In this document: positions 1 through 64,000 of the stretch, piece after piece
Position numbering within the stretch: the stretch's first letter is position 1
Layout: each line of letters opens with the position of its first letter
Virus record (IMG/VR): IMGVR_UViG_3300009082_000018
Location: 32,001 to 96,000 of that record
Length of the DNA stretch: 64,000 bases
Strand: one strand, 5' to 3'
DNA from: a virus
Program-made: the position numbers and the translations under genes
Notes under the pieces: generated by a model
What the model was told of the DNA's origin: nothing
The model's database searches: none
What the model saw: the letters and a program-made list of their open reading frames with translations, nothing else

Positions 1-2
1 CG

Positions 3-260
3 TATTCGTCGGAAGCGCACTGGTTGGCAGAGGGTCGTCGTAGATTCTCGACACCAACTCGAAGGAACTACTTGTTGGATCTCGTGTGCGAAAGTCGCAC
101 GAGTGGGCATATGGAATTTCGTGGCAAACTTCGTCGTGTTTGGATATCTGGTCGCGATCACCAACGAGAGACTCCCTTCGGTGCGAATAGCGAGTATCTG
201 CACATTATAGGTGGCATCACAATTCCTTGGTTCAATACCAAGGTTTGGTATCAGGTGTAG
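3..260 (+). CDS. 3' end of virion structural/tail protein, paralog of 510-2027 (truncated by window start)
   Basis: Frame is open from position 3 (YSSEAHWLAEG...). ESRTSGHMEFRG and HIIGGITIPW align with ESRTSGHMELRG and HIVGGLLLPW of 510-2027. Confidence 0.7.
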   Translation, partial: YSSEAHWLAEGRRRFSTPTRRNYLLDLVCESRTSGHMEFRGKLRRVWISGRDHQRETPFGANSEYLHIIGGITIPWFNTKVWYQV

Positions 261-261
261 C

Positions 262-510
262 ATGGACGAGAACGAGCGTAGAACGTTGATCACTGACTCC
301 ATCTGGTGGTGGTTGCCTGCACGGTGGGAGAATGCAGGTTCCTGGTACGAGGTTCTGCGCTATGAGTTGGTGGAGGAAGGGGTTGACGTGTACGTCACCA
401 AGGATTCTGGTTCGGAGGTAGCAGTCAGGTTTGTTAACGACGAGTGTTTGGGTGAATTGAAGATTCTTCCCGAATCCGCTCGTGGGCGCATCTACGATGA
501 GGTGGTTTGA
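262..510 (+). CDS. hypothetical protein
   Basis: ATG 262 lies right after the previous stop; its stop overlaps the next start (TGATG). Confidence 0.55.
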   Translation: MDENERRTLITDSIWWWLPARWENAGSWYEVLRYELVEEGVDVYVTKDSGSEVAVRFVNDECLGELKILPESARGRIYDEVV

Positions 511-2027
511 TGGCAAGCGAACGTAGGTGGCAAACAGGACTGTACTTGGCTGATCCTAGTGGTTACACATTCAATGGAATGCCAAGTAATGCTCTGTATC
601 GATGGTTGTTTGAGTTCTTGGTGAAAGTGGTTGGTTGGACCGACGTTGATTCAGATGATGCCAAGTGGGACAACGTTGCGGCCTCTGGAGTGGATGGGGC
701 CACCGACGCAGTTCTCACAGATCGATTCATTTCTGCATCAGCATCCTTCACCCAAGCTGATGTTGGAGCTTACCTAACTATTACGGGTATTGCTTCTCCA
801 AATGAAGAACGAAATGGGATCTATCTGATAAGTGCTTTTGTCAACTCCACTACTGTTGTGTTGAATACAAACCTTGGAGTCCATTCCGATGGACTGCCAG
901 TTGGGTTGTCTGGTTTGAGTTGGAGAAAGTGGCTACTTAACAGCACTACTGCTTATGTTCCTGCTTACAATGCGGTCAGTGTTGTAGCCGGAAGGGGAAA
1001 GACCGGAGCAGGGTTGAAGGACGCAGTGGGTCCGATTGGAACAGCTAGTTTTAGCATCTCAGGATCAACTGTGACTTTGGCTGACACTGGGGCTACCTTC
1101 CAGGCGTCAGATGTTGGCAAGGATGTTGTTATCGAGAATGCCACCACGCCAGGCAATAACGGTACCTACACGATCACTGCTTGGCTGTCCGCTACCCAGA
1201 TTCAGTACACTAATGCGTCTGGCGCAACTGAAGCATTTGGTGGATCTACCACCTGGAAGATCAGGTACACCTTTCATTTGCACATCCAGGTAGCCACAGG
1301 ATCGGCCAGCGACCCAACTCCCATGGGTGGGTTTACCATCTCCCCATGGCCTACTTGGAATGCAGGCACGAATTCTTGGAGTGATAGTAGGCACACAGCT
1401 CAGTATATACAGTCATTCCCTCAGCTTCTGGACAGACTTCAAACTACTCAGGTGTGGGCTGTTGCAGACATGGATTGCGTGACAATCTATGCAAGAACAG
1501 TAGAGACCTATTACGGGTGGTCACAATCCCACATCTTGTACCAATTCGGGGAACTTGATACGTTCTATCCTGCTCAAGACCCTCGACCTGTCATGATGAT
1601 GGTGTCTCGTTCCCAGGCAGATTATAAAGACGCAATTGGAACGAGTGCTACTTGGTCAGCCTCTCCGTCTGGAAACATTAGGATGATGAGCTGGGATGAT
1701 GTAACCAGTCTAACTGCGTATTTGATGTTCCCCCATTGTCCCTATTCGTCTGATTACAACTGGACTGCCGGACATCGAAGGCATAAGTCTCAGTTCAGCC
1801 ATAAGTTGTATCGACTGCCACTAATTGTCGAGAGCAGAACAAGTGGGCACATGGAGCTTAGGGGTACGCTTAGGCACATACAGCGTACAAACACGAATCA
1901 ACCGTTCTCACTGATGCCCATCGGAGCTACACATTCCTTGATACACATTGTTGGGGGTTTGTTACTTCCCTGGCATGGTGGGAAGCAATGGTATGAGTTT
2001 GGTGGTAGATCAAATGGCTCAAGCTAG
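510..2027 (+). CDS. putative tail/virion structural protein (T/S/G-rich, beta-rich)
   Basis: Repeated DVG..(N)NG.Y.I beta modules; paralogous to neighbours. Confidence 0.6.
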   Translation: MASERRWQTGLYLADPSGYTFNGMPSNALYRWLFEFLVKVVGWTDVDSDDAKWDNVAASGVDGATDAVLTDRFISASASFTQADVGAYLTITGIASPNEERNGIYLISAFVNSTTVVLNTNLGVHSDGLPVGLSGLSWRKWLLNSTTAYVPAYNAVSVVAGRGKTGAGLKDAVGPIGTASFSISGSTVTLADTGATFQASDVGKDVVIENATTPGNNGTYTITAWLSATQIQYTNASGATEAFGGSTTWKIRYTFHLHIQVATGSASDPTPMGGFTISPWPTWNAGTNSWSDSRHTAQYIQSFPQLLDRLQTTQVWAVADMDCVTIYARTVETYYGWSQSHILYQFGELDTFYPAQDPRPVMMMVSRSQADYKDAIGTSATWSASPSGNIRMMSWDDVTSLTAYLMFPHCPYSSDYNWTAGHRRHKSQFSHKLYRLPLIVESRTSGHMELRGTLRHIQRTNTNQPFSLMPIGATHSLIHIVGGLLLPWHGGKQWYEFGGRSNGSS

Positions 2028-2036
2028 AGGTGACCT

Positions 2037-3275
2037 ATGACTAGCCGTTGGCTCAGAGAAGTTGATTGCCTTCAAGGTCCTACCCTCAGCCAGAGTTGGG
2101 GCATGAAGGCCACCGCCATCTTCCTTCAGAACGTGATGGGGTACACTTTCCAATCAACCAACTGTGGAGCTGGAAGAAGTTGGGTATCCACTGAAAAGAA
2201 CGGAACCAATGGTTCTTTTGGTGGTAGTGATTGGATTTTCACAGAGTCCTCTTCAGAGCCTTTCAGCACGTCTGATGCCGATAAGTATCTCGTGGTCAGG
2301 GATGATACCAACCCGCGTAATGGAGGCATCTACAGAATCAGACGCTACATATCATCCACACAGGTCGAGATAGATTTCAAATCGGATTTCTATTATGAGT
2401 GGCCGACAGCTAGCACAGGGATATCCTGGTGGGTCGTAGCACGAACCTATGAGCTTCCCAGTGCACATGGAGATCAGGTACGACTCCAATCCCGGCATTC
2501 AACCGGTTGGGCTGTAGAGCTGAACTACCACTCCACCTACAATGCTGTGTGGGTGAGGGTCGCAGTTACCGGAGATTGGGGCGGAAAGGTCATAACCAGC
2601 GGATCGCCTTCCTTGGGGTACGGTTTTACGACCACAAGCAGTAGTTGTGGTGCCATTTGGAATGCCGAGGGCGATTATGACGGAGAGTGGCTACATCTGT
2701 GGCTTAAACAAGTAGACTACAACACGAGTTTCGATGAAAGTGTGGGCGGTGTTTGTGGCGGCATCATGATATCCAGAATTGATCCAATCGAGTCGGGTCA
2801 TTCTTCAGATGAACTACTTGTAGTCTGCGGAAACACAAACGCTGGGTTCCTTACTGCGTGGCTTCAAAATGGATTCAACCGAAGCACGGATGATCGATCC
2901 AGTGGTCACGTAGCTGCTTGGAGCGATAATCTTAACAGTGTCCTCGATGGTTACATGCTCGAGTCCACTGCTGCGGGTTGGGGTAACGGTTTCTCCCATA
3001 ACTACTACAGACAACCAAATCGACGTATCGGCAACAAAATTGAGTTGGTACAAGGCACAATAGTGATCCTTGATCCAAATAATGTCAAAGCAAGTTATCA
3101 AATTTTGGGCAGGATCAAAGGTCACTACACTTCAAGAGCCTTTTGTTCTGGGTTGGGCCGATATGGAACTATTGGCTATAGACACCTACCGTTGACCAAG
3201 GATTCAAGCAAAGACCTGTTGATGATCCAGGATGGCTGGATTATTGCTTGGCCTGGCGTGACACCACAAGTCTGA
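2037..3275 (+). CDS. putative tail/virion structural protein
   Basis: GAGGTG SD; N-terminal RWLRE and C-terminal WPGVTPQ shared with 3288-4916. Confidence 0.6.
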   Translation: MTSRWLREVDCLQGPTLSQSWGMKATAIFLQNVMGYTFQSTNCGAGRSWVSTEKNGTNGSFGGSDWIFTESSSEPFSTSDADKYLVVRDDTNPRNGGIYRIRRYISSTQVEIDFKSDFYYEWPTASTGISWWVVARTYELPSAHGDQVRLQSRHSTGWAVELNYHSTYNAVWVRVAVTGDWGGKVITSGSPSLGYGFTTTSSSCGAIWNAEGDYDGEWLHLWLKQVDYNTSFDESVGGVCGGIMISRIDPIESGHSSDELLVVCGNTNAGFLTAWLQNGFNRSTDDRSSGHVAAWSDNLNSVLDGYMLESTAAGWGNGFSHNYYRQPNRRIGNKIELVQGTIVILDPNNVKASYQILGRIKGHYTSRAFCSGLGRYGTIGYRHLPLTKDSSKDLLMIQDGWIIAWPGVTPQV

Positions 3276-3287
3276 GAGGGTAATTGC

Positions 3288-4916
3288 GTGGCCACCAAGT
3301 GGATCAGAGAGCTTACCTCTGCGACAACCGGTACCAACACCGGCATCCCATTCGCTTTGAGGGCCATAGTAGGGTTCTTGGTTAATGCCCTCGGGTTCTC
3401 CCTTGATAGTTCTTCAGATCCCCCCACAACAGGAAGTGGCTCTTGGGCCAGTGCTGGCGGTGGAAACTGGACTCTCACTGCCACAGGTGGTGATTTCACT
3501 TCTTACGATGTTGGAGGACTCGTAACCATAGCTGGGTCTACTGCCCAAAACAACGGTTCATGGACTATAGTCTCAGTCGCCAGCAGAACAAGCTTGGTGT
3601 ACTACAATCCAACTGTTGGAGCTACCAACGGTTCCGGTACATGGACCAGCACAGGGACAGGCACTTGGACAAGCTACAATCCAGGTGCTGGTTCGAATGG
3701 GGCGTTCTCTGGGACTGACAAGAACTTTGTGGATTCAACAGCCGGTGCCTTTCTGGCTGGTCATGTTGGGTACTGGATTCTCATAGATGGTGCCAACGCC
3801 GGATGGTACAAGATCACAGGCTATGTTGATGCCAACACTGTGACCATCGATTACAGATCTGGCGCTACGGAATACCCACCAAGTGATTCTGGGATAACTT
3901 GGCATTTGCTTCAAGATGGCTACTTCATCCCGACACGTTCCGGGGCATATGCTCAGCTTACTACTCCCCATGCAAATGGATGGGCTATTGAGTTCAAGTA
4001 CACCAACTTTGCTTTCCATCAGGTCAGTATTCGTGTGGCCACAGATGGCAATTGGGCTGGTAGCAAGATTCTCGGTCCTGTGTACTTCGGCTGTGCTGAT
4101 AGCAAAACCAATTGGTTCTATCTAGCAGCCGAAGACGATGGGTCTGCTCTACATGTTATGACTCATCAAGCAACTGACAATCGATATAATGGAGCTTTTG
4201 TCTGCAACATTACCCCCTACGACACTGGTCACACGAGTGACGAGAAAGTTAGTTTGTGGGGAAATAGCGGATCATCAATAACTGATGCCGACAACGGGAA
4301 TCTCAACCACAACTACGACAGCAAGCGAGTAGGAAATGGTTACTGGTGGAAGGAGTGGGCGCAAGCTGTCAGATCTGTCTACATGGTTGCCTCCACCTAC
4401 GCTGGGTACGCCAATGGGCTGGAGAAGTGGTCCTCTCGCGAGAAGAATCGGCGACTGAGTGGTAGCGGATCTGGTACGGGAGACAGTTTCTCGAAGACTG
4501 GATCAACAATCACTTTGACAGACGCTGGGGCTGCCTGGGTTGTCAGCGATGTCGGGAAGACAATCAAGATCAGCGGGGCAACTACGTCTGGGAATAACGG
4601 GCTCTTTGTGATCACGTCTAGAATCAGCGGCACACAGATCACCTACGAGAATGCTAGTGGGGCTACAGAGGCGTTTGCTGGTACGTGGGCCATTGCTGAT
4701 TTCCAAGATGTGTTGGTTGGAACCACGGTTGTTCGCGATGAGAACAACACGACGGCTGAGTATGAGCTGGTTGGGCGTCTGCAAGGACATTACGGAGTGA
4801 GGGCATCGATCGGTAACAAGACAGCCTTCAGCGATTCAGCCCCTCATGCCTTGGACAAGTTCCACATGGCTGACGGTTTCGCCTTTGATTGGCCTGGCGT
4901 AACCCCACAACACTAA
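3288..4916 (+). CDS. putative tail/virion structural protein
   Basis: GAGGG SD, GTG start; KWIRE...WPGVTPQH; paralog of 2037-3275 with extra modules. Confidence 0.6.
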   Translation: MATKWIRELTSATTGTNTGIPFALRAIVGFLVNALGFSLDSSSDPPTTGSGSWASAGGGNWTLTATGGDFTSYDVGGLVTIAGSTAQNNGSWTIVSVASRTSLVYYNPTVGATNGSGTWTSTGTGTWTSYNPGAGSNGAFSGTDKNFVDSTAGAFLAGHVGYWILIDGANAGWYKITGYVDANTVTIDYRSGATEYPPSDSGITWHLLQDGYFIPTRSGAYAQLTTPHANGWAIEFKYTNFAFHQVSIRVATDGNWAGSKILGPVYFGCADSKTNWFYLAAEDDGSALHVMTHQATDNRYNGAFVCNITPYDTGHTSDEKVSLWGNSGSSITDADNGNLNHNYDSKRVGNGYWWKEWAQAVRSVYMVASTYAGYANGLEKWSSREKNRRLSGSGSGTGDSFSKTGSTITLTDAGAAWVVSDVGKTIKISGATTSGNNGLFVITSRISGTQITYENASGATEAFAGTWAIADFQDVLVGTTVVRDENNTTAEYELVGRLQGHYGVRASIGNKTAFSDSAPHALDKFHMADGFAFDWPGVTPQH

Positions 4917-4921
4917 ACACA

Positions 4922-6064
4922 ATGGCTATCACTATTGACATTCAACTTGAGGTCCGTAACCAACCTGTCCATGAGGCATTCAACAACACGTGGGTGGTTG
5001 TAGATCAGCATCCCATTGATGTCGATCTGGTCCGTAACCAACCTGTTCACGAAGCCTACAACAACCCGTGGGTGGTTGTAGATCAGCATCCCATTGATGT
5101 CGATCTGGTTCGTAATCAACCTGTCCATGCGTGGGCTGTAGCAGCAGAGATAGAGCCCGAAATAGGCTCTGAGCCTGAGCCTTCGTCGGATCCGTATGTT
5201 GTTGAAAATCTGCTCAATCCAGCTCCGGGGGCTGTGGATGTTGGTGTCGCCGGCCCCTATTTGTTAGTGGTCGGTGATGCGATCTCCACAATGGAAGTTC
5301 CTACAATCGAAATTGGGAGGGTACCAACTACAGCTCCAGATCCTATCATCGGCATTGATCCTGACAAGACTGCAATCTCAGTGAGCATCAATGGAGGATC
5401 ACCAGTTGATATATTCTCTGGAGGTATCCCACACGCCGGTTGGTCAGTAGTTTCTGCTGTCAATGACTATGCTGGAGTGAATCGCGGCATACAGGGTGTA
5501 GGAAGGAACTACACCCTAACTCCAGGAGTCTCTCTTCCGGGTAATGCTCTGGTTGAGATGCTTGTTGAGCTTGTCGATTACGGAAACAACTACTCATACT
5601 ATGTTTGGACGTTCCGCACTGAGGCCCCGAGTATAGCAAAGATCAAAGAGATCTTTGTTATTTCGGAAGATCTTCTGCAAATCGAATTCACCCAAGATCT
5701 GGCTGTCATCGATAGCTACTTTGATCTCACCAGCTTCAGCATCACACCTTTGGGCGGGGCAGCAGATGTTTTCATCGAAGGAGTTCTGACTCCCATCGGG
5801 GCAAAGACGCCCTACCTATTCTTGAAGATCAAAGGTCTTCGATTCGGAAGCCAGTATCAATTCAATGTCTCCTTCCAAAAGCTTCACTCTTCAGATGGTA
5901 GCTGGGTCGCCCCTCAAAGTGGTGCATGGCTCATGCGACGGACCAAGGTCGATTCAATGAGAGCCAGCTTGGCCAGGTTCTACGATACGAGGTCTCGCGG
6001 CCTCATCCGAGGTCTCATTGAGGCCATCATGATCTCTGATGAGAAAATTGGTGGTGACTTCTAA
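4922..6064 (+). CDS. putative baseplate/tail protein with Ig-like domains and N-terminal 26-aa repeats
   Basis: VRNQPVH repeats; Ig-like LNPAPGAVDV...WTFRTE segment; C-terminus similar to 9170-9715. Confidence 0.55.
   Translation: MAITIDIQLEVRNQPVHEAFNNTWVVVDQHPIDVDLVRNQPVHEAYNNPWVVVDQHPIDVDLVRNQPVHAWAVAAEIEPEIGSEPEPSSDPYVVENLLNPAPGAVDVGVAGPYLLVVGDAISTMEVPTIEIGRVPTTAPDPIIGIDPDKTAISVSINGGSPVDIFSGGIPHAGWSVVSAVNDYAGVNRGIQGVGRNYTLTPGVSLPGNALVEMLVELVDYGNNYSYYVWTFRTEAPSIAKIKEIFVISEDLLQIEFTQDLAVIDSYFDLTSFSITPLGGAADVFIEGVLTPIGAKTPYLFLKIKGLRFGSQYQFNVSFQKLHSSDGSWVAPQSGAWLMRRTKVDSMRASLARFYDTRSRGLIRGLIEAIMISDEKIGGDF
4951..5129 (+). repeat. 78-bp (26-aa) tandem repeat, about 2.3 copies
   Basis: ggt(c/t)cgtaa(c/t)caacctgt recurs at 4951, 5029 and 5107. 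Confidence 0.9.
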
Positions 6065-6104
6065 TGATCCTCACAGGAATCACTGAAGCATAGGAGTGTA
6101 GATC

Positions 6105-6791
6105 ATGGCTGTTCCTGCCGTAACCTGTGCAGCGAAGATTACCAAGCCTTGGAACGATGGCGATGGACTGACCAGTGCGTCTCTATCCGCGACCGCTACT
6201 GGTTCACCCACGAGCTGGACCTGGACGATTCTCTGGGTGCCGGTGGGGCTCGAGACGTTGTTGTCTGGCGCCCATGGTGATTTCACCGATGGAGTTGCCA
6301 CGACCGGACCGGGTGGGTCTTCGGCTGTGCTGCTGGCCGACATCCCGTCCGACATCGTCGGCGGCACGATCGTGATCCAGGCCGTGGCGACCAACGGCGA
6401 GGGTCCGAGCGTCCCGACCACCGACAAGAAGAACGGGCAACAGTGCGTGGTGATCGAGACCGAGCTTCTCGCGCTCCCGCTTCCCGGCGACAAGCAGTAC
6501 TCATGGGGCGAGGCGCAGCTTCGCGAGGTGCTGACCAAGCTCGAGACGGCGGCCAGTGAGGGCGGAGGAGGAGGAACCGACGAGCACGCGATCCACGACA
6601 ACGTGGACGATGAGATCGTTGCGATCACAGAGGAAGAATCGCCCGGGATGACCGATCTGCTCCTGCTTGAGAAGGCGACGGGAGAAAAGCGGCGGCTACA
6701 GATCATCAATCTGCCGATCCTGAAGCCGGTCAGCGTGACGGGCGGGTACACGGCGGACTACTGGGACTGTGCCTCGGTCAGCGTGGCATAG
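6105..6791 (+). CDS. putative tail fibre protein, N-terminal part
   Basis: AGGAG SD; PKD-like GSPTSWTW segment; GGGGGT linker. Confidence 0.55.
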   Translation: MAVPAVTCAAKITKPWNDGDGLTSASLSATATGSPTSWTWTILWVPVGLETLLSGAHGDFTDGVATTGPGGSSAVLLADIPSDIVGGTIVIQAVATNGEGPSVPTTDKKNGQQCVVIETELLALPLPGDKQYSWGEAQLREVLTKLETAASEGGGGGTDEHAIHDNVDDEIVAITEEESPGMTDLLLLEKATGEKRRLQIINLPILKPVSVTGGYTADYWDCASVSVA

Positions 6792-6801
6792 GAGCTTCGC
6801 C

Positions 6802-7809
6802 ATGTGGAAGATGATTGAGCAGGACACTATCACCTCCGACTGTTCTGGAGGAGTGCCGCCCAACGATCAGGGAGCACAGATCATGGCCAACCTGTTCTGG
6901 TGGCCAGCGATCCTGAAGATGTGCGTGGTGGTGAAGAACGCCACCGGCGGTGCGGACGACGGCAAGCTAGAGCTGTGGGCACGCAATCTGACCTCGTGGA
7001 CGAAGCTAGCGACCTCGCCCGACATCTTCGCCGGGCAACACCGAATCATGGCAGCCGTCGACGGCACGGACGGCGCGGTCGTTCTCGCAATTCATGACCT
7101 CGATGCCTCTGGGTATCGGTTCTCGAAGCTCGCCTGGAGTGACCCAAACTTCGTGTGGACCGAGCCCTATCCGGGTCTCGATGGCAGCTACTTCGGGACC
7201 GCCGGCGGGGAGGGGGGGCCTCCCATGATGTGCTCAGGCACCGACGGAGGCCGCCCGCGACTCTTCGGAAACTTCGACGACGGCCTCGGCGGTTACGCGT
7301 TCTCCTCGGCGGGGTTCGACCCCTCCGGGGGCACTGACGGGCTCGTGCTCCACCAACCTGCGCCAGCGTACATCCTGACTTACGGAATCGCTTACTTCGC
7401 TTTCGAACTCGATCCGGTGCGCGACGTGGTCGTGATCTTTGGCGGCGGGGGTGGTGATGGCCTCTACGCCAAGGTTTGGGAGAGCGCATCTCCCGCCGCG
7501 CCATTCGCAGAGGTCGAGTGGTCTGGCGCGGGCCCTTACGCGAGAAGTGGCGCTGCCATGTGCTATCACGCCGCACTCGGGAAGATGTTAATCTACGGAG
7601 GTTATGCGGGTGCGCAGAGCTACCGAGGTCGCGGTGCTTGGAGCTGGAATGGCACCCTGTGGACGAGGGAAGCAGGACTCGAGACCCAGTACAACGACCC
7701 AGTGCGCGGTGGCATTGCCAACAACCACTTCTTCCGAGACCGGACGCGCATGGCCTATGACCCGGTTCGCGGTGTTCCTGTGGTCTTCCGCGGCGTGCAG
7801 CTCGATTAG
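6802..7809 (+). CDS. Kelch/beta-propeller repeat protein
   Basis: DPVRDVVVIFGG, ARSGAAMCYH...LIYGG, W.WNG..W and MAYDPVRG repeats; AGGAG SD. Confidence 0.7.
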   Translation: MWKMIEQDTITSDCSGGVPPNDQGAQIMANLFWWPAILKMCVVVKNATGGADDGKLELWARNLTSWTKLATSPDIFAGQHRIMAAVDGTDGAVVLAIHDLDASGYRFSKLAWSDPNFVWTEPYPGLDGSYFGTAGGEGGPPMMCSGTDGGRPRLFGNFDDGLGGYAFSSAGFDPSGGTDGLVLHQPAPAYILTYGIAYFAFELDPVRDVVVIFGGGGGDGLYAKVWESASPAAPFAEVEWSGAGPYARSGAAMCYHAALGKMLIYGGYAGAQSYRGRGAWSWNGTLWTREAGLETQYNDPVRGGIANNHFFRDRTRMAYDPVRGVPVVFRGVQLD

Positions 7810-7817
7810 GAGACATC

Positions 7818-8831
7818 GTGGGCTACAAGTTAGTAGAACAGGACACCATCACCTCTGACTGTGTGGATGGTCTTCCTCCGCCAGGTGAGGGTCCGGGACA
7901 CATGGTCCACCTCAACATCTTCTACTGGCCAGGCCCCAACAAGGTGTGCTTCGTCACACGCAACATCACTACCGGATACCTCGAACTCTGGACACGGACG
8001 CCCGGCAGCCCTGCGTGGACGAAGGTGTCGGACTCGGGCGCGGAATGGAACACGACCTATGAGGTGCTGGCCTGCTACGACCCTACCGATGGCGGGGTGG
8101 TGCTGGCCTACCGCGTGAATGACATCGACAGCGACTGGCGCTGGGGCAAAATCGCCTACTCGGCTCCGAACTACACCTGGAGTGCTCGGTACCCGGGAAC
8201 GACTACCGATTGGCAGTTGCAGCCAGGACTGGACCTCGTACTGTGCCGAGGCACGACGACCAATCCACGACCGCTGGTGATCGGGTGGATTCGCACACCG
8301 CCCGCAGCGTTCGCGTGGCAGTCGGCCTCCTTCGACCCCACAGTCGCCGATGGTCTCGATTACCAGTGCGCCGCTAGTGCCTTGCCATGGACGGGCACAG
8401 ATGCGATCTATGGCAGAGCTGCACTGGACGAATCGCGGGACGTGATCGTATGGGTCACGAACCAGGATGGCACACCGGAGAATCAGGGCGTGTGGGAGGG
8501 CAGCGGACTATCAGGCGACGGCTTCACCAAGGTGTCTGACGGCGCCAATGGTTTCTCGCACCGCTTCGGACACAGCGTGTGTTATCACCCCGGGTTGCAG
8601 GGAGTGATTGCGTACGGCGGATTCGATGCCATGGGCACCGGAGAGCCCATGGGGCGTGGTGCCCATCTCTGGAATGGAACTCTGTGGGTTCCCAAGCTGG
8701 GAACCGAGGTGACGTACAGCGACCCCCTCGGTGGCGAGGCCAACAATCACTTCTTCCGCTTCTTCTCGAGTATGGTTTACGACCCGGTTCGCGAGGTGCT
8801 GGTGCTCTTTCGTGGCACGCAGAAGCCGTAG
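7818..8831 (+). CDS. Kelch/beta-propeller repeat protein, paralog of 6802-7809
   Basis: Shares EQDTITSDC and ANNHFFR..M.YDPVR; HRFGHSVCYH..IAYGG. Confidence 0.7.
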   Translation: MGYKLVEQDTITSDCVDGLPPPGEGPGHMVHLNIFYWPGPNKVCFVTRNITTGYLELWTRTPGSPAWTKVSDSGAEWNTTYEVLACYDPTDGGVVLAYRVNDIDSDWRWGKIAYSAPNYTWSARYPGTTTDWQLQPGLDLVLCRGTTTNPRPLVIGWIRTPPAAFAWQSASFDPTVADGLDYQCAASALPWTGTDAIYGRAALDESRDVIVWVTNQDGTPENQGVWEGSGLSGDGFTKVSDGANGFSHRFGHSVCYHPGLQGVIAYGGFDAMGTGEPMGRGAHLWNGTLWVPKLGTEVTYSDPLGGEANNHFFRFFSSMVYDPVREVLVLFRGTQKP

Positions 8832-8840
8832 GAGATAGGT

Positions 8841-9137
8841 ATGGCATGGATCCCGAATTCGACCCTGGAGTTTCTCGAGCTGCGGCTGCAACTGCCAGCG
8901 GCGGACGCCGACCATATCGGCTGCCAGGTGGCCGCCCGTCTTCCTCCTGATGTGGAGGAGGGCTTCTCTCTGGTCGTCTACCCAGATGGGAGCGACACGA
9001 TCAACGGGGAGACCACCTACGAGATTGAGCTGCCCGGAACCTCGATCACCGTGATCGTGGGCGAGGTTGGAAACTGGTGGGGCATCGCCAAGTTCGACAT
9101 GCCAGACCCGCCGTACGAGCCAGCACCCGAGTGGTGA
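8841..9137 (+). CDS. tail-fibre-type C-terminal domain fragment
   Basis: L.LPAA...G...V.PDGSDTING.TTY.I...SITV...NW pattern typical of phage tail fibre ends; GGAG SD. Confidence 0.5.
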   Translation: MAWIPNSTLEFLELRLQLPAADADHIGCQVAARLPPDVEEGFSLVVYPDGSDTINGETTYEIELPGTSITVIVGEVGNWWGIAKFDMPDPPYEPAPEW

Positions 9138-9169
9138 GTGATATCCCCCAGGGTGAATGGGAGTAGCAA

Positions 9170-9715
9170 ATGGATGAACCGATCTGCACCTACGGCGGCG
9201 GACAGTACGGAGAGCCTGATCCTACCTATGGGGAGTGTCTGGATGAGAGTGGACCCACACCTCCTTCTCCTACTATTCTAAGGATCCTCACGGTACAACT
9301 AATCGCTGACGATGAAGTAAGGATCAAATTCTCCATCCCGATGTCTCTTGACGGACTAACCAATGTGGCCAACTACGTTTTTGCGCCGGTAGTGCAGGTC
9401 AACGAGGTTTTAGTACCAACTGCTCTTGGCAGCATCAATTATGTTGATCTACATGTCACTGGGCTGGCAAGTGGTGTGCAGTACACTTTGTCGCTCAACA
9501 ATATCGTTGACGTCAACGAAAGTGGTGTGACAGCCGAGTTGGTCTTTACACCTGGCGACACTAAGTCGACAAAGCTGATGGGTGGTCTGCCACGTATGTA
9601 CACCTCCGATATCAAGTCTCTGATGCGGCATCTTTTGGTTGCTGTTGGCATCGAGGATGAAATCATAGGTGGTGGAGACCAGGTTTCCAGGACTATATTT
9701 TCCAGGACTAGGTGA
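9170..9715 (+). CDS. putative baseplate/tail protein with Ig-like domain
   Basis: V.I.FS.PM...ANY...YTL.L.NI.D Ig-like pattern; C-terminus paralogous to 4922-6064. Confidence 0.55.
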   Translation: MDEPICTYGGGQYGEPDPTYGECLDESGPTPPSPTILRILTVQLIADDEVRIKFSIPMSLDGLTNVANYVFAPVVQVNEVLVPTALGSINYVDLHVTGLASGVQYTLSLNNIVDVNESGVTAELVFTPGDTKSTKLMGGLPRMYTSDIKSLMRHLLVAVGIEDEIIGGGDQVSRTIFSRTR

Positions 9716-9718
9716 CTG

Positions 9719-10162
9719 ATGGCCAATCAAGAAAAGAATGATCTCACTGAGGTCAAGCAAAAACTCAACAGTCTCCTGGAAGCGGTACAGAGCAAGAAAG
9801 AAGAAAGTCAAAAGAGCGGCACGTCGTGGGGTTGGGTCACAGCAGCCATCGCAGCTATCCTAGCCTTCGTTGGACTAGCCTTCGCGGCCTACGATGCCTG
9901 GAAGAAGGGCCGAGAGATCGCCAAGCTAAAACACGAAATGGACAAACAAGAGGAGTTGAAGATTCAAGCTGAGATCAATGCCAAGATCACAGCTGAGAGC
10001 GACGTGCAGAAGTCACAACGGATGGTCGCAGAGCAGCTAGCCAAGCAGATTGAGAAGACTAAGAAAGAGATCATAGCGCTCGAGAAGGAACGTCTATCTG
10101 TTCATAACAAGATCGACAAGGTCACCAGCTGGGCCGACATCGATAAGCTGATGGGTAAATGA
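9719..10162 (+). CDS. membrane-anchored coiled-coil protein (lysis/spanin-like)
   Basis: One TM segment (WVTAAIAAILAFVGLAFAAY) followed by coiled coil. Confidence 0.5.
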   Translation: MANQEKNDLTEVKQKLNSLLEAVQSKKEESQKSGTSWGWVTAAIAAILAFVGLAFAAYDAWKKGREIAKLKHEMDKQEELKIQAEINAKITAESDVQKSQRMVAEQLAKQIEKTKKEIIALEKERLSVHNKIDKVTSWADIDKLMGK

Positions 10163-10163
10163 C

Positions 10164-10625
10164 ATGCGCTACCTGATCGCAGTTCTGATCTCCATGTTGG
10201 TTGTTCCACCAACACTCAGCCTGGCCCATCCCCCGCTCTTCCGGCTGCCGGAGGGAAAGCGAGTCGAAGTCTCGGGAGAGACTCTGCAGGGCTACACGCT
10301 AGAGGAGATGAAGGTGCTCCTCAAGATGGACGCGGACCTGGAGAGCTTTTCGGAGCAGCTACCGAAGATCAAGTCCGCACTCGATGCAGCTGAGAAAGCT
10401 CTGAAGGCCAAGGACACCATGCTCGAGTCCAAGGACAAAGCGATCAGCCTGCTCACGCAAGACCGTAACCGAATCACGGAAAAGTGGACTCAGGAGAACA
10501 AATTACGGCATGAGTGTGAGAACAAACCCAAATTCGGAAGTTGGATTGCCTGGGGGCTGACGGCAGTCCTGGGTGCGACAACCGTAGCCTTGGGGATCAC
10601 TCTTGTGGTAAAAGAGACTCGTTGA
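10164..10625 (+). CDS. secreted coiled-coil protein with C-terminal TM (spanin-like)
   Basis: N-terminal signal peptide, coiled coil, C-terminal hydrophobic helix. Confidence 0.5.
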   Translation: MRYLIAVLISMLVVPPTLSLAHPPLFRLPEGKRVEVSGETLQGYTLEEMKVLLKMDADLESFSEQLPKIKSALDAAEKALKAKDTMLESKDKAISLLTQDRNRITEKWTQENKLRHECENKPKFGSWIAWGLTAVLGATTVALGITLVVKETR

Positions 10626-10672
10626 CGCTGAGAAGATCAAGCGTCATAGGCCTTGGTCTGAAGGAAACACAC

Positions 10673-10882
10673 ATGAGAAGGTTCCACCTACTTAGGCTCG
10701 AAGATGAAACTGGCACTAGTGGCAAGGGGGTGGTCGCTGAGGGCGTCAAATTCACGGATGGTGTCGTAGCGGTGCGCTGGTTGTCACCAACTCCAACGAC
10801 CGTGATCCACGACAACATAGATTCGGTGACCAAGATCCACGGTCACAACGGAAAAACTCAGATCGTCTGGAGAGACGAGTAG
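10673..10882 (+). CDS. small hypothetical phage protein
   Basis: AAGGA SD; R.ED.TG.SG.GVVAEGV.F.DG...HGH.G.T pattern. Confidence 0.65.
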   Translation: MRRFHLLRLEDETGTSGKGVVAEGVKFTDGVVAVRWLSPTPTTVIHDNIDSVTKIHGHNGKTQIVWRDE

Positions 10883-10885
10883 CCC

Positions 10886-11518
10886 ATGTGGGAATTCGTG
10901 AAAAGTGCGCCTTGGACCTGGGCAGTTGGTGCCTTGATCTTTGTTTCTGCAATCGTGGGTGTTGTCTGGGGTGTGGTGAGACACCACGATCGGGGCTTCA
11001 TGAAGCGTGGCACCAACACGCTTCAGTGGGGCAAATCTGACATCCCCTTAAAGATCAAATACACCCGACAGGTTCATAGCACCTATGTGGAGCTAGCAAA
11101 GCTCTGCACTGCTCAGCTCAACAATCGATTGGGCAAGCTTATCTTTGATCCTGTGCTTGACCGGTACGAAGACAGCGGAAACCTGACCAAGATCGACGTG
11201 CTTCTGGACAAGTTGGACATACCCTTCAGTGCAGTTGAGGCACCAGATGGATCGGTGAGGGTCGAGGACAACGTAGGTGGCCGCACCGACGTGTACGACA
11301 ACGCCGGCCGAATCGTGTTGGCCAAAGTCCTCATGCCTGATCCAGCCAAGGGCTGGGCCAACGGTACAATGCTTACACATCTGAGGCACGAGCTAGGCCA
11401 TGCACTTGGATTGGACCACGATGACAAGAAGGATTCTGTGATGCACCAGGTCTCAGAACAGCGGACCAAGGATTTCACAGCTTCTGATCTTGATAGGCTG
11501 AAAAAAACGTACTTGTAG
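10886..11518 (+). CDS. membrane-anchored matrixin (M10/metzincin) zinc metalloprotease
   Basis: HELGHALGLDH zinc motif, SVM Met-turn, N-terminal TM. Confidence 0.85.
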   Translation: MWEFVKSAPWTWAVGALIFVSAIVGVVWGVVRHHDRGFMKRGTNTLQWGKSDIPLKIKYTRQVHSTYVELAKLCTAQLNNRLGKLIFDPVLDRYEDSGNLTKIDVLLDKLDIPFSAVEAPDGSVRVEDNVGGRTDVYDNAGRIVLAKVLMPDPAKGWANGTMLTHLRHELGHALGLDHDDKKDSVMHQVSEQRTKDFTASDLDRLKKTYL

Positions 11519-11537
11519 CTTCTTCTACGCGGAGTTG

Positions 11538-11993
11538 ATGATGGACCAACGGCCTGGCGGCTCGATCCTTTTTCTAATCTTCTGCGAGCACACAGTCTTC
11601 TTCAAACTGGACTCGATCTTCCCTGAGTGCTACCTACATCGGGATCAGATGCCACGTACTGATCCTTTGATGTGTTTGTACTCGAACTGCCCAGGGAACA
11701 AGAACTGCATGGAGACTCTAGCCAAGCGGATCTTCGTTCTATTCCATGAGGTCATTACCCAGGCTGATCTGATTGTCCTCTACTACCGCAAGCAGACCTC
11801 AGATAGCCTTGGCGCCGGACTCTTTTGGAAGGACATGCGGGAGCCCAGGTACATCACCATGAATCCGTCTGCTTGGGACCTCATCAAAACCCGTGGTCTG
11901 GTCTTCCAATTCACACCGGGACCCTACTTTTTCCTTACTGGTTCTGCACCGCCCCCGAAAGAGGAGACCGAGAGCGAAAAAAGTGCTCTCTAG
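11538..11993 (+). CDS. hypothetical protein
   Basis: Co-directional ORF with GGAG SD. Confidence 0.55.
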   Translation: MMDQRPGGSILFLIFCEHTVFFKLDSIFPECYLHRDQMPRTDPLMCLYSNCPGNKNCMETLAKRIFVLFHEVITQADLIVLYYRKQTSDSLGAGLFWKDMREPRYITMNPSAWDLIKTRGLVFQFTPGPYFFLTGSAPPPKEETESEKSAL

Positions 11994-12019
11994 GACCCTC
12001 GAGAACTGTATAAAGGTAT

Positions 12020-12619
12020 GTGACAACACCAATCACACCAAAGAAGCCGGTCGTCGGCCGCAACGAGGCAGACCAGCATCCTGAGCTGAATGGGGCCCAC
12101 CTCCTAGTCTCCGTGGGGCTCAAGAAGCGCTGGTCCAAGAAACCAACCTACTGGATCGAGATCTACGGCAAGCACGAAGCTCGGCCTAGTGGTCACCCGC
12201 CCCCTTCAGCGACGAAGATCATCCGCTTCTACGTCTTCCGCCAGTGGTCCTTCATCAAAGGATCCATGTTCGATGAAAACCGTGAGTTGGTGGCGGGAGG
12301 ATTCTTGATCCCGACGTGTTTCACCCAGGTCCGGGCGGCGTTGGAGGTGAGCACTGAGATTGTGCGCAAACAGGTTGCTGACAAGGGCTATGATGTGTGC
12401 GATGTCAACATCCCCGATGAGGTGCAAAAGGCTACGTGGGGGATGCTACTTCTGAGCGAGCTAAACACGCACAAGGACATCTTTTTCAAGATCAGCAACG
12501 ACAAGGGCCAGCAGCGTGCAGAGGAAGCTACAGAGATCAAGATGATGGCCAAGCCACCCGCCAAAAAGGTAGACTTCTGGGACACAGCTCGACAACGTGA
12601 GAAGAAAGCCAAATGGTAG
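12020..12619 (+). CDS. hypothetical protein
   Basis: 199-aa ORF overlapping the helicase start. Confidence 0.6.
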   Translation: MTTPITPKKPVVGRNEADQHPELNGAHLLVSVGLKKRWSKKPTYWIEIYGKHEARPSGHPPPSATKIIRFYVFRQWSFIKGSMFDENRELVAGGFLIPTCFTQVRAALEVSTEIVRKQVADKGYDVCDVNIPDEVQKATWGMLLLSELNTHKDIFFKISNDKGQQRAEEATEIKMMAKPPAKKVDFWDTARQREKKAKW

Positions 12620-14061
12620 CTTATGACAAATCCTGCACCATTGTGATCAACGGTGCAGATGCCTGCATCGAAGGGATCGTCCCCTGGAACACGGTGATCG
12701 ACGCGACCAGCTACTTCTCGCCCGGCTACCAGTTCAGTCCTCGCTTCCGCATGCATCAGTGGGATGGTAGGATCAAGCTCTTCAAGCTGCGGACTCGATC
12801 TTTCCCAGCTGGCCTGACAAAGGATGTCCAGACCGCCCTCTCAGAGATCGGCGTCAAGACACACGTTGACGAGCGGCGAAAGATGCCGGCGCTTCCGCCC
12901 CTCGATGTCAATTGGACGCGAGGACTTGAGCTGGAGGGGGTCAATTTCGCGTACCCGTACGACTACCAGACAGACGTGGCTGAGAAGATGCTCGAGGCCC
13001 AGCGAGGCATCGTGGCCATCGCCACCAACGGGGGCAAGACCGAGATTGCTTGCCTCGTGACCGCTGCCCTGCGCCTTCCCACGCTGTTCCTGGTGCCGGG
13101 CAAGGAATTGCTCCATCAGACGGCCAAACGCTTCACCAAGCGGCTCAGGCTGCCCGAGAGCGACCCCTGTGGGGTAGTTGGGGACGGCATCTGGAAGGAG
13201 GGCTCCTGGGTCACGGTAGCTTCGGTCCCCACCCTCTTCCAGAGCCTGGCCAAGGAACGTGGCAGGAAGCTCCTGGAGCGCTCCCAGCTCGTCTTCGCGG
13301 ATGAATGCCATCATACCGGGGCGGACAGCTGGTATCTCGTCCTGAGGGCCTGCAACGCGTTCTTCCGGTACGGGATGAGCGGCACTCCCCTGAAGCGTAC
13401 AGACGGGGCAGATCTGCGGCTCGTGGGTGTCACAGGTCCACTCATCGCGGAAATTCGCAACAAGGAGCTGATCCAACGGGGCATCTCGAACAAGGTGAAA
13501 ATCGAGATAATCCGCATAGATCAGCCCGACGACATCGACCCAGCAACGCCCTACCAGGACGTGTACCAGATCGGCATCGTCGAAAATCCCTATCGAAACA
13601 GGGCGTTGTGCAAGAAGATCGAGGAGAAGGTCGCCGCCAAGAAGAGCGTCATCGTGCTCGTCAAGGAGATCTTCCACGGTGACAGGTTGGATGAGAACCT
13701 GTGGAAGTACTGTAAATTTGTACCCCACAAGTTCATCAACGGCCAGGAGACCTCCGAGGTCAGACAGCGTGCTCTGGCTGAGTTCGAGAGCGGCGCTCTG
13801 AAGGTGCTGATCGCCACGTCGATCTTGGATGAGGGAGTGGACATCCCCAACATCGACGTGATGGTGCTGGCAGGTGGAGGCAAGTCGTCAATCAAGACGC
13901 TGCAGCGGATCGGTCGAGGTCTCCGCAGAGGAGGATCATCGGACACCCTTGAGGTGGTGGACACAGCCGACTTCACCCACGAGTACCTCCTGAAGCACAG
14001 TCTGCAGCGCCTCGAGGACTATAAGGCCGAAGACTGCTTCGAGATCATCGTTGCGAGGTAA
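12613..14061 (+). CDS. superfamily 2 (UvsW/XPB-like) DNA helicase
   Basis: ATNGGKT Walker A, DECHH, SGT, EGVDIP, QRIGRGLR. Confidence 0.9.
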   Translation: MVAYDKSCTIVINGADACIEGIVPWNTVIDATSYFSPGYQFSPRFRMHQWDGRIKLFKLRTRSFPAGLTKDVQTALSEIGVKTHVDERRKMPALPPLDVNWTRGLELEGVNFAYPYDYQTDVAEKMLEAQRGIVAIATNGGKTEIACLVTAALRLPTLFLVPGKELLHQTAKRFTKRLRLPESDPCGVVGDGIWKEGSWVTVASVPTLFQSLAKERGRKLLERSQLVFADECHHTGADSWYLVLRACNAFFRYGMSGTPLKRTDGADLRLVGVTGPLIAEIRNKELIQRGISNKVKIEIIRIDQPDDIDPATPYQDVYQIGIVENPYRNRALCKKIEEKVAAKKSVIVLVKEIFHGDRLDENLWKYCKFVPHKFINGQETSEVRQRALAEFESGALKVLIATSILDEGVDIPNIDVMVLAGGGKSSIKTLQRIGRGLRRGGSSDTLEVVDTADFTHEYLLKHSLQRLEDYKAEDCFEIIVAR

Positions 14062-14068
14062 GTCTTTC

Positions 14069-14353
14069 ATGGCTACTACGTGGAAGGGGAGTCGTCCACA
14101 AGACTTCACAATCACCATGAGTGGGCCACACCAGTTTCAACCTGGGATGCTCATCAATATCGACACTGGTGACGGCAAAAAGAAGCAATGTATGATCACA
14201 GAGATCGTCGATAGGCACACGTTGCAGCTCGCAGAGCTAACAGCGCAAGAGCAGTCCTTTGGATCACCTGTGGTGTATGGGATGATCAGGCCAGAGAAGG
14301 AACGTACGGACATCGTCAGGCGTGAGGATGCGCCCTACAAGGACATCGAGTGA
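14069..14353 (+). CDS. hypothetical protein with C-terminal RxxAPY motif
   Basis: GAGGT SD; ends VRREDAPYKDIE. Confidence 0.6.
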   Translation: MATTWKGSRPQDFTITMSGPHQFQPGMLINIDTGDGKKKQCMITEIVDRHTLQLAELTAQEQSFGSPVVYGMIRPEKERTDIVRREDAPYKDIE

Positions 14354-14681
14354 TCAAGCAGCCTTCGGATAGGCCTCGTCGATCAAGTCCGCCACAGGGG
14401 CGTCCCGGTCGTGGTCTCCGAAGAACCGCTGATCTGGCGCACGCTCTACCAGCTGGGCTGAGTGTACCGCTCCCGTTGGTACTACAGGTACTGGGACGGA
14501 AGCGCATACGACAGCGTTGGAACACACCAGACATAGTCTGGCGTGTGCTAGGCCGTACAGGCCTGGCAGGGCTGGGTGAGCTGGGGCCCCGCATCTGTCG
14601 CAACGAAGGTACATGGTCTCCACTCAGTAAGCATCGATCCAAGTTGTGGTCGATTGAGATCAAAAGTCAAGAGGTTTTTTC

Positions 14682-14918
14682 ATGGATACCGTGATCCACA
14701 TCAGCCCTGTTGGTTGGTGGGTCTCCTATAAGAAGGACCAATGGACCGGTCCCTTCAAGGATGAGAACGAGGCCCACGAAGCGGCCAAGGTGATTGTGCC
14801 GATGATCTATCCGGAGTACCAGCTACTACGGGTCATGCCGTGGGAACGGAAGACCTGTCCCAACGTCTACAACGAATTGTTGACGAAGAAGAATAGGAGA
14901 TCGAAATGCCAGGACTGA
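14682..14918 (+). CDS. hypothetical protein
   Basis: GAGGT SD; GPF...EEA pattern of small phage proteins. Confidence 0.55.
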   Translation: MDTVIHISPVGWWVSYKKDQWTGPFKDENEAHEAAKVIVPMIYPEYQLLRVMPWERKTCPNVYNELLTKKNRRSKCQD

Positions 14919-15691
14919 TCATCAATGGCAAAGAAGAACTGGTTGATGGACTCACCATCATCAACTACAAGGACGAGCCCAAGCTCAAGCTCAAGGCGGG
15001 CGAAGACATGCGGGCGCGCAAGACCCGCTGGATTCGTTCGATCGTCCTGCACAACACCAAGAACATCCAAACCAAGGTCAAGGCTGGCTTTGGTCCCTCC
15101 ACCAATCTCGGCAAGCGCATCGCCGATCTTTGGGCCACGAGCAGCAAAAACGCTGGTGCTCACCTGTCCGTGGACTGGGACGGGACGGTCTACTGCCACG
15201 CAGATCTACTTCAGGATGCGACCTACCACGCAAGTTCGATGAATGAGGTCTCGATCGGAATCGAGATCTACGAGGATGGGAAGGGCGTGGTGTACGAGGG
15301 CCAGCTCGACGTCGTGGTCAAACTCGTGGTCTGGCTCTGCCGGCGCTTTGGTATCCAGATGCAGATGCCGATCGCCATGGACAACTCCGAGATCTCTCGG
15401 ATCAAGCGTGGCGGCGAAGACTGTGTAGGGGTGTTCGGTCACTGCCACCAGAACCACAAGGACAAGGCCCACGACCCTGGCATCGACATCTTCAAGCGCC
15501 TGAAAGCCGATGCTGGGTTCAAGGAGTTCGACTTCGCTCATCAGGGCATGCCTGATGACATCAAGTACTGGATGATCACCCAGAAGGCACTCGATCTCGT
15601 AATCGACGGTGTGCCTGGCCCCAAGACCTGCGACGCACTCCAGGCTCGTGGGTTTGCCAACGGTCTCTACGACTGGAAGACGACACTGTGA
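14906..15691 (+). CDS. N-acetylmuramoyl-L-alanine amidase (amidase_2 endolysin) with C-terminal peptidoglycan-binding segment
   Basis: IVLHNT, AHLSVD.DG, YHA...N..SIGIE, GH....DPG; L..DG.PGP.T. Confidence 0.85.
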   Translation: MPGLIINGKEELVDGLTIINYKDEPKLKLKAGEDMRARKTRWIRSIVLHNTKNIQTKVKAGFGPSTNLGKRIADLWATSSKNAGAHLSVDWDGTVYCHADLLQDATYHASSMNEVSIGIEIYEDGKGVVYEGQLDVVVKLVVWLCRRFGIQMQMPIAMDNSEISRIKRGGEDCVGVFGHCHQNHKDKAHDPGIDIFKRLKADAGFKEFDFAHQGMPDDIKYWMITQKALDLVIDGVPGPKTCDALQARGFANGLYDWKTTL

Positions 15692-15948
15692 TCTTGAAAT
15701 TCAACAATAGCCAACAAGCCAGGTTGTTGGCAGAGCTGACAGGTGATCTGGTTCAAATCGAAGAGGCCGAGATCAAACACCCAACACTTGACCACATGTG
15801 CATGTTGGTTGGCAGTGTGAGAGATGGTGGTCGTACCAAGCTCTGGTTGCGGTTGGAGGAGGTTTCTGAACTGACTTCTGCTGTTGATCCTATTCGTAGA
15901 CCGCCGATTAGAATGAAAAAGAAACCACCACCCATGAGGCAAAAATGA
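15688..15948 (+). CDS. hypothetical protein with C-terminal KKKPPP tail
   Basis: GTGA overlap with the amidase stop. Confidence 0.55.
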   Translation: MILKFNNSQQARLLAELTGDLVQIEEAEIKHPTLDHMCMLVGSVRDGGRTKLWLRLEEVSELTSAVDPIRRPPIRMKKKPPPMRQK

Positions 15949-16128
15949 GAACCGTGATCATTTTGAAGGCACCAAAGCCGTGAAGTGTAGCAGAAGAGAA
16001 GATCGTCGTCGTCTTCGAGGTGGCTCGCAACTGACGCGTAAGAAGCGTCGACGAAATCGTATGCTGCGTCTGGTTCTCACTAGACGAAATCGCAGGGTAC
16101 AGCGACAACAACTGGCCCAAGAGGAATT

Positions 16129-16896
16129 ATGATCAAGCAACCTCCCCCTGTTCGACCTCCGGTGAAAGGCTGGAAACAGGCGCCTGGCGGCAAGATTTTC
16201 ACCGGGGACTGCATCGACATGCTCAAAGAGCTGAGTTCAGAGTCTGTTGATCTGTCAATCTTCGATCCCGCCTACGAAAGCCTGGAGAAGCATCGAGCTG
16301 TCGGATCGAAGACCAGGCTCAAGCACTCCAAGGCCTCCAGCAACGATTGGTTCACGACCTTCCCCAACGCCCGATACGGGGAGCTGTTCCAGCAGCTCTT
16401 CCGAGTGATGAAGCCAGGGACTCACATCTACATGTTCTGCGACGAGGAGACTCGCGACGTGGTGACCTGTGGCTGGTCTCCTCAATCTCCGAATGTCAAC
16501 CTCGGTTTCTCACCCATCCTGGCCGCCGGCTTCAAGTACTGGAAGGCTCTCATCTGGGACAAGATGATCGCCGGCATGGGCTATCATTATCGAGCCCAGC
16601 ACGAATTCATCGTTATGGCTGAGAAGATCGTGAGAGTGAACAAGCACCGGCAGCTAAACGATCTAGGACCAGGTGACGTCCTCCAGCATCGTCGCCTCAA
16701 GGGACCGGATTACTACCCGACGGAGAAGCCTCGAGAGTTGATCGAGCTGTTGGTGAAGCAGTCGTCGAATACAGGTGACACGGTGCTTGATATGTTCGCT
16801 GGTTCTGGTGTGGTGGGTCAGGTCTGCCAGGACATCGATCGTCGTTTCATCCTGGGTGACATCGACACCAAAGAGATTCGCCTGAGACTCGTATGA
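16129..16896 (+). CDS. N6-adenine/N4-cytosine DNA methyltransferase (beta class)
   Basis: GDC..L, DPAY (motif IV variant), YPTEKP, VLDMFAGSG (motif I). Confidence 0.88.
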   Translation: MIKQPPPVRPPVKGWKQAPGGKIFTGDCIDMLKELSSESVDLSIFDPAYESLEKHRAVGSKTRLKHSKASSNDWFTTFPNARYGELFQQLFRVMKPGTHIYMFCDEETRDVVTCGWSPQSPNVNLGFSPILAAGFKYWKALIWDKMIAGMGYHYRAQHEFIVMAEKIVRVNKHRQLNDLGPGDVLQHRRLKGPDYYPTEKPRELIELLVKQSSNTGDTVLDMFAGSGVVGQVCQDIDRRFILGDIDTKEIRLRLV

Positions 16897-17366
16897 CCAC
16901 GCTCAAGATCACCTTTGATCCCGATACCAAGTTCTGCCAGCTTCGCTTCGGCTACAATAAGCGATTTGCTGAATTCATGAAAAGTGGGATCACTCCTCTT
17001 TCTTATCGGCGCTGGGTGGCAGACAAGAAGTACTGGGAGGTCCACGTCTCGAAGCTGGCTCGTGTGGTCGTGGTGGCCCGTCGCTACTTCGGTCATGTCG
17101 ATTACTCAGAGCTGCCAGGTGGCCTACAGATCGAGCTGGCCATCAGGATGAGTGCCTTCGATGACGTGGAGGCACCGCCCAAGAGGACGGCTTCTACACC
17201 GCACGATGTGCTCTACCTGCTACCCACTGCGCCAATCGAGGTGGTCAAGGCAGCCTATCGAGCCCTGGCTCTTATTCATCACCCAGATCGGGGCGGTGAC
17301 GAGGAAATCCTGAAGGAGATCAACTCTGCTTACGAAACCATCACTGAGGCGAAAAAAGAGGGTTGA
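16893..17366 (+). CDS. J-domain protein with N-terminal HARP-like domain
   Basis: VKAAYRALA..HHPDRGG....EIN.AY; N-terminal F.Y...F...K......RRW....K.W.V. Confidence 0.8.
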   Translation: MTTLKITFDPDTKFCQLRFGYNKRFAEFMKSGITPLSYRRWVADKKYWEVHVSKLARVVVVARRYFGHVDYSELPGGLQIELAIRMSAFDDVEAPPKRTASTPHDVLYLLPTAPIEVVKAAYRALALIHHPDRGGDEEILKEINSAYETITEAKKEG

Positions 17367-17392
17367 CAAACGACCCGACCTAGTTCAAGGAT
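17363..17392 (+). promoter_or_regulatory. candidate sigma70-type promoter of the leader/tRNA operon
   Basis: Perfect TTGACA at 17363-17368. Weak -10 AAGGAT at 17387-17392 (18-nt spacer); AAGGA could instead be the leader SD. Confidence 0.45.
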
Positions 17393-17397
17393 GAAGA

Positions 17398-17553
17398 ATG
17401 ATGTTCCAAGCCGCAAAACGAACAAAGTCGAGCGCCCGGAGTTGGCGCGGGACGTGTTCGTTTAGCGTGCGCCCAGATCATAGCTCGAGGGAATTGGGTA
17501 CCCTGCAGTCTTACCCGAATACCCTCGAGCCCATTGGAGCGCCAGGCGGCTAG
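17398..17553 (+). CDS. attenuator leader peptide (51 aa, MMFQAAKRTKSSARSWRGTCSFSVRPDHSSRELGTLQSYPNTLEPIGAPGG)
   Basis: ATG ATG at 17398/17401, TAG at 17551-17553. Contains all 20 amino acids; the last codons form the antiterminator strand. Not in the supplied ORF track (<60 aa). Confidence 0.7.
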   Translation: MMFQAAKRTKSSARSWRGTCSFSVRPDHSSRELGTLQSYPNTLEPIGAPGG

Positions 17554-17589
17554 GACTCGAGGAAACATAGGACTCGAGAGGCCGCCTGG
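17542..17589 (+). promoter_or_regulatory. antiterminator helix
   Basis: CCAGGCGGCU (17542-51) pairs with GGCCGCCUGG (17580-89): 9 WC + 1 GU. Inner CUCGAG/CUCGAG pair (17556-61/17573-78). Mutually exclusive with the terminator. Confidence 0.75.
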
Positions 17590-17611
17590 GAAACCAAGCG
17601 GCCTTTTTTTT
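17579..17611 (+). terminator. intrinsic terminator directly upstream of the first tRNA
   Basis: AGGCCGCcUGG-GAAA-CCAaGCGGCCU stem followed by a U-tract to 17611. Confidence 0.9.
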
Positions 17612-17616
17612 GTTCT

Positions 17617-17688
17617 GGGTGGTTCGTCCAACTGGAAGGGCCCCGGGCCGTAACCCCGGCTATCTAGGTTCGACTCCTAGACCACCCA
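17617..17688 (+). tRNA. tRNA-Tyr(GUA), atypical: short variable loop, C33
   Basis: GGGTGGT/ACCACCC acceptor; loop CC-GTA-AC; TTCGACT. Confidence 0.75.
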
Positions 17689-17755
17689 TTGGAGATCGAC
17701 TATGTGCTTGCAGGAATTCATGCACCGCTTGAAACAGAGGCTTGAGTCAGATCAA

Positions 17756-17828
17756 GCCTCCGTGGTGCAGCGGCTAGCACACATGGCTTTTACCCATCGA
17801 GACGCAGGTTCGAGTCCTGCCGGGGGCA
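17756..17828 (+). tRNA. tRNA-Lys(UUU)
   Basis: GCCTCCG/CGGGGGC; loop CT-TTT-AC. Confidence 0.85.
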
Positions 17829-17840
17829 CTGAAGGAAGTC

Positions 17841-17912
17841 GGGCTCGAAGTGTTATGGTTGCACAGCGGACTCTTAATCCGACAAGTGAGGGTTCAACTC
17901 CCTCCGGGCCCA
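17841..17912 (+). tRNA. tRNA-Lys(CUU)
   Basis: GGGCTCG/CGGGCCC; loop CT-CTT-AA. Confidence 0.88.
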
Positions 17913-17923
17913 TTGAGAATTGA

Positions 17924-17995
17924 TCCGGGTTAGCCTAGCGGCAAAGGCAGCGCGCTCTGACCGCGCCATCGAAGGTTCGAGTCCTTCACCCGGAA
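17924..17995 (+). tRNA. tRNA-Gln(CUG)
   Basis: TCCGGGT/ACCCGGA; loop CT-CTG-AC. Confidence 0.9.
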
Positions 17996-18006
17996 CTGCG
18001 CAACTG

Positions 18007-18025
18007 GCCCTTGACAATTGAATAG
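18007..18025 (+). promoter_or_regulatory. boxA-like antitermination element
   Basis: GCCCTTGACAATTGAATAG resembles rRNA-operon boxA-containing leader/spacer sequences; the embedded TTGACA has no matching -10. Confidence 0.5.
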
Positions 18026-18041
18026 CTGGTCGTGGTCGTTT

Positions 18042-18116
18042 GGTGAGGTCGTCCAATCGGTAGGACACCAGACTGAAAATCTGGGAACGACGGTTCGACT
18101 CCGTCCCTTGCCACCA
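18042..18116 (+). tRNA. tRNA-Phe(GAA), CCA encoded
   Basis: GGTGAGG/CCTTGCC; loop CT-GAA-AA. Confidence 0.92.
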
Positions 18117-18119
18117 CTT

Positions 18120-18190
18120 GGGCCTGTAGCTTGAAGGTCGAGCCACCGGCTCATAACCGGTTGGTGAGTGTTCGATTCACTCCGGGCCTA
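18120..18190 (+). tRNA. tRNA(CAU), probably Ile2 (lysidine type)
   Basis: GGGCCTG/CGGGCCT with C4-G69 and C5-G68; loop CT-CAT-AA. Confidence 0.8.
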
Positions 18191-18194
18191 TTGA

Positions 18195-18265
18195 TCGGGT
18201 GTCGTCTAACGGTAGGGCCGTGGACTTTGGATCCATGAATAGAGGTTCGACTCCTCTCACCCGAA
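18195..18265 (+). tRNA. tRNA-Gln(UUG)
   Basis: TCGGGTG/CACCCGA; loop CT-TTG-GA. Confidence 0.88.
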
Positions 18266-18267
18266 AA

Positions 18268-18340
18268 CGGGGAGTAGGGCATTGGATGACCCGCTTGCTT
18301 TGGGAGCAAGAATAAGCTGGTTCGATTCCAGTCTCCCCGA
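18268..18340 (+). tRNA. tRNA-Pro(UGG)
   Basis: CGGGGAG/CTCCCCG; loop TT-TGG-GA. Confidence 0.88.
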
Positions 18341-18351
18341 CTGATCTTCAT

Positions 18352-18426
18352 TCCAGAGTAGCTCAAAGGTGGAGCGGCGCCCTGTTAAGGCGATGGCTGG
18401 GGGTTCGAGTCCCTCCTCTGGAGCCA
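18352..18426 (+). tRNA. tRNA-Asn(GUU), CCA encoded
   Basis: TCCAGAG/CTCTGGA, G73; loop CT-GTT-AA. Confidence 0.92.
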
Positions 18427-18438
18427 GTAAAGTTGATC

Positions 18439-18510
18439 CGCCTCGTGGCTCAGTGGTCCGAGCAGTCGGCCGATAACCGACAGGCGAGAGTTCGATTCTC
18501 TCCGAGGCGA
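18439..18510 (+). tRNA. tRNA-Ile(GAU), C33
   Basis: CGCCTCG/CGAGGCG; loop CC-GAT-AA. Confidence 0.87.
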
Positions 18511-18522
18511 AAAGAAGATCAT

Positions 18523-18595
18523 GGCGGACGAAGCCAAACGGTGCGGCGCCTGACTGTGGATCAGGTTCTAGGGGGTTCGACTCCCCTCGTTCGCC
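18523..18595 (+). tRNA. tRNA-His(GUG)
   Basis: G-1/C73; GCGGACG/CGTTCGC; loop CT-GTG-GA. Confidence 0.88.
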
Positions 18596-18696
18596 CTCGC
18601 ACATGTTATGCTCCTGCGCAGGTCTACCAGAGCGGGCCAGATCGCCCTTGAATGGGCGTGGAGGGCGGCGCAGGCGGGCCAGGGCGGGGAGCGCTT

Positions 18697-18768
18697 GGGG
18701 ACGTAGTGATAGCGGGAGCACACGGCGTTCGCAACGCTGAAGTGAGGGTTCGACTCCCTCCGTCTCCA
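18697..18768 (+). tRNA. tRNA-Ala(CGC)
   Basis: G3.U70; loop TT-CGC-AA. Confidence 0.88.
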
Positions 18769-18774
18769 CTCTCT

Positions 18775-18845
18775 GGGCTCATAGTGAAATGGGATCACGC
18801 AGCCTCGGCAAGGCTGAATCCCGGGTTCAACTCCCGGTGGGTCCA
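18775..18845 (+). tRNA. tRNA-Ala(GGC), C33
   Basis: G3.U70; loop TC-GGC-AA. Confidence 0.87.
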
Positions 18846-18850
18846 CTCTT

Positions 18851-18933
18851 GGAGGGTACTGAGGAATGGTCCTCAACATGGTCCGAACCCATGGGCGGCC
18901 GAAAGACCGGGCGTTCGATTCGTCTACCCTCCG
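18851..18933 (+). tRNA. tRNA-Ser(CGA), C33
   Basis: GGAGGGT/ACCCTCC, G73; long variable arm; loop TC-CGA-AC. Confidence 0.85.
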
Positions 18934-18961
18934 CTGATTGTTGATCTGAAAATTGTACCAT

Positions 18962-19032
18962 GGACGCGGAAGCTGTCGGATGGCTGACCGGCTGTCTACC
19001 GGTTGAAGAGGGTTCAACTCCCTTCGCGTCCG
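18962..19032 (+). tRNA. tRNA-Asp(GUC)
   Basis: GGACGCG/CGCGTCC, G73; loop CT-GTC-TA (U37). Confidence 0.83.
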
Positions 19033-19033
19033 C

Positions 19034-19107
19034 CGCAGGGTTGAGGAGAGGTCTACCTCGCCTGGCTCATAACCAGGAGCACGTTGGTTCAAATCCAACC
19101 CCTGCTA
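19034..19107 (+). tRNA. tRNA(CAU), initiator fMet-like
   Basis: C1xU72 mismatch, CGCAGGG start; loop CT-CAT-AA; only two of the three usual anticodon-stem GC pairs. Confidence 0.78.
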
Positions 19108-19109
19108 GC

Positions 19110-19181
19110 GCGGTTGAGGTGTTTGTGGTTGCACGCGGCGTTGCCAACGCTGAAGACAGGGTTCGACTCCCTGCAGCCGCA
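19110..19181 (+). tRNA. tRNA-Gly(GCC)
   Basis: GCGGTTG/CAGCCGC; loop TT-GCC-AA. Confidence 0.87.
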
Positions 19182-19183
19182 AC

Positions 19184-19256
19184 GCCGGAGGTCGAGGGTT
19201 CAAATCCCTCCAGGCTCCCGCAAGGGACCTGTAGCTCAGTCAGGTAGAGCACCGGC
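19184..19256 (+). ncRNA. free-standing circularly permuted tRNA-like RNA (YrlA-type effector domain without Ro stem)
   Basis: GCCGG, AGGTC, T arm (GAGGG TTCAAAT CCCTC), acceptor closed by a GCAA loop, TA, D arm (GCTC...GAGC), A, CCGGC. Confidence 0.8.
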
Positions 19257-19260
19257 TTCT

Positions 19261-19345
19261 GGAAGGTGACCCGTAATGGTACGGGAGCTGGTTGCTAACC
19301 AGTCAGGGGGTAACGCCCCAGCAGGTTCGATTCCTGCACCTTCCG
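19261..19345 (+). tRNA. tRNA-Ser(GCU)
   Basis: GGAAGGT/ACCTTCC; long variable arm; loop TT-GCT-AA. Confidence 0.88.
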
Positions 19346-19352
19346 CCGGATT

Positions 19353-19436
19353 GGAGAGCGAGAAGCAGGGTGCGCAACTGCGTTGGAAGCGCAGGAGGGT
19401 TGAAAGGCCCGCTGGGTTCGATTCCCAGGCTCTCCG
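19353..19436 (+). tRNA. tRNA-Ser(GGA)
   Basis: GGAGAGC/GCTCTCC; long variable arm; loop TT-GGA-AG; weak D arm. Confidence 0.82.
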
Positions 19437-19529
19437 CTAGATGAGTCGACTGACACGGAGACGGCAGCTGATCCCGGTCCCCAAGGGCGTCTTACGGCTG
19501 ACGGGCTGTCAGAGCACGACTCATCGCAT

Positions 19530-19601
19530 GCGGGTGAGATGTTAACGGTTGCATGTCAGTCTTCCAAACTGAATGACGGAGTTCAACTCTCCGCACCCGC
19601 A
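19530..19601 (+). tRNA. tRNA-Gly(UCC)
   Basis: GCGGGTG/CACCCGC; loop CT-TCC-AA. Confidence 0.88.
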
Positions 19602-19615
19602 CCGTATAGTTGATC

Positions 19616-19694
19616 CGGGATGTAGCTCAGCCAGGGAGAGCGCTCGCTTCGGGAGCGAGAGGTTTCGTGGGTTCGAACCCCACCATCCCGACCA
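19616..19694 (+). tRNA. tRNA-Pro(CGG), CCA encoded
   Basis: CGGGATG/CATCCCG; loop TT-CGG-GA. Confidence 0.92.
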
Positions 19695-19696
19695 AT

Positions 19697-19770
19697 GCCA
19701 AGGTAGCCCAACAGGAAGTGGCACACGCCTCAGGCGCGTGACAGTGAGGGTTCGAATCCCTTCCTTGGCA
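19697..19770 (+). tRNA. tRNA-Leu(CAG), short variable loop
   Basis: GCCAAGG/CCTTGGC, A73; loop CT-CAG-GC. Confidence 0.85.
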
Positions 19771-19775
19771 TCTTC

Positions 19776-19847
19776 GCCGCCAAAGCGTAAAGGGTGACGC
19801 GCCGGCTTCGTACACCGGAGAACCCAGTTCAACTCTGGGTGGCGGCT
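19776..19847 (+). tRNA. tRNA-Thr(CGU)
   Basis: GCCGCCA/TGGCGGC; loop TT-CGT-AC. Confidence 0.84.
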
Positions 19848-19849
19848 CT

Positions 19850-19982
19850 GGGTGGACCGACAGAGGTTGGATTATCCATGCTAAGGACGAGGTCGCGGGT
19901 TCGAATCCCGTCGGGCTCCTTCGGGGGCCCGTGGCTCAGCGGTAGAGCGCGTAAAACTCCAGCTTCAACCCCTTGTTCACCC
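19850..19982 (+). ncRNA. YrlA-type Y RNA (Ro60-binding stem plus permuted tRNA domain)
   Basis: GGGUGGAC-C(bulge)-GA / UU-GUUCACCC helix; second stem AGGUUGGA/UCCAGCUU; T arm, acceptor closed by a UUCG loop, D arm in permuted order. Confidence 0.88.
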
Positions 19983-19986
19983 TACT

Positions 19987-20057
19987 GCCGGATGATGACT
20001 CCTGGGGAGTCAGCGCACTTGTAAGGCGCCAGGGCGGTTCGACTCCGACATCCGGCT
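19987..20057 (+). tRNA. tRNA-Thr(UGU), atypical D arm
   Basis: GCCGGAT/ATCCGGC; loop CT-TGT-AA; D region can form the 7-bp stem TGACTCC/GGAGTCA. Confidence 0.75.
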
Positions 20058-20069
20058 CTGATCTGAAAT

Positions 20070-20141
20070 GGCCTTGTCTGCTAACGGTAGGCAACCTGGT
20101 TCTCACCCAGGAAACGATGGGTTCAACTCCCTCCAAGGTCA
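20070..20141 (+). tRNA. tRNA-Glu(CUC), bulged T stem
   Basis: GGCCTTG/CAAGGTC; loop TT-CTC-AC. Confidence 0.84.
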
Positions 20142-20146
20142 CTGAC

Positions 20147-20218
20147 GGCCCCATCTGCTAACGGTAGGCACCGTGGTTTTCACCCACGCAACGGCGGGTT
20201 CAACTCCCCCTGGGGTCA
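20147..20218 (+). tRNA. tRNA-Glu(UUC), bulged T stem
   Basis: GGCCCCA/TGGGGTC; loop TT-TTC-AC. Confidence 0.84.
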
Positions 20219-20222
20219 CTGA

Positions 20223-20295
20223 GGGCGCTTCGTCTAGCGGCAAGGACCCCTGCTCGACACGCAGGTGATCGCCGGTTCGAGTCCGGCAGTGCCCA
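20223..20295 (+). tRNA. tRNA-Val(GAC), C33
   Basis: GGGCGCT/AGTGCCC; loop TC-GAC-AC. Confidence 0.87.
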
Positions 20296-20299
20296 CTTC

Positions 20300-20371
20300 G
20301 GGGAGTTGGTGAAACTGGGATCACACGGCCCTTGCACGGCTGGATCAGGGGTTCAAATCCCCTACTCTCCA
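20300..20371 (+). tRNA. tRNA-Ala(UGC)
   Basis: G3.U70; loop CT-TGC-AC. Confidence 0.9.
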
Positions 20372-20437
20372 CTACCTGCACAGGTCATTGCCGATATGAC
20401 TAGTCTGTCAGAAGGGATGGTCTGTGCGGGGTCGATT

Positions 20438-20510
20438 GCCGCCAAAGTCCACGTGGTCGGGACGCCTGCTTGGTACGCAGGAGGGCAGAGTTCGATTCTC
20501 TGTGGCGGCT
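20438..20510 (+). tRNA. tRNA-Thr(GGU)
   Basis: GCCGCCA/TGGCGGC; loop TT-GGT-AC. Confidence 0.86.
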
Positions 20511-20568
20511 CCGCTGATTATCAGCATTTCACTTATGAAGATCACTGATAATCACTGATGAGACTGAT

Positions 20569-20639
20569 GGGGTTGAGGCTGAGGTAGCCGGACGGTCTCC
20601 AAAACCGTCGTCGAGGGGGTTCGATTCCCTCCAACCCTG
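20569..20639 (+). tRNA. tRNA-Trp(CCA)
   Basis: GGGGTTG/CAACCCT, G73; loop CT-CCA-AA. Confidence 0.85.
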
Positions 20640-20644
20640 CTGAT

Positions 20645-20715
20645 GAGTCCGTGTCCGAGAGGCGAGGTACCTGGCTGCAACCCAGGTCACGGGGGTTCAA
20701 ATCCCTCCGGACTCT
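20645..20715 (+). tRNA. tRNA-Cys(GCA)
   Basis: GAGTCCG/CGGACTC, U73; loop CT-GCA-AC. Confidence 0.88.
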
Positions 20716-20720
20716 CTGAT

Positions 20721-20796
20721 GCACCCGTGGTCCAAAGGATGGGCACCGGTCCTCTAAACCGGATCCATGCTGGTTCGAGTCCAGCCGGGTGTGCCA
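20721..20796 (+). tRNA. tRNA-Arg(UCU), C33, CCA encoded
   Basis: GCACCCG/CGGGTGT; loop CC-TCT-AA. Confidence 0.88.
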
Positions 20797-20797
20797 A

Positions 20798-20870
20798 GGT
20801 CCCGTGGTCTAAAGGATGGGCACCTGTTTCCTAAACAGGATCAATGCAGGTTCGAGTCCTGCCGGGATCA
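20798..20870 (+). tRNA. tRNA-Arg(CCU)
   Basis: GGTCCCG/CGGGATC; loop TT-CCT-AA. Confidence 0.88.
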
Positions 20871-20874
20871 CTGA

Positions 20875-20948
20875 GCTGCGATAGTGTAGGGGACTCTGCA
20901 CGGTGCTCTCCGAAAGCACAGGTCTGGGCTCGACTCCCAGTCGCAGCA
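20875..20948 (+). tRNA. tRNA-Arg(CCG), C54
   Basis: GCTGCGA/TCGCAGC; loop CT-CCG-AA; T loop CTCGACT. Confidence 0.82.
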
Positions 20949-20950
20949 TT

Positions 20951-21023
20951 GGGCGGTTCTCCTAGCGGAATGGAACCTGACCTACACTCAGGAATAATGG
21001 GGGTTCAACTCCCTCACCGCCCA
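20951..21023 (+). tRNA. tRNA-Val(UAC), C33
   Basis: GGGCGGT/ACCGCCC; loop CC-TAC-AC. Confidence 0.83.
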
Positions 21024-21027
21024 TCAT

Positions 21028-21099
21028 CTGCCCATGGTCTAAAGGAAGGGCCCCTGACTACGGATCAGGTGCATGCAGGTTCGAGTCCTGCTGGGCAGG
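21028..21099 (+). tRNA. tRNA-Arg(ACG)
   Basis: CTGCCCA/TGGGCAG; loop CT-ACG-GA. Confidence 0.88.
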
Positions 21100-21105
21100 C
21101 TACAC

Positions 21106-21180
21106 GCCGGGGTGGCGCAAATGGAAGATCGCTCCAGACTTAGGATCTGGCTGTTGAGGGTTCGAATCCCTTCCCCGGTA
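21106..21180 (+). tRNA. tRNA-Leu(UAG), short variable loop
   Basis: GCCGGGG/CCCCGGT; loop CT-TAG-GA. Confidence 0.86.
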
Positions 21181-21183
21181 CTT

Positions 21184-21257
21184 GGCAGCAGGGAGGAGAG
21201 GGACTCCTCACCGCTCTCATAAAACGGGAATTGCTGGTTCGATCCCAGCTGCTGCCA
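21184..21257 (+). tRNA. tRNA(CAU), probably elongator Met
   Basis: GGCAGCA/TGCTGCC fully paired; loop CT-CAT-AA. Confidence 0.75.
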
Positions 21258-21260
21258 CGA

Positions 21261-21333
21261 GCCCTCGTAGCCCAAGAGGAAGCGGCATCGCCTTAAAAGC
21301 GATCAAGTGGGGGTTCGAGTCCCTCCGGGGGCA
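21261..21333 (+). tRNA. tRNA-Leu(UAA), short variable loop
   Basis: GCCCTCG/CGGGGGC; loop CT-TAA-AA. Confidence 0.85.
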
Positions 21334-21336
21334 CAC

Positions 21337-21409
21337 CGAGGAGTAGGGCATTGGATGACCCGCTCGGATGGGGTCCGAGAGCAAGCTGGTTCGATTCCAG
21401 TCTCCTCGA
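21337..21409 (+). tRNA. tRNA-Pro(GGG)
   Basis: CGAGGAG/CTCCTCG; loop AT-GGG-GT; D and T arms identical to Pro(UGG). Confidence 0.85.
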
Positions 21410-21418
21410 TCTTGATAT

Positions 21419-21492
21419 GCCAGGGTAGCCCAATCGGTAGTGGCACCAGCCCGAGGCGCTGGACAGTGTGGGTTCGAATCCCATCCCTGGTA
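21419..21492 (+). tRNA. tRNA-Leu(GAG), C33, short variable loop
   Basis: GCCAGGG/CCCTGGT; loop CC-GAG-GC. Confidence 0.85.
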
Positions 21493-21496
21493 CTAT

Positions 21497-21571
21497 GGCG
21501 CGGTAGCCCAACTGGTAGGAGGCACCGGCCTCAAGCTCCGGACAGTGAGGGTTCGAATCCCTCTCGCGCTA
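21497..21571 (+). tRNA. tRNA-Leu(CAA), short variable loop
   Basis: GGCGCGG/TCGCGCT; loop CT-CAA-GC. Confidence 0.84.
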
Positions 21572-21611
21572 CGACTTGTGAAAACGACCACGATCTGCTA
21601 TTGGTGCAATC

Positions 21612-22121
21612 ATGCAAACGCTCGTACTCGACCAAGGCTACCAGCCGATCAACACCGTCCCTTGGACCAAGGCGATGGGATACATCGCCCGTGGCAAGGT
21701 CGACGTGCTGGAGGAGTACGAGCAGGAGGTCCACTTCAACATGGGCATGCCGGCGGTGGTGAGGCTCAACCATCGCATCAGTGCCAGCAAGAAGAGGATC
21801 AAGTTCTCTCGTCAGAATGTGCTGGCGAGGGACAAGTTCAGTTGCCAGTACTGCGGCGCCCACGGACGTGACGTGGTTCTAACCTTCGATCACATCATCC
21901 CCAGGTCTCGGGGTGGTCGAACAGAGTGGGAGAACATCGTCATGGCCTGCCAGGAGTGCAATGCACGAAAGGCTGACCTGACGCTGAGAGAATCGGGAAT
22001 GCGTCTGCGGACGCAGCCTGTTCGACCGACGTGGGTGCCCACTTTCAACGTCGCTCTGCGGGATGCTGGCAACATCCCACCAGAGTGGCGGAACTACTGG
22101 ACAACAGAGCTGCAGCCGTAG
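21612..22121 (+). CDS. HNH endonuclease (McrA-like family)
   Basis: TLVLD.GY.P; SR.NVL.RD...CQYCG; T.DHIIPRSRGG...WEN.V.AC..CN..KA. Confidence 0.92.
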   Translation: MQTLVLDQGYQPINTVPWTKAMGYIARGKVDVLEEYEQEVHFNMGMPAVVRLNHRISASKKRIKFSRQNVLARDKFSCQYCGAHGRDVVLTFDHIIPRSRGGRTEWENIVMACQECNARKADLTLRESGMRLRTQPVRPTWVPTFNVALRDAGNIPPEWRNYWTTELQP

Positions 22122-22184
22122 AACCTTGTCCGGAATACTTCCTTGTCCTCTACGTAGCGGACAGGGAGGAAAACCGGACAACTT

Positions 22185-22267
22185 GGAGGGTGCCGCCGGT
22201 TGGTTGGCAACACGGTTTGAACCCGTGGGTGGTCGCAAGGCTAGGGGTTCGACTCCTCCACCCTCCG
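22185..22267 (+). tRNA. tRNA-Ser(UGA)
   Basis: GGAGGGT/ACCCTCC, G73; long variable arm with GCAA loop; loop TT-TGA-AC. Confidence 0.85.
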
Positions 22268-22310
22268 CTCTTCCCGCCAAATCCTTCATGATTATTTTTG
22301 ATTCTTTTGC

Positions 22311-22338
22311 TTGACAAAGAATCATTCATAGGGATAAT
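22311..22338 (+). promoter_or_regulatory. sigma70-type promoter for the Y RNA-Ro60 unit
   Basis: TTGACA-N16-GATAAT with an AT-rich upstream tract; predicted start coincides with the 5' end of the first Y RNA. Confidence 0.7.
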
Positions 22339-22343
22339 AGGAT

Positions 22344-22432
22344 CATGAGGGACCGACTGAGTTAGGTTATCAAACTCTCACTTTGATTGGGGCCTCTGGC
22401 CCCGCTCCTAGCTCAACAACTTGTTCCTCATG
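22344..22432 (+). ncRNA. short Y RNA (Ro60-binding stem, no tRNA domain)
   Basis: CAUGAGGGAC-C-GA / UU-GUUCCUCAUG; second stem UGAGUUAGG/CCUAGCUCA; followed by U6. Confidence 0.82.
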
Positions 22433-22453
22433 TTTTTTGATCTGAAAAGGAGA

Positions 22454-22586
22454 ATTGAGGGACCGACGATTTGGGTTACCTTGGACCTGTTGGGGCTGGT
22501 TCAATTCCAGCTCGGTCACTTAGGTGATCGATAGTGTAGAGGCAGCACAGCAGGAGTGTTCCCAGATCAACAACTTGTTCCTCAAT
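22454..22586 (+). ncRNA. YrlA-type Y RNA (Ro60-binding stem plus permuted tRNA domain)
   Basis: AUUGAGGGAC-C-GA / UU-GUUCCUCAAU; GAUUUGGG/CCCAGAUC; T arm GCUGG UUCAAUU CCAGC, closed acceptor, D arm GUGU...GCAC. Confidence 0.88.
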
Positions 22587-22599
22587 CTTTATTGGCTGT

Positions 22600-22670
22600 G
22601 AGAGTGGACCGCTGATCTTGGGTTACCTTCTTTGGTGAACAACCCCAGGGTCGATCTTTTGTTCGCTCTC
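22600..22670 (+). ncRNA. short Y RNA-like element in the Ro60 leader
   Basis: GAGAGUGGAC-C-G / U-GUUCGCUCUC; GAUCUUGGG/CCCAGGGUC; shares GGUUACC with the other copies. Confidence 0.75.
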
Positions 22671-22696
22671 CTTTTGTTCGCCCATGGAGGTGGACC

Positions 22697-24298
22697 GTGC
22701 AGAACTTCGGTGGCTCGTTCTCGACTGTTAGCACTCCGCAGACCCAGCCGACCCCGGGCAAGAACGAAATCAAGATGCGCTCCGGTGGCTACGGCTTCGC
22801 CGTGGATGACTGGGTGCGCCTCAACCGGTTTTTGATCATGGGCTCGGAGGGCGGAACCTACTACGCCTCGGAACGCGAGATGACCAAGGTCGCCAGCGAT
22901 GCGGCCATGAGGCTGGTCAGACAGAATGGTGTGGCGGTGGTCAACCACGTCGTCGAGATCAGCCAGTCCGGTCGTGCGTTCAAGAACGATCCGGCGCTGT
23001 GGGTTCTGGCCATGGCATCGCAGCTCGGTGATCAGGCTACCAAAGAGCTGGCGTACAAGTCGCTGCCGTTGGTGGCACGCATCTCGACCCACCTGTTCCA
23101 CTGGCTGCAGTACACCAAGGCCTTCGGGCACCAGGGAGGCAACGGCTTCAAGCGGGCAGTGGCACGATGGTACCTGGAGCAGACACCGGCTCATCTGGCT
23201 CACCAGGTCGTGAAGTATCAGGCTCGTGATGGGTGGTCGCACCTGGACGCTCTTCGGATCGGTCACCCGACTCCGTCGGATGAGCTGTTCCAGGCAATCT
23301 TCCACTACGTCAAGCACGGCAGGACCAAAGATCTGTCGGCGGTTGCGGCGGTTCCGGAAGAGCTGACGCTCATCTGGGCGTGGGAGAAGATCAAAGAGGC
23401 AAAGAACGCCGATGAGGTCGCCAATCTGATCAGTGCTTTCAAGTTGCCGCACGAGTGCGTGCCGAACGAGTGGAAAGACCAGCAGGGGGTCTGGGGTGCG
23501 TTGTTGAACTCGATGGCACCGCACGCCATGCTGCGGAACCTGGGCAAGATGACCTCGGTGGGTCTGCTAGAGGGCAAGTCGGCGGCGGTGCAGAAGGTCG
23601 TGGACACGCTGACGGACATGGAGCGTCTGAAGAAGGCCAGGATGCACCCGATGTCGGTGCTGACTGCGTTGGCGGTCTACCGGACGGGCCGTGGCATCAA
23701 GGGCTCGCTGAGCTGGAACCCGAACCGTCGGGTGATCGACGCGCTCGATGAGGCCTTCTACCTGTCCTTCGGGACAGTGACGCCGACGGGCAAGCGGCTG
23801 CTTCTGGCCCTGGACGTATCAGGGTCGATGGGATCGCCGTGCGCTGGTTCTCCGCTGACCTGCAGGGAGGCGACGGCAGCCATGGCGATGGTCACGGCAC
23901 GGACGGAAGAGGACTACGAGATCGTCGGCTTCTGCGACAGCCTGAAGACGCTGAGCATCTCGCCGAAGCAGCGTCTGGATGACGTCGTGGAGTCGATCTC
24001 CCATCTGTCCTTCGGAGGCACGGACTGCAGCTTGCCGTTCCGTTGGGCGCAGTCCAAGCAGCAGAAGTTCGACGGTGTTATCACCTACACCGACAATGAG
24101 AGTTGGGGAGGTCCAGTGAAGGTTCACCAGGCAATGCAGCAGTATCGCCAGAAGATGGGCACCACAACCAAGGGAGCCTTCGTGGCCTTTGCGGCCAATG
24201 AGTACTCGGTGGCAGACCCGGACGACGCGGGTCAGATGAACTTCGTGGGCCTGGACGCCAACCTGCCACAGGCGCTCTCCAGCTTCATTGGAGAGTAG
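22697..24298 (+). CDS. rsr: Ro60/TROVE domain RNA-binding protein (Rsr ortholog)
   Basis: GGY.F....W.RL.RFLI.GSEGGTYY; KYQ.R.GWSH.D.LR; A.LRNLGKMT; HP..VL.A...Y..G.G; VWA DVSGSM and YTDNE.W; GGAGG SD. Confidence 0.95.
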   Translation: MQNFGGSFSTVSTPQTQPTPGKNEIKMRSGGYGFAVDDWVRLNRFLIMGSEGGTYYASEREMTKVASDAAMRLVRQNGVAVVNHVVEISQSGRAFKNDPALWVLAMASQLGDQATKELAYKSLPLVARISTHLFHWLQYTKAFGHQGGNGFKRAVARWYLEQTPAHLAHQVVKYQARDGWSHLDALRIGHPTPSDELFQAIFHYVKHGRTKDLSAVAAVPEELTLIWAWEKIKEAKNADEVANLISAFKLPHECVPNEWKDQQGVWGALLNSMAPHAMLRNLGKMTSVGLLEGKSAAVQKVVDTLTDMERLKKARMHPMSVLTALAVYRTGRGIKGSLSWNPNRRVIDALDEAFYLSFGTVTPTGKRLLLALDVSGSMGSPCAGSPLTCREATAAMAMVTARTEEDYEIVGFCDSLKTLSISPKQRLDDVVESISHLSFGGTDCSLPFRWAQSKQQKFDGVITYTDNESWGGPVKVHQAMQQYRQKMGTTTKGAFVAFAANEYSVADPDDAGQMNFVGLDANLPQALSSFIGE

Positions 24299-24301
24299 CT
24301 C

Positions 24302-24511
24302 ATGCCCCGCCGCCCAGAAGACCAACCGCAAACCCCACCTGAGGTCTTCACCGTCCGCCTGCAAGGTCAGGATGCGGCGGACTTCCGTCGTCTGCAATCA
24401 GCAGCTGCAGCTGAGGTCCCTCCAGGAGCCCGGCAGACTCGTCACAGCTTTGCTGTCTGGTTGCTGAAATTGGGGATGAAAGCGATCGAGACGGTCAAGC
24501 GGAAGCGCTAG
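24302..24511 (+). CDS. small basic protein, possible ribbon-helix-helix DNA binder
   Basis: VFTVRL beta strand followed by two predicted helices; starts 3 nt after the rsr stop. Confidence 0.5.
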   Translation: MPRRPEDQPQTPPEVFTVRLQGQDAADFRRLQSAAAAEVPPGARQTRHSFAVWLLKLGMKAIETVKRKR

Positions 24512-24634
24512 CTGTTGCTGCTGCCTAGGTCTCCAGCAGGTCCCACACCATCCCTAGAGATGACGTTTCCGTGCTCGTCCACGTCCACGTTCAGTGCTGG
24601 CAGCTCACCACTGCTGATGTAGTTTCCAATTCTC

Positions 24635-24904
24635 CTATGGTTTCTTTTCTGGCTCTCCCGATGGTGGTTCTGGCTCCTTTGGAGTCGGCACAGGCTTGGA
24701 TACCTGAAAGACCTTGCACCGGACGGCTAGGAACAGCTCTCCTTCCTGCACACCAGTGATCCGCATTTTGGAATCGTTGTCAAGCTCGATCCTATAGCTC
24801 TCCTGGTGCAGCATCTGATGGAAGATCGCCAGCAGCTGCTCAGACATCTGCTTCGGAGATAGGTTTCGTTTACCTGAACGAGGACGTTTTTGTTGTGCAG
24901 ACAT
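24635..24904 (-). CDS. hypothetical protein
   Basis: Continues the minus-strand run after the kinase. Confidence 0.4.
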   Translation of the reverse strand: MSAQQKRPRSGKRNLSPKQMSEQLLAIFHQMLHQESYRIELDNDSKMRITGVQEGELFLAVRCKVFQVSKPVPTPKEPEPPSGEPEKKP

Positions 24905-25532
24905 CTTTGATAGTCGCCGAAATCGCGTCCCAGTCCGGAACGGCAGTGGTTGGATCCCAGATCAGTCTGGAAACCTTTACAGCGTGTCCCCAAGGCATCA
25001 AGCCAGACTCAGCTTCTTGCAGGAGCTTCTGGTAGCCTTCGTTGAGTCGCTCGAGGTAGTCGATAGCCACAGCTGCCTCAGCCCCACGGTTCCGCTGTCG
25101 CATACGTTCGTATGCCGTCTTCGGCTGAACGTCAAGGAAGATCAGTTTGGTGGGTGGAAGAAGCTCGTGGCACATGACGTTGTAGCAGTACTCGTAGGTA
25201 TCCCAGTCGAGCTGGTTGATGTTACCCATTGCAGTGTGCAGGCTGGCGAAGACTCGGTCACCGCTGAGAGAGCGATCGAGAATCGCGCCGGCAAAGGGCC
25301 CAACTCCCAGAGAGATGAGGGCAGCCATTTTCTGCATTGCGTACCTTCGATGCAAAAGGTAGATCTGCATTCCAAAGGCATAGGTCTTTGGGTCCTGGTA
25401 GAACTTCTCCAGGTATGGGTTGGTGTCGACTGGCTCTTCGATGACGGAGAAGTTGAGCCGCTTTCCGACTTCGCGGGAGAACGTGGTTTTTCCACAGCCA
25501 ATGATTCCTTCTACCCAGAGTAGAGGCTTCAT
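24870..25532 (-). CDS. deoxynucleoside kinase (dNK/dGK family)
   Basis: VEGIIGCGKTT, EEPV..NPYL..FY.DP, DRS...D.VF, R.R..E. Confidence 0.92.
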   Translation of the reverse strand: MKPLLWVEGIIGCGKTTFSREVGKRLNFSVIEEPVDTNPYLEKFYQDPKTYAFGMQIYLLHRRYAMQKMAALISLGVGPFAGAILDRSLSGDRVFASLHTAMGNINQLDWDTYEYCYNVMCHELLPPTKLIFLDVQPKTAYERMRQRNRGAEAAVAIDYLERLNEGYQKLLQEAESGLMPWGHAVKVSRLIWDPTTAVPDWDAISATIKDVCTTKTSSFR

Positions 25533-26149
25533 GCCAATACCTCGCGGTAGTCTGCAAATACCTCGGGGCAGTTCTCGAGAAGGATGCGGCCGATCATGAT
25601 AGCAACCTCTCGCATCTGTGGGTGAGCCTTGGTCGACGTCCTCATCTTGAGGAAGTGGCGCCACTCACGCAGGTTTGCTGTCGCCACCAGCTCGGTCTTG
25701 AGGCAGGTGGGTAGGACAGAACGGGCGATCTCAGGCGGCACTCCCATGGTGATCATTCCGAGGTAGCTGTGTTCTGCCATGCGAATGGAGGCTATCCACA
25801 GATCTCTAGTCTCCCCTGTGAGTCCTGGAGGCTCGATGACAGTGATCTCTCCCCCGAATTTGTCCTTGCCATAGTTGCAGTAGCGCGTCGACTCCTGCGA
25901 GTAGCTCATGAGCCTGTGTCGAACGAACTCGTGGCTCACGCCTCGGTCGCAGACCACCCTGAAACTGGCCCAGCCGTGTTCGATCACGGACTCGTGACCG
26001 CGCTCGAGAAGCATCTTCACGAACTTGGCTGCGCTCTCAGCTGTGATCTTGTCCTCGGACTTGTAGCAAGTCCGCCCGCACACCTCGATGAGCTTCTGGG
26101 CGTTGGGGATGATGAACTCCCGCTTGACTGACTGCCACACAATCTTCAT
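25529..26149 (-). CDS. thyX: flavin-dependent thymidylate synthase
   Basis: GHESV.EH, RHR..SYSQESTRY, ARSVLP, NLREWRHF..R....AH. Confidence 0.95.
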   Translation of the reverse strand: MKIVWQSVKREFIIPNAQKLIEVCGRTCYKSEDKITAESAAKFVKMLLERGHESVIEHGWASFRVVCDRGVSHEFVRHRLMSYSQESTRYCNYGKDKFGGEITVIEPPGLTGETRDLWIASIRMAEHSYLGMITMGVPPEIARSVLPTCLKTELVATANLREWRHFLKMRTSTKAHPQMREVAIMIGRILLENCPEVFADYREVLA

Positions 26150-26358
26150 TGTGCTCCTCCTTGCAGGCACAGCAAGATGATTCCGAGGTTGGTCTTGTCG
26201 AACTGGTACGTATCACCAGATTCTTCTCGTACCTTTCTCAGATGTGCTATCAAGTCCTTGCTCTGCACTGCGTTCATCATCAAGATCGTTCTGATCTTGT
26301 TGGTTTTAGCTGGCGGTGGTGTCGTCTTTGGCTTGATCTTGGGTGGCGTTTTCTGCAT
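26146..26358 (-). CDS. hypothetical protein with K/P-rich N-terminus
   Basis: Stop overlaps the thyX start (ATGA). Confidence 0.5.
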   Translation of the reverse strand: MQKTPPKIKPKTTPPPAKTNKIRTILMMNAVQSKDLIAHLRKVREESGDTYQFDKTNLGIILLCLQGGAQ

Positions 26359-26926
26359 TCAGCTCTCCCAGTAGCATGTGGTCGATCATCTTGTCGACTT
26401 GGTCTCGAAGAGCATCGAGAGACCCATTGTTGTCCAGCTCATAGTCCCAGTGCGGGTATCCATCCAAGGCGATCTCCGAATCATGTGTGTCCATACTCGG
26501 ATCGAATGGAACATCTCTTTTGCAACGAACCATGAAGCCGCCAAGATGCTTGATCGCCGCAGCCTCGTTGGAGAAGCGCAGATCGGTGACCAGAATCGAG
26601 GTGTGCTGGTCCTGCTGGACTCGCCGGACGAAGGTCTTCACCCAGATCTGGTCGTCGATCACTTTCCGCATGGCTTCAGTGCCGGCGTACTGCAGGGCCC
26701 AGCGCGGTGTGAATCCCCAATATGGATCAGGAATGCCTTTGAGGTCACCGTAGAGTTGCTCATCGTTGAAGCCGAAGACAACCCTGCACATTTCCTTCAG
26801 GGAGTAGGCGAAGGCGTCGTGGCGCACTTTCATGCCCCTTGTTTGCAGGTTCTCAAAGGCCATGGCTGCTGCTGTGTCTTTGCCTCTGCACCTTTTATGG
26901 CCGAAGCCGATGATCAATCGTCTCAC
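26306..26926 (-). CDS. deoxynucleoside monophosphate kinase (T4 gp1-like)
   Basis: IIGFG....GKDT, FA..LK, TPR..LQ..GTE, TDLRF.NE, H.SE; GAGGAG SD before GTG. Confidence 0.9.
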   Translation of the reverse strand: MRRLIIGFGHKRCRGKDTAAAMAFENLQTRGMKVRHDAFAYSLKEMCRVVFGFNDEQLYGDLKGIPDPYWGFTPRWALQYAGTEAMRKVIDDQIWVKTFVRRVQQDQHTSILVTDLRFSNEAAAIKHLGGFMVRCKRDVPFDPSMDTHDSEIALDGYPHWDYELDNNGSLDALRDQVDKMIDHMLLGELNAENATQDQAKDDTTAS

Positions 26927-26936
26927 AATGATCTCC

Positions 26937-27422
26937 TCAGAATGTGATATCGTCGCCTTCGAACAGGATATCGATCTGATTATCCTTGAAGTGCTTGACT
27001 TCGTCTTCGTCGTACACAGTTCTCGACAACGCATCCGCTTCGGTGTTCTTTTCTCTGGGAATCCACTGGAAGGTGACACCCCGACCGTAACGAGCCTTGG
27101 CTTTGATCACCATTTCGTGAAGAGGAACCAATTTCTCGTCACGGCATTCCCAGGTACCGCTACACTGGTTCACGATGAGCTGTGAATCTGACTTGATAAT
27201 GACGGGTTGTCTTTTCCCCACAGGAAGCTTGATCAACCACAGCATGGCCGCAATCACGGCATGGTATTCTCCGATATTGTTGGTTGCCAGAGCACCTCCT
27301 TTGACCGAGATACCGGCCTCTTGGTGTACTAGGTTCTGTCCGTTTTTGACGATGAAGGCCCAAGACACAATGCCGCCTGGGTTGAACGGCTCAATTGAGC
27401 TGTCAGTGTTGATGAACAACAT
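26937..27422 (-). CDS. ribonuclease HI family protein
   Basis: I.TD.S...NPG, TNN.GEY.A, SDSQL.VNQ..G.W, WIPRE.N..AD. Confidence 0.9.
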   Translation of the reverse strand: MLFINTDSSIEPFNPGGIVSWAFIVKNGQNLVHQEAGISVKGGALATNNIGEYHAVIAAMLWLIKLPVGKRQPVIIKSDSQLIVNQCSGTWECRDEKLVPLHEMVIKAKARYGRGVTFQWIPREKNTEADALSRTVYDEDEVKHFKDNQIDILFEGDDITF

Positions 27423-27643
27423 CTAATCCTCTTCTCCCTCGTCGAAGCTATCCGGGTCTTTCTCCTTGAATGGCTTCTGCAGGCACCAGTAGAAGTCGAC
27501 ACACGGAGGTCTCGTCCCACCACCAGAGCAGATGCTCATCAGCAGGAGGCGCCACGGTCTCTTCAAGTAGAATCGGCAGTAGGACTTGACATTCGCCAGG
27601 CCACCTTCCTTGTGCGACAGCTTTGGGATGTCGCCCAGATCTT

Positions 27644-27892
27644 CTACTGGGCTTCCGGCCAGCTTCCCTTTTCCAGCCTTTCGTAGCTCTGGTGTCGGAT
27701 GTTCTGGTGGAAGTACTTCCCCGATGACTCCGCATTCAGGATCTCTTCCATCTCGTGTGCTAGATCCGGATAGCGGTACATCTCCCCGTTCCTGAACTGG
27801 ACGATCAGGAAGTCGTCCTTTGTCCCCACGGCGGATAAATTGGAAGACCTTACCTCGACCCATTGATCAACCTCAAAGTCTGGATGGCTCAT
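27644..27892 (-). CDS. KTSC domain protein
   Basis: V.SSNL.AVG...L.VQF.NG..Y.Y......L.A.S.GKYF...IR. Confidence 0.85.
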   Translation of the reverse strand: MSHPDFEVDQWVEVRSSNLSAVGTKDDFLIVQFRNGEMYRYPDLAHEMEEILNAESSGKYFHQNIRHQSYERLEKGSWPEAQ

Positions 27893-27901
27893 AGTTTGAT
27901 C

Positions 27902-29764
27902 CTAACCAAATGTCATGAGTGGCACGCGCCGCAATCGTTCCAAGGCGATGTTGCAGAAGTTCCACGCATGCACGCTGTGCGGATCCAGACCGAGGTTAAC
28001 CCACTCCATTCTGAACGTGCCAGTTTCCTCGTTGACGACAGCCTTTTGCCGAACGATTTTCGTGGCATGCAAGTAGAAGTAGTTGCGGAAAATCGCCTGG
28101 GGTTCGTAGCGGCCGGTCTCAAGGCCACGGGCCATTTGGATCAGCGTGCTTGGGGCAGGCCACTCGCAATTGCGGTGGGCAATCTCAGCAAGTGCGAAAT
28201 CGATCGACATGTAACGGTTGAGAACGCAAGTGTACTTGAACTTGAGTCCTGGTCCACCCTTGCGGACGTTCATCTTGTCCTTGGGACGGTCTCCCCACTG
28301 CACAATGTCTCTCTGAGTGCCATGGCTATCGAGGTACCAGGCCACAAAGACACGTCGTGGGAAAGTACGAGCGAAGTCGATCGCCTCATTGGAGTTAGGC
28401 ATGGCGTCGATGATGCACAGATCGACGTCGTACTCCTTCATCAATTGGTAGAGGCGCTTGAACGGAGTGATCCGCTGCCCACCTTCGTAGTACATCGGAT
28501 TCATGCTGTCGATGATCTCGTAATGGATTATTCTCTTCTTTCCAGGTTGGCGCTCCGCGATGACCACGTAGTTGTTGCCTGACATCTGGTCCACGCCCAT
28601 GGCGACCTGGCTCTTGCGGCCCTTGACAGGGCCCCACAGGATGTCTGTGTTCTCGCATGCGATCAGATCATCTGTGCTGACCGGGACGTTTTCAGCATCG
28701 ACGTATGGCTTGCCCAGCTTGGCGTTGTGGAACTCTTTCAGGTTTTGGGTCGTGGTAAAGGCACGCCAGATCTCTGCCGGCGATATGAACTTCGACATCA
28801 TCTGGTGGATGTGGTAGCTGGAGACGTCCACGCCAGGATTGTGCGGTATGAATCGGCCATTCTGGGGATCGTTGATCCTCATCTTGCAACGGGGGCATCG
28901 GTAGTAGATCTCCTTGTCAGTGATGGCCATGCAATCTGGCCACACCTCAGACAAGATCACTCCGTCAGGGCAGTTACACTTAGAGTGCCAGTAATTCTGA
29001 GTACCCTGAATGAACTGCCGGTGAATGTCCGCGTGTGGATAGCCGGCGGTGGAAACTTGCATGATCCATTTGAAGATGCTGTGGCTTACGCGTTCCCTCG
29101 CTTGGTCGATGTCCGCTGCATTCATCAGTCGGACTTCGTCGAAGGCTAGCATGTCAAATGGGGTAGAGTCCTTGGAGGCGACGCCGCCGAGGTGGCGCAT
29201 GTAGAGGGAAGACTTGGCTCCTACCTTTTTGAATCCGATGGTGTCAGTGTCTTGAACGGCATCAGCTAACTCTGGGTTGCTCATCACCAGGGGATAGAGC
29301 CGATCTTTGGACAGCAGGGCTACATCATCCTGGGTGGGGAAGAAGAAGCAAGCCTTGACCGAACGGTATAGGCAGAACCAGAAGAGCTTGAGCAGAACGA
29401 AGATCGTGGCACCCATCTGGGCGCTCTTCATTAGCACAAATTCCTTGTTTCGATCCAGATACATCGGAATAAGGTACTTGTGCGAGTCTATGTCAAACGG
29501 TTTGTGATCAACCTCGATACCTGTTGTGCAAGCCCATAGCAGGAAGTTCTCTTGCTTGAGGGCATTCAACTGGTCTGGGCTAACACTAGCCGGAGAGATT
29601 GAGCTGATACCTGAGAAGTCATGGGCCTGCTGCGATGGCATCAGGTTACCAAGGACATCTTGGATTGGCTGCTCGTCTTTCTTGATTTTTACGGCCTGCC
29701 GTGTCGGTTTGATCTTGACCGCTGTCCTTTTGGGAGGCGGGTTCTTCTTGATCTCTTCGTTCAT
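27902..29764 (-). CDS. terminase large subunit (lambda GpA-like ATPase plus nuclease)
   Basis: KSAQMGAT Walker A, FFPT, FDE Walker B, VSTA motif III, MGVDQ nuclease. Confidence 0.85.
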   Translation of the reverse strand: MNEEIKKNPPPKRTAVKIKPTRQAVKIKKDEQPIQDVLGNLMPSQQAHDFSGISSISPASVSPDQLNALKQENFLLWACTTGIEVDHKPFDIDSHKYLIPMYLDRNKEFVLMKSAQMGATIFVLLKLFWFCLYRSVKACFFFPTQDDVALLSKDRLYPLVMSNPELADAVQDTDTIGFKKVGAKSSLYMRHLGGVASKDSTPFDMLAFDEVRLMNAADIDQARERVSHSIFKWIMQVSTAGYPHADIHRQFIQGTQNYWHSKCNCPDGVILSEVWPDCMAITDKEIYYRCPRCKMRINDPQNGRFIPHNPGVDVSSYHIHQMMSKFISPAEIWRAFTTTQNLKEFHNAKLGKPYVDAENVPVSTDDLIACENTDILWGPVKGRKSQVAMGVDQMSGNNYVVIAERQPGKKRIIHYEIIDSMNPMYYEGGQRITPFKRLYQLMKEYDVDLCIIDAMPNSNEAIDFARTFPRRVFVAWYLDSHGTQRDIVQWGDRPKDKMNVRKGGPGLKFKYTCVLNRYMSIDFALAEIAHRNCEWPAPSTLIQMARGLETGRYEPQAIFRNYFYLHATKIVRQKAVVNEETGTFRMEWVNLGLDPHSVHAWNFCNIALERLRRVPLMTFG

Positions 29765-30303
29765 GACCGTCTTCCCGGGTCTTGGAACACTTCTCTATCC
29801 GTCAAGAATATGATCTCGTCAGCGGCGTTGTGCAGCAGACTCGAGGCGACATTCTGAAAAGTGATCACTTCAACTCGCTTGTTCAACCTCTTCAACCTCT
29901 CAAGCAACAGAGCGTAGTCACCGTCACCAGAAACCAGCACGAAGGTGTCGAAGGTATCGATGTCGCTGATAGCGTCAACGGCAATTCCAACATCCCAATC
30001 CGTGGCATACGGCTTGAGAAGACCTTTTTCGATCCTCATATCTCTGGTCTTCACTGTGAAACCAAGGTTGCGGAGTGATCGCAGGAAGCGAGCATTCTGA
30101 GCGGGCTGCTTGTCGCTGCCTTGGACGGTCACAGCATAGGCAACGATCTTCGCTTGTCGCGGCATGTTCGCGAACTGTCTGGAACAGATCAGCTGCTTCA
30201 GAGATGAGTAGCTGACCCTCGCGTCCCTGCCATGGATCTCCCGGCAGGAATGCCAGAGGTTGTTCACGTCGATGGCGACGTATGCACGCTCAGCCTGGCT
30301 CAT
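29761..30303 (-). CDS. NYN domain (LabA/DUF88) PIN-like ribonuclease
   Basis: ID.NNL, DWDVGIAVDA, LVSGDGDY..L, S..L...AD. Confidence 0.9.
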   Translation of the reverse strand: MSQAERAYVAIDVNNLWHSCREIHGRDARVSYSSLKQLICSRQFANMPRQAKIVAYAVTVQGSDKQPAQNARFLRSLRNLGFTVKTRDMRIEKGLLKPYATDWDVGIAVDAISDIDTFDTFVLVSGDGDYALLLERLKRLNKRVEVITFQNVASSLLHNAADEIIFLTDREVFQDPGRRS

Positions 30304-30392
30304 TCTATTTCTTCAGCTCATTGTCCTTGCATGTGCAACGCAGCACGGGTTGTCTGCACTTGGAGCATCGTGGGACCTCGGGTGTCTTAGGC

Positions 30393-30971
30393 TTAGGCTC
30401 TTCTTGGGGGCGGCCTTTTTTCGACTTGTCTGACATTGATCTCTCCTGGGTCTTGACCCTTCATCTGCAGCATGCCGTAGGTGGCGATCAAAGATGCGTC
30501 GGATCGACCGTCCAGGGATAGAACTTTGCCTCGTGGCTTGGTCAGCGGCAGTGTGGGGTACAGCCGCTGGCACTTCGTCATCGACCTGGCTTTGGGGTCT
30601 CCTGCCGGCACATCTCTCAACACCACCTTGGTCCACGTAGCGGGGTGGACTATATCATATTTGATCCCCAATCCGATACAGATTCCTTCCCACAAACCGA
30701 ACCCTCGTCCCGTCTTGAACGTGGAGCTGAGCCCTTGCTTGGGCATTGCCTGGGCCTGTTCCAACCAGACCATGACGTTGTCGCTCAAAGCCATGAATTC
30801 TCTGAGTATGTTGCCCATCTCAGCGGTGGCGAAGTCGTGCTTGACCTTGCCCTTCTTGCCGAGGTTGACGGTTGGGGTGTCCCTGTAGTCCACCAGGCGG
30901 AAGTTCACGTCGACGACGACGATCGCTCCCAAGAGTCCGTTGTCGATCCCAATTACTAACGGCTTTCCCAC
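30393..30971 (-). CDS. RuvC-like Holliday junction resolvase
   Basis: IGID.G..GA, LE....MPKQG.SS.F..G...G, P..W.K, DGR.DA.LIA. Confidence 0.88.
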   Translation of the reverse strand: MGKPLVIGIDNGLLGAIVVVDVNFRLVDYRDTPTVNLGKKGKVKHDFATAEMGNILREFMALSDNVMVWLEQAQAMPKQGLSSTFKTGRGFGLWEGICIGLGIKYDIVHPATWTKVVLRDVPAGDPKARSMTKCQRLYPTLPLTKPRGKVLSLDGRSDASLIATYGMLQMKGQDPGEINVRQVEKRPPPRRA

Positions 30972-30992
30972 AGGGACACCCCTTCCATCGGA

Positions 30993-31325
30993 CTACGCGA
31001 GATGATCTTTGAGCTTGTCGACATAGCCATTGGCAATGCCGACATCCACCCAGTCCAGGAATGCTCTCTGGTCGGCGACCTTGGACGAGAGAGAGCCATT
31101 CACCGGGGGGATTCCTGCCGCCTTTCTCGGAGCCCTCTTGACCTTGGCACCGCTGGCCAAAGCCAGCTCACCTTTTTTCTTGAGCTGGCTCTTCATCGTT
31201 GCGAAGTACGATGACGAAAGCACACCCGGAGTCGCTTTGTCGAAGTCCTTGAACGTGCCTTGTGGGTCAGTCAGAAGGAACTTCCTGACCAGATCGATTT
31301 TGGAACCACTCTTCTTTGACATCAT
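30993..31325 (-). CDS. hypothetical basic protein
   Basis: AGGAGG SD. Confidence 0.6.
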   Translation of the reverse strand: MMSKKSGSKIDLVRKFLLTDPQGTFKDFDKATPGVLSSSYFATMKSQLKKKGELALASGAKVKRAPRKAAGIPPVNGSLSSKVADQRAFLDWVDVGIANGYVDKLKDHLA

Positions 31326-31362
31326 AGCCTCCTGTTGAGCCACTGATTGGCTCGGCAACGGA

Positions 31363-31830
31363 CTACTCTTTCTTCGTAGGGGGTGTCAGATCTTTCGGGA
31401 TCGAAGTGGCGAGCTGAATCACCGGAGCCCGCACGTTGGCGTCGAATAGCACGCCGCAGCCAGGGCAGCGAATCAGATTCTGGTCTGGCGGCGCATCGTC
31501 AGGGATGTCATGGGCGTGGATCTCTTGGGTCTCGTCCTTGTAGACGACGAAGGTGTCGATCGTCTTCTCCTGGTGATTCACCTGATCGTGAATTTCGATG
31601 TGCTTCTTCATCCAGGCCAGGAATGGCTTGATCTTCATCAGCTGAGCAAAGACCTCTAGGTAGCGGAGCGCCTGATTGAGGTGCTTGACCGTAGGCCACT
31701 CCTTGAGAGCCCGTGCTCGGATGTACTCCTCCTGGATGTCTTTTTCCTCCTGCTCGGCGGCCTTCTCCTTCTTCTCGGCTATCTTCTTCTCGAATGGAGA
31801 CCTCTGATCGTTTTTCTTCTGGCTACTCAT
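31363..31830 (-). CDS. hypothetical protein with C-terminal CPGC
   Basis: Overlap-coupled to the upstream gene. Confidence 0.6.
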   Translation of the reverse strand: MSSQKKNDQRSPFEKKIAEKKEKAAEQEEKDIQEEYIRARALKEWPTVKHLNQALRYLEVFAQLMKIKPFLAWMKKHIEIHDQVNHQEKTIDTFVVYKDETQEIHAHDIPDDAPPDQNLIRCPGCGVLFDANVRAPVIQLATSIPKDLTPPTKKE

Positions 31831-32239
31831 GGTGACCCTTCCTCTTGGCCTTTTCCAGCTGCAGCCAGTTGTGAACTTCCTGCTGGCTTGGTAGTACCAG
31901 CTTGGCCCAGTCCTGCACCAGATCAAGCTGATCTTCAGTGAAGATTGGGATGCTCAACTCGATAGCTTCTGTGTGCTCTCCAACGGCTCCGGTGGATTGT
32001 TCCCATCCGTTGAGCATGATAATAGCATCGCACCGTCGAAGCAACTCAAGAGTGGCCTCGTACCAGTAATTGGCCGTCTCCATACCATAAAAGAACCTGT
32101 ACATGGTGTGTGGACAAAGAGCTACGACATTGCCTAGGGCACACACCTTCAGTGACAACTCTTCGGCCCGTCGAACATTGTTCTCGATTAGCCATGGAGT
32201 TGGCGCTGTGAATGGACCTGCAATGTACACTGTTTTCAT
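31823..32239 (-). CDS. DUF4406/nucleoside 2-deoxyribosyltransferase-like protein
   Basis: VYIAGP, PH, LL.RCDAI.ML.GWE.S.GA..E...A. Confidence 0.8.
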   Translation of the reverse strand: MKTVYIAGPFTAPTPWLIENNVRRAEELSLKVCALGNVVALCPHTMYRFFYGMETANYWYEATLELLRRCDAIIMLNGWEQSTGAVGEHTEAIELSIPIFTEDQLDLVQDWAKLVLPSQQEVHNWLQLEKAKRKGHHE

Positions 32240-32253
32240 GATCAACTCCTGTG

Positions 32254-32823
32254 TCAGTCGATCTTCCATTTGGCGTTCTTTTTTCTATCGTCGATAGCTT
32301 CTTTGACTGTCTCTTCTTTGATCTTCATTACAACCTCTCCATTTGGAGATACCAACTTCATTGTGCCAGGAGGCAATGTTGGATCAGAGATAATAGGGAA
32401 GTTAGGGAAGATGTAGTTTGGGTTTTCAGCTTGCTTCTTCAAGGCCTCGTAGCGCCGTTTGGATTCCTCAGCGTAGCTGGTGCCATACTCCTTGAGGATG
32501 CCACCGACCATCTCATGAGCCATAGTCCTCATGTGCATTGAGATCAATTTGGCTTGCTCTGATGAATCTCCAACGGTCAGCAGTGCCATGTGGGAGACGA
32601 CATCTTCCACAGTCACTAATTTCGCAGCGGATTGTACCTTGATCGAAGCAAACAATGACAACTTGTAGTCTGGACCTAGATCTGACCTTAACGTGACTTT
32701 GAGAGGCCCAGCGAACATACTCATGTCCCATCCGATTTTAGACAGGGATTCCTTGATGTCATTGATGGCCAAGTCACATAGTGCCTTGTTCAAGGCATCA
32801 TCTGGAAGTTTGAAACTGATCAT
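32254..32823 (-). CDS. hypothetical protein
   Basis: ATGA overlap with sbcC. Confidence 0.6.
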   Translation of the reverse strand: MISFKLPDDALNKALCDLAINDIKESLSKIGWDMSMFAGPLKVTLRSDLGPDYKLSLFASIKVQSAAKLVTVEDVVSHMALLTVGDSSEQAKLISMHMRTMAHEMVGGILKEYGTSYAEESKRRYEALKKQAENPNYIFPNFPIISDPTLPPGTMKLVSPNGEVVMKIKEETVKEAIDDRKKNAKWKID

Positions 32824-34751
32824 GACGCCTCGAGCTGAGTCACGCCGTTGCGCTTGATCAGTTTCAGCGTCTTCGCGAAGAGCCCCTTCATTGAATCTAG
32901 ATGAGTGATGACGAAGATGGACCCTGCATCCACTGCCAAATCCGAAAGCAGTTCCATGACAGCTTCAACACCGGATTCATCCAGGTTCTCAAAAGGCTCA
33001 TCGAGAAATCGCTGAGGATAAGGACGCCGAGAGCGCGAAGACATAAGGTCAGACATGACAAAATTGATCGCGAGATCTGCTCGACCCTTCTCTCCACCGC
33101 TGTTGCCAGCGTAAGAATCCGCTCCGTGGAGGTTGGTGACCTGTACAGAGAACTTCTCACGGGTCTCTCCTGACTTCAGGGTGGTCTGGGTGTTGAACTT
33201 GATCGACAGCTCGTCGCCGGCCAAGGCCCGAATGTGGTGATCGACCCGCTCATTCAGGAATGGCGTCACCGAAGCCAGGATATGACTCTTCAGCCCTCTG
33301 TTGGAGAAGCCGTATTGCCAGAAGTGGAGATGCTCCAGATCGATCTGCAACCGGCGGATGGAGGCCCGAACCTTGGCCATCTCCTCCCTCTTCGTGACCA
33401 CCAATCGTTGAGCGTCGTCGATCAAGTCGTTGAACGAAGTGGTCTCGGTTTGCTTCTGCTTGAACAGTTTGCGCAGCGTAAACTCCTGCCGGTTCAGTGC
33501 TGCCAGCTCGTTGACCCAAGCCTTGGCTGTTGAGGCCTCGTCTACCAGCTTGAGGTGGGAGGTCTCTTGCTCATTGAGCTTGGCTACGATGGTGGTGTAG
33601 GCCGCGTTATGGGCTTCTTGGCTGTTCGTCAGATCAGATTCGAGTAGCTCAATCTGCTTGGACAGCGAACTGGCTAGTGCCTTCTTATCACTGATCTTCT
33701 TTTCGATAGTGTGGTGGCAGGACTTGATATGTGTCTCGTTGACAATCTGTCTACATGTTGGGCACGGCGATCCCTCCATGCGCTCCAGGTCAACAACCTC
33801 AGTCTTCAGAGCGGTCAGCGCATCCAAAGCCAACCTATGTCCTGCTCTGGCAGTAGCCAGTTTGTCTTTGATCTCAGTTCTCAGGTCGTCCCACTTCTGT
33901 TTCAGTTCGTCGCTCTGACCCTTGAGGTGAGCAGTGGTGGCCTTGGAGTCAGCAAGGGCCTTGGAGAAGTCAATCGCCTGACTTTGCTCCCACAAGACCT
34001 CCTGCTGCTCGACTACGGCCACGATCTGCTTAGCCAGGTCACAAAGCGAGTAGCGTTTGTCCTTGCTCCAGTTGGCCCGTTCCGATTCGTAGCGCTGCAC
34101 AGTGTCTTGTAGATCACCAATATCTTCTGCCAGGGTGGCGTAGTTTTGCTCATCCTGGGTCAAGCGCTGACTGACTAACGAAACACGATCGTTGGTCTCT
34201 TTCAGCGCCTCAGCCAGAACGCCAGTCTGCAGAGCCCTATCGAAGATGGCCTTCTGCTCACCATCGGTCATCTCTGAGAACTTTTTGAAGTGCCCTTGAG
34301 GGATCATTGGTCCCTGGATGAAGGTGTCGTAGTCGATGCCGAGGAAAGCGTTGACCTTGTCCTGGGTCAGAGTCGAAGTGCCTTGGCTCAGATCGTTGGA
34401 GTAGGCACCTTCGTAGTGCTCGAATTCGAGATCGTTACCGTTCGTGTCGTGCTTGCGGTAGCGGCTGATGCAGTAGGTCTTGTCTTCGTGACCTACCCAG
34501 ACCTCCACCATGCAGTTCTTCTTAGCCTGGCGATTCACAACACCGTCACCGGTCTGACCCCTCGTAGTCTTGCCCCAGAGGGCCCAGACCAACGCCTCGA
34601 AGAGGGTCGACTTGCCGGCGCCATTGCTGTCCGCTGCCGGGCTGTCGTAGTTCTCTCCGGAGATGAGAACCAGGCCTTGGTTCTCCATCTCCCAGGTCAC
34701 CCTGTCAGTGATGGAGAAGAAGTTTTCGATGATGGTGCGAATAAAGATCAT
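32820..34751 (-). CDS. SbcC/Rad50 (T4 gp46-like) ATPase
   Basis: NGAGKST, CPTC hook, SGGEK signature, LDEPF, ITH. Confidence 0.93.
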   Translation of the reverse strand: MIFIRTIIENFFSITDRVTWEMENQGLVLISGENYDSPAADSNGAGKSTLFEALVWALWGKTTRGQTGDGVVNRQAKKNCMVEVWVGHEDKTYCISRYRKHDTNGNDLEFEHYEGAYSNDLSQGTSTLTQDKVNAFLGIDYDTFIQGPMIPQGHFKKFSEMTDGEQKAIFDRALQTGVLAEALKETNDRVSLVSQRLTQDEQNYATLAEDIGDLQDTVQRYESERANWSKDKRYSLCDLAKQIVAVVEQQEVLWEQSQAIDFSKALADSKATTAHLKGQSDELKQKWDDLRTEIKDKLATARAGHRLALDALTALKTEVVDLERMEGSPCPTCRQIVNETHIKSCHHTIEKKISDKKALASSLSKQIELLESDLTNSQEAHNAAYTTIVAKLNEQETSHLKLVDEASTAKAWVNELAALNRQEFTLRKLFKQKQTETTSFNDLIDDAQRLVVTKREEMAKVRASIRRLQIDLEHLHFWQYGFSNRGLKSHILASVTPFLNERVDHHIRALAGDELSIKFNTQTTLKSGETREKFSVQVTNLHGADSYAGNSGGEKGRADLAINFVMSDLMSSRSRRPYPQRFLDEPFENLDESGVEAVMELLSDLAVDAGSIFVITHLDSMKGLFAKTLKLIKRNGVTQLEAS

Positions 34752-34948
34752 ACAAGGTCTTCCTTCTCAGCGAACCAATCTACGATGACGAGTGTGCCTC
34801 TACTGTTCTCTTCATCGTCAAAGACCTCTGAGTCGTCGTGGACAGCTGACTTTGGAATCCAGCGGCTCTCTTCCAAGTCTGGGATGTAGATGAGGAGAGC
34901 CTTATCAGTGGCTCGCTTGACCTCGCAGTCGTCAAATCGTGCTGGCAT
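34748..34948 (-). CDS. small hypothetical phage protein
   Basis: T.KA.L....W.PKS...L....W.A pattern. Confidence 0.6.
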   Translation of the reverse strand: MPARFDDCEVKRATDKALLIYIPDLEESRWIPKSAVHDDSEVFDDEENSRGTLVIVDWFAEKEDLV

Positions 34949-35406
34949 GACATTTCTCACATGGCAGCTTCTCACCGTGAAGCTTGCAGCGTGGCACTAT
35001 TCGGTAGTGGATGACTCTTGATCCGACTCTGGATGATTCCACGTAGCCTCGCTGCTCCAACACTCGCATTTGGCTAACCGTCATCCTTACTGTAGACGGT
35101 AAGAACCACCCTGTCGGAGCCCTCGTCTCCAGTATCTTCAGTAGTGCGTCCACTAACTTCCTCCTCTTTGGTCTCGAGCTGAGCCAGATGGGCCTCTATC
35201 TCTGGGATGCGGGCTGCTTGCTCACGAGCGTATCTCAGTTGCTCCTTGAGGCAGCAGACCATGCACCACTGTTGGTACATACCGTGAACGAACGCCAATG
35301 TCCCTTCTGTGCCAGTCCAGAATGTTGTAGCTGGTCTTTGCTGGCAGTTCTGGCACGTTCCGCTGGGTTGGGTAGAAGTGTTGGCGAGGTTGATCTCTTC
35401 CACGGC

Positions 35407-35784
35407 TCACCACCTCATATCGCGTTGAACTACAATGTGACCAAGTCGATTGAATCGCTTGAACTCTACGATCTCTTCTCCGTCTGTTTCACGGCGATTC
35501 ATCTCGAACCATGCCTCGTATTCCGGCGGCTCAGCTCCCTCTTCCAGTTCATCGAACAATGGACTGAGACAGAGGTACAGGATGTCATCCGTTATCGGGC
35601 TTGGTCTAGCCTCGACAACGAAGACACGCCTCATCAGCTCGGAGACCTCTTTCCACTTTCGACCATGAACACTGCAGCCTTCCGCACCGATCTCATTTGG
35701 TACCGTGGCTGGGATTCGGATGTATCCCCAGCGGCTGCTGTACTTCCTGACCGTCGACACCGGGAATTTGGCCAGCGTCATCAT
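35407..35784 (-). CDS. hypothetical protein
   Basis: ATGA overlap with sbcD. Confidence 0.55.
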   Translation of the reverse strand: MMTLAKFPVSTVRKYSSRWGYIRIPATVPNEIGAEGCSVHGRKWKEVSELMRRVFVVEARPSPITDDILYLCLSPLFDELEEGAEPPEYEAWFEMNRRETDGEEIVEFKRFNRLGHIVVQRDMRW

Positions 35785-36887
35785 TCGTATCTCTCGAGCG
35801 CCTTGGCCAAGATGTTGTTACCAAAACCGATCAAGCTGTCTTCGTCCAGGTCGTCGGGGACTTCCTTCTTGACGAAGGTGACAACCATCTCCTCGTGGTC
35901 CATCGCGGGGTGGAATTCATTATTCTTGGTAGCACCCATAATGGAACTGGCTTTCTGATCAAGCCAAAATTCTACAACCTTGGCCCCAGCCTTCAGGTAC
36001 TCGACCCTGATCTGCTCGCTTGTTGCACCAGAAAGAGGAGCGTTATGGACCACGCGAATGAAGTTGCCCTGCAGGTCCACTACGGTCATGTTGGAGACGT
36101 TGTCGATCGGCACCTTCACGAACTTGGGTGCTGAGGTCAGGTGGTGAAACTTGACCACGTTCGTTTCAGTGTCCCAGATCAAGCAGCCTCGGCGCTGATC
36201 TGCGTCTCCCCAATTGTGGTGGTGCGTAGCACCGATGTACTGGACGCTGGGTTGAAGCGTCTGGGGCTTGTGGAAGTCACCAAGGAAGATGCGACGGAAG
36301 TAGTCGGGCCGCAAATCATCGACCTTGGTAGCGCTCTCGTCCGGCATGTGGAAGTTGCAGCCAACCACACCGCCGGCTATCGGAAGATGGCCAAGCATAA
36401 TCGCCTGACCTTCGAAGTCAGGGTTTAGATTCAGATCAATGATCTCTTTTATTGGAGCATTCTTGCTTTGCGCCGGCAATGCGAAAACGTGGAGATCAGG
36501 TGTGAAGTTGAACCACTCTGGCTTGTCCATCACCGTGACGATGGAGCCGAAGGCGTAGATGCTGTGCTCTCGCCCGGCTCGATCGCCCTGGTCATGGTTG
36601 CCAACCAGGAGCCCTACAAATTCCCTGCCGATCTTCAGTCTAGCTATCGCATCGTAGATGGCGTTGAAGGTCGAGATCTTCATTGTCCCGGCGCCTGGCC
36701 GGATGTGAAAGAGGTCCCCTCCGAAGAGAATCCCATCCACATCTTCCTTGTCGGCGATGGCTTTGATCTCCTGAAGGATCAAGATGGCGTCATGCAGACG
36801 GCTGTTCCTACCAACGGGCTGCGGAAGGACCGTGGAATACGCCTTGAAGGCGTGAGCGTGCAGGTCGCTGAAGAGCAGGACTTTCAT
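35781..36887 (-). CDS. SbcD/Mre11 (T4 gp47-like) metallophosphoesterase nuclease
   Basis: SDLH, GDLFH, GNHD, GH, LGDFH. Confidence 0.92.
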   Translation of the reverse strand: MKVLLFSDLHAHAFKAYSTVLPQPVGRNSRLHDAILILQEIKAIADKEDVDGILFGGDLFHIRPGAGTMKISTFNAIYDAIARLKIGREFVGLLVGNHDQGDRAGREHSIYAFGSIVTVMDKPEWFNFTPDLHVFALPAQSKNAPIKEIIDLNLNPDFEGQAIMLGHLPIAGGVVGCNFHMPDESATKVDDLRPDYFRRIFLGDFHKPQTLQPSVQYIGATHHHNWGDADQRRGCLIWDTETNVVKFHHLTSAPKFVKVPIDNVSNMTVVDLQGNFIRVVHNAPLSGATSEQIRVEYLKAGAKVVEFWLDQKASSIMGATKNNEFHPAMDHEEMVVTFVKKEVPDDLDEDSLIGFGNNILAKALERYE

Positions 36888-37065
36888 GTCTTCGCCGCTT
36901 CTTTACGAACAAAGATCAGGTATGCGTCACTGCTCCCATTGACAGTTCCACGAAGTGTCCACCCTTCGTCGAGTCTTTTCTGGACTGCATCTTGTAGCCC
37001 CTTTCGGACACCTACGGCGCCGAAGCGTACCTCGTCTATCTCACATACCATGCGATGACTCTTCT

Positions 37066-37374
37066 TCATGAAGTCTTCTCAGCTCCACACTCTGAGCACT
37101 TTTCTGCTTTGGGTTTTTGCACTCTGTGGAGGTACTCAACGAAGCAAGCGATGTTGCAGAAGTCTAGAGTGCCTGTCTCACTAAGCCTGATGTAGTGAGT
37201 GTCTCCAGTCCTATCTGGCTTGCGACCCTTTGCAATCGAGATTCCCTGGCCGCGAATCTGAATCCAACCTATCTCCAGGTACCAGTCGGTTGTCTCCCTC
37301 TTGCAGTTGTCGCAAACGTGCTTGGTCAAGGTGGACATGAATTCCTCGGAGGTTTCTGGTTTCTTCAGGCTCAT
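37066..37374 (-). CDS. Cys-rich (zinc-binding) hypothetical protein
   Basis: CDNC, FC...C, CSEC. Confidence 0.55.
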   Translation of the reverse strand: MSLKKPETSEEFMSTLTKHVCDNCKRETTDWYLEIGWIQIRGQGISIAKGRKPDRTGDTHYIRLSETGTLDFCNIACFVEYLHRVQKPKAEKCSECGAEKTS

Positions 37375-37745
37375 AGCCTCTTCCACTTAATATTTGAGAT
37401 CACGATATTCACCGTGTCAGCTTCCTCAGCTAACGCCTTGTCTACGTAGTCGTGGACATCAGCCATGCTCATCTCACAGTTCTGCAAGGTGAGATTGACC
37501 TCTTTGGGCCTGGAGACACTGATCTTCACACCAGGTGTGGTGAAGCACATGCGGACTCTAGGAGGGAACTCCTTCCGCATAGCCTGGGCGAAAGCAGCAG
37601 ATCGATCGTGCGGGGTGCCGGCAGGGAATTGGACGTGGATCACGACGTCGTTGGAGCTGACCTTCATCAGCTCCGTCTTGATCCCTGAGATTAGCTGTCC
37701 GACGCCAGGGATGTCCCAGATGGTCTTTTTCTCTTCATCGACCAT
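37371..37745 (-). CDS. hypothetical protein
   Basis: Overlap-coupled ORF. Confidence 0.55.
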   Translation of the reverse strand: MVDEEKKTIWDIPGVGQLISGIKTELMKVSSNDVVIHVQFPAGTPHDRSAAFAQAMRKEFPPRVRMCFTTPGVKISVSRPKEVNLTLQNCEMSMADVHDYVDKALAEEADTVNIVISNIKWKRL

Positions 37746-38286
37746 GGCGTAGGAGGGTCCACATGGAACGAAGAGCCTCTTCGACTGGACTGCTCCACCC
37801 CTCGTCCAGGGACCATCGTATCTCTATGCCATCGGTAAGGTAGAAGTCGATGAAGGAGTAGTAGACCTCCCCCGGCATATCTGGGTGCTCTACTTCATCA
37901 ACAAAGATCTTATCAGCGTGTGTTGCAAAGAAGATCACGATGTCGTAGTCAATGCAGTCCTTGGCGCTGGTGAACAGCCACTGAATGCACTGCTTGAGAG
38001 AGATCTGTTTCAGGTCAGGAGGTGGCTTGATTGTGCGACCAATCCCAGGAAGCTCGTATTGGTTCTGAAGGATCTTGACCTGCTCATCTGGCAGCACCAC
38101 CGTGGCAGCAGCTCCGAAGATATCCACGTGGGCCACTGCCAATGGCAGCTTGGCATCGACCTCAAAGGTCAGTCGCGTGATGTTTGGGACCGGCTTGCCG
38201 TCATGCCATACCTTGCACTGCTTGGGCTTCGAACCCAGCTGGAAGTACCAACCAATTTGTGGGATGGTGGGATCGTCAATTGACAT
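37735..38286 (-). CDS. hypothetical protein
   Basis: GAGGGG SD. Confidence 0.55.
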   Translation of the reverse strand: MSIDDPTIPQIGWYFQLGSKPKQCKVWHDGKPVPNITRLTFEVDAKLPLAVAHVDIFGAAATVVLPDEQVKILQNQYELPGIGRTIKPPPDLKQISLKQCIQWLFTSAKDCIDYDIVIFFATHADKIFVDEVEHPDMPGEVYYSFIDFYLTDGIEIRWSLDEGWSSPVEEALRSMWTLLRHGR

Positions 38287-38359
38287 TGGTCCCCTCGATC
38301 TTCAATATCTAACGATTCGACATCATCCTACTAACAGCGATCCAGATCAACAAAATTCG

Positions 38360-39490
38360 TCACCCTCCGAAGACCTTTGCTTCACTGTACTTTTCCTTCA
38401 CCACAGCGACTAGTTCTCGGTAGCGAGGATGAGGAATGATCTTGTCCTGGAACCCAGCCCAGCCTTGGAAGTTGATGTCTTCGTCGTTCCACTTGATCCA
38501 GCTCTTGCTCTTCTCAAAGATCTTCATTCGCACAGCCTGCTCAAAGACTGTGTAATCCTCCGAGAAGCCATGGTTGCCGAGGCATGGAACTTGGACTTTG
38601 CGAAGCACGGGGCCCATCTTGTTCTTCAAAATGTGGACCCAGTTGCGGTGCCCAATCACATCCTTCTCGTCGTCCTCCTCAGCACCAGCTGCACCACCTT
38701 CCTTGATCGGAGAACCCTTGATGAGCCTGATGCGGAGCGATGCGCAGAACTGCACCTTCTCACCACCATAGCTCTGCCATGGATCACCGTACTTGACGTT
38801 GATGTCTCGGTAGAGGTGGTTGACGAAGACCAGAGCGATCTTCTCCTTGGCGATGAGAGCCATGGCCTTCTGCAGATTCTTGCCCACCACCTTGGCAGCC
38901 TCAGCATAGAAATGGGCGTCGGTGGCGGCCTCGAGCTGTGCCCGGGTCGGGGTGCCTCCAAGAGAGTCCCAGCCGATGAGTACGGGGACTTTGGCCTGCT
39001 TGTCCTTGATCGTGTGGATGAGGTAGATAGCCTTCTCGAAGACGTCTTCGATGCAGTCGCTCTGGAAGAGCACAAGGTGGCTGAGATTGACACCCAGCTG
39101 GCTCCAGTAGCCGAGGTCCAGGGCCTGTTCCGTGTCTCCCACGCAGGCGATACCACCCATTCGCTGCGTCGACGCCACAGCGTGACCAAGAAGCGTTGTC
39201 TTGCCGCTGCCATTCCTGCCGGCGATCTCAGTCAGTCGCCCGAACGGAATGCCTCCCGGGATGTTGGGATTGCCGGCGGCGATGGCGTGGTCGATCACGA
39301 AGTTGTTGCAACTGGCCCACGCATCGACCTTGCAGAGCACGGTGTCCGCCTCAGGAGTAATGGCAGCGCCTTTCCCGAACTTATCCTCCATGCCCTTGAC
39401 AGCAAAAGTGACCAGATCGATGGCAGGATTGTTCTTCGCTGTAGCGGGTTGCCGAACAGGTGGCTTCTTCCCTGGAGGCGTCTTCGGCAT
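38360..39490 (-). CDS. recA: RecA/UvsX family recombinase
   Basis: GGIPFGR.TEIAG.NGSGKTT, DTE.ALD, WDSL, YGG....F.AS.R, KNKM.P. Confidence 0.92.
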   Translation of the reverse strand: MPKTPPGKKPPVRQPATAKNNPAIDLVTFAVKGMEDKFGKGAAITPEADTVLCKVDAWASCNNFVIDHAIAAGNPNIPGGIPFGRLTEIAGRNGSGKTTLLGHAVASTQRMGGIACVGDTEQALDLGYWSQLGVNLSHLVLFQSDCIEDVFEKAIYLIHTIKDKQAKVPVLIGWDSLGGTPTRAQLEAATDAHFYAEAAKVVGKNLQKAMALIAKEKIALVFVNHLYRDINVKYGDPWQSYGGEKVQFCASLRIRLIKGSPIKEGGAAGAEEDDEKDVIGHRNWVHILKNKMGPVLRKVQVPCLGNHGFSEDYTVFEQAVRMKIFEKSKSWIKWNDEDINFQGWAGFQDKIIPHPRYRELVAVVKEKYSEAKVFGG

Positions 39491-39493
39491 GAT

Positions 39494-39880
39494 CTACTCT
39501 TTCTCTTCGAGTACCTTGCGTTCCTTGGCAAGATCTCGATCGTTGGCAGCCTGAGAGCTGAAGCCCTTCCCGTAACGAGCGGCGAGCTTGTTGTGGTTGA
39601 TCTGCATGATCTCTTCGAAGGAGCGGTCGAGGACATCAGAGGCTATGCCAATGTACCAGAAAAGATCTCCCAGCTCCTCGACGAGGTTGGTCTTGTCGAA
39701 CTCCTTGCCGTAGAAGATGTGCTTCTTCACAGCATCAAGGAACTCTCCAGCCTCGGTGACCAACCCCATGGCTGCATGCAGCAGGCGGATGGTTCGAACC
39801 GTAGTGGCACGAGTGGCAATGTCTGCCATGTCACGCGACTCGGTGACGAGAACTCCTTGGACGTAGTCTTTGGGATTCAC
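39494..39880 (-). CDS. MazG-like nucleotide pyrophosphohydrolase
   Basis: GL..EAGE..D.VKK, EELGD..WY, N..KL..RY. Confidence 0.9.
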   Translation of the reverse strand: MNPKDYVQGVLVTESRDMADIATRATTVRTIRLLHAAMGLVTEAGEFLDAVKKHIFYGKEFDKTNLVEELGDLFWYIGIASDVLDRSFEEIMQINHNKLAARYGKGFSSQAANDRDLAKERKVLEEKE

Positions 39881-40078
39881 CTACTCCTCCGGATCCTCTA
39901 GCACGATCTTTGGCATGTGCCGATCTTTGATCGTGCTCATCTTGGCCGCCTTGGCGTTCTTGGCTGCCTGGATGATGACGGCTTGGACTTCCTCGCTGAG
40001 CTTGTCGCAGAACTCGAGGGAGGTGCGAAGACCGGCGGCCTTGGCCATGGCTTTGATCTTCGAAACAACGACCAACAT
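39881..40078 (-). CDS. bacterial-type histone-fold protein (Bd0055-like)
   Basis: LVV.SKIK......RTS.E..D.LS..V......A...AK.....TI..R matches the short bacterial histone pattern; AAAGGAG SD. Confidence 0.75.
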   Translation of the reverse strand: MLVVVSKIKAMAKAAGLRTSLEFCDKLSEEVQAVIIQAAKNAKAAKMSTIKDRHMPKIVLEDPEE

Positions 40079-40096
40079 GGTTGACTCCTTTCAAGA

Positions 40097-40146
40097 AAAA
40101 TGGGGGGCGGGATCGCGAGGAGGGCATCCACGATCTCCCGCCCCCC
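40097..40146 (-). terminator. GC-rich hairpin plus U tract between the SSB and histone genes
   Basis: GGGGGGCGGGA...UCCCGCCCCCC followed by AUUUUUC on the minus strand. Confidence 0.55.
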
Positions 40147-40198
40147 ATCCCAGCTAACAGCAGGTCACGAGGGGGGTCGCTCCTGCTGATGGGCTGCG

Positions 40199-41584
40199 CT
40201 ACTTCCTCCCCTTGACTGCGCTCTTCATCTGGCGCTCCAGCTCGTCGACGTCACCGTCACCCTCGTCCTTGGGTGCCGGCTTGCCAGGAGCCTTCCCAGG
40301 GGCCTTCCCAGGGGCCGGCTTGCCAGGAGGCTTCCCGGGTGCCTTCTTCGCCTTGGCGGCGGCCTCAGCAGCGTCCAGAGCTGCAATGCGTTCACCACAG
40401 CGCTTGAAGAGGGGGCAGTTCTGGGAGCAGTTCTCGTCGTCCTCGTCCCTCTGACGCGCTGCGCCATAGCACTGCACGTAGACAGAGGTGCCGTTGGTGT
40501 CCTGGACTGCGATGTTCTGCTTGTCCTCGATCTGGTCATCCGTGAGCTTGTCGAAGTCGAGGAAGCCCTCGTCATCGACCGGCGGCCAGTCCTCATCCTT
40601 CTTGGTGGGCGGCTTCTTGCCTGGAGGGGCCTTGGCGGCAGGCTTGGTAGCGGGCTTCTCCGGCTCGGCCTCAGCTTCTTCTTCAGCTTCTTCCTCGGCA
40701 GAGGTCTCTTCCTCTACTTCCTCCTCGGAGGTCTCTTCCTCGTCCTCCGACTCCTCCTGTGCCTTCTTGGCGGCGGCGAGTTTGTTGGCCTTGTCCTTGT
40801 TTCCAGTCTTCTTGGCTTCGAGCTTCTTGACCTCTTCCGGATCGACTCCTTCCAGGATCGCCTTCAGCTCGGCACCCGTCTTGAGCTGCATGATGTTGTC
40901 GAGGCTGTGCAGCTTGGGCTCGTCATCCGGCACCGGGGCCCTCGTCGACTCCTGCTCGATGCGGCAGCGGTACTTGGTGTTGATCCCATCACCCTCGCGA
41001 GTGAGAAGCACACTGCGACCCTCGTCGAGATCGGTGATGTCGATCACGTCAGTGTAGTAGTCCAGCAGCTCCTTGAAGACGCCAGAGCCGAAGCTGTAGA
41101 CCTGGATCTTGGGATCGCCTTCAGCGGGGAGGTTGTTCTCCTCCACGCCAGCAGCCTGTAGCTCCTCGATCTCATCAGCGGTCCACGTCTGGTCCTTGAG
41201 ATCGATGATGTTGGCGTAGACCCGCATTTTGGCCTTGATCTGCTTGGCCAACTCGAGGTCCGCCGGATCACCGGACTTGCGAAGCCGCTCGACCTCTTCA
41301 CAGATCGGGCAGGGCTGGTTGTTGGCCTCGGGAGTCTTGGCGAGGCAAGCCACGCTCTGCTTGTTGTCGTCGTCGGGGCCGATCCCCCAGTGTACCCAGA
41401 CCTCCCGCCACCACTGATAGGCGTTGTGCCCCTCACCGGTCCAAGGTGGCATTACTCTGATCTTGTTCTTGCCCTTCTTGGGCTTCCACCACTTGAGGGT
41501 GCCGAAGGTGCCGAAGCTTGCTGCTCGTGCAGCTTCTTCTGCCGCCTTCTTTTGGGCTTTCGCCATGTCAGCTTTCAGAGCCAT
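40199..41584 (-). CDS. single-stranded DNA-binding protein (T4 gp32-like) with long acidic and K/P-rich tail
   Basis: G.N.IR..PP, H, C...CPIC zinc ligands, YAN.ID, G....L.R.G.G..T.Y. Confidence 0.75.
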   Translation of the reverse strand: MALKADMAKAQKKAAEEAARAASFGTFGTLKWWKPKKGKNKIRVMPPWTGEGHNAYQWWREVWVHWGIGPDDDNKQSVACLAKTPEANNQPCPICEEVERLRKSGDPADLELAKQIKAKMRVYANIIDLKDQTWTADEIEELQAAGVEENNLPAEGDPKIQVYSFGSGVFKELLDYYTDVIDITDLDEGRSVLLTREGDGINTKYRCRIEQESTRAPVPDDEPKLHSLDNIMQLKTGAELKAILEGVDPEEVKKLEAKKTGNKDKANKLAAAKKAQEESEDEEETSEEEVEEETSAEEEAEEEAEAEPEKPATKPAAKAPPGKKPPTKKDEDWPPVDDEGFLDFDKLTDDQIEDKQNIAVQDTNGTSVYVQCYGAARQRDEDDENCSQNCPLFKRCGERIAALDAAEAAAKAKKAPGKPPGKPAPGKAPGKAPGKPAPKDEGDGDVDELERQMKSAVKGRK

Positions 41585-41624
41585 TTCGATCTCCTTTGGG
41601 TTACCTGCTCAGCGGCAGATTGGG

Positions 41625-42266
41625 TTACTGGGGCCTCTTCATGGGAGGCTTGCGTGCTGGAGGGGTAGTGGTTGACTCTTCCTGGGCCTTGCTAGCCATC
41701 TCAGCCTTGCTCTTGCGCTCTTCCTTCCGTCGTTCACGCTCCTCTGCGTAGCGAGCTGCCTTCTCGCGGGCGGCTTCTTTCAGGATAATTGGATCAGCCT
41801 GTCCCTCTGTCCGGTAGTTGGCGCCCAGCTGCAGCAGCATGTCTCGCCGCTGGTTCATTGCCATCATGCCAGCGGTAGCGAGCCCTGCCTGCTTCTTGGC
41901 GTTGTTGTATCGGGACAGCAGCTCTTGGTACTCAGTGGAGGTGGTGACTTCGTTCTCGACCATCTTCTCGGTGTACTTGATCGGAACCTGCTTATTGGTC
42001 TTGGCATCGACGGCAGCGATCTGTGCCTTGGTCCTGACCTTGTGGTCGAGTCGAGCGTAGAGAACGTCCAGCTCCGACTTGATCTGATTGACCTGATCCT
42101 TTGCGTGCTCGGTCAGGAACGCCCACCAGGCATACTTCTCAGCCTGGCCCAGGAACTCTTGATCCAGGTTCCCGTTGTCGATCTGAACATCGTCAGCGAT
42201 TGGGTTGCCCCAGTCTCTGTCGTTGACTTGGAGTGGTGTTGCGAGCCCGTTGAAGTCTTTGTCCAT
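41625..42266 (-). CDS. UvsY-like recombination mediator
   Basis: Helical ID..NL..EF..Q...Y..W, TE..VE..V.....Y, A...R.DML.QL; lies between polymerase and SSB. Confidence 0.65.
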   Translation of the reverse strand: MDKDFNGLATPLQVNDRDWGNPIADDVQIDNGNLDQEFLGQAEKYAWWAFLTEHAKDQVNQIKSELDVLYARLDHKVRTKAQIAAVDAKTNKQVPIKYTEKMVENEVTTSTEYQELLSRYNNAKKQAGLATAGMMAMNQRRDMLLQLGANYRTEGQADPIILKEAAREKAARYAEERERRKEERKSKAEMASKAQEESTTTPPARKPPMKRPQ

Positions 42267-42329
42267 CGTGTCCCCTTTGCCCTTTATACAGGCGAGGTGG
42301 GTCTTACTGGACAATCGGCCATGTCGATT

Positions 42330-44339
42330 TCACATGTGGAGGGCTTTTTTCCCTGCCCAAGAATCACGGGCATAGGAGACCTCGGCGATGATGGGAATCG
42401 AGAAGTTCCAGTCTTCCATAGTCTTTACGATTGGGTTGAGGACCGGCAACTCGTTCTTGTGGATGTAGAACACCAATTCGTCGTGGATCGTCATGACGAG
42501 CCGAGATCTCATCCCGCGCAGGATGTCGCCGACCCGGACCATGGCCACCTTGAACAGGTCAGCGCAGGTTCCCTGAATCAGGAAATTGACCGCTTGTCGC
42601 TGGCAGCGCTCGCGCTCCCACTTCTCCAGCCTTGGGTTGTTCAACTCCTCGAACCGGCGGTAGCGACCGAAGTAGTTCTGGACGTACTTGTCTGTCAGAA
42701 CTAGGCCAGACGTTCTGATGATCCACCGCTTAAGCTGCCGGAGCTTGGCGAAGTACTGGTCGATGAACTTCTGACACTGATCTTTGGCGAACTGCCTCTT
42801 GGGGGAGCTGATCTTAGCCCGCAGGTTTTCGGCGCCGCCACCGTAGATCACAAGGAAGTTGGTTGTCTTGGCTACCTTTCGAAGGAGGGACACTTCCTCG
42901 AACTTGGGATGGGCGTTGTCGTCCAAGATCTTCAGAACTTCATCGTAGTCGTAGCCGAACACCTCGCAGAGGGTGTTGGTGTGAACGTCACGCTTGGTGA
43001 CATTGTAGCAGTCGAGGAGTACTGGATCTTGGCTGTAGTGAGCTGTCAGTCGGACCTCGACCTGCGAGTAGTCAATGAAGACCATGATGTATCCGTCTGG
43101 GCAGACGAAAGCCTTTCGGATCGTCTTGGTCTTCGCAGGTATGTTCTGCAAATTGGGACCTTGGCTCGACATGCGGCCCGTGGTCACATTTTGGTTGTAG
43201 GTGCAATGAAGGTAGTCGTTGGGATCGAGCTTGCTGAGGATGTTCTCAACGTAGGTGCTCTTGAGCTTCTTGGTCTGTCGGAAGTGAAGAATATCCTCGC
43301 ACACATCGTACTTGATAGCGAGTTTCTCCATGACCTCGACGTCGAGGCTGATCTTCCCTTTGTCTGTCTTCTTCGTGAGTGGAATCTTCAGACGCTGAAA
43401 AGCTTTGGCCAGCTCATCGTTGGAAGCGAGGTTGATCTGTGCCCCAAGCTTTTTCAGTGCTGACTCTTCGTACTTCTTGGCTTCAGCCTCGAGGTCCGGT
43501 CCTGCTTTCTCAAGGTACTGGCGGCTGATGTACACCCCCCTGTGTTCCATCTCGAGGAGAACCCAGAGCAGTTGGCTCTCCATGAGGTAGAGGTTGCGCA
43601 GATCTTCATTCTCGGCCACTTTGGGCATCTTCTTCTTCCAGAGAGCCCAGGTGTAGTGGGTGTCTGACGCCGAATAGGGCGTCATCATGTTGATCGGGAC
43701 CATCCCGTAATGGACATTCTTCTTCTTGCGCATCAGCGTGCGCTTGGGATTGGTCGGCGTTGGCGCAGGGATTTTCTCGCGACCCTTTTTGGTGCGGAAA
43801 TCGTCGATCGCCACTTCCCACATGTCACAATTGGGATCAATCTCCTGCTTGGACAGTTCCTTCAACTCGGCAGAGCCAGTCTCTCTGAGCAGCTTGTGCT
43901 GAATCAGAACGTCGTGGACCACTCCTCGAGGTGTGATCCCTTCGTTCAGGTAGAAGTGAAGATCGAACTTGGCGTTGAACCAAATTGTGATCAAGTCTTC
44001 TTGATCGAAGAATTCCTTCAGGTCATCGATGATGTCTTCGATCTTTAGCTGCTGCTCTCCGGTCTCGTGCCGAACAGGGATGTAGTAGCTGTTCTCTGCA
44101 CCCCAACTGAAACTGACGCCTACGATGTGGCCGCCAGAGAAATCCAGGCTGTTGGTCTCTGTGTCGCAGGCCACCTGCTTTCGTGTCATGAGCTGCTTGT
44201 GGAAGTGCTTCCACAGTGGCATGGTGTCGATCAGGGTGTAGACTCCCCCTGCCACACCTTTCCATGTCCTAGCTTTCAGCGGATCATTCAGTCCGATGGG
44301 TGTGATCACAAAGGCTCCTGCTGTCTTGCCAGGCCACAC
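42330..44339 (-). CDS. family A DNA polymerase (3'-5' exonuclease plus polymerase, no 5' nuclease)
   Basis: DTET, NAKFD, Y...D; TGRMSS..PNLQNIP, DYSQ.E.R, R..AK..NF...YG, IHDEL. Confidence 0.95.
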   Translation of the reverse strand: MWPGKTAGAFVITPIGLNDPLKARTWKGVAGGVYTLIDTMPLWKHFHKQLMTRKQVACDTETNSLDFSGGHIVGVSFSWGAENSYYIPVRHETGEQQLKIEDIIDDLKEFFDQEDLITIWFNAKFDLHFYLNEGITPRGVVHDVLIQHKLLRETGSAELKELSKQEIDPNCDMWEVAIDDFRTKKGREKIPAPTPTNPKRTLMRKKKNVHYGMVPINMMTPYSASDTHYTWALWKKKMPKVAENEDLRNLYLMESQLLWVLLEMEHRGVYISRQYLEKAGPDLEAEAKKYEESALKKLGAQINLASNDELAKAFQRLKIPLTKKTDKGKISLDVEVMEKLAIKYDVCEDILHFRQTKKLKSTYVENILSKLDPNDYLHCTYNQNVTTGRMSSQGPNLQNIPAKTKTIRKAFVCPDGYIMVFIDYSQVEVRLTAHYSQDPVLLDCYNVTKRDVHTNTLCEVFGYDYDEVLKILDDNAHPKFEEVSLLRKVAKTTNFLVIYGGGAENLRAKISSPKRQFAKDQCQKFIDQYFAKLRQLKRWIIRTSGLVLTDKYVQNYFGRYRRFEELNNPRLEKWERERCQRQAVNFLIQGTCADLFKVAMVRVGDILRGMRSRLVMTIHDELVFYIHKNELPVLNPIVKTMEDWNFSIPIIAEVSYARDSWAGKKALHM

Positions 44340-44599
44340 AGTTCTTGTGCCTTCTCAGAGGCGATTCGATCGAGAGGCGGAATCATCAGGAAGAGCACAG
44401 CCTGCTTGTTCCACAGGCTCATGTTGTGCCACTCAACGTAGAGGGCGTCGAGGCAGTAGAAGGGTCTGCCATCGTATAAGGGTCTGCCATCTACGAGACC
44501 GTTGGCGTGCATCCAGAACCGTACGAAAAACGGGTCCCCCTGGAAAAGGACTCGCTGGACGAACTCCTCACACCTTCGACGATCGTAGTCTACGCTCAC
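44306..44599 (-). CDS. hypothetical protein
   Basis: Fills the gap on the coding strand. Confidence 0.5.
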   Translation of the reverse strand: MSVDYDRRRCEEFVQRVLFQGDPFFVRFWMHANGLVDGRPLYDGRPFYCLDALYVEWHNMSLWNKQAVLFLMIPPLDRIASEKAQELCGLARQQEPL

Positions 44600-44611
44600 T
44601 TCATTCTCCGT

Positions 44612-44893
44612 TCACAGCTTCACTCCACGCTTGCCAGCGTAGTCTTTCACACGCTCGAGGTTGTCCTTGAAGCTGGCACGAGAGTGATCTTCGCTCCTCT
44701 TCTTGAGCATGGCGTTACGAACTTCTGGGTCGTTGCTCTGGAGGTAGGCACTGCCTCCGACGATGCGAACGAACTTGGTGCTCTTGCACTTGGGGCATGC
44801 CGTGTCGTCGGCGTCAGGTTCTGCCTTGCTGTTCTTGAGCCAAATTGTACGGACGTGTCCACACTCACACTGCACGTCGACGACGAACGGCAT
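44612..44893 (-). CDS. FmdB-like zinc ribbon protein
   Basis: MP.....C.CGH...CPKC.S....R; AGGAGG SD. Confidence 0.7.
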   Translation of the reverse strand: MPFVVDVQCECGHVRTIWLKNSKAEPDADDTACPKCKSTKFVRIVGGSAYLQSNDPEVRNAMLKKRSEDHSRASFKDNLERVKDYAGKRGVKL

Positions 44894-44905
44894 GTGACCC
44901 TCCTG

Positions 44906-45328
44906 CTAGAGATTCGTGAACGTGGGTGCAGGACGAGCGCTAGTGTTCTTGCGCTCCTGATCTTCGATCTTGAAGATCTGCTTGTTCTTGTCGTTGATTT
45001 GCTTCTGCAGATCCTTGTTCTTCTGAGCGAACCTCTTCTCCTCGGCCTTCATGTCCTTCTCGAGAGCCCTGGCAGCGTCAACCAGCTGCCGGCAGAGGAA
45101 CAGGTATTGCGAGGCATCGACCTGGATGCCAGCTGCTTTGAGGGACTTCTGGAAGCTCTTCAGCTCCGTCTTGCAGCCTTCCATGACGTCCCAGTTGGGG
45201 TAGAAGTCAGGGACATCTGGGAGATCGTACATCTGGTTTTCCAGATCATCGATCTCTTTCTGCAGTTTCTGGACCGGGGACAGCTCCTTCTTGCCGTTCT
45301 TCTTGCCCGCCTTGGCCTTGGTAGCCAT
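44906..45328 (-). CDS. coiled-coil hypothetical protein
   Basis: AGGAG SD. Confidence 0.6.
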   Translation of the reverse strand: MATKAKAGKKNGKKELSPVQKLQKEIDDLENQMYDLPDVPDFYPNWDVMEGCKTELKSFQKSLKAAGIQVDASQYLFLCRQLVDAARALEKDMKAEEKRFAQKNKDLQKQINDKNKQIFKIEDQERKNTSARPAPTFTNL

Positions 45329-45337
45329 GATGATCTC

Positions 45338-45826
45338 CTATCTTGTGCTCTTCTGCATGTTGGACCGAATCTCTCGGTCACGTTCAGACTTCTCTTGCTT
45401 TCGTTTCTCTGGAGACTTGTAGCTGTCTTTCTTCTTGTCTCGTTCCGTCTTTCCTGTTCGATGAGTTCTGCTACCGTTGCCGGCCTCTCCAGACAATCGC
45501 TTCTCCCAGTCCTCCTGGTCACGTTTGCGCCTGGATTCGAACTCCTGACGCATGCGAGCGTCTTCGACGTCTGCCTCTGGAACCACCTGGGTCAGACCTG
45601 AGATCAGATCTTTGGCTGCTGCCACGGAGAAGAACATGACCTTCTTCCCAAGATCGCATCGGATTGAAACGAACTCGCGGCTCAGCTTACCGTCGTCTCG
45701 TCTCCTCTGTTGAACCAGAGCCGCGATCTTCACGGTAGGTTCTTCCTCCGGACCAACAGAAGTCTCCTTGATGGTGCGGACAACAGTATAGGGCGAGCCA
45801 ACTCTCGAGGCAGCAGTATCTTCCAT
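45338..45826 (-). CDS. hypothetical protein with basic tail
   Basis: GGGAG SD before ATG 45826. Confidence 0.55.
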   Translation of the reverse strand: MEDTAASRVGSPYTVVRTIKETSVGPEEEPTVKIAALVQQRRRDDGKLSREFVSIRCDLGKKVMFFSVAAAKDLISGLTQVVPEADVEDARMRQEFESRRKRDQEDWEKRLSGEAGNGSRTHRTGKTERDKKKDSYKSPEKRKQEKSERDREIRSNMQKSTR

Positions 45827-45857
45827 GACGATCTCCCAGGTTGTCAGGCAGAGTAGA

Positions 45858-46532
45858 TCAGTTGGTGTCGGTCTCGACCTCAGCACGCTCACGAGCCTGC
45901 TCGGCCTTGTCCTTGACAGCCTGCTTGGCTGCCCGCTTCTTGGCCTCCTCGGCTTTCTTCTTGCCCACCCCGTTGTGCTTGCGGGCATCAGCCGTCTTGA
46001 CGGCCTTCTTCATGGAGACCTTCTTCACCTTCTTGTCAGCGGGCTTGGCCTTGGCAGTCTTCTTGGCAGCAGGCTTGGCCTTGGCAGTCTTCTTGGTCTT
46101 CGCAGCGGACTTGGCCTTGGCAGTTGTTTTCTTCTTGCCGCCGCCCTCCTTGGCCTCCTTCTCCCGCTTCTTGCGAGCCGCTTCCTTCTCCTCGTCAGTC
46201 ATCGGCTTGCGACCACGCTTGGTGCCGAAGGACTTGGTGGCCTCTTTGCCATCCTTGACCCACCGCTTGCCGGTCGTGGTCAGCTTGTAAGTGCCATAGG
46301 CTGACTTCTCAGCCCAGCCGTCACGAATCAACCGGCGGATGCTGTTGCGGACCATGCTCTGGGCCATGGCGTCGACTTCCTCTTCGCCCCAGCCCTTCTC
46401 GTAGGTCTCCTTGCAACGCTCGGTGGCGTCCTTGGCGAACTTCTTCTTCATCTCAGCGATGTTGTGAACTTCACCGTCTGAGAGCACGTCGTAGCACTTC
46501 TGTTCCTTGGAGTTGAAACCCTTGATCTTCAT
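45858..46532 (-). CDS. winged-helix-like domain plus histone H1-like Lys/Ala-rich tail
   Basis: RNSIRRL.RDGW......Y.LT..GK wing pattern; KKTAKAKPAA repeats. Confidence 0.65.
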   Translation of the reverse strand: MKIKGFNSKEQKCYDVLSDGEVHNIAEMKKKFAKDATERCKETYEKGWGEEEVDAMAQSMVRNSIRRLIRDGWAEKSAYGTYKLTTTGKRWVKDGKEATKSFGTKRGRKPMTDEEKEAARKKREKEAKEGGGKKKTTAKAKSAAKTKKTAKAKPAAKKTAKAKPADKKVKKVSMKKAVKTADARKHNGVGKKKAEEAKKRAAKQAVKDKAEQARERAEVETDTN

Positions 46533-47467
46533 TGACCCTTCTCCTGTTCTTGGTCCGCCATTGGCATGATCCCTAGATGCTCAAACACCTCGGCAAAACG
46601 ATCAACTTGCGCCTTTCGATGGATGTAGACTCGGTGTGGGTAGAACCTGTACCGCTTGCGCAGCATGCCTTGAGGAGGATGCTCGATCTTCAGTGTGGGC
46701 ACGACCTTTAGGACCGCTTTCGCGAGGTCGCCTGAGATATCCATCCATCCGCCGCCAGGCGCTGTCATCCACAAGCGCAAAAAGTGAAAACCATCTCTAA
46801 AGAACTGATGGTAGTTTGATCGCCTTGATACCATAACTCCAGAACCAAAGCGATCCCTAAATTGCTTTGGCGCAAGTTCTAGATCTTCTTTGGTTTTTAC
46901 CGAAGGGAACATCCAGGAATCAGGTAGAGCAGGAGGGCTCCCAAGCAGTTCCCAGATCAATGTTGCCAACTTGTCGATCGGCCTTCCTTGGTCTACGTAG
47001 GGGAAGCGGGTGTACTTCCTAACCTTCACCTTGATCTTCTTACGCTTGTTCTTGCCTATGGTCTGAGGTGGGATCTCCTGGGTGTCCTGGTAGGACGCAG
47101 GTGACTCTTCCTTCTTCTGCTCTACGCCCAAAGCTCTGGTGTAGACCAACTCACACAGCGATCTCAGATCACAGTCCCACTGGTCACAGATTCCGCCCAC
47201 GTCTGTGTCGTTCTCGGTGGCGATCACAGAGTCGATGAACCAGTTGCGACCGAAGCATGGGGCTCGTTCAATGGTGTCACGTACCGCCGGACTTTGCGAA
47301 GCTTTGAGCTTGGCGATCTCTTCGATGAACGGATCGATGGACATGGGTTCCGGCTCTGGACGAGGCTCTTCGAACTCGTCACCGTCATCATCGATCTTCT
47401 TCTTTGGTTGCTTGAAGCCCATGGCGTGGTGGGTAAGCATGGGCATGGTGTCGTCTTTGTCGGTCAT
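46529..47467 (-). CDS. hypothetical protein with CFG...C...C..C cluster
   Basis: 312-aa ORF with ATGA overlap. Confidence 0.6.
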   Translation of the reverse strand: MTDKDDTMPMLTHHAMGFKQPKKKIDDDGDEFEEPRPEPEPMSIDPFIEEIAKLKASQSPAVRDTIERAPCFGRNWFIDSVIATENDTDVGGICDQWDCDLRSLCELVYTRALGVEQKKEESPASYQDTQEIPPQTIGKNKRKKIKVKVRKYTRFPYVDQGRPIDKLATLIWELLGSPPALPDSWMFPSVKTKEDLELAPKQFRDRFGSGVMVSRRSNYHQFFRDGFHFLRLWMTAPGGGWMDISGDLAKAVLKVVPTLKIEHPPQGMLRKRYRFYPHRVYIHRKAQVDRFAEVFEHLGIMPMADQEQEKGQ

Positions 47468-47473
47468 CAGGAG

Positions 47474-47854
47474 TTACCGCTTTTCTGTGGTCTTAGTCCG
47501 CTCGTGTCTAATGATATTGTGCGCTACATTGAGCCTATCATGTGCGATGGTCAGGTTCATCATGTGGAGATCGAAAATGTCTTGTACCTGGTCCGGGGTC
47601 AAGTCACCACATTGGGCAAGCCCCAGGTAGGGAGTGGGCGCAAAGTGCATGGGCTCAAACCTTGTGCGGTCCACGACTGTGAACTCGATCGGCAGGTCAC
47701 CGTCTGGGTCCTTGTCGAATTTGGCCTCGATCAGAGCATCGATGATGCCACAGAGCTGCGGCACATCCGTAGGCTGGACCTCAGCCCATCCTCCTTTGCT
47801 TTTGCGTTTCTGGGCCAAGAACCTGTCGATCTTGGTGAGAAGACTCTTATTCAT
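47474..47854 (-). CDS. hypothetical protein
   Basis: ORF on the coding strand. Confidence 0.55.
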   Translation of the reverse strand: MNKSLLTKIDRFLAQKRKSKGGWAEVQPTDVPQLCGIIDALIEAKFDKDPDGDLPIEFTVVDRTRFEPMHFAPTPYLGLAQCGDLTPDQVQDIFDLHMMNLTIAHDRLNVAHNIIRHERTKTTEKR

Positions 47855-47903
47855 TTCTTGATCTCCTCTGGCCAGGCACCTTTTCCCACTTCAAGCTCAT
47901 GGT

Positions 47904-48146
47904 TCACCAATCCTGATCTTGGTCGCAAGGAGTTCCCACATCGATGTCCAGAGTCCCATTCTTGATCGTGGCCCAGAAGTACGCCTTGGGCCTCTCCCCC
48001 AGAGCCTTCACCAACGCTTCGGGTGGGTTGAAGAATTGCGTGAAGGTTCGATCCTCATCGTAGATATAGAACCCAGGGTCCTTCCCTTCCTTCCAGTCAG
48101 AGGAAAAGAGAGGCTGCTGGACCTTCACGATGAATCGCTTGCTCAT
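47904..48146 (-). CDS. small hypothetical phage protein
   Basis: IVKVQ.PL...IY.E.R...KAYF.A pattern; AAGGA SD. Confidence 0.6.
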   Translation of the reverse strand: MSKRFIVKVQQPLFSSDWKEGKDPGFYIYDEDRTFTQFFNPPEALVKALGERPKAYFWATIKNGTLDIDVGTPCDQDQDW

Positions 48147-49702
48147 GCTACATCCTTCTTTCGTCGAGCTGACCGGCGGATGGCTGGGATGAACGGCGCG
48201 TTCCTGGGACCCTTGATGTGATCCTTGCGCCAGAACAAAAGCACGGACATCCACTCATCTCGCTTCTTTGGAGCCACGCCTCGCTTGGCCAATTCCTTGG
48301 CAGTCTCTGAGTCGGGCCATTGGTCTGTGAAGATCTTTCGACGTTTGTCTCGACGCAGCTGTTTCTCTAGTTTTGGATCAAGTGGTAGCGGACCTCGCAT
48401 GATTCGACAGTTGGTGCTGCCTCGCACATCGTGCCGGTATCGCAATTCCCAATGCCTGCGTGGGGCGGACAGAACCTGCCGCTGCTTCTCCTGCAGGATG
48501 TCCTCGTGCATGGTGATCGTGTAGTAGGGCGCGGGGATGTGCTGCAACTTCATTCGCTTGGCGGACTTCTTGTACCTGTTCCGGTAGCCGAAGGACTTGG
48601 TCCTCTCTTCGATGGTCACCTGGTGATCGTTGATCCACTCAACAATCCAGGTCACCACCCAAGGCATCAACGTTGCCGGCCTTACCCATTCGTCCCCTTT
48701 CCGATCAGTGAATGGTAGTATGCTTGCGTGCTCTCCATGCTTCCCGTGGACAATATTGGCGAGTGTGAACACAGTTCCTGTCGACGTAATGATGACTGCA
48801 CACAGCCAAGCTGATCCAGTTTCTTCCAGGCTGTTAATGTTATAAGCCATCCTTTGGATTTCTGACATCTCCAATGGCGGATCGATGGCAAGGTAGAGAA
48901 CATCAAATGGGAACTTCTCTGGCCACATACTGCCACAGGTATCTTTGATCGTCTTCATGTACTTGGCAGCATGATCATCATCTCTGATTACAACACCGTC
49001 GTAGTCCCAACCGCAGTTCTTCGTGGTCAGTCGATCTGCGAGGTGGTAGAAGTTTGCAAATAGACTCACCGGCACTTCGAAGATGCGTGCCTGGTTGACC
49101 AATCCCCAGTTGAGACTGGCTCTCTGACGTTCAGCTTCTCCCAGCTCGGTGGCTGCAGAGGCCTTTCGAAACGTCGCCAATGCTGTGAGGTACAGCTCCA
49201 CAACCAGGTCCCGACCATTGATGAACGTGGTCTTGTTATTTGGATCACCTGGGATGCCGGGGATACGAAACGGAACCGTGTTCGATACCATCTCCTCGAG
49301 TGGGGCTCGTTGATTGACAATGTCGACCCACTTGTCAAAGGCCGCAGCTCCTTCCGGCGACAGGACGGACCTGAACTTCATGAGTTTCTCAGCTCTAAGC
49401 CTGGCCGCTCCAGGAAACTTAGTGATGTCTCCACCAGACTCGAACACCTTCACTGCTATTGACCCAAGCTCGTTGGCGATCTGCTCTTCGATGCGCTTGA
49501 CCTCGTTGGCCAGACCGCAATCGATGCACTTCTCCTGCTCGATGTGCTTCTCGAGGAACTTGATCCGCAGCTCTGCTGCGTTGGGCTCGTCCCAGGTCTC
49601 GGACGTGTACTCCACCGCATCCATGCAGAAGCCACCCTGCCAGATGTTGACTAGCTTCTGCCACTTCTTAGGATCGGTTATAGGCTTCACCGGGCACCTC
49701 AC
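48143..49702 (-). CDS. hypothetical phage protein with H.VRG...W...H.KGP motif
   Basis: 519-aa ORF; C-terminal RHDVRG and WRKDHIKGP. Confidence 0.6.
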   Translation of the reverse strand: MRCPVKPITDPKKWQKLVNIWQGGFCMDAVEYTSETWDEPNAAELRIKFLEKHIEQEKCIDCGLANEVKRIEEQIANELGSIAVKVFESGGDITKFPGAARLRAEKLMKFRSVLSPEGAAAFDKWVDIVNQRAPLEEMVSNTVPFRIPGIPGDPNNKTTFINGRDLVVELYLTALATFRKASAATELGEAERQRASLNWGLVNQARIFEVPVSLFANFYHLADRLTTKNCGWDYDGVVIRDDDHAAKYMKTIKDTCGSMWPEKFPFDVLYLAIDPPLEMSEIQRMAYNINSLEETGSAWLCAVIITSTGTVFTLANIVHGKHGEHASILPFTDRKGDEWVRPATLMPWVVTWIVEWINDHQVTIEERTKSFGYRNRYKKSAKRMKLQHIPAPYYTITMHEDILQEKQRQVLSAPRRHWELRYRHDVRGSTNCRIMRGPLPLDPKLEKQLRRDKRRKIFTDQWPDSETAKELAKRGVAPKKRDEWMSVLLFWRKDHIKGPRNAPFIPAIRRSARRKKDVA

Positions 49703-50207
49703 TCAGCAGCCTGTCAATGACCCTCTTGATCTTGGTTCTGGAGTACTTCACCTGCCTCTTGGTCACACCGAGATATGAAGCCAGCCGCCAGTTAGCGATG
49801 GTCCCGCGCTCTCTCACCTGGTCTGTCACCAGATGCACTGGAGGATTGGCCAGAGTCTGGAAGACCTTCCTGTCCATGGGTCCAAGCTGGCTACTGATCT
49901 TCTCAATCAGGCTGTCGTATGATTGCTCTGGGATTGAGTAGCTACTACAAGTCTCAGCAGCGAAGACAGTGTTGTATTTGATTCTAGCTACCTCTGCCTC
50001 CATCATGTTGATGGCTCGCCACCGCAGATGCCGGCCAATGAACGTGAGGAAGGTGTTCTCTGAGTCGTCGTAGCGCGGAGTGGCAGTCACGACCTCGAGC
50101 CACAAGTCCTGCAACGCATCATCGAAGGAAAGGGACGGCATGTGGGTCACCATCCAGTGGGCAAACCACTTCACCGCTCTGTGTACGTCAGGACTTGTGA
50201 TATTCAT
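49668..50207 (-). CDS. ECF/sigma70-like RNA polymerase sigma factor
   Basis: DD.LQD.WL......YD....F.TF...L.W region 2; C-terminal HTH LA.YLGVT..QV....KI. Confidence 0.75.
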   Translation of the reverse strand: MNITSPDVHRAVKWFAHWMVTHMPSLSFDDALQDLWLEVVTATPRYDDSENTFLTFIGRHLRWRAINMMEAEVARIKYNTVFAAETCSSYSIPEQSYDSLIEKISSQLGPMDRKVFQTLANPPVHLVTDQVRERGTIANWRLASYLGVTKRQVKYSRTKIKRVIDRLLSEVPGEAYNRS

Positions 50208-52072
50208 CGGGCACCTATATGGACCTGCTGATTCTTCCGCAGTAGCCGATCCAACTCTCCTAGCATCACCTTAGGAAGGTCTGTCAGATCGTTGATCACG
50301 ACTGAGTTTTTGAAGTACTTCTTCACATTGTCGGTCATGATGCCGACAGCGAAGACTTCGATTGCTTTCTCTACTTCCTTGGCCACCCTCTTGAGGTACA
50401 GCTCATGATCTTCTTGGAACTGTTGCACGTTTGGGCACGGCTCACCGTCGTTGAACCAGAACAGCAAGCGACGAGGCTCCTGGTATGAGAGGAGCCTCTG
50501 AGCCGCCAGCCTCAGGCACTCACCGTCGTAGGTGTTGTCGTGTTGCTGTCGCTCCATGGCAGCACATCGGTGCTTGACCACGTGCCACGACTCGTTGAAG
50601 GACTTGTAAACCCCGACCCAGATGCCGCCCCAGCGAGTGAACACCTTCTGATCGGCAGGCGAGGCACTCTCGTAGACTGAGTAGCCTGCATAGGACGAGG
50701 TGGATGTCGAGAACCCGCAGACCTCGAATGGGATCTTCAGGGCTTCCAGTACCTCACCGAAAAGCATGGCACTGGCAGCAGCCAGTCTGAGCTTGGCACC
50801 GTGCATGGAGCCAGAGTGGTCCACCCAAAGGCTGGCTCTGGTATTGAACTCCGGGGCCTCGACACGCTGCCAGAAGACTCGTTTGCTGGTCTCGAGGCTG
50901 ACACGGAAGAGGGACCGTCGATCGACCTTCCCACGCTCCTTACCCGGGTCTCGAAGAGCGCGGTTGCGGGCCAAGAGGTTCCGCATCATCTTCATCTTCA
51001 TGACATTGGTAATCGCTCGGCTCTCGTCGAAGAGCTTACGAGCTGCCTGGATGTCACCACCATGGACCGGACTGATCTCATCCCTCTCCGTGGTGTAGAC
51101 CAGGTAGGAACCACGAGACTGTTGCTGCGTCTTACGAGCTTCCTCACTCGCCAACTGCTGCCGGTCAGATAGCTGGTCATCCTGCTGTTGCTGCTGGTCC
51201 GTGGGATCGAAGTCAGACTTCAACGACTCGGGAGTGTCGTTTCCCTCGTCCAGATCGTCACCCTCTTCCTCGTCAGAACCATCCCCATCCGTTTCATCCT
51301 GATCTTCGTCATCATCTCCTGGAGCAGCCGGAGAATCACCCGGCTCTGTCTTCTTGTTGTCCTTCCGGCGACGCCGACGCTTCTTCTTGCCATCTCCATC
51401 ACCATCGGACTCAGACTCATCACCTTCGTTTCCTTCTTCCTCTGGTGGCGGCTCAGCCAGCTCGTGCAACTTGGTCAAGATCTGTTCAGCCAACTCGAGG
51501 GTGGCCTTGTTGTCTGGCTGGTCCTTGGCAGTGACCAGGAGTGGAGCAACCTCTTCGACGTACTCCCAGAGCTTGGGCTCCGTGATCCTGACCCACTTGG
51601 TGAACTCATGGTCCTGGCCAAGCCCGGCCACTGCGCCGCACATCTGAGAAAGCTTGCCCCACTCGGACAAGCGATCCCAATTGCCGATGAGTCTCTTAGT
51701 GGCCCAGGAAGCAGTCTTCTCAAAGTTGGGCCGGCAGCCCCTCCACTTTTTGATCATGGCTGCTTCGATGCGAGCATCCTCGCAGATGTTGACCATGGTG
51801 TGTAGCTTCTTGGGGGTCTTGTGCTTCTTGATCTTGGTGCCAAGAGTGAAGTCACTGTGCAGAACGTGGCTGGATTCGTGATCCACCAAGCCTGGGATGG
51901 CTTGCAGGAATTCCTCGGGGGCGCCCTCGCCGATGACGGGGAGGAAGATGCGCTTGCCGTCGGTGCAGCAGAGATCACCCTTGAAGATTACTTCGATGCC
52001 GTAGTTCTCAGCCAAAATGCGGCTGAGCTTCTCAGTGGTGTTCTCGATGAGCTGCACACGAGCGGTCTTCAT
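50204..52072 (-). CDS. CobT-like protein (HE..H domain, acidic linker, VWA domain)
   Basis: DHESSH, N..EDARIE, DHSGSM MIDAS, NDGEP. Confidence 0.85.
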   Translation of the reverse strand: MKTARVQLIENTTEKLSRILAENYGIEVIFKGDLCCTDGKRIFLPVIGEGAPEEFLQAIPGLVDHESSHVLHSDFTLGTKIKKHKTPKKLHTMVNICEDARIEAAMIKKWRGCRPNFEKTASWATKRLIGNWDRLSEWGKLSQMCGAVAGLGQDHEFTKWVRITEPKLWEYVEEVAPLLVTAKDQPDNKATLELAEQILTKLHELAEPPPEEEGNEGDESESDGDGDGKKKRRRRRKDNKKTEPGDSPAAPGDDDEDQDETDGDGSDEEEGDDLDEGNDTPESLKSDFDPTDQQQQQDDQLSDRQQLASEEARKTQQQSRGSYLVYTTERDEISPVHGGDIQAARKLFDESRAITNVMKMKMMRNLLARNRALRDPGKERGKVDRRSLFRVSLETSKRVFWQRVEAPEFNTRASLWVDHSGSMHGAKLRLAAASAMLFGEVLEALKIPFEVCGFSTSTSSYAGYSVYESASPADQKVFTRWGGIWVGVYKSFNESWHVVKHRCAAMERQQHDNTYDGECLRLAAQRLLSYQEPRRLLFWFNDGEPCPNVQQFQEDHELYLKRVAKEVEKAIEVFAVGIMTDNVKKYFKNSVVINDLTDLPKVMLGELDRLLRKNQQVHIGAR

Positions 52073-52431
52073 GGTGCCTCAACCTTCTCCACATCATTGA
52101 TGTCACAGCTGAACCAGTACCCACCGTGGCCTGTCCAAACCACAGTAGGATTCGTCACAGGCAGGATGCCAGCTGTGGAGCCGGGGAGCAGGTGATGGAT
52201 GCAGACCTTCCTACCACGTGGGTTGTCGTAGCTGGGCCCACGCTGTGGGTGTGTCGACTTGATGATCACTCCTTTTGGGATCAGAACGTAGTCTCCACGC
52301 TTGATCGGCAGTGAGTCCAAGCTATGGTAGCCCTCGTACTGGATGTTTCCGTCCCCTTCGCACAGACCACAGCCAGCGATTGGGAACTTGCTGGTGTCGC
52401 TTCCAGTTCCATTACACCGTGGGCACTTCAT
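52069..52431 (-). CDS. hypothetical protein with DnaJ-type zinc finger
   Basis: CPRCNGTG...CGLCEGDG. Confidence 0.6.
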   Translation of the reverse strand: MKCPRCNGTGSDTSKFPIAGCGLCEGDGNIQYEGYHSLDSLPIKRGDYVLIPKGVIIKSTHPQRGPSYDNPRGRKVCIHHLLPGSTAGILPVTNPTVVWTGHGGYWFSCDINDVEKVEAP

Positions 52432-52628
52432 CGCTTGATCCCCCTTGAGGTCTCGAAAGGCATTCCTTCCAGCATGGCTTCCAAGATCAGTGTTGAGTCA
52501 GCACCCTCTTGCTCCAACTTCAGAGCCTTGGGTGGCAGGATGTGGCACATGTGATTCACTGGCATGCCATCCGAGAGCCTGTGCCCTTGGTTGCAGTAGG
52601 AAGTGCAGTAGATCTGCTCATCGTCCAT
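52428..52628 (-). CDS. hypothetical protein
   Basis: ATGA overlap with the next gene. Confidence 0.5.
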   Translation of the reverse strand: MDDEQIYCTSYCNQGHRLSDGMPVNHMCHILPPKALKLEQEGADSTLILEAMLEGMPFETSRGIKR

Positions 52629-52631
52629 GGT

Positions 52632-52868
52632 TCACTTATTGTCGATCTCTGTTTTCCTCAGCTCCACGAACTTGCTACTGTCAGCCCCCTCTCCGGTGAT
52701 GACAAAGTCTTCTGTCATCTTCAGGAGTTGAAGGAAGAACTCGATTCCGTATTTGCAGCACAAGTAGCTGACGTCCATGGGCCCCGTGGCCAGGTCTTTG
52801 CGGACCCTGCGCAGCAGCGGCTCGAAGATGCTGACAACCTCACCAAGGGGCTTTTGGGGATCGCTCAT
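52632..52868 (-). CDS. hypothetical protein
   Basis: ORF on the coding strand. Confidence 0.5.
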   Translation of the reverse strand: MSDPQKPLGEVVSIFEPLLRRVRKDLATGPMDVSYLCCKYGIEFFLQLLKMTEDFVITGEGADSSKFVELRKTEIDNK

Positions 52869-53100
52869 AGGTCACTCTCACTTCTTCTAGATCGATTACT
52901 CCCTCGTCATCCACCTTCTGAATAGTCAACTGCACTCCCGCCGGTAGCACTACAGTAAGAATTGGGTCGCAGTGATTCTTTGTCTTCAACCACCCCGCGA
53001 TCGTATCTGTGAGCTTTTGGGCTGCTGTGACCATCTGCTCCATATAGATCTCGTCGTAGTCCTCTTTGGTGCATTGGAGCACAGCAAGGTAGCGAAACAT
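52840..53100 (-). CDS. hypothetical protein ending RSPKAPW
   Basis: Starts 1 nt after the AAA gene stop. Confidence 0.5.
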   Translation of the reverse strand: MFRYLAVLQCTKEDYDEIYMEQMVTAAQKLTDTIAGWLKTKNHCDPILTVVLPAGVQLTIQKVDDEGVIDLEEVRVTYERSPKAPW

Positions 53101-53101
53101 C

Positions 53102-54109
53102 CTATGTGTCCTCGAAAGCTCTCTGTACGATGCCTCGACAGACCTCTGCGTCCTCAGTGTTCATGCGGTTTAGGAAGCAGTACTTGGCTGCCGTGATTGG
53201 GTTTCCGATGAAGAGGTACTTCTCCACCCAGTTGATCAAGTCGCGAGTGGAGAGGGGAACGCTCAGTTGGTGATTGGCGAAGGCGTCGCGCACCTTGTTG
53301 ATGCACTTGACGAAGGCGGTAGCCTCGTGGTTCTTGAGCGGAGGAGTGTGCCTGGTGAACTTCTTCAGCAGCATCTTCTCCTCGTTTTCCGGCTTGAGCC
53401 AGTCCATCTTGATCGTGAGACCGAACCTGTTGAGCTGAGCGTAGTTCTGCACCCGGGTTCCGTGAGCGTAGAGCCCAGTGTCGTCGCCCTGCCCGCAGGT
53501 GTTGGCAGTGGCCACGATCACGTTGTCCGGGTGCAGATCGACGATCTCGATTTCTCCATCTTCGTCCGCTCCCTTCTCCAGGAGCATGAGCTTGCCATCT
53601 TCCCGCTGCAGCAGTCGCTGAATCACGAAGCTGGTGTCGGCGTTGATGGTGTCCCACTCGTCCAAGATGATGATCGTCCCGGGGGTTGTCATGGCCACTG
53701 GCAGGATTCCCCGCTGGTAGACCATGGTTCCCTTCTTGACCACCCACTCACCCACTAGGTCGTTGCGGGTGAGGCAGGCGTCGAAACTGATCTTGAAGAC
53801 GGAGTAGTTGAGCCTGGCAGCCACCTGCTCGACCAGCGACGTCTTGCCCGTGCCGGTGTGTCCAACCAGGAGGACCCGGTCTCGGTTGGTCATGCCGAGG
53901 AGGAGAACCCGGGTCTCGTCCTTGGAGAAGATGTAGCCCGGGTCGATGGGAGGCGTGTAGCGAGTCGAGTCGGAGAAGCCCTCGATTTCCACGTCGTCCT
54001 TCAGGTCGAGCCCGAAGGTCGCGTTACGGGAGAAGGCCTTCTTCTCTCGCGAGGCTGCCGGAGCCTTGCGTGGCCCCAACGGGGGCGGGGTTTTCTTGAT
54101 ATCGCTCAC
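53102..54109 (-). CDS. CobS/MoxR-family AAA+ ATPase
   Basis: GHTGTGKTS, DLVG, LDEWD, ATANT.G.GD, NRF, S.R. Confidence 0.9.
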   Translation of the reverse strand: MSDIKKTPPPLGPRKAPAASREKKAFSRNATFGLDLKDDVEIEGFSDSTRYTPPIDPGYIFSKDETRVLLLGMTNRDRVLLVGHTGTGKTSLVEQVAARLNYSVFKISFDACLTRNDLVGEWVVKKGTMVYQRGILPVAMTTPGTIIILDEWDTINADTSFVIQRLLQREDGKLMLLEKGADEDGEIEIVDLHPDNVIVATANTCGQGDDTGLYAHGTRVQNYAQLNRFGLTIKMDWLKPENEEKMLLKKFTRHTPPLKNHEATAFVKCINKVRDAFANHQLSVPLSTRDLINWVEKYLFIGNPITAAKYCFLNRMNTEDAEVCRGIVQRAFEDT

Positions 54110-54247
54110 ATTGATCTCCTATTCCATGAGAGCCAGCTGCACGACCCCGTTGTAGTCGATCTCTAATTTCCAGCCTATCGACTGTGCTCAGCATGGAATT
54201 CATGACTATCACATGTATCATAGGGATAGCAAGCATTTTATACGAGA

Positions 54248-54751
54248 TCACCAAATAGCCTTTGATTCTCTATCCTTAGCTAAGTCCATGAAAGAAGTAA
54301 CTTTTTCAGGGATGATCCCATTTTCTTCATCACCATGGGAGTTTACCCACAGGAATCGATCGTTTGTCACGATGGTATCGATGTTCATGTAGTTGAAATT
54401 CAAGTGATTTGCAGGTCGATCCCATTTCCCACCAAGGCCCATGATACGCTTTTTCCACGTTTCCATGGCCCTCTGAGAGTCCAAGCTGGAGTACTCTACA
54501 GCCTCAACATTCTGTAATCCAAGCTCTTTTATCAACTTTCGGATCGACGTACCTGGCCAAGATGCGCTCCGTTCCTTCACGATGTCATAAAAGATCACCA
54601 CCCTTTGGAACTGAGACGCTACCTGCTGCAGCAATCTGACGCTCCATTTGATCAACCCGGCGTCTTCAGGATGGTTCGAGGTCATGAATCGTCCGGTGTG
54701 GTGCCGGATCAAAAACAGATCAGCAGTCTTGACAATGAGAATCTCGCTCAT
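54248..54751 (-). CDS. hypothetical protein
   Basis: ATGA overlap with the primase stop. Confidence 0.55.
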   Translation of the reverse strand: MSEILIVKTADLFLIRHHTGRFMTSNHPEDAGLIKWSVRLLQQVASQFQRVVIFYDIVKERSASWPGTSIRKLIKELGLQNVEAVEYSSLDSQRAMETWKKRIMGLGGKWDRPANHLNFNYMNIDTIVTNDRFLWVNSHGDEENGIIPEKVTSFMDLAKDRESKAIW

Positions 54752-55905
54752 CGAGCTGCCCAACTGCAGAACTCCGGCGACTGCACGTCGATCGCTGCCT
54801 TGACCTCAGCCTCCATCAGCTCGGCTGAGTGCAATGGGCAATTAGGATCTAGTGTGTCGCCGAGGTCCAGATCGAGTCTGTCCCAGGCCTCGTGTTGGTA
54901 CGGAAAGACCTTGACGATGAACATGCCTGAGAGTTTCTCAGCCATCTTGATCATCTTACTTTTTGCGTCTCGGTCCCATGCCAATATGATCTCTTTTACT
55001 CGATTCCTTTGCAAGAGATCAATTTGGCTATCGCTGAGCTTCTTCCCGAAGCAGGCGAAGCCAAGGCGGCTCGTCATCTCCCGAATCGCATGCGCGTCGA
55101 TAATGCCCTCGGTGAGGACCACACGACCAAGGCCCATGGAGTTGGGATGGAAGAGGCCTCCCACCCAGCGTCCAAGAGGCCAAAAGAAATGAGCAAGATC
55201 TGTGTCTGGCCAGTTGACCCACTTGGGCCTCTCCCAAGCAGCGCCAGCATCTCGTGCTACAGCAGATCGACACGTTCCTTCTTGATCGTAGATTGGGAAG
55301 ATGATTCGCTTGACAAAGGTGTTCTGATACTTCTCTGGCAGGAAAGGGAGCTTGGAAACGCAGTACCTGACGTCGTAGAGGGCCTGCCGGTCATCTGGGA
55401 AGCCTCGCTTGCCAGCGTAGCGCTTGAAGCTCTGGGAAGCTCTGCCAGTGGCCTCAGAGAGCTTGTAGAACTGCCTGGGCATGTCGATGGTCCGAAGCTC
55501 AGGTACGACCTTTTCCTCCTCCCCAGTGCCCTCCTCTAGCTCGAACATCCTCTCCAGAGCCATATCCAGGTCTTCGCAGTCGGGAGTGATCTCGACAGAC
55601 TTGATGACCCTCTGAAGAGCTACCTGGAAAGAAATGTGTTCAGCATCGGCGATGAAGCGGGGCAAGAAAGCAGTACCACGCTGCACGTCTGGGTCGCCAT
55701 AGCCGCACTTGTAGCAAATCCAGGCCTTCTTGTGGATGTTGATCCAAAGATGTGCGTGAGTGTCTGAGCCGGCGCAGCCCTTGGGAGCGAAGCAGTTGAC
55801 TCGAAGTTCGCTGCTCCCTGATGGGATCACTCTGTCGAAGGTGCCGTGGACGTAGCTCTCGAGATCAAAATTCTGAAGTGCCCGCCTCAGTTTTTCGTCG
55901 ATCAT
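54748..55905 (-). CDS. DNA primase (Zn-binding plus TOPRIM)
   Basis: C...C...H...CYKC, RIIFPI, TEGIIDA, AWDRDA. Confidence 0.88.
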   Translation of the reverse strand: MIDEKLRRALQNFDLESYVHGTFDRVIPSGSSELRVNCFAPKGCAGSDTHAHLWINIHKKAWICYKCGYGDPDVQRGTAFLPRFIADAEHISFQVALQRVIKSVEITPDCEDLDMALERMFELEEGTGEEEKVVPELRTIDMPRQFYKLSEATGRASQSFKRYAGKRGFPDDRQALYDVRYCVSKLPFLPEKYQNTFVKRIIFPIYDQEGTCRSAVARDAGAAWERPKWVNWPDTDLAHFFWPLGRWVGGLFHPNSMGLGRVVLTEGIIDAHAIREMTSRLGFACFGKKLSDSQIDLLQRNRVKEIILAWDRDAKSKMIKMAEKLSGMFIVKVFPYQHEAWDRLDLDLGDTLDPNCPLHSAELMEAEVKAAIDVQSPEFCSWAAR

Positions 55906-56071
55906 GAATGTACTCCATCCGGAAACCGGGTTGACGCCTCAACCAGCGCTCCAATTGGATTGCGCGTTGACCCTTGAAGCGTCTGACAATAGGAGGAGTG
56001 CTCACAACTACACCATCCTGATCAACTTCCACTCCCACCGTCATTCTTGTTGTGCTGAACCAAACCCACAT
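55865..56071 (-). CDS. small hypothetical protein
   Basis: G.VV..PPI.R.F.GQ....L..W pattern. Confidence 0.5.
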   Translation of the reverse strand: MWVWFSTTRMTVGVEVDQDGVVVSTPPIVRRFKGQRAIQLERWLRRQPGFRMEYIHDRRKTEAGTSEF

Positions 56072-56075
56072 AGGA

Positions 56076-57509
56076 TTATGGTGGTCCTACTTGTACCCGT
56101 GGCGGGCGACTGATCGTAGTCTTCTTCAAAGGTGGTGGCTTCTTTTGGATCGTCGGTACGGTGATGATCTTCTCGCCGCTCTTGTTGAATTCCACCGTCG
56201 GGTCGTAGAAGCACATGCGCTCGAGGTCTGTCTGAATCTGGACCATGACGCCCCTGGGACCGTTGCGGTTCTTGGCCAGCAGAAGCCTCATGATGCCTTC
56301 CTTGGCCTCTTTCGGAGTCTGGTTGATGGTGACCAGGAGGTCGGTGTGCATGGCCTTGCCGATGTCCTCCGACGTGTCCTCCTCGTCGTGGGTTTCCTTG
56401 GCATAGGCGGCCCGGCGGCTCTGGGTGGCTGAGATGAGAGGCACATCGAACTCACCAGCCAAGTTACGCAGGCCCAGCGTGATCTCTGTGAGCTGCTCTC
56501 GCTTCTCCAAGCGCAGGTCGTGGCTCTTCACCAGGTCCAGATAGTCGACCAGGATGAGGTCTGGTATGAATCCAGATCCAATGCACTTCTCTATGTGGGC
56601 CCGGATGGTGTGGATAGTGGGCGCATGCATCGGGTAGTACTTGATGATCAAGCTATTGCCAAAGACCTTGCCCATGTCGCCCAGTGCAGTAGCTAGTTCC
56701 GCTTCCTGGTCCACTAGGTCTTTGACCTTGATCCTGGAGAACGAGGCATCGTAGCGCTCAGCTACCTCGTCCTCGCTCAACTCCATGGTGTAGTGCAGTA
56801 CCTTCTTCTTGAAGATCACCGCTCGCTTGCCGCAGTGGACCAGAGCGATAGACTTGCCTCGAGATGTAGGGGCCATCCACAGAAAAAGCTGCCGGGCCTT
56901 GACGCCTCCACCCATTAACTCGTCCAGCTCGGTGATACCCGTGGGCATGATCTTCATCTGCTGCCGGATGATTCGATTGGCAATGCGCTCGGCGTAGCTG
57001 ATGAAGTACTGGCTGCCGATGTCGTTAACTGAGGTCCCGACCCGAAGTGCCTTCGAAAGCAGACTTTCGATCTCGTCGAAGGCTGTATCGTCTGTAGCAG
57101 TCCTGGTGAGCAGGGGTGGAACCTCGAGGATGGCCTTCTTGATCGCCTGGTGGCGGCAGAAGGTGGAGATCTCCTCTATGATGTAGACTTTGTTGTCGAC
57201 AGGTTCCTTGATCTTCTTGTAGACCTCAAGGAACGAGTGAACCTCAGCGGACTTGATCCTGTTGTTGGTTGAGTCCTTCTTCAACTCGTTACGAAGAGCG
57301 ATGTCGTCCATCCTCATCTGATAGTTTCGATAGTAGGAACGAAAAGTCTCGAAGTACCAGGCGAGAATGCCGTCGGCAAAGTAGGCCGACTCGACGATGT
57401 CTTGAGCGAGGAGAAGGAACTCGAAGTCCTTCATCATCAGAGCCAGGACTTTGATTTGGAAGTCCCGGCTGAACGAGAATTTGGAAGTTGCCACTGAGGA
57501 TCCTTTCAA
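56076..57509 (-). CDS. DnaB-like (T4 gp41-type) replicative helicase
   Basis: PTG..ELD..GG, APTSRGKS, TME, VDYLD, ATQ.RR, AKNRNG. Confidence 0.92.
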   Translation of the reverse strand: MKGSSVATSKFSFSRDFQIKVLALMMKDFEFLLLAQDIVESAYFADGILAWYFETFRSYYRNYQMRMDDIALRNELKKDSTNNRIKSAEVHSFLEVYKKIKEPVDNKVYIIEEISTFCRHQAIKKAILEVPPLLTRTATDDTAFDEIESLLSKALRVGTSVNDIGSQYFISYAERIANRIIRQQMKIMPTGITELDELMGGGVKARQLFLWMAPTSRGKSIALVHCGKRAVIFKKKVLHYTMELSEDEVAERYDASFSRIKVKDLVDQEAELATALGDMGKVFGNSLIIKYYPMHAPTIHTIRAHIEKCIGSGFIPDLILVDYLDLVKSHDLRLEKREQLTEITLGLRNLAGEFDVPLISATQSRRAAYAKETHDEEDTSEDIGKAMHTDLLVTINQTPKEAKEGIMRLLLAKNRNGPRGVMVQIQTDLERMCFYDPTVEFNKSGEKIITVPTIQKKPPPLKKTTISRPPRVQVGPP

Positions 57510-57546
57510 GACTCCGCATGGCGTGGGAACAAAACATCGGTCCCGA

Positions 57547-58080
57547 TCACACTTCAGAGCGACGGAGTATGAACATCTGCTTCAACTGCTGATACAGCAC
57601 GTCGACCTTCGTTGGCTTGAGGTTTTTGATCTTGTATCCCCACTTCATATGCTTCCACCAAGAGTGGTGCTTGTCGTCACATGTTCGATCGTGGTAGGCC
57701 CGCCACATCTCAGCCAGCCGGCTCCACTCTTGCAGGTTCGTTAGAGGACGATACAGCTCTTTCTCGCGTCCTAGGAATTTGGCTGATCCATTGGCAGACA
57801 CATGCACTTGGCCCAATCCATAGTCGTTGGTTGAAGAGCGAAGATTAGATTTCCACTGACTCTCGTGTGTGATGAATGCCACCAGCAGTAGAGGATCAAT
57901 TCTTCTACGAGATGTCACCTTGTGGACAATCTTCGCGTAGTGTCGCACCAGTCTGCGCGACAACTGTGGAGCGACTTTTTGGATTGCCACTTTCACTTCT
58001 TGCACTGTGTAGTACTTTTCAATCGTCGAATGTTCTAGTTCTGGAAACAGGAAGAATAGTGCCAGAAAGATCGTCTGCAT
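57547..58080 (-). CDS. lytic transglycosylase (SLT domain)
   Basis: IDP.LL.A.I..ES, GLGQV, N-terminal hydrophobic segment. Confidence 0.8.
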   Translation of the reverse strand: MQTIFLALFFLFPELEHSTIEKYYTVQEVKVAIQKVAPQLSRRLVRHYAKIVHKVTSRRRIDPLLLVAFITHESQWKSNLRSSTNDYGLGQVHVSANGSAKFLGREKELYRPLTNLQEWSRLAEMWRAYHDRTCDDKHHSWWKHMKWGYKIKNLKPTKVDVLYQQLKQMFILRRSEV

Positions 58081-58198
58081 GGGGCCTCCTCAGGACGTAC
58101 TTCACCTCTCGATGACGCCGTCTCTGGAAACCCACATGACTCGTCCAGCGGCCGACGAACACACCGACGATGAAGCAAAGAAAAAAGTACAGCATGAT

Positions 58199-59088
58199 CA
58201 GATTCGTCCCAATCGCTTTAACTCGTTGAACACCGAGTTATGAATCAACCAGCGGGTATCGAAGATCCCGACTGGCGCGAATCTTTCGATGCACTGTCTC
58301 TCGTCCAGGCCCCAGTCTAGCATCAATCGTTCTAGCCTAGTTTTGTTGATCCTGTCAAGTTCCTGATCTGTGATCTTCGCATTGAAAATCACGCGTGACT
58401 CAACAGAAGCTGAAATCTCACCTGAATCTACTCGCTTCCTGTACTCCTTGTAGCGTTCTTTTGCTGGAAATGCACCAGTCCTTCCTCGCAATTCGTAAGG
58501 CTTCGCTGCTCGTCTCTGCGTGCGATGAATCCAGAAGAATTGGGCCCGGCAGAAATCTTCATAGGGAGCTTTGATCTCGTCGGCGATCTTGGATGCCTCC
58601 AGGAGAGCCTTGTAGACTCTTGATTCTGGATCAAGCTCACTGTGCCGGTTCACCCAGCGAAGCGTTGGCTTGAGGCGGTACTCTCCAAGAACGGCCTCGT
58701 AGGCCAAGGCCATCATGAATGCTGGATCAATCTTCCCCCTTCCTGCGGCGTACCTTCGATCCTGAGATGGTGGCGATTTTTCCGCCACTGTGCAATATGA
58801 GATCGCTTCCGCTGGATTGGATGGGGTAGTTGATAGCCTCTCGGAACGATCGGTGGAGTGCTGACGGGAGGAAGAGCTGCGTTGGTTGTCCGAAGCTGCT
58901 CGCGAGCGCGGCGGCGGCATCTTCGAAATCTTGGGGCTTGAGGGGCTGTCCCCCGAAGATGTTCCCACTTCCTCCGAAGAAGACTGGCTTTCGAGACCCG
59001 AAGAGGGGGATGTCGACGACGGTCCAAGCGCTCTTTGACGGGCTCTCAAGACGCGTTCCTGCATCTTGGTTAGCTTCACCCTGGCCAT
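58199..59088 (-). CDS. hypothetical protein with Ser-rich disordered N-terminus
   Basis: 296-aa ORF upstream of SLT and helicase. Confidence 0.6.
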
Positions 59089-59181
59089 CGTCTTCCATCC
59101 TCCACGGGGCTTCTGGGCGCCTCACACGCATGCTCTGCCTCAGCTTCTCCAACTGCCGGCGAAGTTCTAGGTTGACCTCAC

Positions 59182-60126
59182 TCACTCAATCTTCCATGGC
59201 GCATCAGGACGCTCGATACGGCGGGCCTTCCTGGCCTTCTCTTCCTCCTCAGCAGCTTTCATCATTGCGTCTACAGCAGCGATGTGCATTGAAGGATCAT
59301 CTTGCGGCCATTGGCCAAGATACTCACGACGGAAGTGATCTGTGTTTCCTGTGTGGCCAACGGAAAGTACAATGCCATCGATGATCTTTTTGATCTCAGA
59401 TTCTGAATCGGTGATGGCCCAATTGGGCATGTGGTTCTTGGCAAAATTGACGATCTCAAACATGCTGCTATGGATCTCCTGAGCAGTCTGTGCATTGTTA
59501 CGGCTACCGATGAATTTGTCCGCTTCAGAGATCATCTTCTCAGCAATGGCCTGCAGAGCTTTTTGCTTTCCGCCACGATGCCAGTCTCGAAGACTGGCCT
59601 CGATGACCTCTATGAACTGCTGGTGACTAGGTCTGTTCAATGAATTCGGATCAATATTGGTCAACGTTGTGCGGAATGCCAAACTCGATGATGGAAGCTG
59701 CTGTGTCTCCGTAAAGAACGAAGATGGTGCAGTGTTGTCGATGTCAATCGTCTGCTCCAAAACCCAGGTGCAATAGGCCGAATCGGCCGACCGCACTAGC
59801 AGCCCCATCGGCAAATGGACCTGCCCAGACTGAGGCACCAGCAGTTCTATCTCCGGCGAGATGCTTTGCTGGCTGTGCCTGACCTGGACTACCTCCAAAG
59901 TGGCCACAATCCCTCTGCTGTCGCAGAAGTCAAGATGATCTCCTGGGCGAAGGTCTTGGTTTCGGATGGCGTGATGACCTTTGATCCAAAATGTTTGCAT
60001 GGGTGTCGGTATCCTCATTGAATTGATGATCGACTGCTTGAGATGCTCCTGCCATTTTGCCCAATGTGAATCAAGATCAGAGTTGCTGATCTTAATTGAC
60101 TTGATCTCAAATTCAGCGGACCCCAT
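59182..60126 (-). CDS. hypothetical protein ending RPDAPWKIE
   Basis: GGAG upstream of ATG 60126; contains FRREYLGQW. Confidence 0.6.
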   Translation of the reverse strand: MGSAEFEIKSIKISNSDLDSHWAKWQEHLKQSIINSMRIPTPMQTFWIKGHHAIRNQDLRPGDHLDFCDSRGIVATLEVVQVRHSQQSISPEIELLVPQSGQVHLPMGLLVRSADSAYCTWVLEQTIDIDNTAPSSFFTETQQLPSSSLAFRTTLTNIDPNSLNRPSHQQFIEVIEASLRDWHRGGKQKALQAIAEKMISEADKFIGSRNNAQTAQEIHSSMFEIVNFAKNHMPNWAITDSESEIKKIIDGIVLSVGHTGNTDHFRREYLGQWPQDDPSMHIAAVDAMMKAAEEEEKARKARRIERPDAPWKIE

Positions 60127-60169
60127 ACTCCGTACTCCGTAGCTATAGATCGCGCGCACGCGCGCGTTT

Positions 60170-60850
60170 TTATTTATTACTATCTCTTCTTTCTTCTTTA
60201 CTTTGATCTTCTTTTAAGATTGATCTTAATGGATAGAACTCTTCCCCCTTCGGGGGAAGAGATTCTACTGATCCCCTGGAAGGGAAGCCGGCAACAGGTG
60301 AACAATTGAGATTCTTTGAGAATTGTCCACGTAGATCCTTATTTCTTCTGACAATCTCAGCCGCGACCGATTTCGTTGGAGGAGGGCTCTTTTTGATGGG
60401 CGCGGGAGAAGATTCAGGATCCACGCCCTCGCCGGCTGCAATCTTAAGCTCTTTCGCCAGCTTCTGGATCTCGTCGTCCTCAACCACGTCAGTGGAGACG
60501 GACTTCTGGGACGGACTCTCCTGACGTACGTCTACTAGGTCCGTCTCTAGAGACGGACTTCCGTGACGTGGTTCCGGCCAGGAAGGCTGCCTCTGGAACT
60601 TGAGGGAGGAGGAAGCAGACCAGCGAGCCTGCCGGTTCGAGTGGTCAGAGGTGACGAGCTTGTGGGTCCACTCGAGGTCGGCGAGCCAGCGCTCGATTGT
60701 GCGGTACCCGAGTCCGGTCATGCCGGCTAGCTCGGTTTTGGTAAGGGAACGATCGTGCCAGAGGAGGAGCAGAAGGAGAAGCTTGGGTCCAGGTTTGATG
60801 CTTGTGTCAGCGATTGGGTTTCCAAGTTGATCCATTTTTCGCCACAGCAC
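60170..60850 (-). CDS. HTH DNA-binding protein, possible replication initiator
   Basis: KLLLL.L......T..ELA..TGL..RTI.R.L..L winged HTH plus disordered tail. Confidence 0.6.
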   Translation of the reverse strand: MLWRKMDQLGNPIADTSIKPGPKLLLLLLLWHDRSLTKTELAGMTGLGYRTIERWLADLEWTHKLVTSDHSNRQARWSASSSLKFQRQPSWPEPRHGSPSLETDLVDVRQESPSQKSVSTDVVEDDEIQKLAKELKIAAGEGVDPESSPAPIKKSPPPTKSVAAEIVRRNKDLRGQFSKNLNCSPVAGFPSRGSVESLPPKGEEFYPLRSILKEDQSKEERRDSNK

Positions 60851-61074
60851 ACGCGCAAAGACCCCCGCCCCCTGGTCTCATAAGAACCAGGATCACACTG
60901 GACTCCAAGGAAGACCAAAGGGCTGGTTACCAGGGTTTGGGGGATATGGTGTGTCTGTGCCTCCTTGGGTACAGTTGTTGGTTCTTATGAGGCCTCCAGC
61001 GTCTCATGGGCATGTAGGCCTCGTCAATACCTATTGCACAACATACTACTAGTATTGATCTTTTTCCTTCTGTC

Positions 61075-61103
61075 TTGACACCTCTTCCGTGACCACTTAC
61101 GGT
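61075..61103 (+). promoter_or_regulatory. sigma70-type promoter
   Basis: TTGACA-N17-TACGGT upstream of the lone plus-strand gene. Confidence 0.55.
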
Positions 61104-61130
61104 AACGTGGTACACCTGAGAGATACAATC

Positions 61131-61772
61131 ATGGGTAGACCTCGGAAGATTAAGAAGAAACCGCCACCCGTTCCACCAGGGCAGCTGATGCAGCGCCCTC
61201 GCAAGGGATCTCTTGACGAGATTACCGATAGGCGTCAGCAGGTTATACGACTGCGGCTCCGAGGCATGGGGTATCGTGCCATTGCCAAGGAGTTGGGTGT
61301 CGGGCACATGACTGTCAAGCGGGACCTCGAGGCCATCTCCGAGGAGACCCGTACCAAGATGGGCAAGCTCGAGAAGGACTACGTGCTGGCTCAGTCCCTG
61401 TCGGTGTACGAGGAGATTGAGACACAGGCCTGGGACCAGTTTTCCAAGAGCGCTCCTGGCTCCACCCAGCGGGCCAACTTCCTGCAGGTGGTACGGGCGG
61501 CGCGCAATGACCAGGCCAAGTTGTTGATGGACATCGGCCTCATCTCCAAGACACCCCAGGAAGTGCGGCACGTCGTGACCTCGAAGGTGATCGAAGGCTG
61601 GACGCCGGCAGCTCAAGACCTTGTGGCACTGGCGATCATCAAGGCCGGGCTCACGCCGGCCATGGAGCCTATTCCCGATACCAATCAGCTTCCTGCTTCC
61701 TTCCCATCGGTGATCGATGCTCCACCAGACAGCGATGAGGACGAAGAAGAGCAAGAGGCCCCCGCTACGTGA
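61131..61772 (+). CDS. HTH protein, possible terminase small subunit
   Basis: RR.QV..LR..G..YR.IA..LGV...TV.RD followed by helical R....AKL..G segment. Confidence 0.6.
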   Translation: MGRPRKIKKKPPPVPPGQLMQRPRKGSLDEITDRRQQVIRLRLRGMGYRAIAKELGVGHMTVKRDLEAISEETRTKMGKLEKDYVLAQSLSVYEEIETQAWDQFSKSAPGSTQRANFLQVVRAARNDQAKLLMDIGLISKTPQEVRHVVTSKVIEGWTPAAQDLVALAIIKAGLTPAMEPIPDTNQLPASFPSVIDAPPDSDEDEEEQEAPAT

Positions 61773-62058
61773 TGTCCTTCCAAGGTGCATTGGGACGGCT
61801 GATTGGTTCTGCTTTGAAGAACTCACTCCTGGTGCTGGCTAGCTTCACTAAGATCTTTATTCCAGCAGGAACGTGATCGTAGAGAGAGCAGACCAGGTCT
61901 TCTCTTTCTCGTTCACTGATCCCAGACACAACGATGGTTAGTAGTCCTCGGTCCTCATCGATTTTGTGGATCCAAATATCTGGATATTGATCTAGAATTA
62001 ACTGATTGATGCCATAAATGGAGTAAGCGGTCGGGAGTTTGGGCTTGCTGCCTGGCAT
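61765..62058 (-). CDS. hypothetical protein ending RPNAPWKDIT
   Basis: AGGA SD; one of three tandem genes sharing a C-terminal motif. Confidence 0.55.
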   Translation of the reverse strand: MPGSKPKLPTAYSIYGINQLILDQYPDIWIHKIDEDRGLLTIVVSGISEREREDLVCSLYDHVPAGIKILVKLASTRSEFFKAEPISRPNAPWKDIT

Positions 62059-62067
62059 TGGTTGATC

Positions 62068-62334
62068 CTAGTCAATAATCCATGGAGCTGCCCGCCTTAT
62101 CATTGGTTCGAAGAAGCTGACTGAGCCGATCTGAAAAGGCATATTGTTCTCGAGGCAGTGCAATACCCACGCTAGGTCTTCTTCTCCTACGAAAACAAGA
62201 TCTACTAGACCATTGACGTTGAAGTTGATCGTTTTTAGTTTGATCTTGGGCAGGTATCGTCTGGTGTAGAACTTGACGGCTGTTTTGCAGTAGGCAAGGA
62301 ACTGGCGGTGTCCCAACACTGGGTGATTTGGCAT
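62068..62334 (-). CDS. hypothetical protein ending RRAAPWIID
   Basis: TGATG coupling. Confidence 0.55.
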   Translation of the reverse strand: MPNHPVLGHRQFLAYCKTAVKFYTRRYLPKIKLKTINFNVNGLVDLVFVGEEDLAWVLHCLENNMPFQIGSVSFFEPMIRRAAPWIID

Positions 62335-62762
62335 CAGTTGATGTCCCGATGTGGTGCTTCGCTCCGGTAGACCTTCAGCTGTTCCGGTGGATTAGCTTGA
62401 GTCCACCTCTCGATCAACTCGATCGCTTTCTTCAGGTGACCAAAGTCAGAGTAGTTGACCACCTTGTCGTTACTGTGGATCCTGACGTCGGTGATGAAGT
62501 CGCTGTGCCGGCGGCCCTCGTCATCTAGAGACTTCCAGATCGCGAACTCGACCCCGGTGTAGGACTCAGCGGGGGCCCCGGGGATGGAGTGGAGCCCAAA
62601 GCCAGCCTGGATGGACAGGATGTAGCCGTTGGGGGAGAGAGCGTGGATCGAGATGCCACGGGAGTCCCGCCACAGCTCCTCGACGTCGCTTCGATCGGAG
62701 ATGACCCGCCAGCCTCGATCGATCAGGAGCTTCACGAGAAGGTCTTGCGTCATGGTTGACAT
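62334..62762 (-). CDS. hypothetical protein ending RSEAPHRDIN
   Basis: GGGAG SD. Confidence 0.55.
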   Translation of the reverse strand: MSTMTQDLLVKLLIDRGWRVISDRSDVEELWRDSRGISIHALSPNGYILSIQAGFGLHSIPGAPAESYTGVEFAIWKSLDDEGRRHSDFITDVRIHSNDKVVNYSDFGHLKKAIELIERWTQANPPEQLKVYRSEAPHRDIN

Positions 62763-63037
62763 CGTTCTGCTCCCTGTTCTACTCTCTCCACAGAGGCGTC
62801 ATAGGCCTGTTGGAGTCTGCCGGTTGGCGCCAGCCGCCAGCGGCCTTTGGCGACACTCCGTAGCGGAAAGCAGACTCGCCTCGGGGGCACCCGAGGCTGA
62901 CCGCTATCGAGCCTCTATTTCGTAGTCCTCGTCGTAGTCGGCGACTTCTTCTTCGTAGGCCGCCTCGGTGTCTGCCGCCTCCAAAAGCTCTGTGTCCGAG
63001 AGTAACCAGATCGCTTCGTCTCTCCAGCCACGCTCCT

Positions 63038-63289
63038 TCAAGTAGCTCTTGGCGTACCGCCAAGAAGACAGATGCGGGGCATCAGAACACCGAGGTGGAG
63101 ACGCCGAACCTTGTCCTCCCGGTCCATCTCCAGGCGGAGCATGTGGAGGTCTTCAAGGATCTGAGCGGTTTCTTTGTCCTCGATGGCTTTCAGCCTGTTG
63201 GCTTCCTTTTGCTCCTCTGGTGTGAGAGTGATCTCCTCTTCCCACTCTCGTTTCCAGTCCGTGTCGCAATTGTTGATTGATCGGCTCAT
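63038..63289 (-). CDS. hypothetical protein
   Basis: GAGGGA SD. Confidence 0.5.
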   Translation of the reverse strand: MSRSINNCDTDWKREWEEEITLTPEEQKEANRLKAIEDKETAQILEDLHMLRLEMDREDKVRRLHLGVLMPRICLLGGTPRAT

Positions 63290-63323
63290 TGATCCCTCTT
63301 CGTACGGTAGTAGAACGACACCT

Positions 63324-63902
63324 TCACTGTGTCACTAGTCGTGGTTGGCACATCACCTCGTCGTAGATCTTTTTTGCTGCTTCGTACGATTCGGCTTGGA
63401 ATTCCTTGATCCGTGTTGCCCCCTTCGTGAGGAAATCCTTCTGAGGATGATTGGCTGGTAGCAATGTGAGTTCCAGATCATCCTTGTTCCAGATCTCCCA
63501 GTCCTTCACGTCTTCCCAGGTCAGCTCCCACTCTTTCTCGTCCCAGGGAGCTTTACCCTTTGTGATCAGCTTCCACTCGTCTTCAGTCGGGTCACGGAAC
63601 TCGCCTCGAAGCTCAGCGTCGTACTCCCCATCCCGATCAGGCCCCCAGCTATGCATCCTGCCTTCCCAGATGCTGATCCCATCAGGAGCATTGTCAAGCC
63701 CATTGTCATCGAGCCTGTAGCTACCAGAGCCTTCGTGCCAGGCTGCCCAGCAGGAACCGATAGCGTAGAGAACACATCCAGCTCCACCATTGCAGGCCAC
63801 CACCAGTCGGCTGTTCATCTCTCTTTTGTACTTCGACCACGGAGAAAGCTGCTCTCCAAGATCGATGGGCTCTGCAACCGTCCAGTCTTTGTTTGGCATC
63901 AC
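63324..63902 (-). CDS. hypothetical protein
   Basis: 192-aa Trp/acidic-rich ORF on the coding strand. Confidence 0.55.
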   Translation of the reverse strand: MMPNKDWTVAEPIDLGEQLSPWSKYKREMNSRLVVACNGGAGCVLYAIGSCWAAWHEGSGSYRLDDNGLDNAPDGISIWEGRMHSWGPDRDGEYDAELRGEFRDPTEDEWKLITKGKAPWDEKEWELTWEDVKDWEIWNKDDLELTLLPANHPQKDFLTKGATRIKEFQAESYEAAKKIYDEVMCQPRLVTQ

Positions 63903-64000
63903 TTTTTCTCGCTCTCAACTTGATCCAACTTGGTGTACAGAATAGCTTTTGTCTTCTCTCGACGATAGAATGACACCTTGACCGAATTAGGATCAAGGTC

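What the first reader, a model, noticed from the sequence alone, without database searches (positions are those of the whole stretch)
22674..22699. Ro60 ribosome-binding site folds into a strand-swapped Y RNA helix, suggesting autoregulation
Seen: UUGUUCGCC (22674-82) pairs with GGUGGAC-C-G (22689-97) around a 6-nt loop. These are nearly the same two strands as the YrlA stem at 19850 (GGGUGGACCGA/UUGUUCACCC) in reverse order, with the bulged C kept. The hairpin spans the SD GGAGG (22686-90) and reaches the G of the GUG start. Inference: free Ro60 binds its own initiation site and represses translation, and Y RNAs, including the copy made only when the attenuator is read through, titrate it off. 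That would link Ro60 synthesis to tRNA stress. I know of no described case.
Basis: partly seen in the sequence, partly recalled or inferred. Interest (0 to 1): 0.8.

Follow-up and report, generated by a model that had tools for sequence, protein, structure and literature searches.

The report
Y-RNA look-alike hairpin on Ro60 start
The start of this phage's Ro60 gene folds into a small hairpin that copies, in swapped order, the helix by which Ro60 grips its Y RNAs, and similar hairpins sit just before the Ro60 gene in many unrelated bacteria and phages, which suggests (untested) that the protein limits its own synthesis.

Summary
22676-22682 pairs with 22689-22695, C22696 bulges and U22675 pairs with G22697. 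The hairpin covers the Shine-Dalgarno site and the first base of the GUG start, which an alignment with 24 homologues supports. Both arms repeat the window's own Y RNA stems.

On its own the hairpin is weak (-8.6 kcal/mol, z -1.5) and forms only in some sequence contexts.
- A hairpin of the form UG-stem-loop-stem-CCG(A) ends within 50 nt of the rsr start in 22 of 152 leaders.
- The controls (coding, reverse-complement, shuffled) give about 1 in 152.
- It occurs in 22 of 102 protein clusters at 70% identity, including cultured phages Zooman and Karp, with differing, still-complementary stems.
- It usually ends 13-21 nt before the AUG.
- Its stem type follows the local Y RNAs.

A covariance model of the common form does not score the window's copy, so it is an analogue rather than a sequence relative.

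The best reading is a Ro60 operator giving translational feedback by RNA mimicry, as in thrS, ribosomal-protein and MS2 coat operators. Binding and repression are untested. I found no description in Rfam or in the papers searched. This scan noted similar leader hairpins before TROVE-like genes on other DNA.

The parts
22674..22682 (+). 5' arm of the leader hairpin (UUGUUCGCC). It is equivalent to a Y RNA 3' strand.
   Evidence: Sequence and fold. It is part of an 11-nt direct repeat, CTTTTGTTCGC at 22656-22666 and 22671-22681, which copies the 3' strand of the adjacent Y RNA.
22683..22688 (+). Hairpin loop CAUGGA, which holds the first three bases of the SD.
22689..22697 (+). 3' arm GGUGGAC-C-G with bulged C22696. 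It is equivalent to a Y RNA 5' strand, holds the last two SD bases and ends on the G of the start codon.
   Evidence: GTGGACCG also occurs at 19852 and 22604 in the Y RNA stems.
22686..22690 (+). Shine-Dalgarno GGAGG, 6 nt before the start.
   Evidence: Sequence. Its predicted probability of being unpaired depends on context.
22697..24298 (+). rsr / Ro60 gene (533 aa, GUG start).
   Evidence: ORF list; Pfam TROVE 2.8e-33 and vWA_Ro60 2.3e-55; N-terminal alignment. GTG starts are rare in this family, 9 of 238.
22600..22670 (+). Third tandem Y-RNA-like module (Y3). Its stem GAGAGUGGAC-C-G / UUGUUCGCUCUC supplies both arm sequences of the hairpin.
   Evidence: Sequence. With its stem enforced, the leader hairpin forms with probability about 0.7.
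22457..22583 (+). Second Y-RNA-like module, with a tRNA-like insert (GAGGGACCGA ... CUUGUUCCUC).
   Evidence: Sequence; canonical-order helix search.
22347..22429 (+). First Y-RNA-like module (GAGGGACCGA ... CUUGUUCCUC).
   Evidence: Sequence; canonical-order helix search.
22311..22338 (+). Promoter-like site TTGACA-16-GATAAT (11 of 12). It would start a Y1-Y2-Y3-rsr transcript, and no terminator-like site lies before rsr.
19850..19982 (+).
   Evidence: Sequence; Rfam RF02553 at 37 bits, below the gathering score.

Best explanation
The hairpin is a cis-acting copy of the Ro60-binding helix of Y RNAs, written in swapped strand order and capped by a loop, and placed on the ribosome-binding site of the Ro60 mRNA. 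It is one form of a widespread class of such hairpins in rsr leaders. The proposed mechanism is that Ro60 not occupied by Y RNA binds this helix, keeps the SD and start codon paired or covered, and blocks the 30S subunit. Y RNAs made from the same transcript compete for the protein and relieve the block, so Ro60 synthesis tracks the supply of free Y RNA. Shown here: the structure, its resemblance to the local Y RNA stems, the start codon, and the recurrence, position and stem variation (still complementary) of equivalent hairpins in other rsr leaders. Inferred: Ro60 binding, repression and competition.
For: (1) The anatomy and start codon are confirmed.
(2) Enrichment. Of 152 rsr leaders, 22 have a UG-stem(5 or more)-loop(3-12)-stem-CCG hairpin ending within 50 nt of the start. 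The controls give 1 of 152 at CDS +300, 1 of 152 at CDS +900, 1 of 152 on the reverse complement, and 9 of 1520 shuffles. The positional histogram has one sharp peak in the -50..-1 bin, 62 hits per 232 loci against 0.01-0.12 per locus elsewhere.
(3) Pairing given the motif. A leader CCGA has a complementary UG arm (stem of at least 4) in 28 of 80 cases, against 44 of 2371 in coding sequence.
(4) Spread. Positives occur in 22 of 102 Ro clusters at 70% identity. They include Armatimonadota, Chloroflexota, Myxococcota and Brocadia MAGs and jumbo-phage contigs, as well as cultured phages Zooman (E 6e-5) and Karp (E 0.006), where the only model hit in each locus is the leader. In Karp the leader follows a protein gene, so the hairpin there is not a by-product of a Y RNA array.
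(5) The UUG, bulged-C and CCG positions are nearly invariant, while distal stem pairs differ between loci yet stay complementary.
(6) Spacing is tight. The 3' end lies 13-21 nt before the AUG and 2-5 nt before the SD in the common form. In L102, L187, L119, L231 and L240 the CCG runs into the SD. In L095, L173 and the window the SD lies in the 3' arm.
(7) The hairpin's stem type matches a local Y RNA helix in 26 of 42 loci, against 15.5 +/- 2.2 when loci are permuted.
(8) The same loop-capped helix forms the long arm of tRNA-like RNAs beside rsr in 63 of 241 loci. This topology is therefore a normal way of presenting the helix.
(9) Leaders of co-oriented HNH genes in the same loci carry the hairpin in only 1 of 21 cases.
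Against: No binding or expression data exist. The window's copy lacks the closing A-U pair, because U22698 stands where other copies have A. A covariance model of the common form gives it 0.3 bits and does not list it at E up to 10 in the window. It is a marginal fold by itself (z -1.5). When Y3 is not held in its Y RNA fold, or when more coding sequence is included, other pairings win and the hairpin's probability falls to 0-0.09. The window-like subclass is small: two other loci, L095 and L173, where about 0.2-1 are expected by chance. The alignment behind the pair-by-pair stem counts was chosen by a pairing rule, so those counts are partly circular. Related loci are not independent. About three quarters of rsr leaders show no such hairpin, including the Bxz1-like, Sparky and Forza phages. 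No close relative of this phage could be fetched, so conservation of this exact hairpin is untested.
Confidence: 0.5

Rival explanations
1. The hairpin is a neutral leftover of local duplication. The Y3 3' strand was copied by an 11-nt tandem duplication, and the 5'-strand-like GGUGGACCG is the stump of a fourth Y RNA onto which the rsr start was fused. The pairing then follows automatically from tandem Y RNAs with similar stems and has no function.
For: There is a direct repeat, CTTTTGTTCGC at 22656-22666 and 22671-22681. In tandem Y RNA arrays every 3' strand followed by the next 5' strand can pair this way, for example 22420-22466. The covariance model of the common leader hairpin does not score the window's copy.
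Against: The same architecture (a Y RNA 3' strand, then a separate UUG arm, a short loop and a CCG arm just before the SD) recurs in distant lineages such as L100, L137, L170 and L200. It also occurs where no Y RNA precedes the gene, as in Karp. Orphan 5' strands would decay unless selected. The position is restricted to the last 50 nt before the start.
Confidence: 0.15
2. The hairpin is a structural element that works without Ro60. It would partly mask the SD and start to set a low translation rate, or it would mark and protect the 5' end of the rsr mRNA after the upstream Y RNA is cut out of the common transcript.
For: A promoter-like site at 22311-22338 and the absence of a terminator imply a Y1-Y2-Y3-rsr precursor that must be processed. 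M. smegmatis YrlA and YrlB are reported to be processed from one precursor upstream of rsr (PMC4201824). With the transcript starting at 22671 the hairpin sits at the 5' end and forms with probability 0.7. 5'-terminal hairpins are known mRNA stabilisers (general knowledge).
Against: A generic hairpin would not need the UUG, bulged-C and CCG(A) signature, which is nearly invariant across leaders while the rest of the stem varies. It would also not need to track the local Y RNA stem type.
Confidence: 0.2
3. Ro60 does bind the hairpin, but the outcome is not repression. Binding could shield the mRNA from 5'-end-dependent decay, which would be positive feedback, or it could hold newly made Ro60 near the Y RNAs of the same transcript to aid assembly.
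For: The evidence that points to Ro60 recognition is the same as for the best explanation. Nothing computed here gives the sign of the effect.
Against: In the common form the helix ends 2-5 nt before the SD, and in the window it contains the SD and the start. A 60-kDa ring bound there should exclude the 30S subunit, as in the thrS and MS2 operators (established knowledge of those systems).
Confidence: 0.15

Closest known systems
Autogenous translational operators that mimic the protein's main RNA ligand: E. coli thrS operator (tRNA-Thr anticodon-arm mimic next to the SD) and ribosomal-protein leaders (S8, S15, L1, L20)
   Same: A copy of the protein's natural RNA binding site sits on or beside the ribosome-binding site of its own mRNA, and the natural ligand (here Y RNA) would compete. 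In the common rsr-leader form the hairpin ends a few nucleotides before the SD, like thrS domain 2.
   Different: The protein is Ro60 and the ligand is Y RNA. The mimic has its strands in swapped order and is capped by a loop. Binding and repression are not demonstrated.
MS2/R17 coat protein - replicase operator hairpin
   Same: It is a short phage hairpin with one bulged base that contains the initiation region of the regulated gene. This resembles the window's version, where the SD and the first base of the start lie in the 3' arm.
   Different: The MS2 operator is the coat protein's primary specific site, not a copy of a separate small RNA. The proteins and folds are unrelated.
Y RNA Ro60-binding module (metazoan Y RNAs, Deinococcus Yrn1, bacterial and phage YrlA/YrlB; Chen et al. 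2014, PMC4201824; Rfam RF02553)
   Same: It has the same helix signature: ...C-C(bulge)-G(A) paired to (U)UG..., with stem sequences identical to the window's own Y RNAs.
   Different: In Y RNAs the helix is formed by the 5' and 3' ends, and an effector or tRNA-like domain lies between the strands. Here the 3'-type strand comes first, a 6-nt loop closes the end that is open in Y RNAs, no effector domain is present, and the element is part of an mRNA.

Membership tests
Ro60/Rsr protein (TROVE + Ro60 vWA) | TROVE domain followed by the Ro60-type vWA domain, about 530 aa | tested here: met
   Pfam PF05731 at 2.8e-33 and PF25045 at 2.3e-55. The protein is 47-58% identical to the 24 aligned Ro60/TROVE homologues.
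Y RNA Ro60-binding helix | Conserved helix with a single bulged C: 5' ...C-C-G-A paired to U-U-G... 3' | tested here: inconclusive
   The bulged C22696, C95-G76 and G97-U75 are present. The closing A-U pair is absent because U22698 faces U22674.
Y RNA Ro60-binding helix | The helix is formed by the 5' and 3' termini of a small RNA that carries an internal effector domain | tested here: not met
   The strands are in reverse order and joined by a 6-nt loop, and the element lies in the rsr mRNA. It is therefore not a Y RNA.
Y RNA Ro60-binding helix | Bound by Ro60 | not testable with these tools
   This needs a gel shift or filter-binding assay.
rsr-leader strand-swapped Ro-helix hairpin (class defined here; model R1) | UG-stem(4 or more)-loop(3-12)-stem-CCG on the rsr strand, ending within 50 nt of the start | tested here: met
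   In the window the stem is 6 bp plus G-C, the loop is 6 nt, and the hairpin ends at +1. The class is found in 43 of 231 leaders with the strict rule.
rsr-leader strand-swapped Ro-helix hairpin (class defined here; model R1) | Significant score with the covariance model built from 24 leaders of the common form (hairpin plus A-rich SD flank) | tested here: not met
   The hairpin is not among window hits at E up to 10. When only 22640-22730 is searched, it aligns with all pairs standard but scores 0.3 bits.
rsr-leader strand-swapped Ro-helix hairpin (class defined here; model R1) | The stem type follows the genome's own Y RNA helices | tested here: met
   The window's GGA-C-CG / UUGUUC matches its four Y RNA stems.
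Autogenous translational operator by RNA mimicry | The operator overlaps or abuts the ribosome-binding site of the regulator's own gene and resembles its RNA ligand | tested here: met
   The SD at 22686-22690 and G22697 of the start lie within the hairpin, and the arms equal the Y3 and YrlA stems.
Autogenous translational operator by RNA mimicry | The protein binds the operator and lowers translation, and the natural ligand relieves it | not testable with these tools
   This needs binding, toeprint and reporter assays.

The most novel reading that the evidence does not exclude
Ro60 levels in many bacteria and phages are set by a conserved operator that mimics the Y RNA binding helix in the rsr leader, so that the protein is made only as free Y RNA allows. 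In addition, the same loop-capped helix defines an undescribed, non-permuted class of tRNA-like Y RNAs, in which a normal tRNA body has the Ro helix in place of the anticodon arm. The known YrlA would then be the circular permutation of that class.
Probability: 0.4. Interest if true: 0.75.

Novelty: new member of a known kind. Interest (0 to 1): 0.65.

Why it matters
How Ro60 and Y RNA amounts are matched is not known, although in every system studied the protein and its RNAs depend on each other. A conserved Y-RNA-like hairpin on the rsr ribosome-binding site offers a simple feedback loop that can be tested directly. It is present in cultured actinophages (Zooman, Karp) as well as in uncultured bacteria. 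It also gives a compact natural Ro60 ligand of about 22-25 nt for structural and binding work. The hairpin in rsr leaders, together with the non-permuted tRNA-like RNAs carrying the same capped helix, marks RNAs that current Rfam models miss.

Tried and rejected
- **Close relatives of this phage.** The Ro60 cluster has only two other members, 99-100% identical. Scans with the single protein in viral and metagenome contigs found nothing, and an exact-word scan also found nothing. Conservation of this exact hairpin is therefore untested.
- **Known RNA families.** Rfam shows nothing on the hairpin in the window or on eight other rsr leaders.
- **Intrinsic terminator of the upstream Y RNA.** Rejected. 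No U tract follows the hairpin here or in other leaders, and the scan finds no terminator between 22338 and rsr.
- **The 3' arm as the 5' strand of a giant helix closed after the gene.** No UUGUUC-type partner lies within 340 nt after the stop.
- **A general feature of genes in these islands.** Rejected. Only 1 of 21 HNH gene leaders has it.
- **Covariance model R1 as a membership test for the window.** Negative.
- **Thermodynamics as a decider.** Inconclusive, because the result depends on where the transcript is taken to begin and end.
- **Literature.** Full-text searches for Ro60 or Rsr autoregulation, and targeted term searches within the main text of PMC4201824 and PMC12135203 (not full readings), found no description. 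The library lacks many subscription papers.

Full report
**What the window is.** The window is part of a 109.6-kb IMG/VR viral contig. It carries an array of about 42 tRNA genes and an HNH endonuclease gene at 21612-22121. A promoter-like site, TTGACA-16-GATAAT, lies at 22311-22338. Three tandem Y-RNA-like modules follow at 22347-22429, 22457-22583 and 22600-22670. Then comes an ORF at 22697-24298 with TROVE and Ro60-type vWA domains. A fourth, YrlA-like RNA lies inside the tRNA array at 19850-19982 and matches Rfam YrlA below threshold (37 bits).

**The observation.** It is correct to the base.
- The 5' arm UUGUUCGCC (22674-22682) and the 3' arm GGUGGACCG (22689-22697) form seven contiguous pairs around the loop CAUGGA.
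- C22696 is bulged, and U22675 pairs with G22697.
- The SD GGAGG (22686-22690) straddles the loop and the 3' arm.
- G22697 is the first base of the GUG start.

The start codon is sound. It is the first possible start after the in-frame stop at 22613, and the product aligns from its second residue with the conserved MQ...TPQ N-terminus of 24 homologues.

Both arms copy the neighbouring Y RNA stem. GTGGACCG also occurs at 22604 and 19852. The 5' arm is the second copy of an 11-nt direct repeat of the Y3 3' strand (22656-22666 and 22671-22681). One detail departs from the canonical helix: U22698 stands where CCGA has A, so the closing A-U pair is lost. The G of CCG doubles as the G of GUG, which may explain a GTG start in a family where 222 of 238 genes start with ATG.

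**Strength of the hairpin alone.** It is modest: -8.6 kcal/mol, z -1.53. Its predicted occupancy depends on context.
- Probability is about 0.7 if the transcript starts after Y3, or if Y3 is held in its Y RNA fold.
- Probability is about 0.09 if 20 more coding bases are included.
- Probability is 0 if Y3 is left free, because the Y3 apical strand (22626-22642) then pairs with the leader and also buries the SD.

Thermodynamics therefore cannot decide the question.

**Comparative test.** No close relative was available. I therefore fetched 240 Ro60 loci: 80 viral, 80 metagenomic and 80 from named genomes. I fixed each start codon from the N-terminal alignment. I then searched for the descriptor UG-stem-loop-stem-CCG, which is the Ro helix in swapped order.

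With a stem of at least 5 and a loop of 3-12, the counts were as follows.

| Region tested | Hits |
|---|---|
| rsr leaders, hairpin ending within 50 nt of the start | 22 of 152 |
| Coding windows (two positions) | 1 of 152 each |
| Reverse complement | 1 of 152 |
| Shuffled leaders | 9 of 1520 |
| -400 to -300, where Y RNAs and tRNAs lie | 4 of 132 |

- Along the loci the hits form one sharp peak in the 50 nt before the start.
- A CCGA in the leader is preceded by a matching UG arm (stem of at least 4) in 28 of 80 cases, against 44 of 2371 in coding sequence.
- With the looser rule, 43 of 231 leaders are positive. A further 16 have a C/C mismatch in place of the bulge.
- Positives fall in 22 of 102 Ro clusters at 70% identity.
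- They include Armatimonadota, Chloroflexota, Myxococcota and Brocadia MAGs and jumbo-phage contigs.
- In cultured phages, Microbacterium phage Zooman and Streptomyces phage Karp carry it. There the only hit of the covariance model in the whole locus is the annotated Ro gene's leader (E 6e-5 and 0.006). In Karp the leader follows a protein gene, so the hairpin is not a side effect of a Y RNA array.
- Bxz1-like, Sparky and Forza phages lack it.

**Features of the class.**
- The UUG, bulged-C and CCG positions are nearly invariant, while distal stem pairs differ between loci yet stay complementary: CUCGUG/CACGAG, CUCAUG/CAUGAG, CCCGAG/CUCGGG, UCCGC/GCGGA. The aligned set was chosen by pairing, so these counts are partly circular. 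The controls above are the unbiased evidence.
- In the common form the hairpin ends 13-21 nt before the AUG, and the SD follows within 2-5 nt (CCGA-AAGGAG).
- In a Myxococcota-type group the G of CCG is the first G of GGAGG.
- In L095 (-25..-1), L173 from a Brocadia MAG (-22..-2) and the window, the SD lies in the 3' arm.
- The stem type (GGG, GAG or GGA before CCG) matches a local Y RNA helix in 26 of 42 loci, against 15.5 +/- 2.2 when loci are permuted.
- Several loci repeat the window's layout of a Y RNA 3' strand followed by a separate copy that forms the hairpin: L100, L137, L170, L200.

**Limits for the window's copy.** The model R1, built from 24 leaders of the common form without the window, finds untrained leaders. 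It does not list the window's hairpin at E up to 10. On the leader alone it aligns every pair but scores 0.3 bits. The window's element is therefore an analogue built from its own GGAC/UUGUUC-type stems, not a detectable sequence relative. Its subclass has only two other members.

**Support for the capped helix as a Ro ligand.** R1 also hit many sites on the rsr strand away from the leaders. These are tRNA-like RNAs of normal topology. The anticodon arm is replaced by a long arm that ends in the same loop-capped UUG...CCGA helix, followed by AGG-N5-6-GGUUAYC, a motif I recall from human Y1 RNA (from memory, not checked with a tool here). A regex for D arm, capped helix, GGUUAYC and T loop matches 79 times in 63 of 241 loci, and once on the other strand. 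If these RNAs are Ro partners, as their place and motifs suggest, a loop-capped helix is a usual way to present the site.

**Mechanism.** The most likely reading is an autogenous operator by RNA mimicry. Free Ro60 binds the leader helix and blocks the 30S subunit, and Y RNAs compete. The geometry resembles thrS domain 2 in the common form and the MS2 coat operator in the window's form.

The rivals are these.
- A neutral duplication remnant. The recurrence and fixed position argue against it.
- A Ro-independent masking, processing or stabilising hairpin. The invariant Ro signature, and the way the stem tracks local Y RNA types, argue against it.
- Ro60 binding with a positive or assembly role. 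This is not excluded, although the overlap with the ribosome site favours repression.

**Prior knowledge.** Rfam has no family on these leaders. Full-text searches, and term searches within Chen et al. 2014 and the 2025 Thermus phage Ro60 paper, gave no report of Ro60 autoregulation or of a leader hairpin. The library is incomplete. Earlier notes of this scan describe similar leader hairpins before TROVE-like genes on other DNA. They agree with this reading but are not independent evidence.

Noticed in passing
L216:835-940, L200:764-872, L170:947-1054, L187:3915-4060 and others: These are non-permuted tRNA-like Y RNAs. A normal tRNA body (acceptor, D arm, T arm, some ending in CCA) has its anticodon arm replaced by a long arm ending in a loop-capped Ro-binding helix, followed by AGG-N5-6-GGUUAYC. 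A regex finds 79 on the rsr strand in 63 of 241 loci and 1 on the other strand. YrlA as published is the circular permutation of this layout. None was found in the scanned stretch around rsr, window 20697-26296. I found no description of them.
   Followed up: partly
window 23441-23477 (+): The leader-hairpin model hits inside the rsr coding sequence (E 0.09), on the codons for the conserved KLPHECVPNEW segment. The match is UUGCCGCAC-GAG-UGCGUGCCGAA. It may be a by-product of the conserved peptide.
   Followed up: no
window 21612-22121; L109:3706-3760: An HNH endonuclease of the same family lies on the rsr strand in 21 of the fetched loci. In one of them (L109) its leader carries the same Ro-helix hairpin followed by an SD.
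   Followed up: partly
L087, L165, L168, L171, L198, L203, L229 (25-45 nt before the rsr start): Verrucomicrobial rsr leaders carry a different conserved hairpin, GUGCCG-A(A/G)AGUUGG-CGGCAC, with a covarying stem (GCGUCG/CGACGC in L165). Its loop contains CGA...UUGG in the canonical Y RNA order.
   Followed up: no
window 22626-22642 with 22674-22692: The apical strand of Y3 (ACCUUCUUUGGUGAACAA) is complementary to the leader's 5' arm and SD. In unconstrained folds this pairing replaces both the Y3 fold and the hairpin and still buries the SD.
   Followed up: partly
L187, L199, L117, L211, L163, L170: The layout of a tRNA array plus Y RNAs plus rsr, as in this phage, recurs in contigs assigned to bacterial MAGs (Kofleriaceae, Armatimonadota, Promineifilaceae), with 3-15 tRNA genes flanking rsr on the same strand.
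   Followed up: no
window 24302-24511 (+): A 69-codon ORF starts 4 nt after the rsr stop (TAGCTCATG) and has no Pfam match. It may be co-translated with rsr.
   Followed up: no
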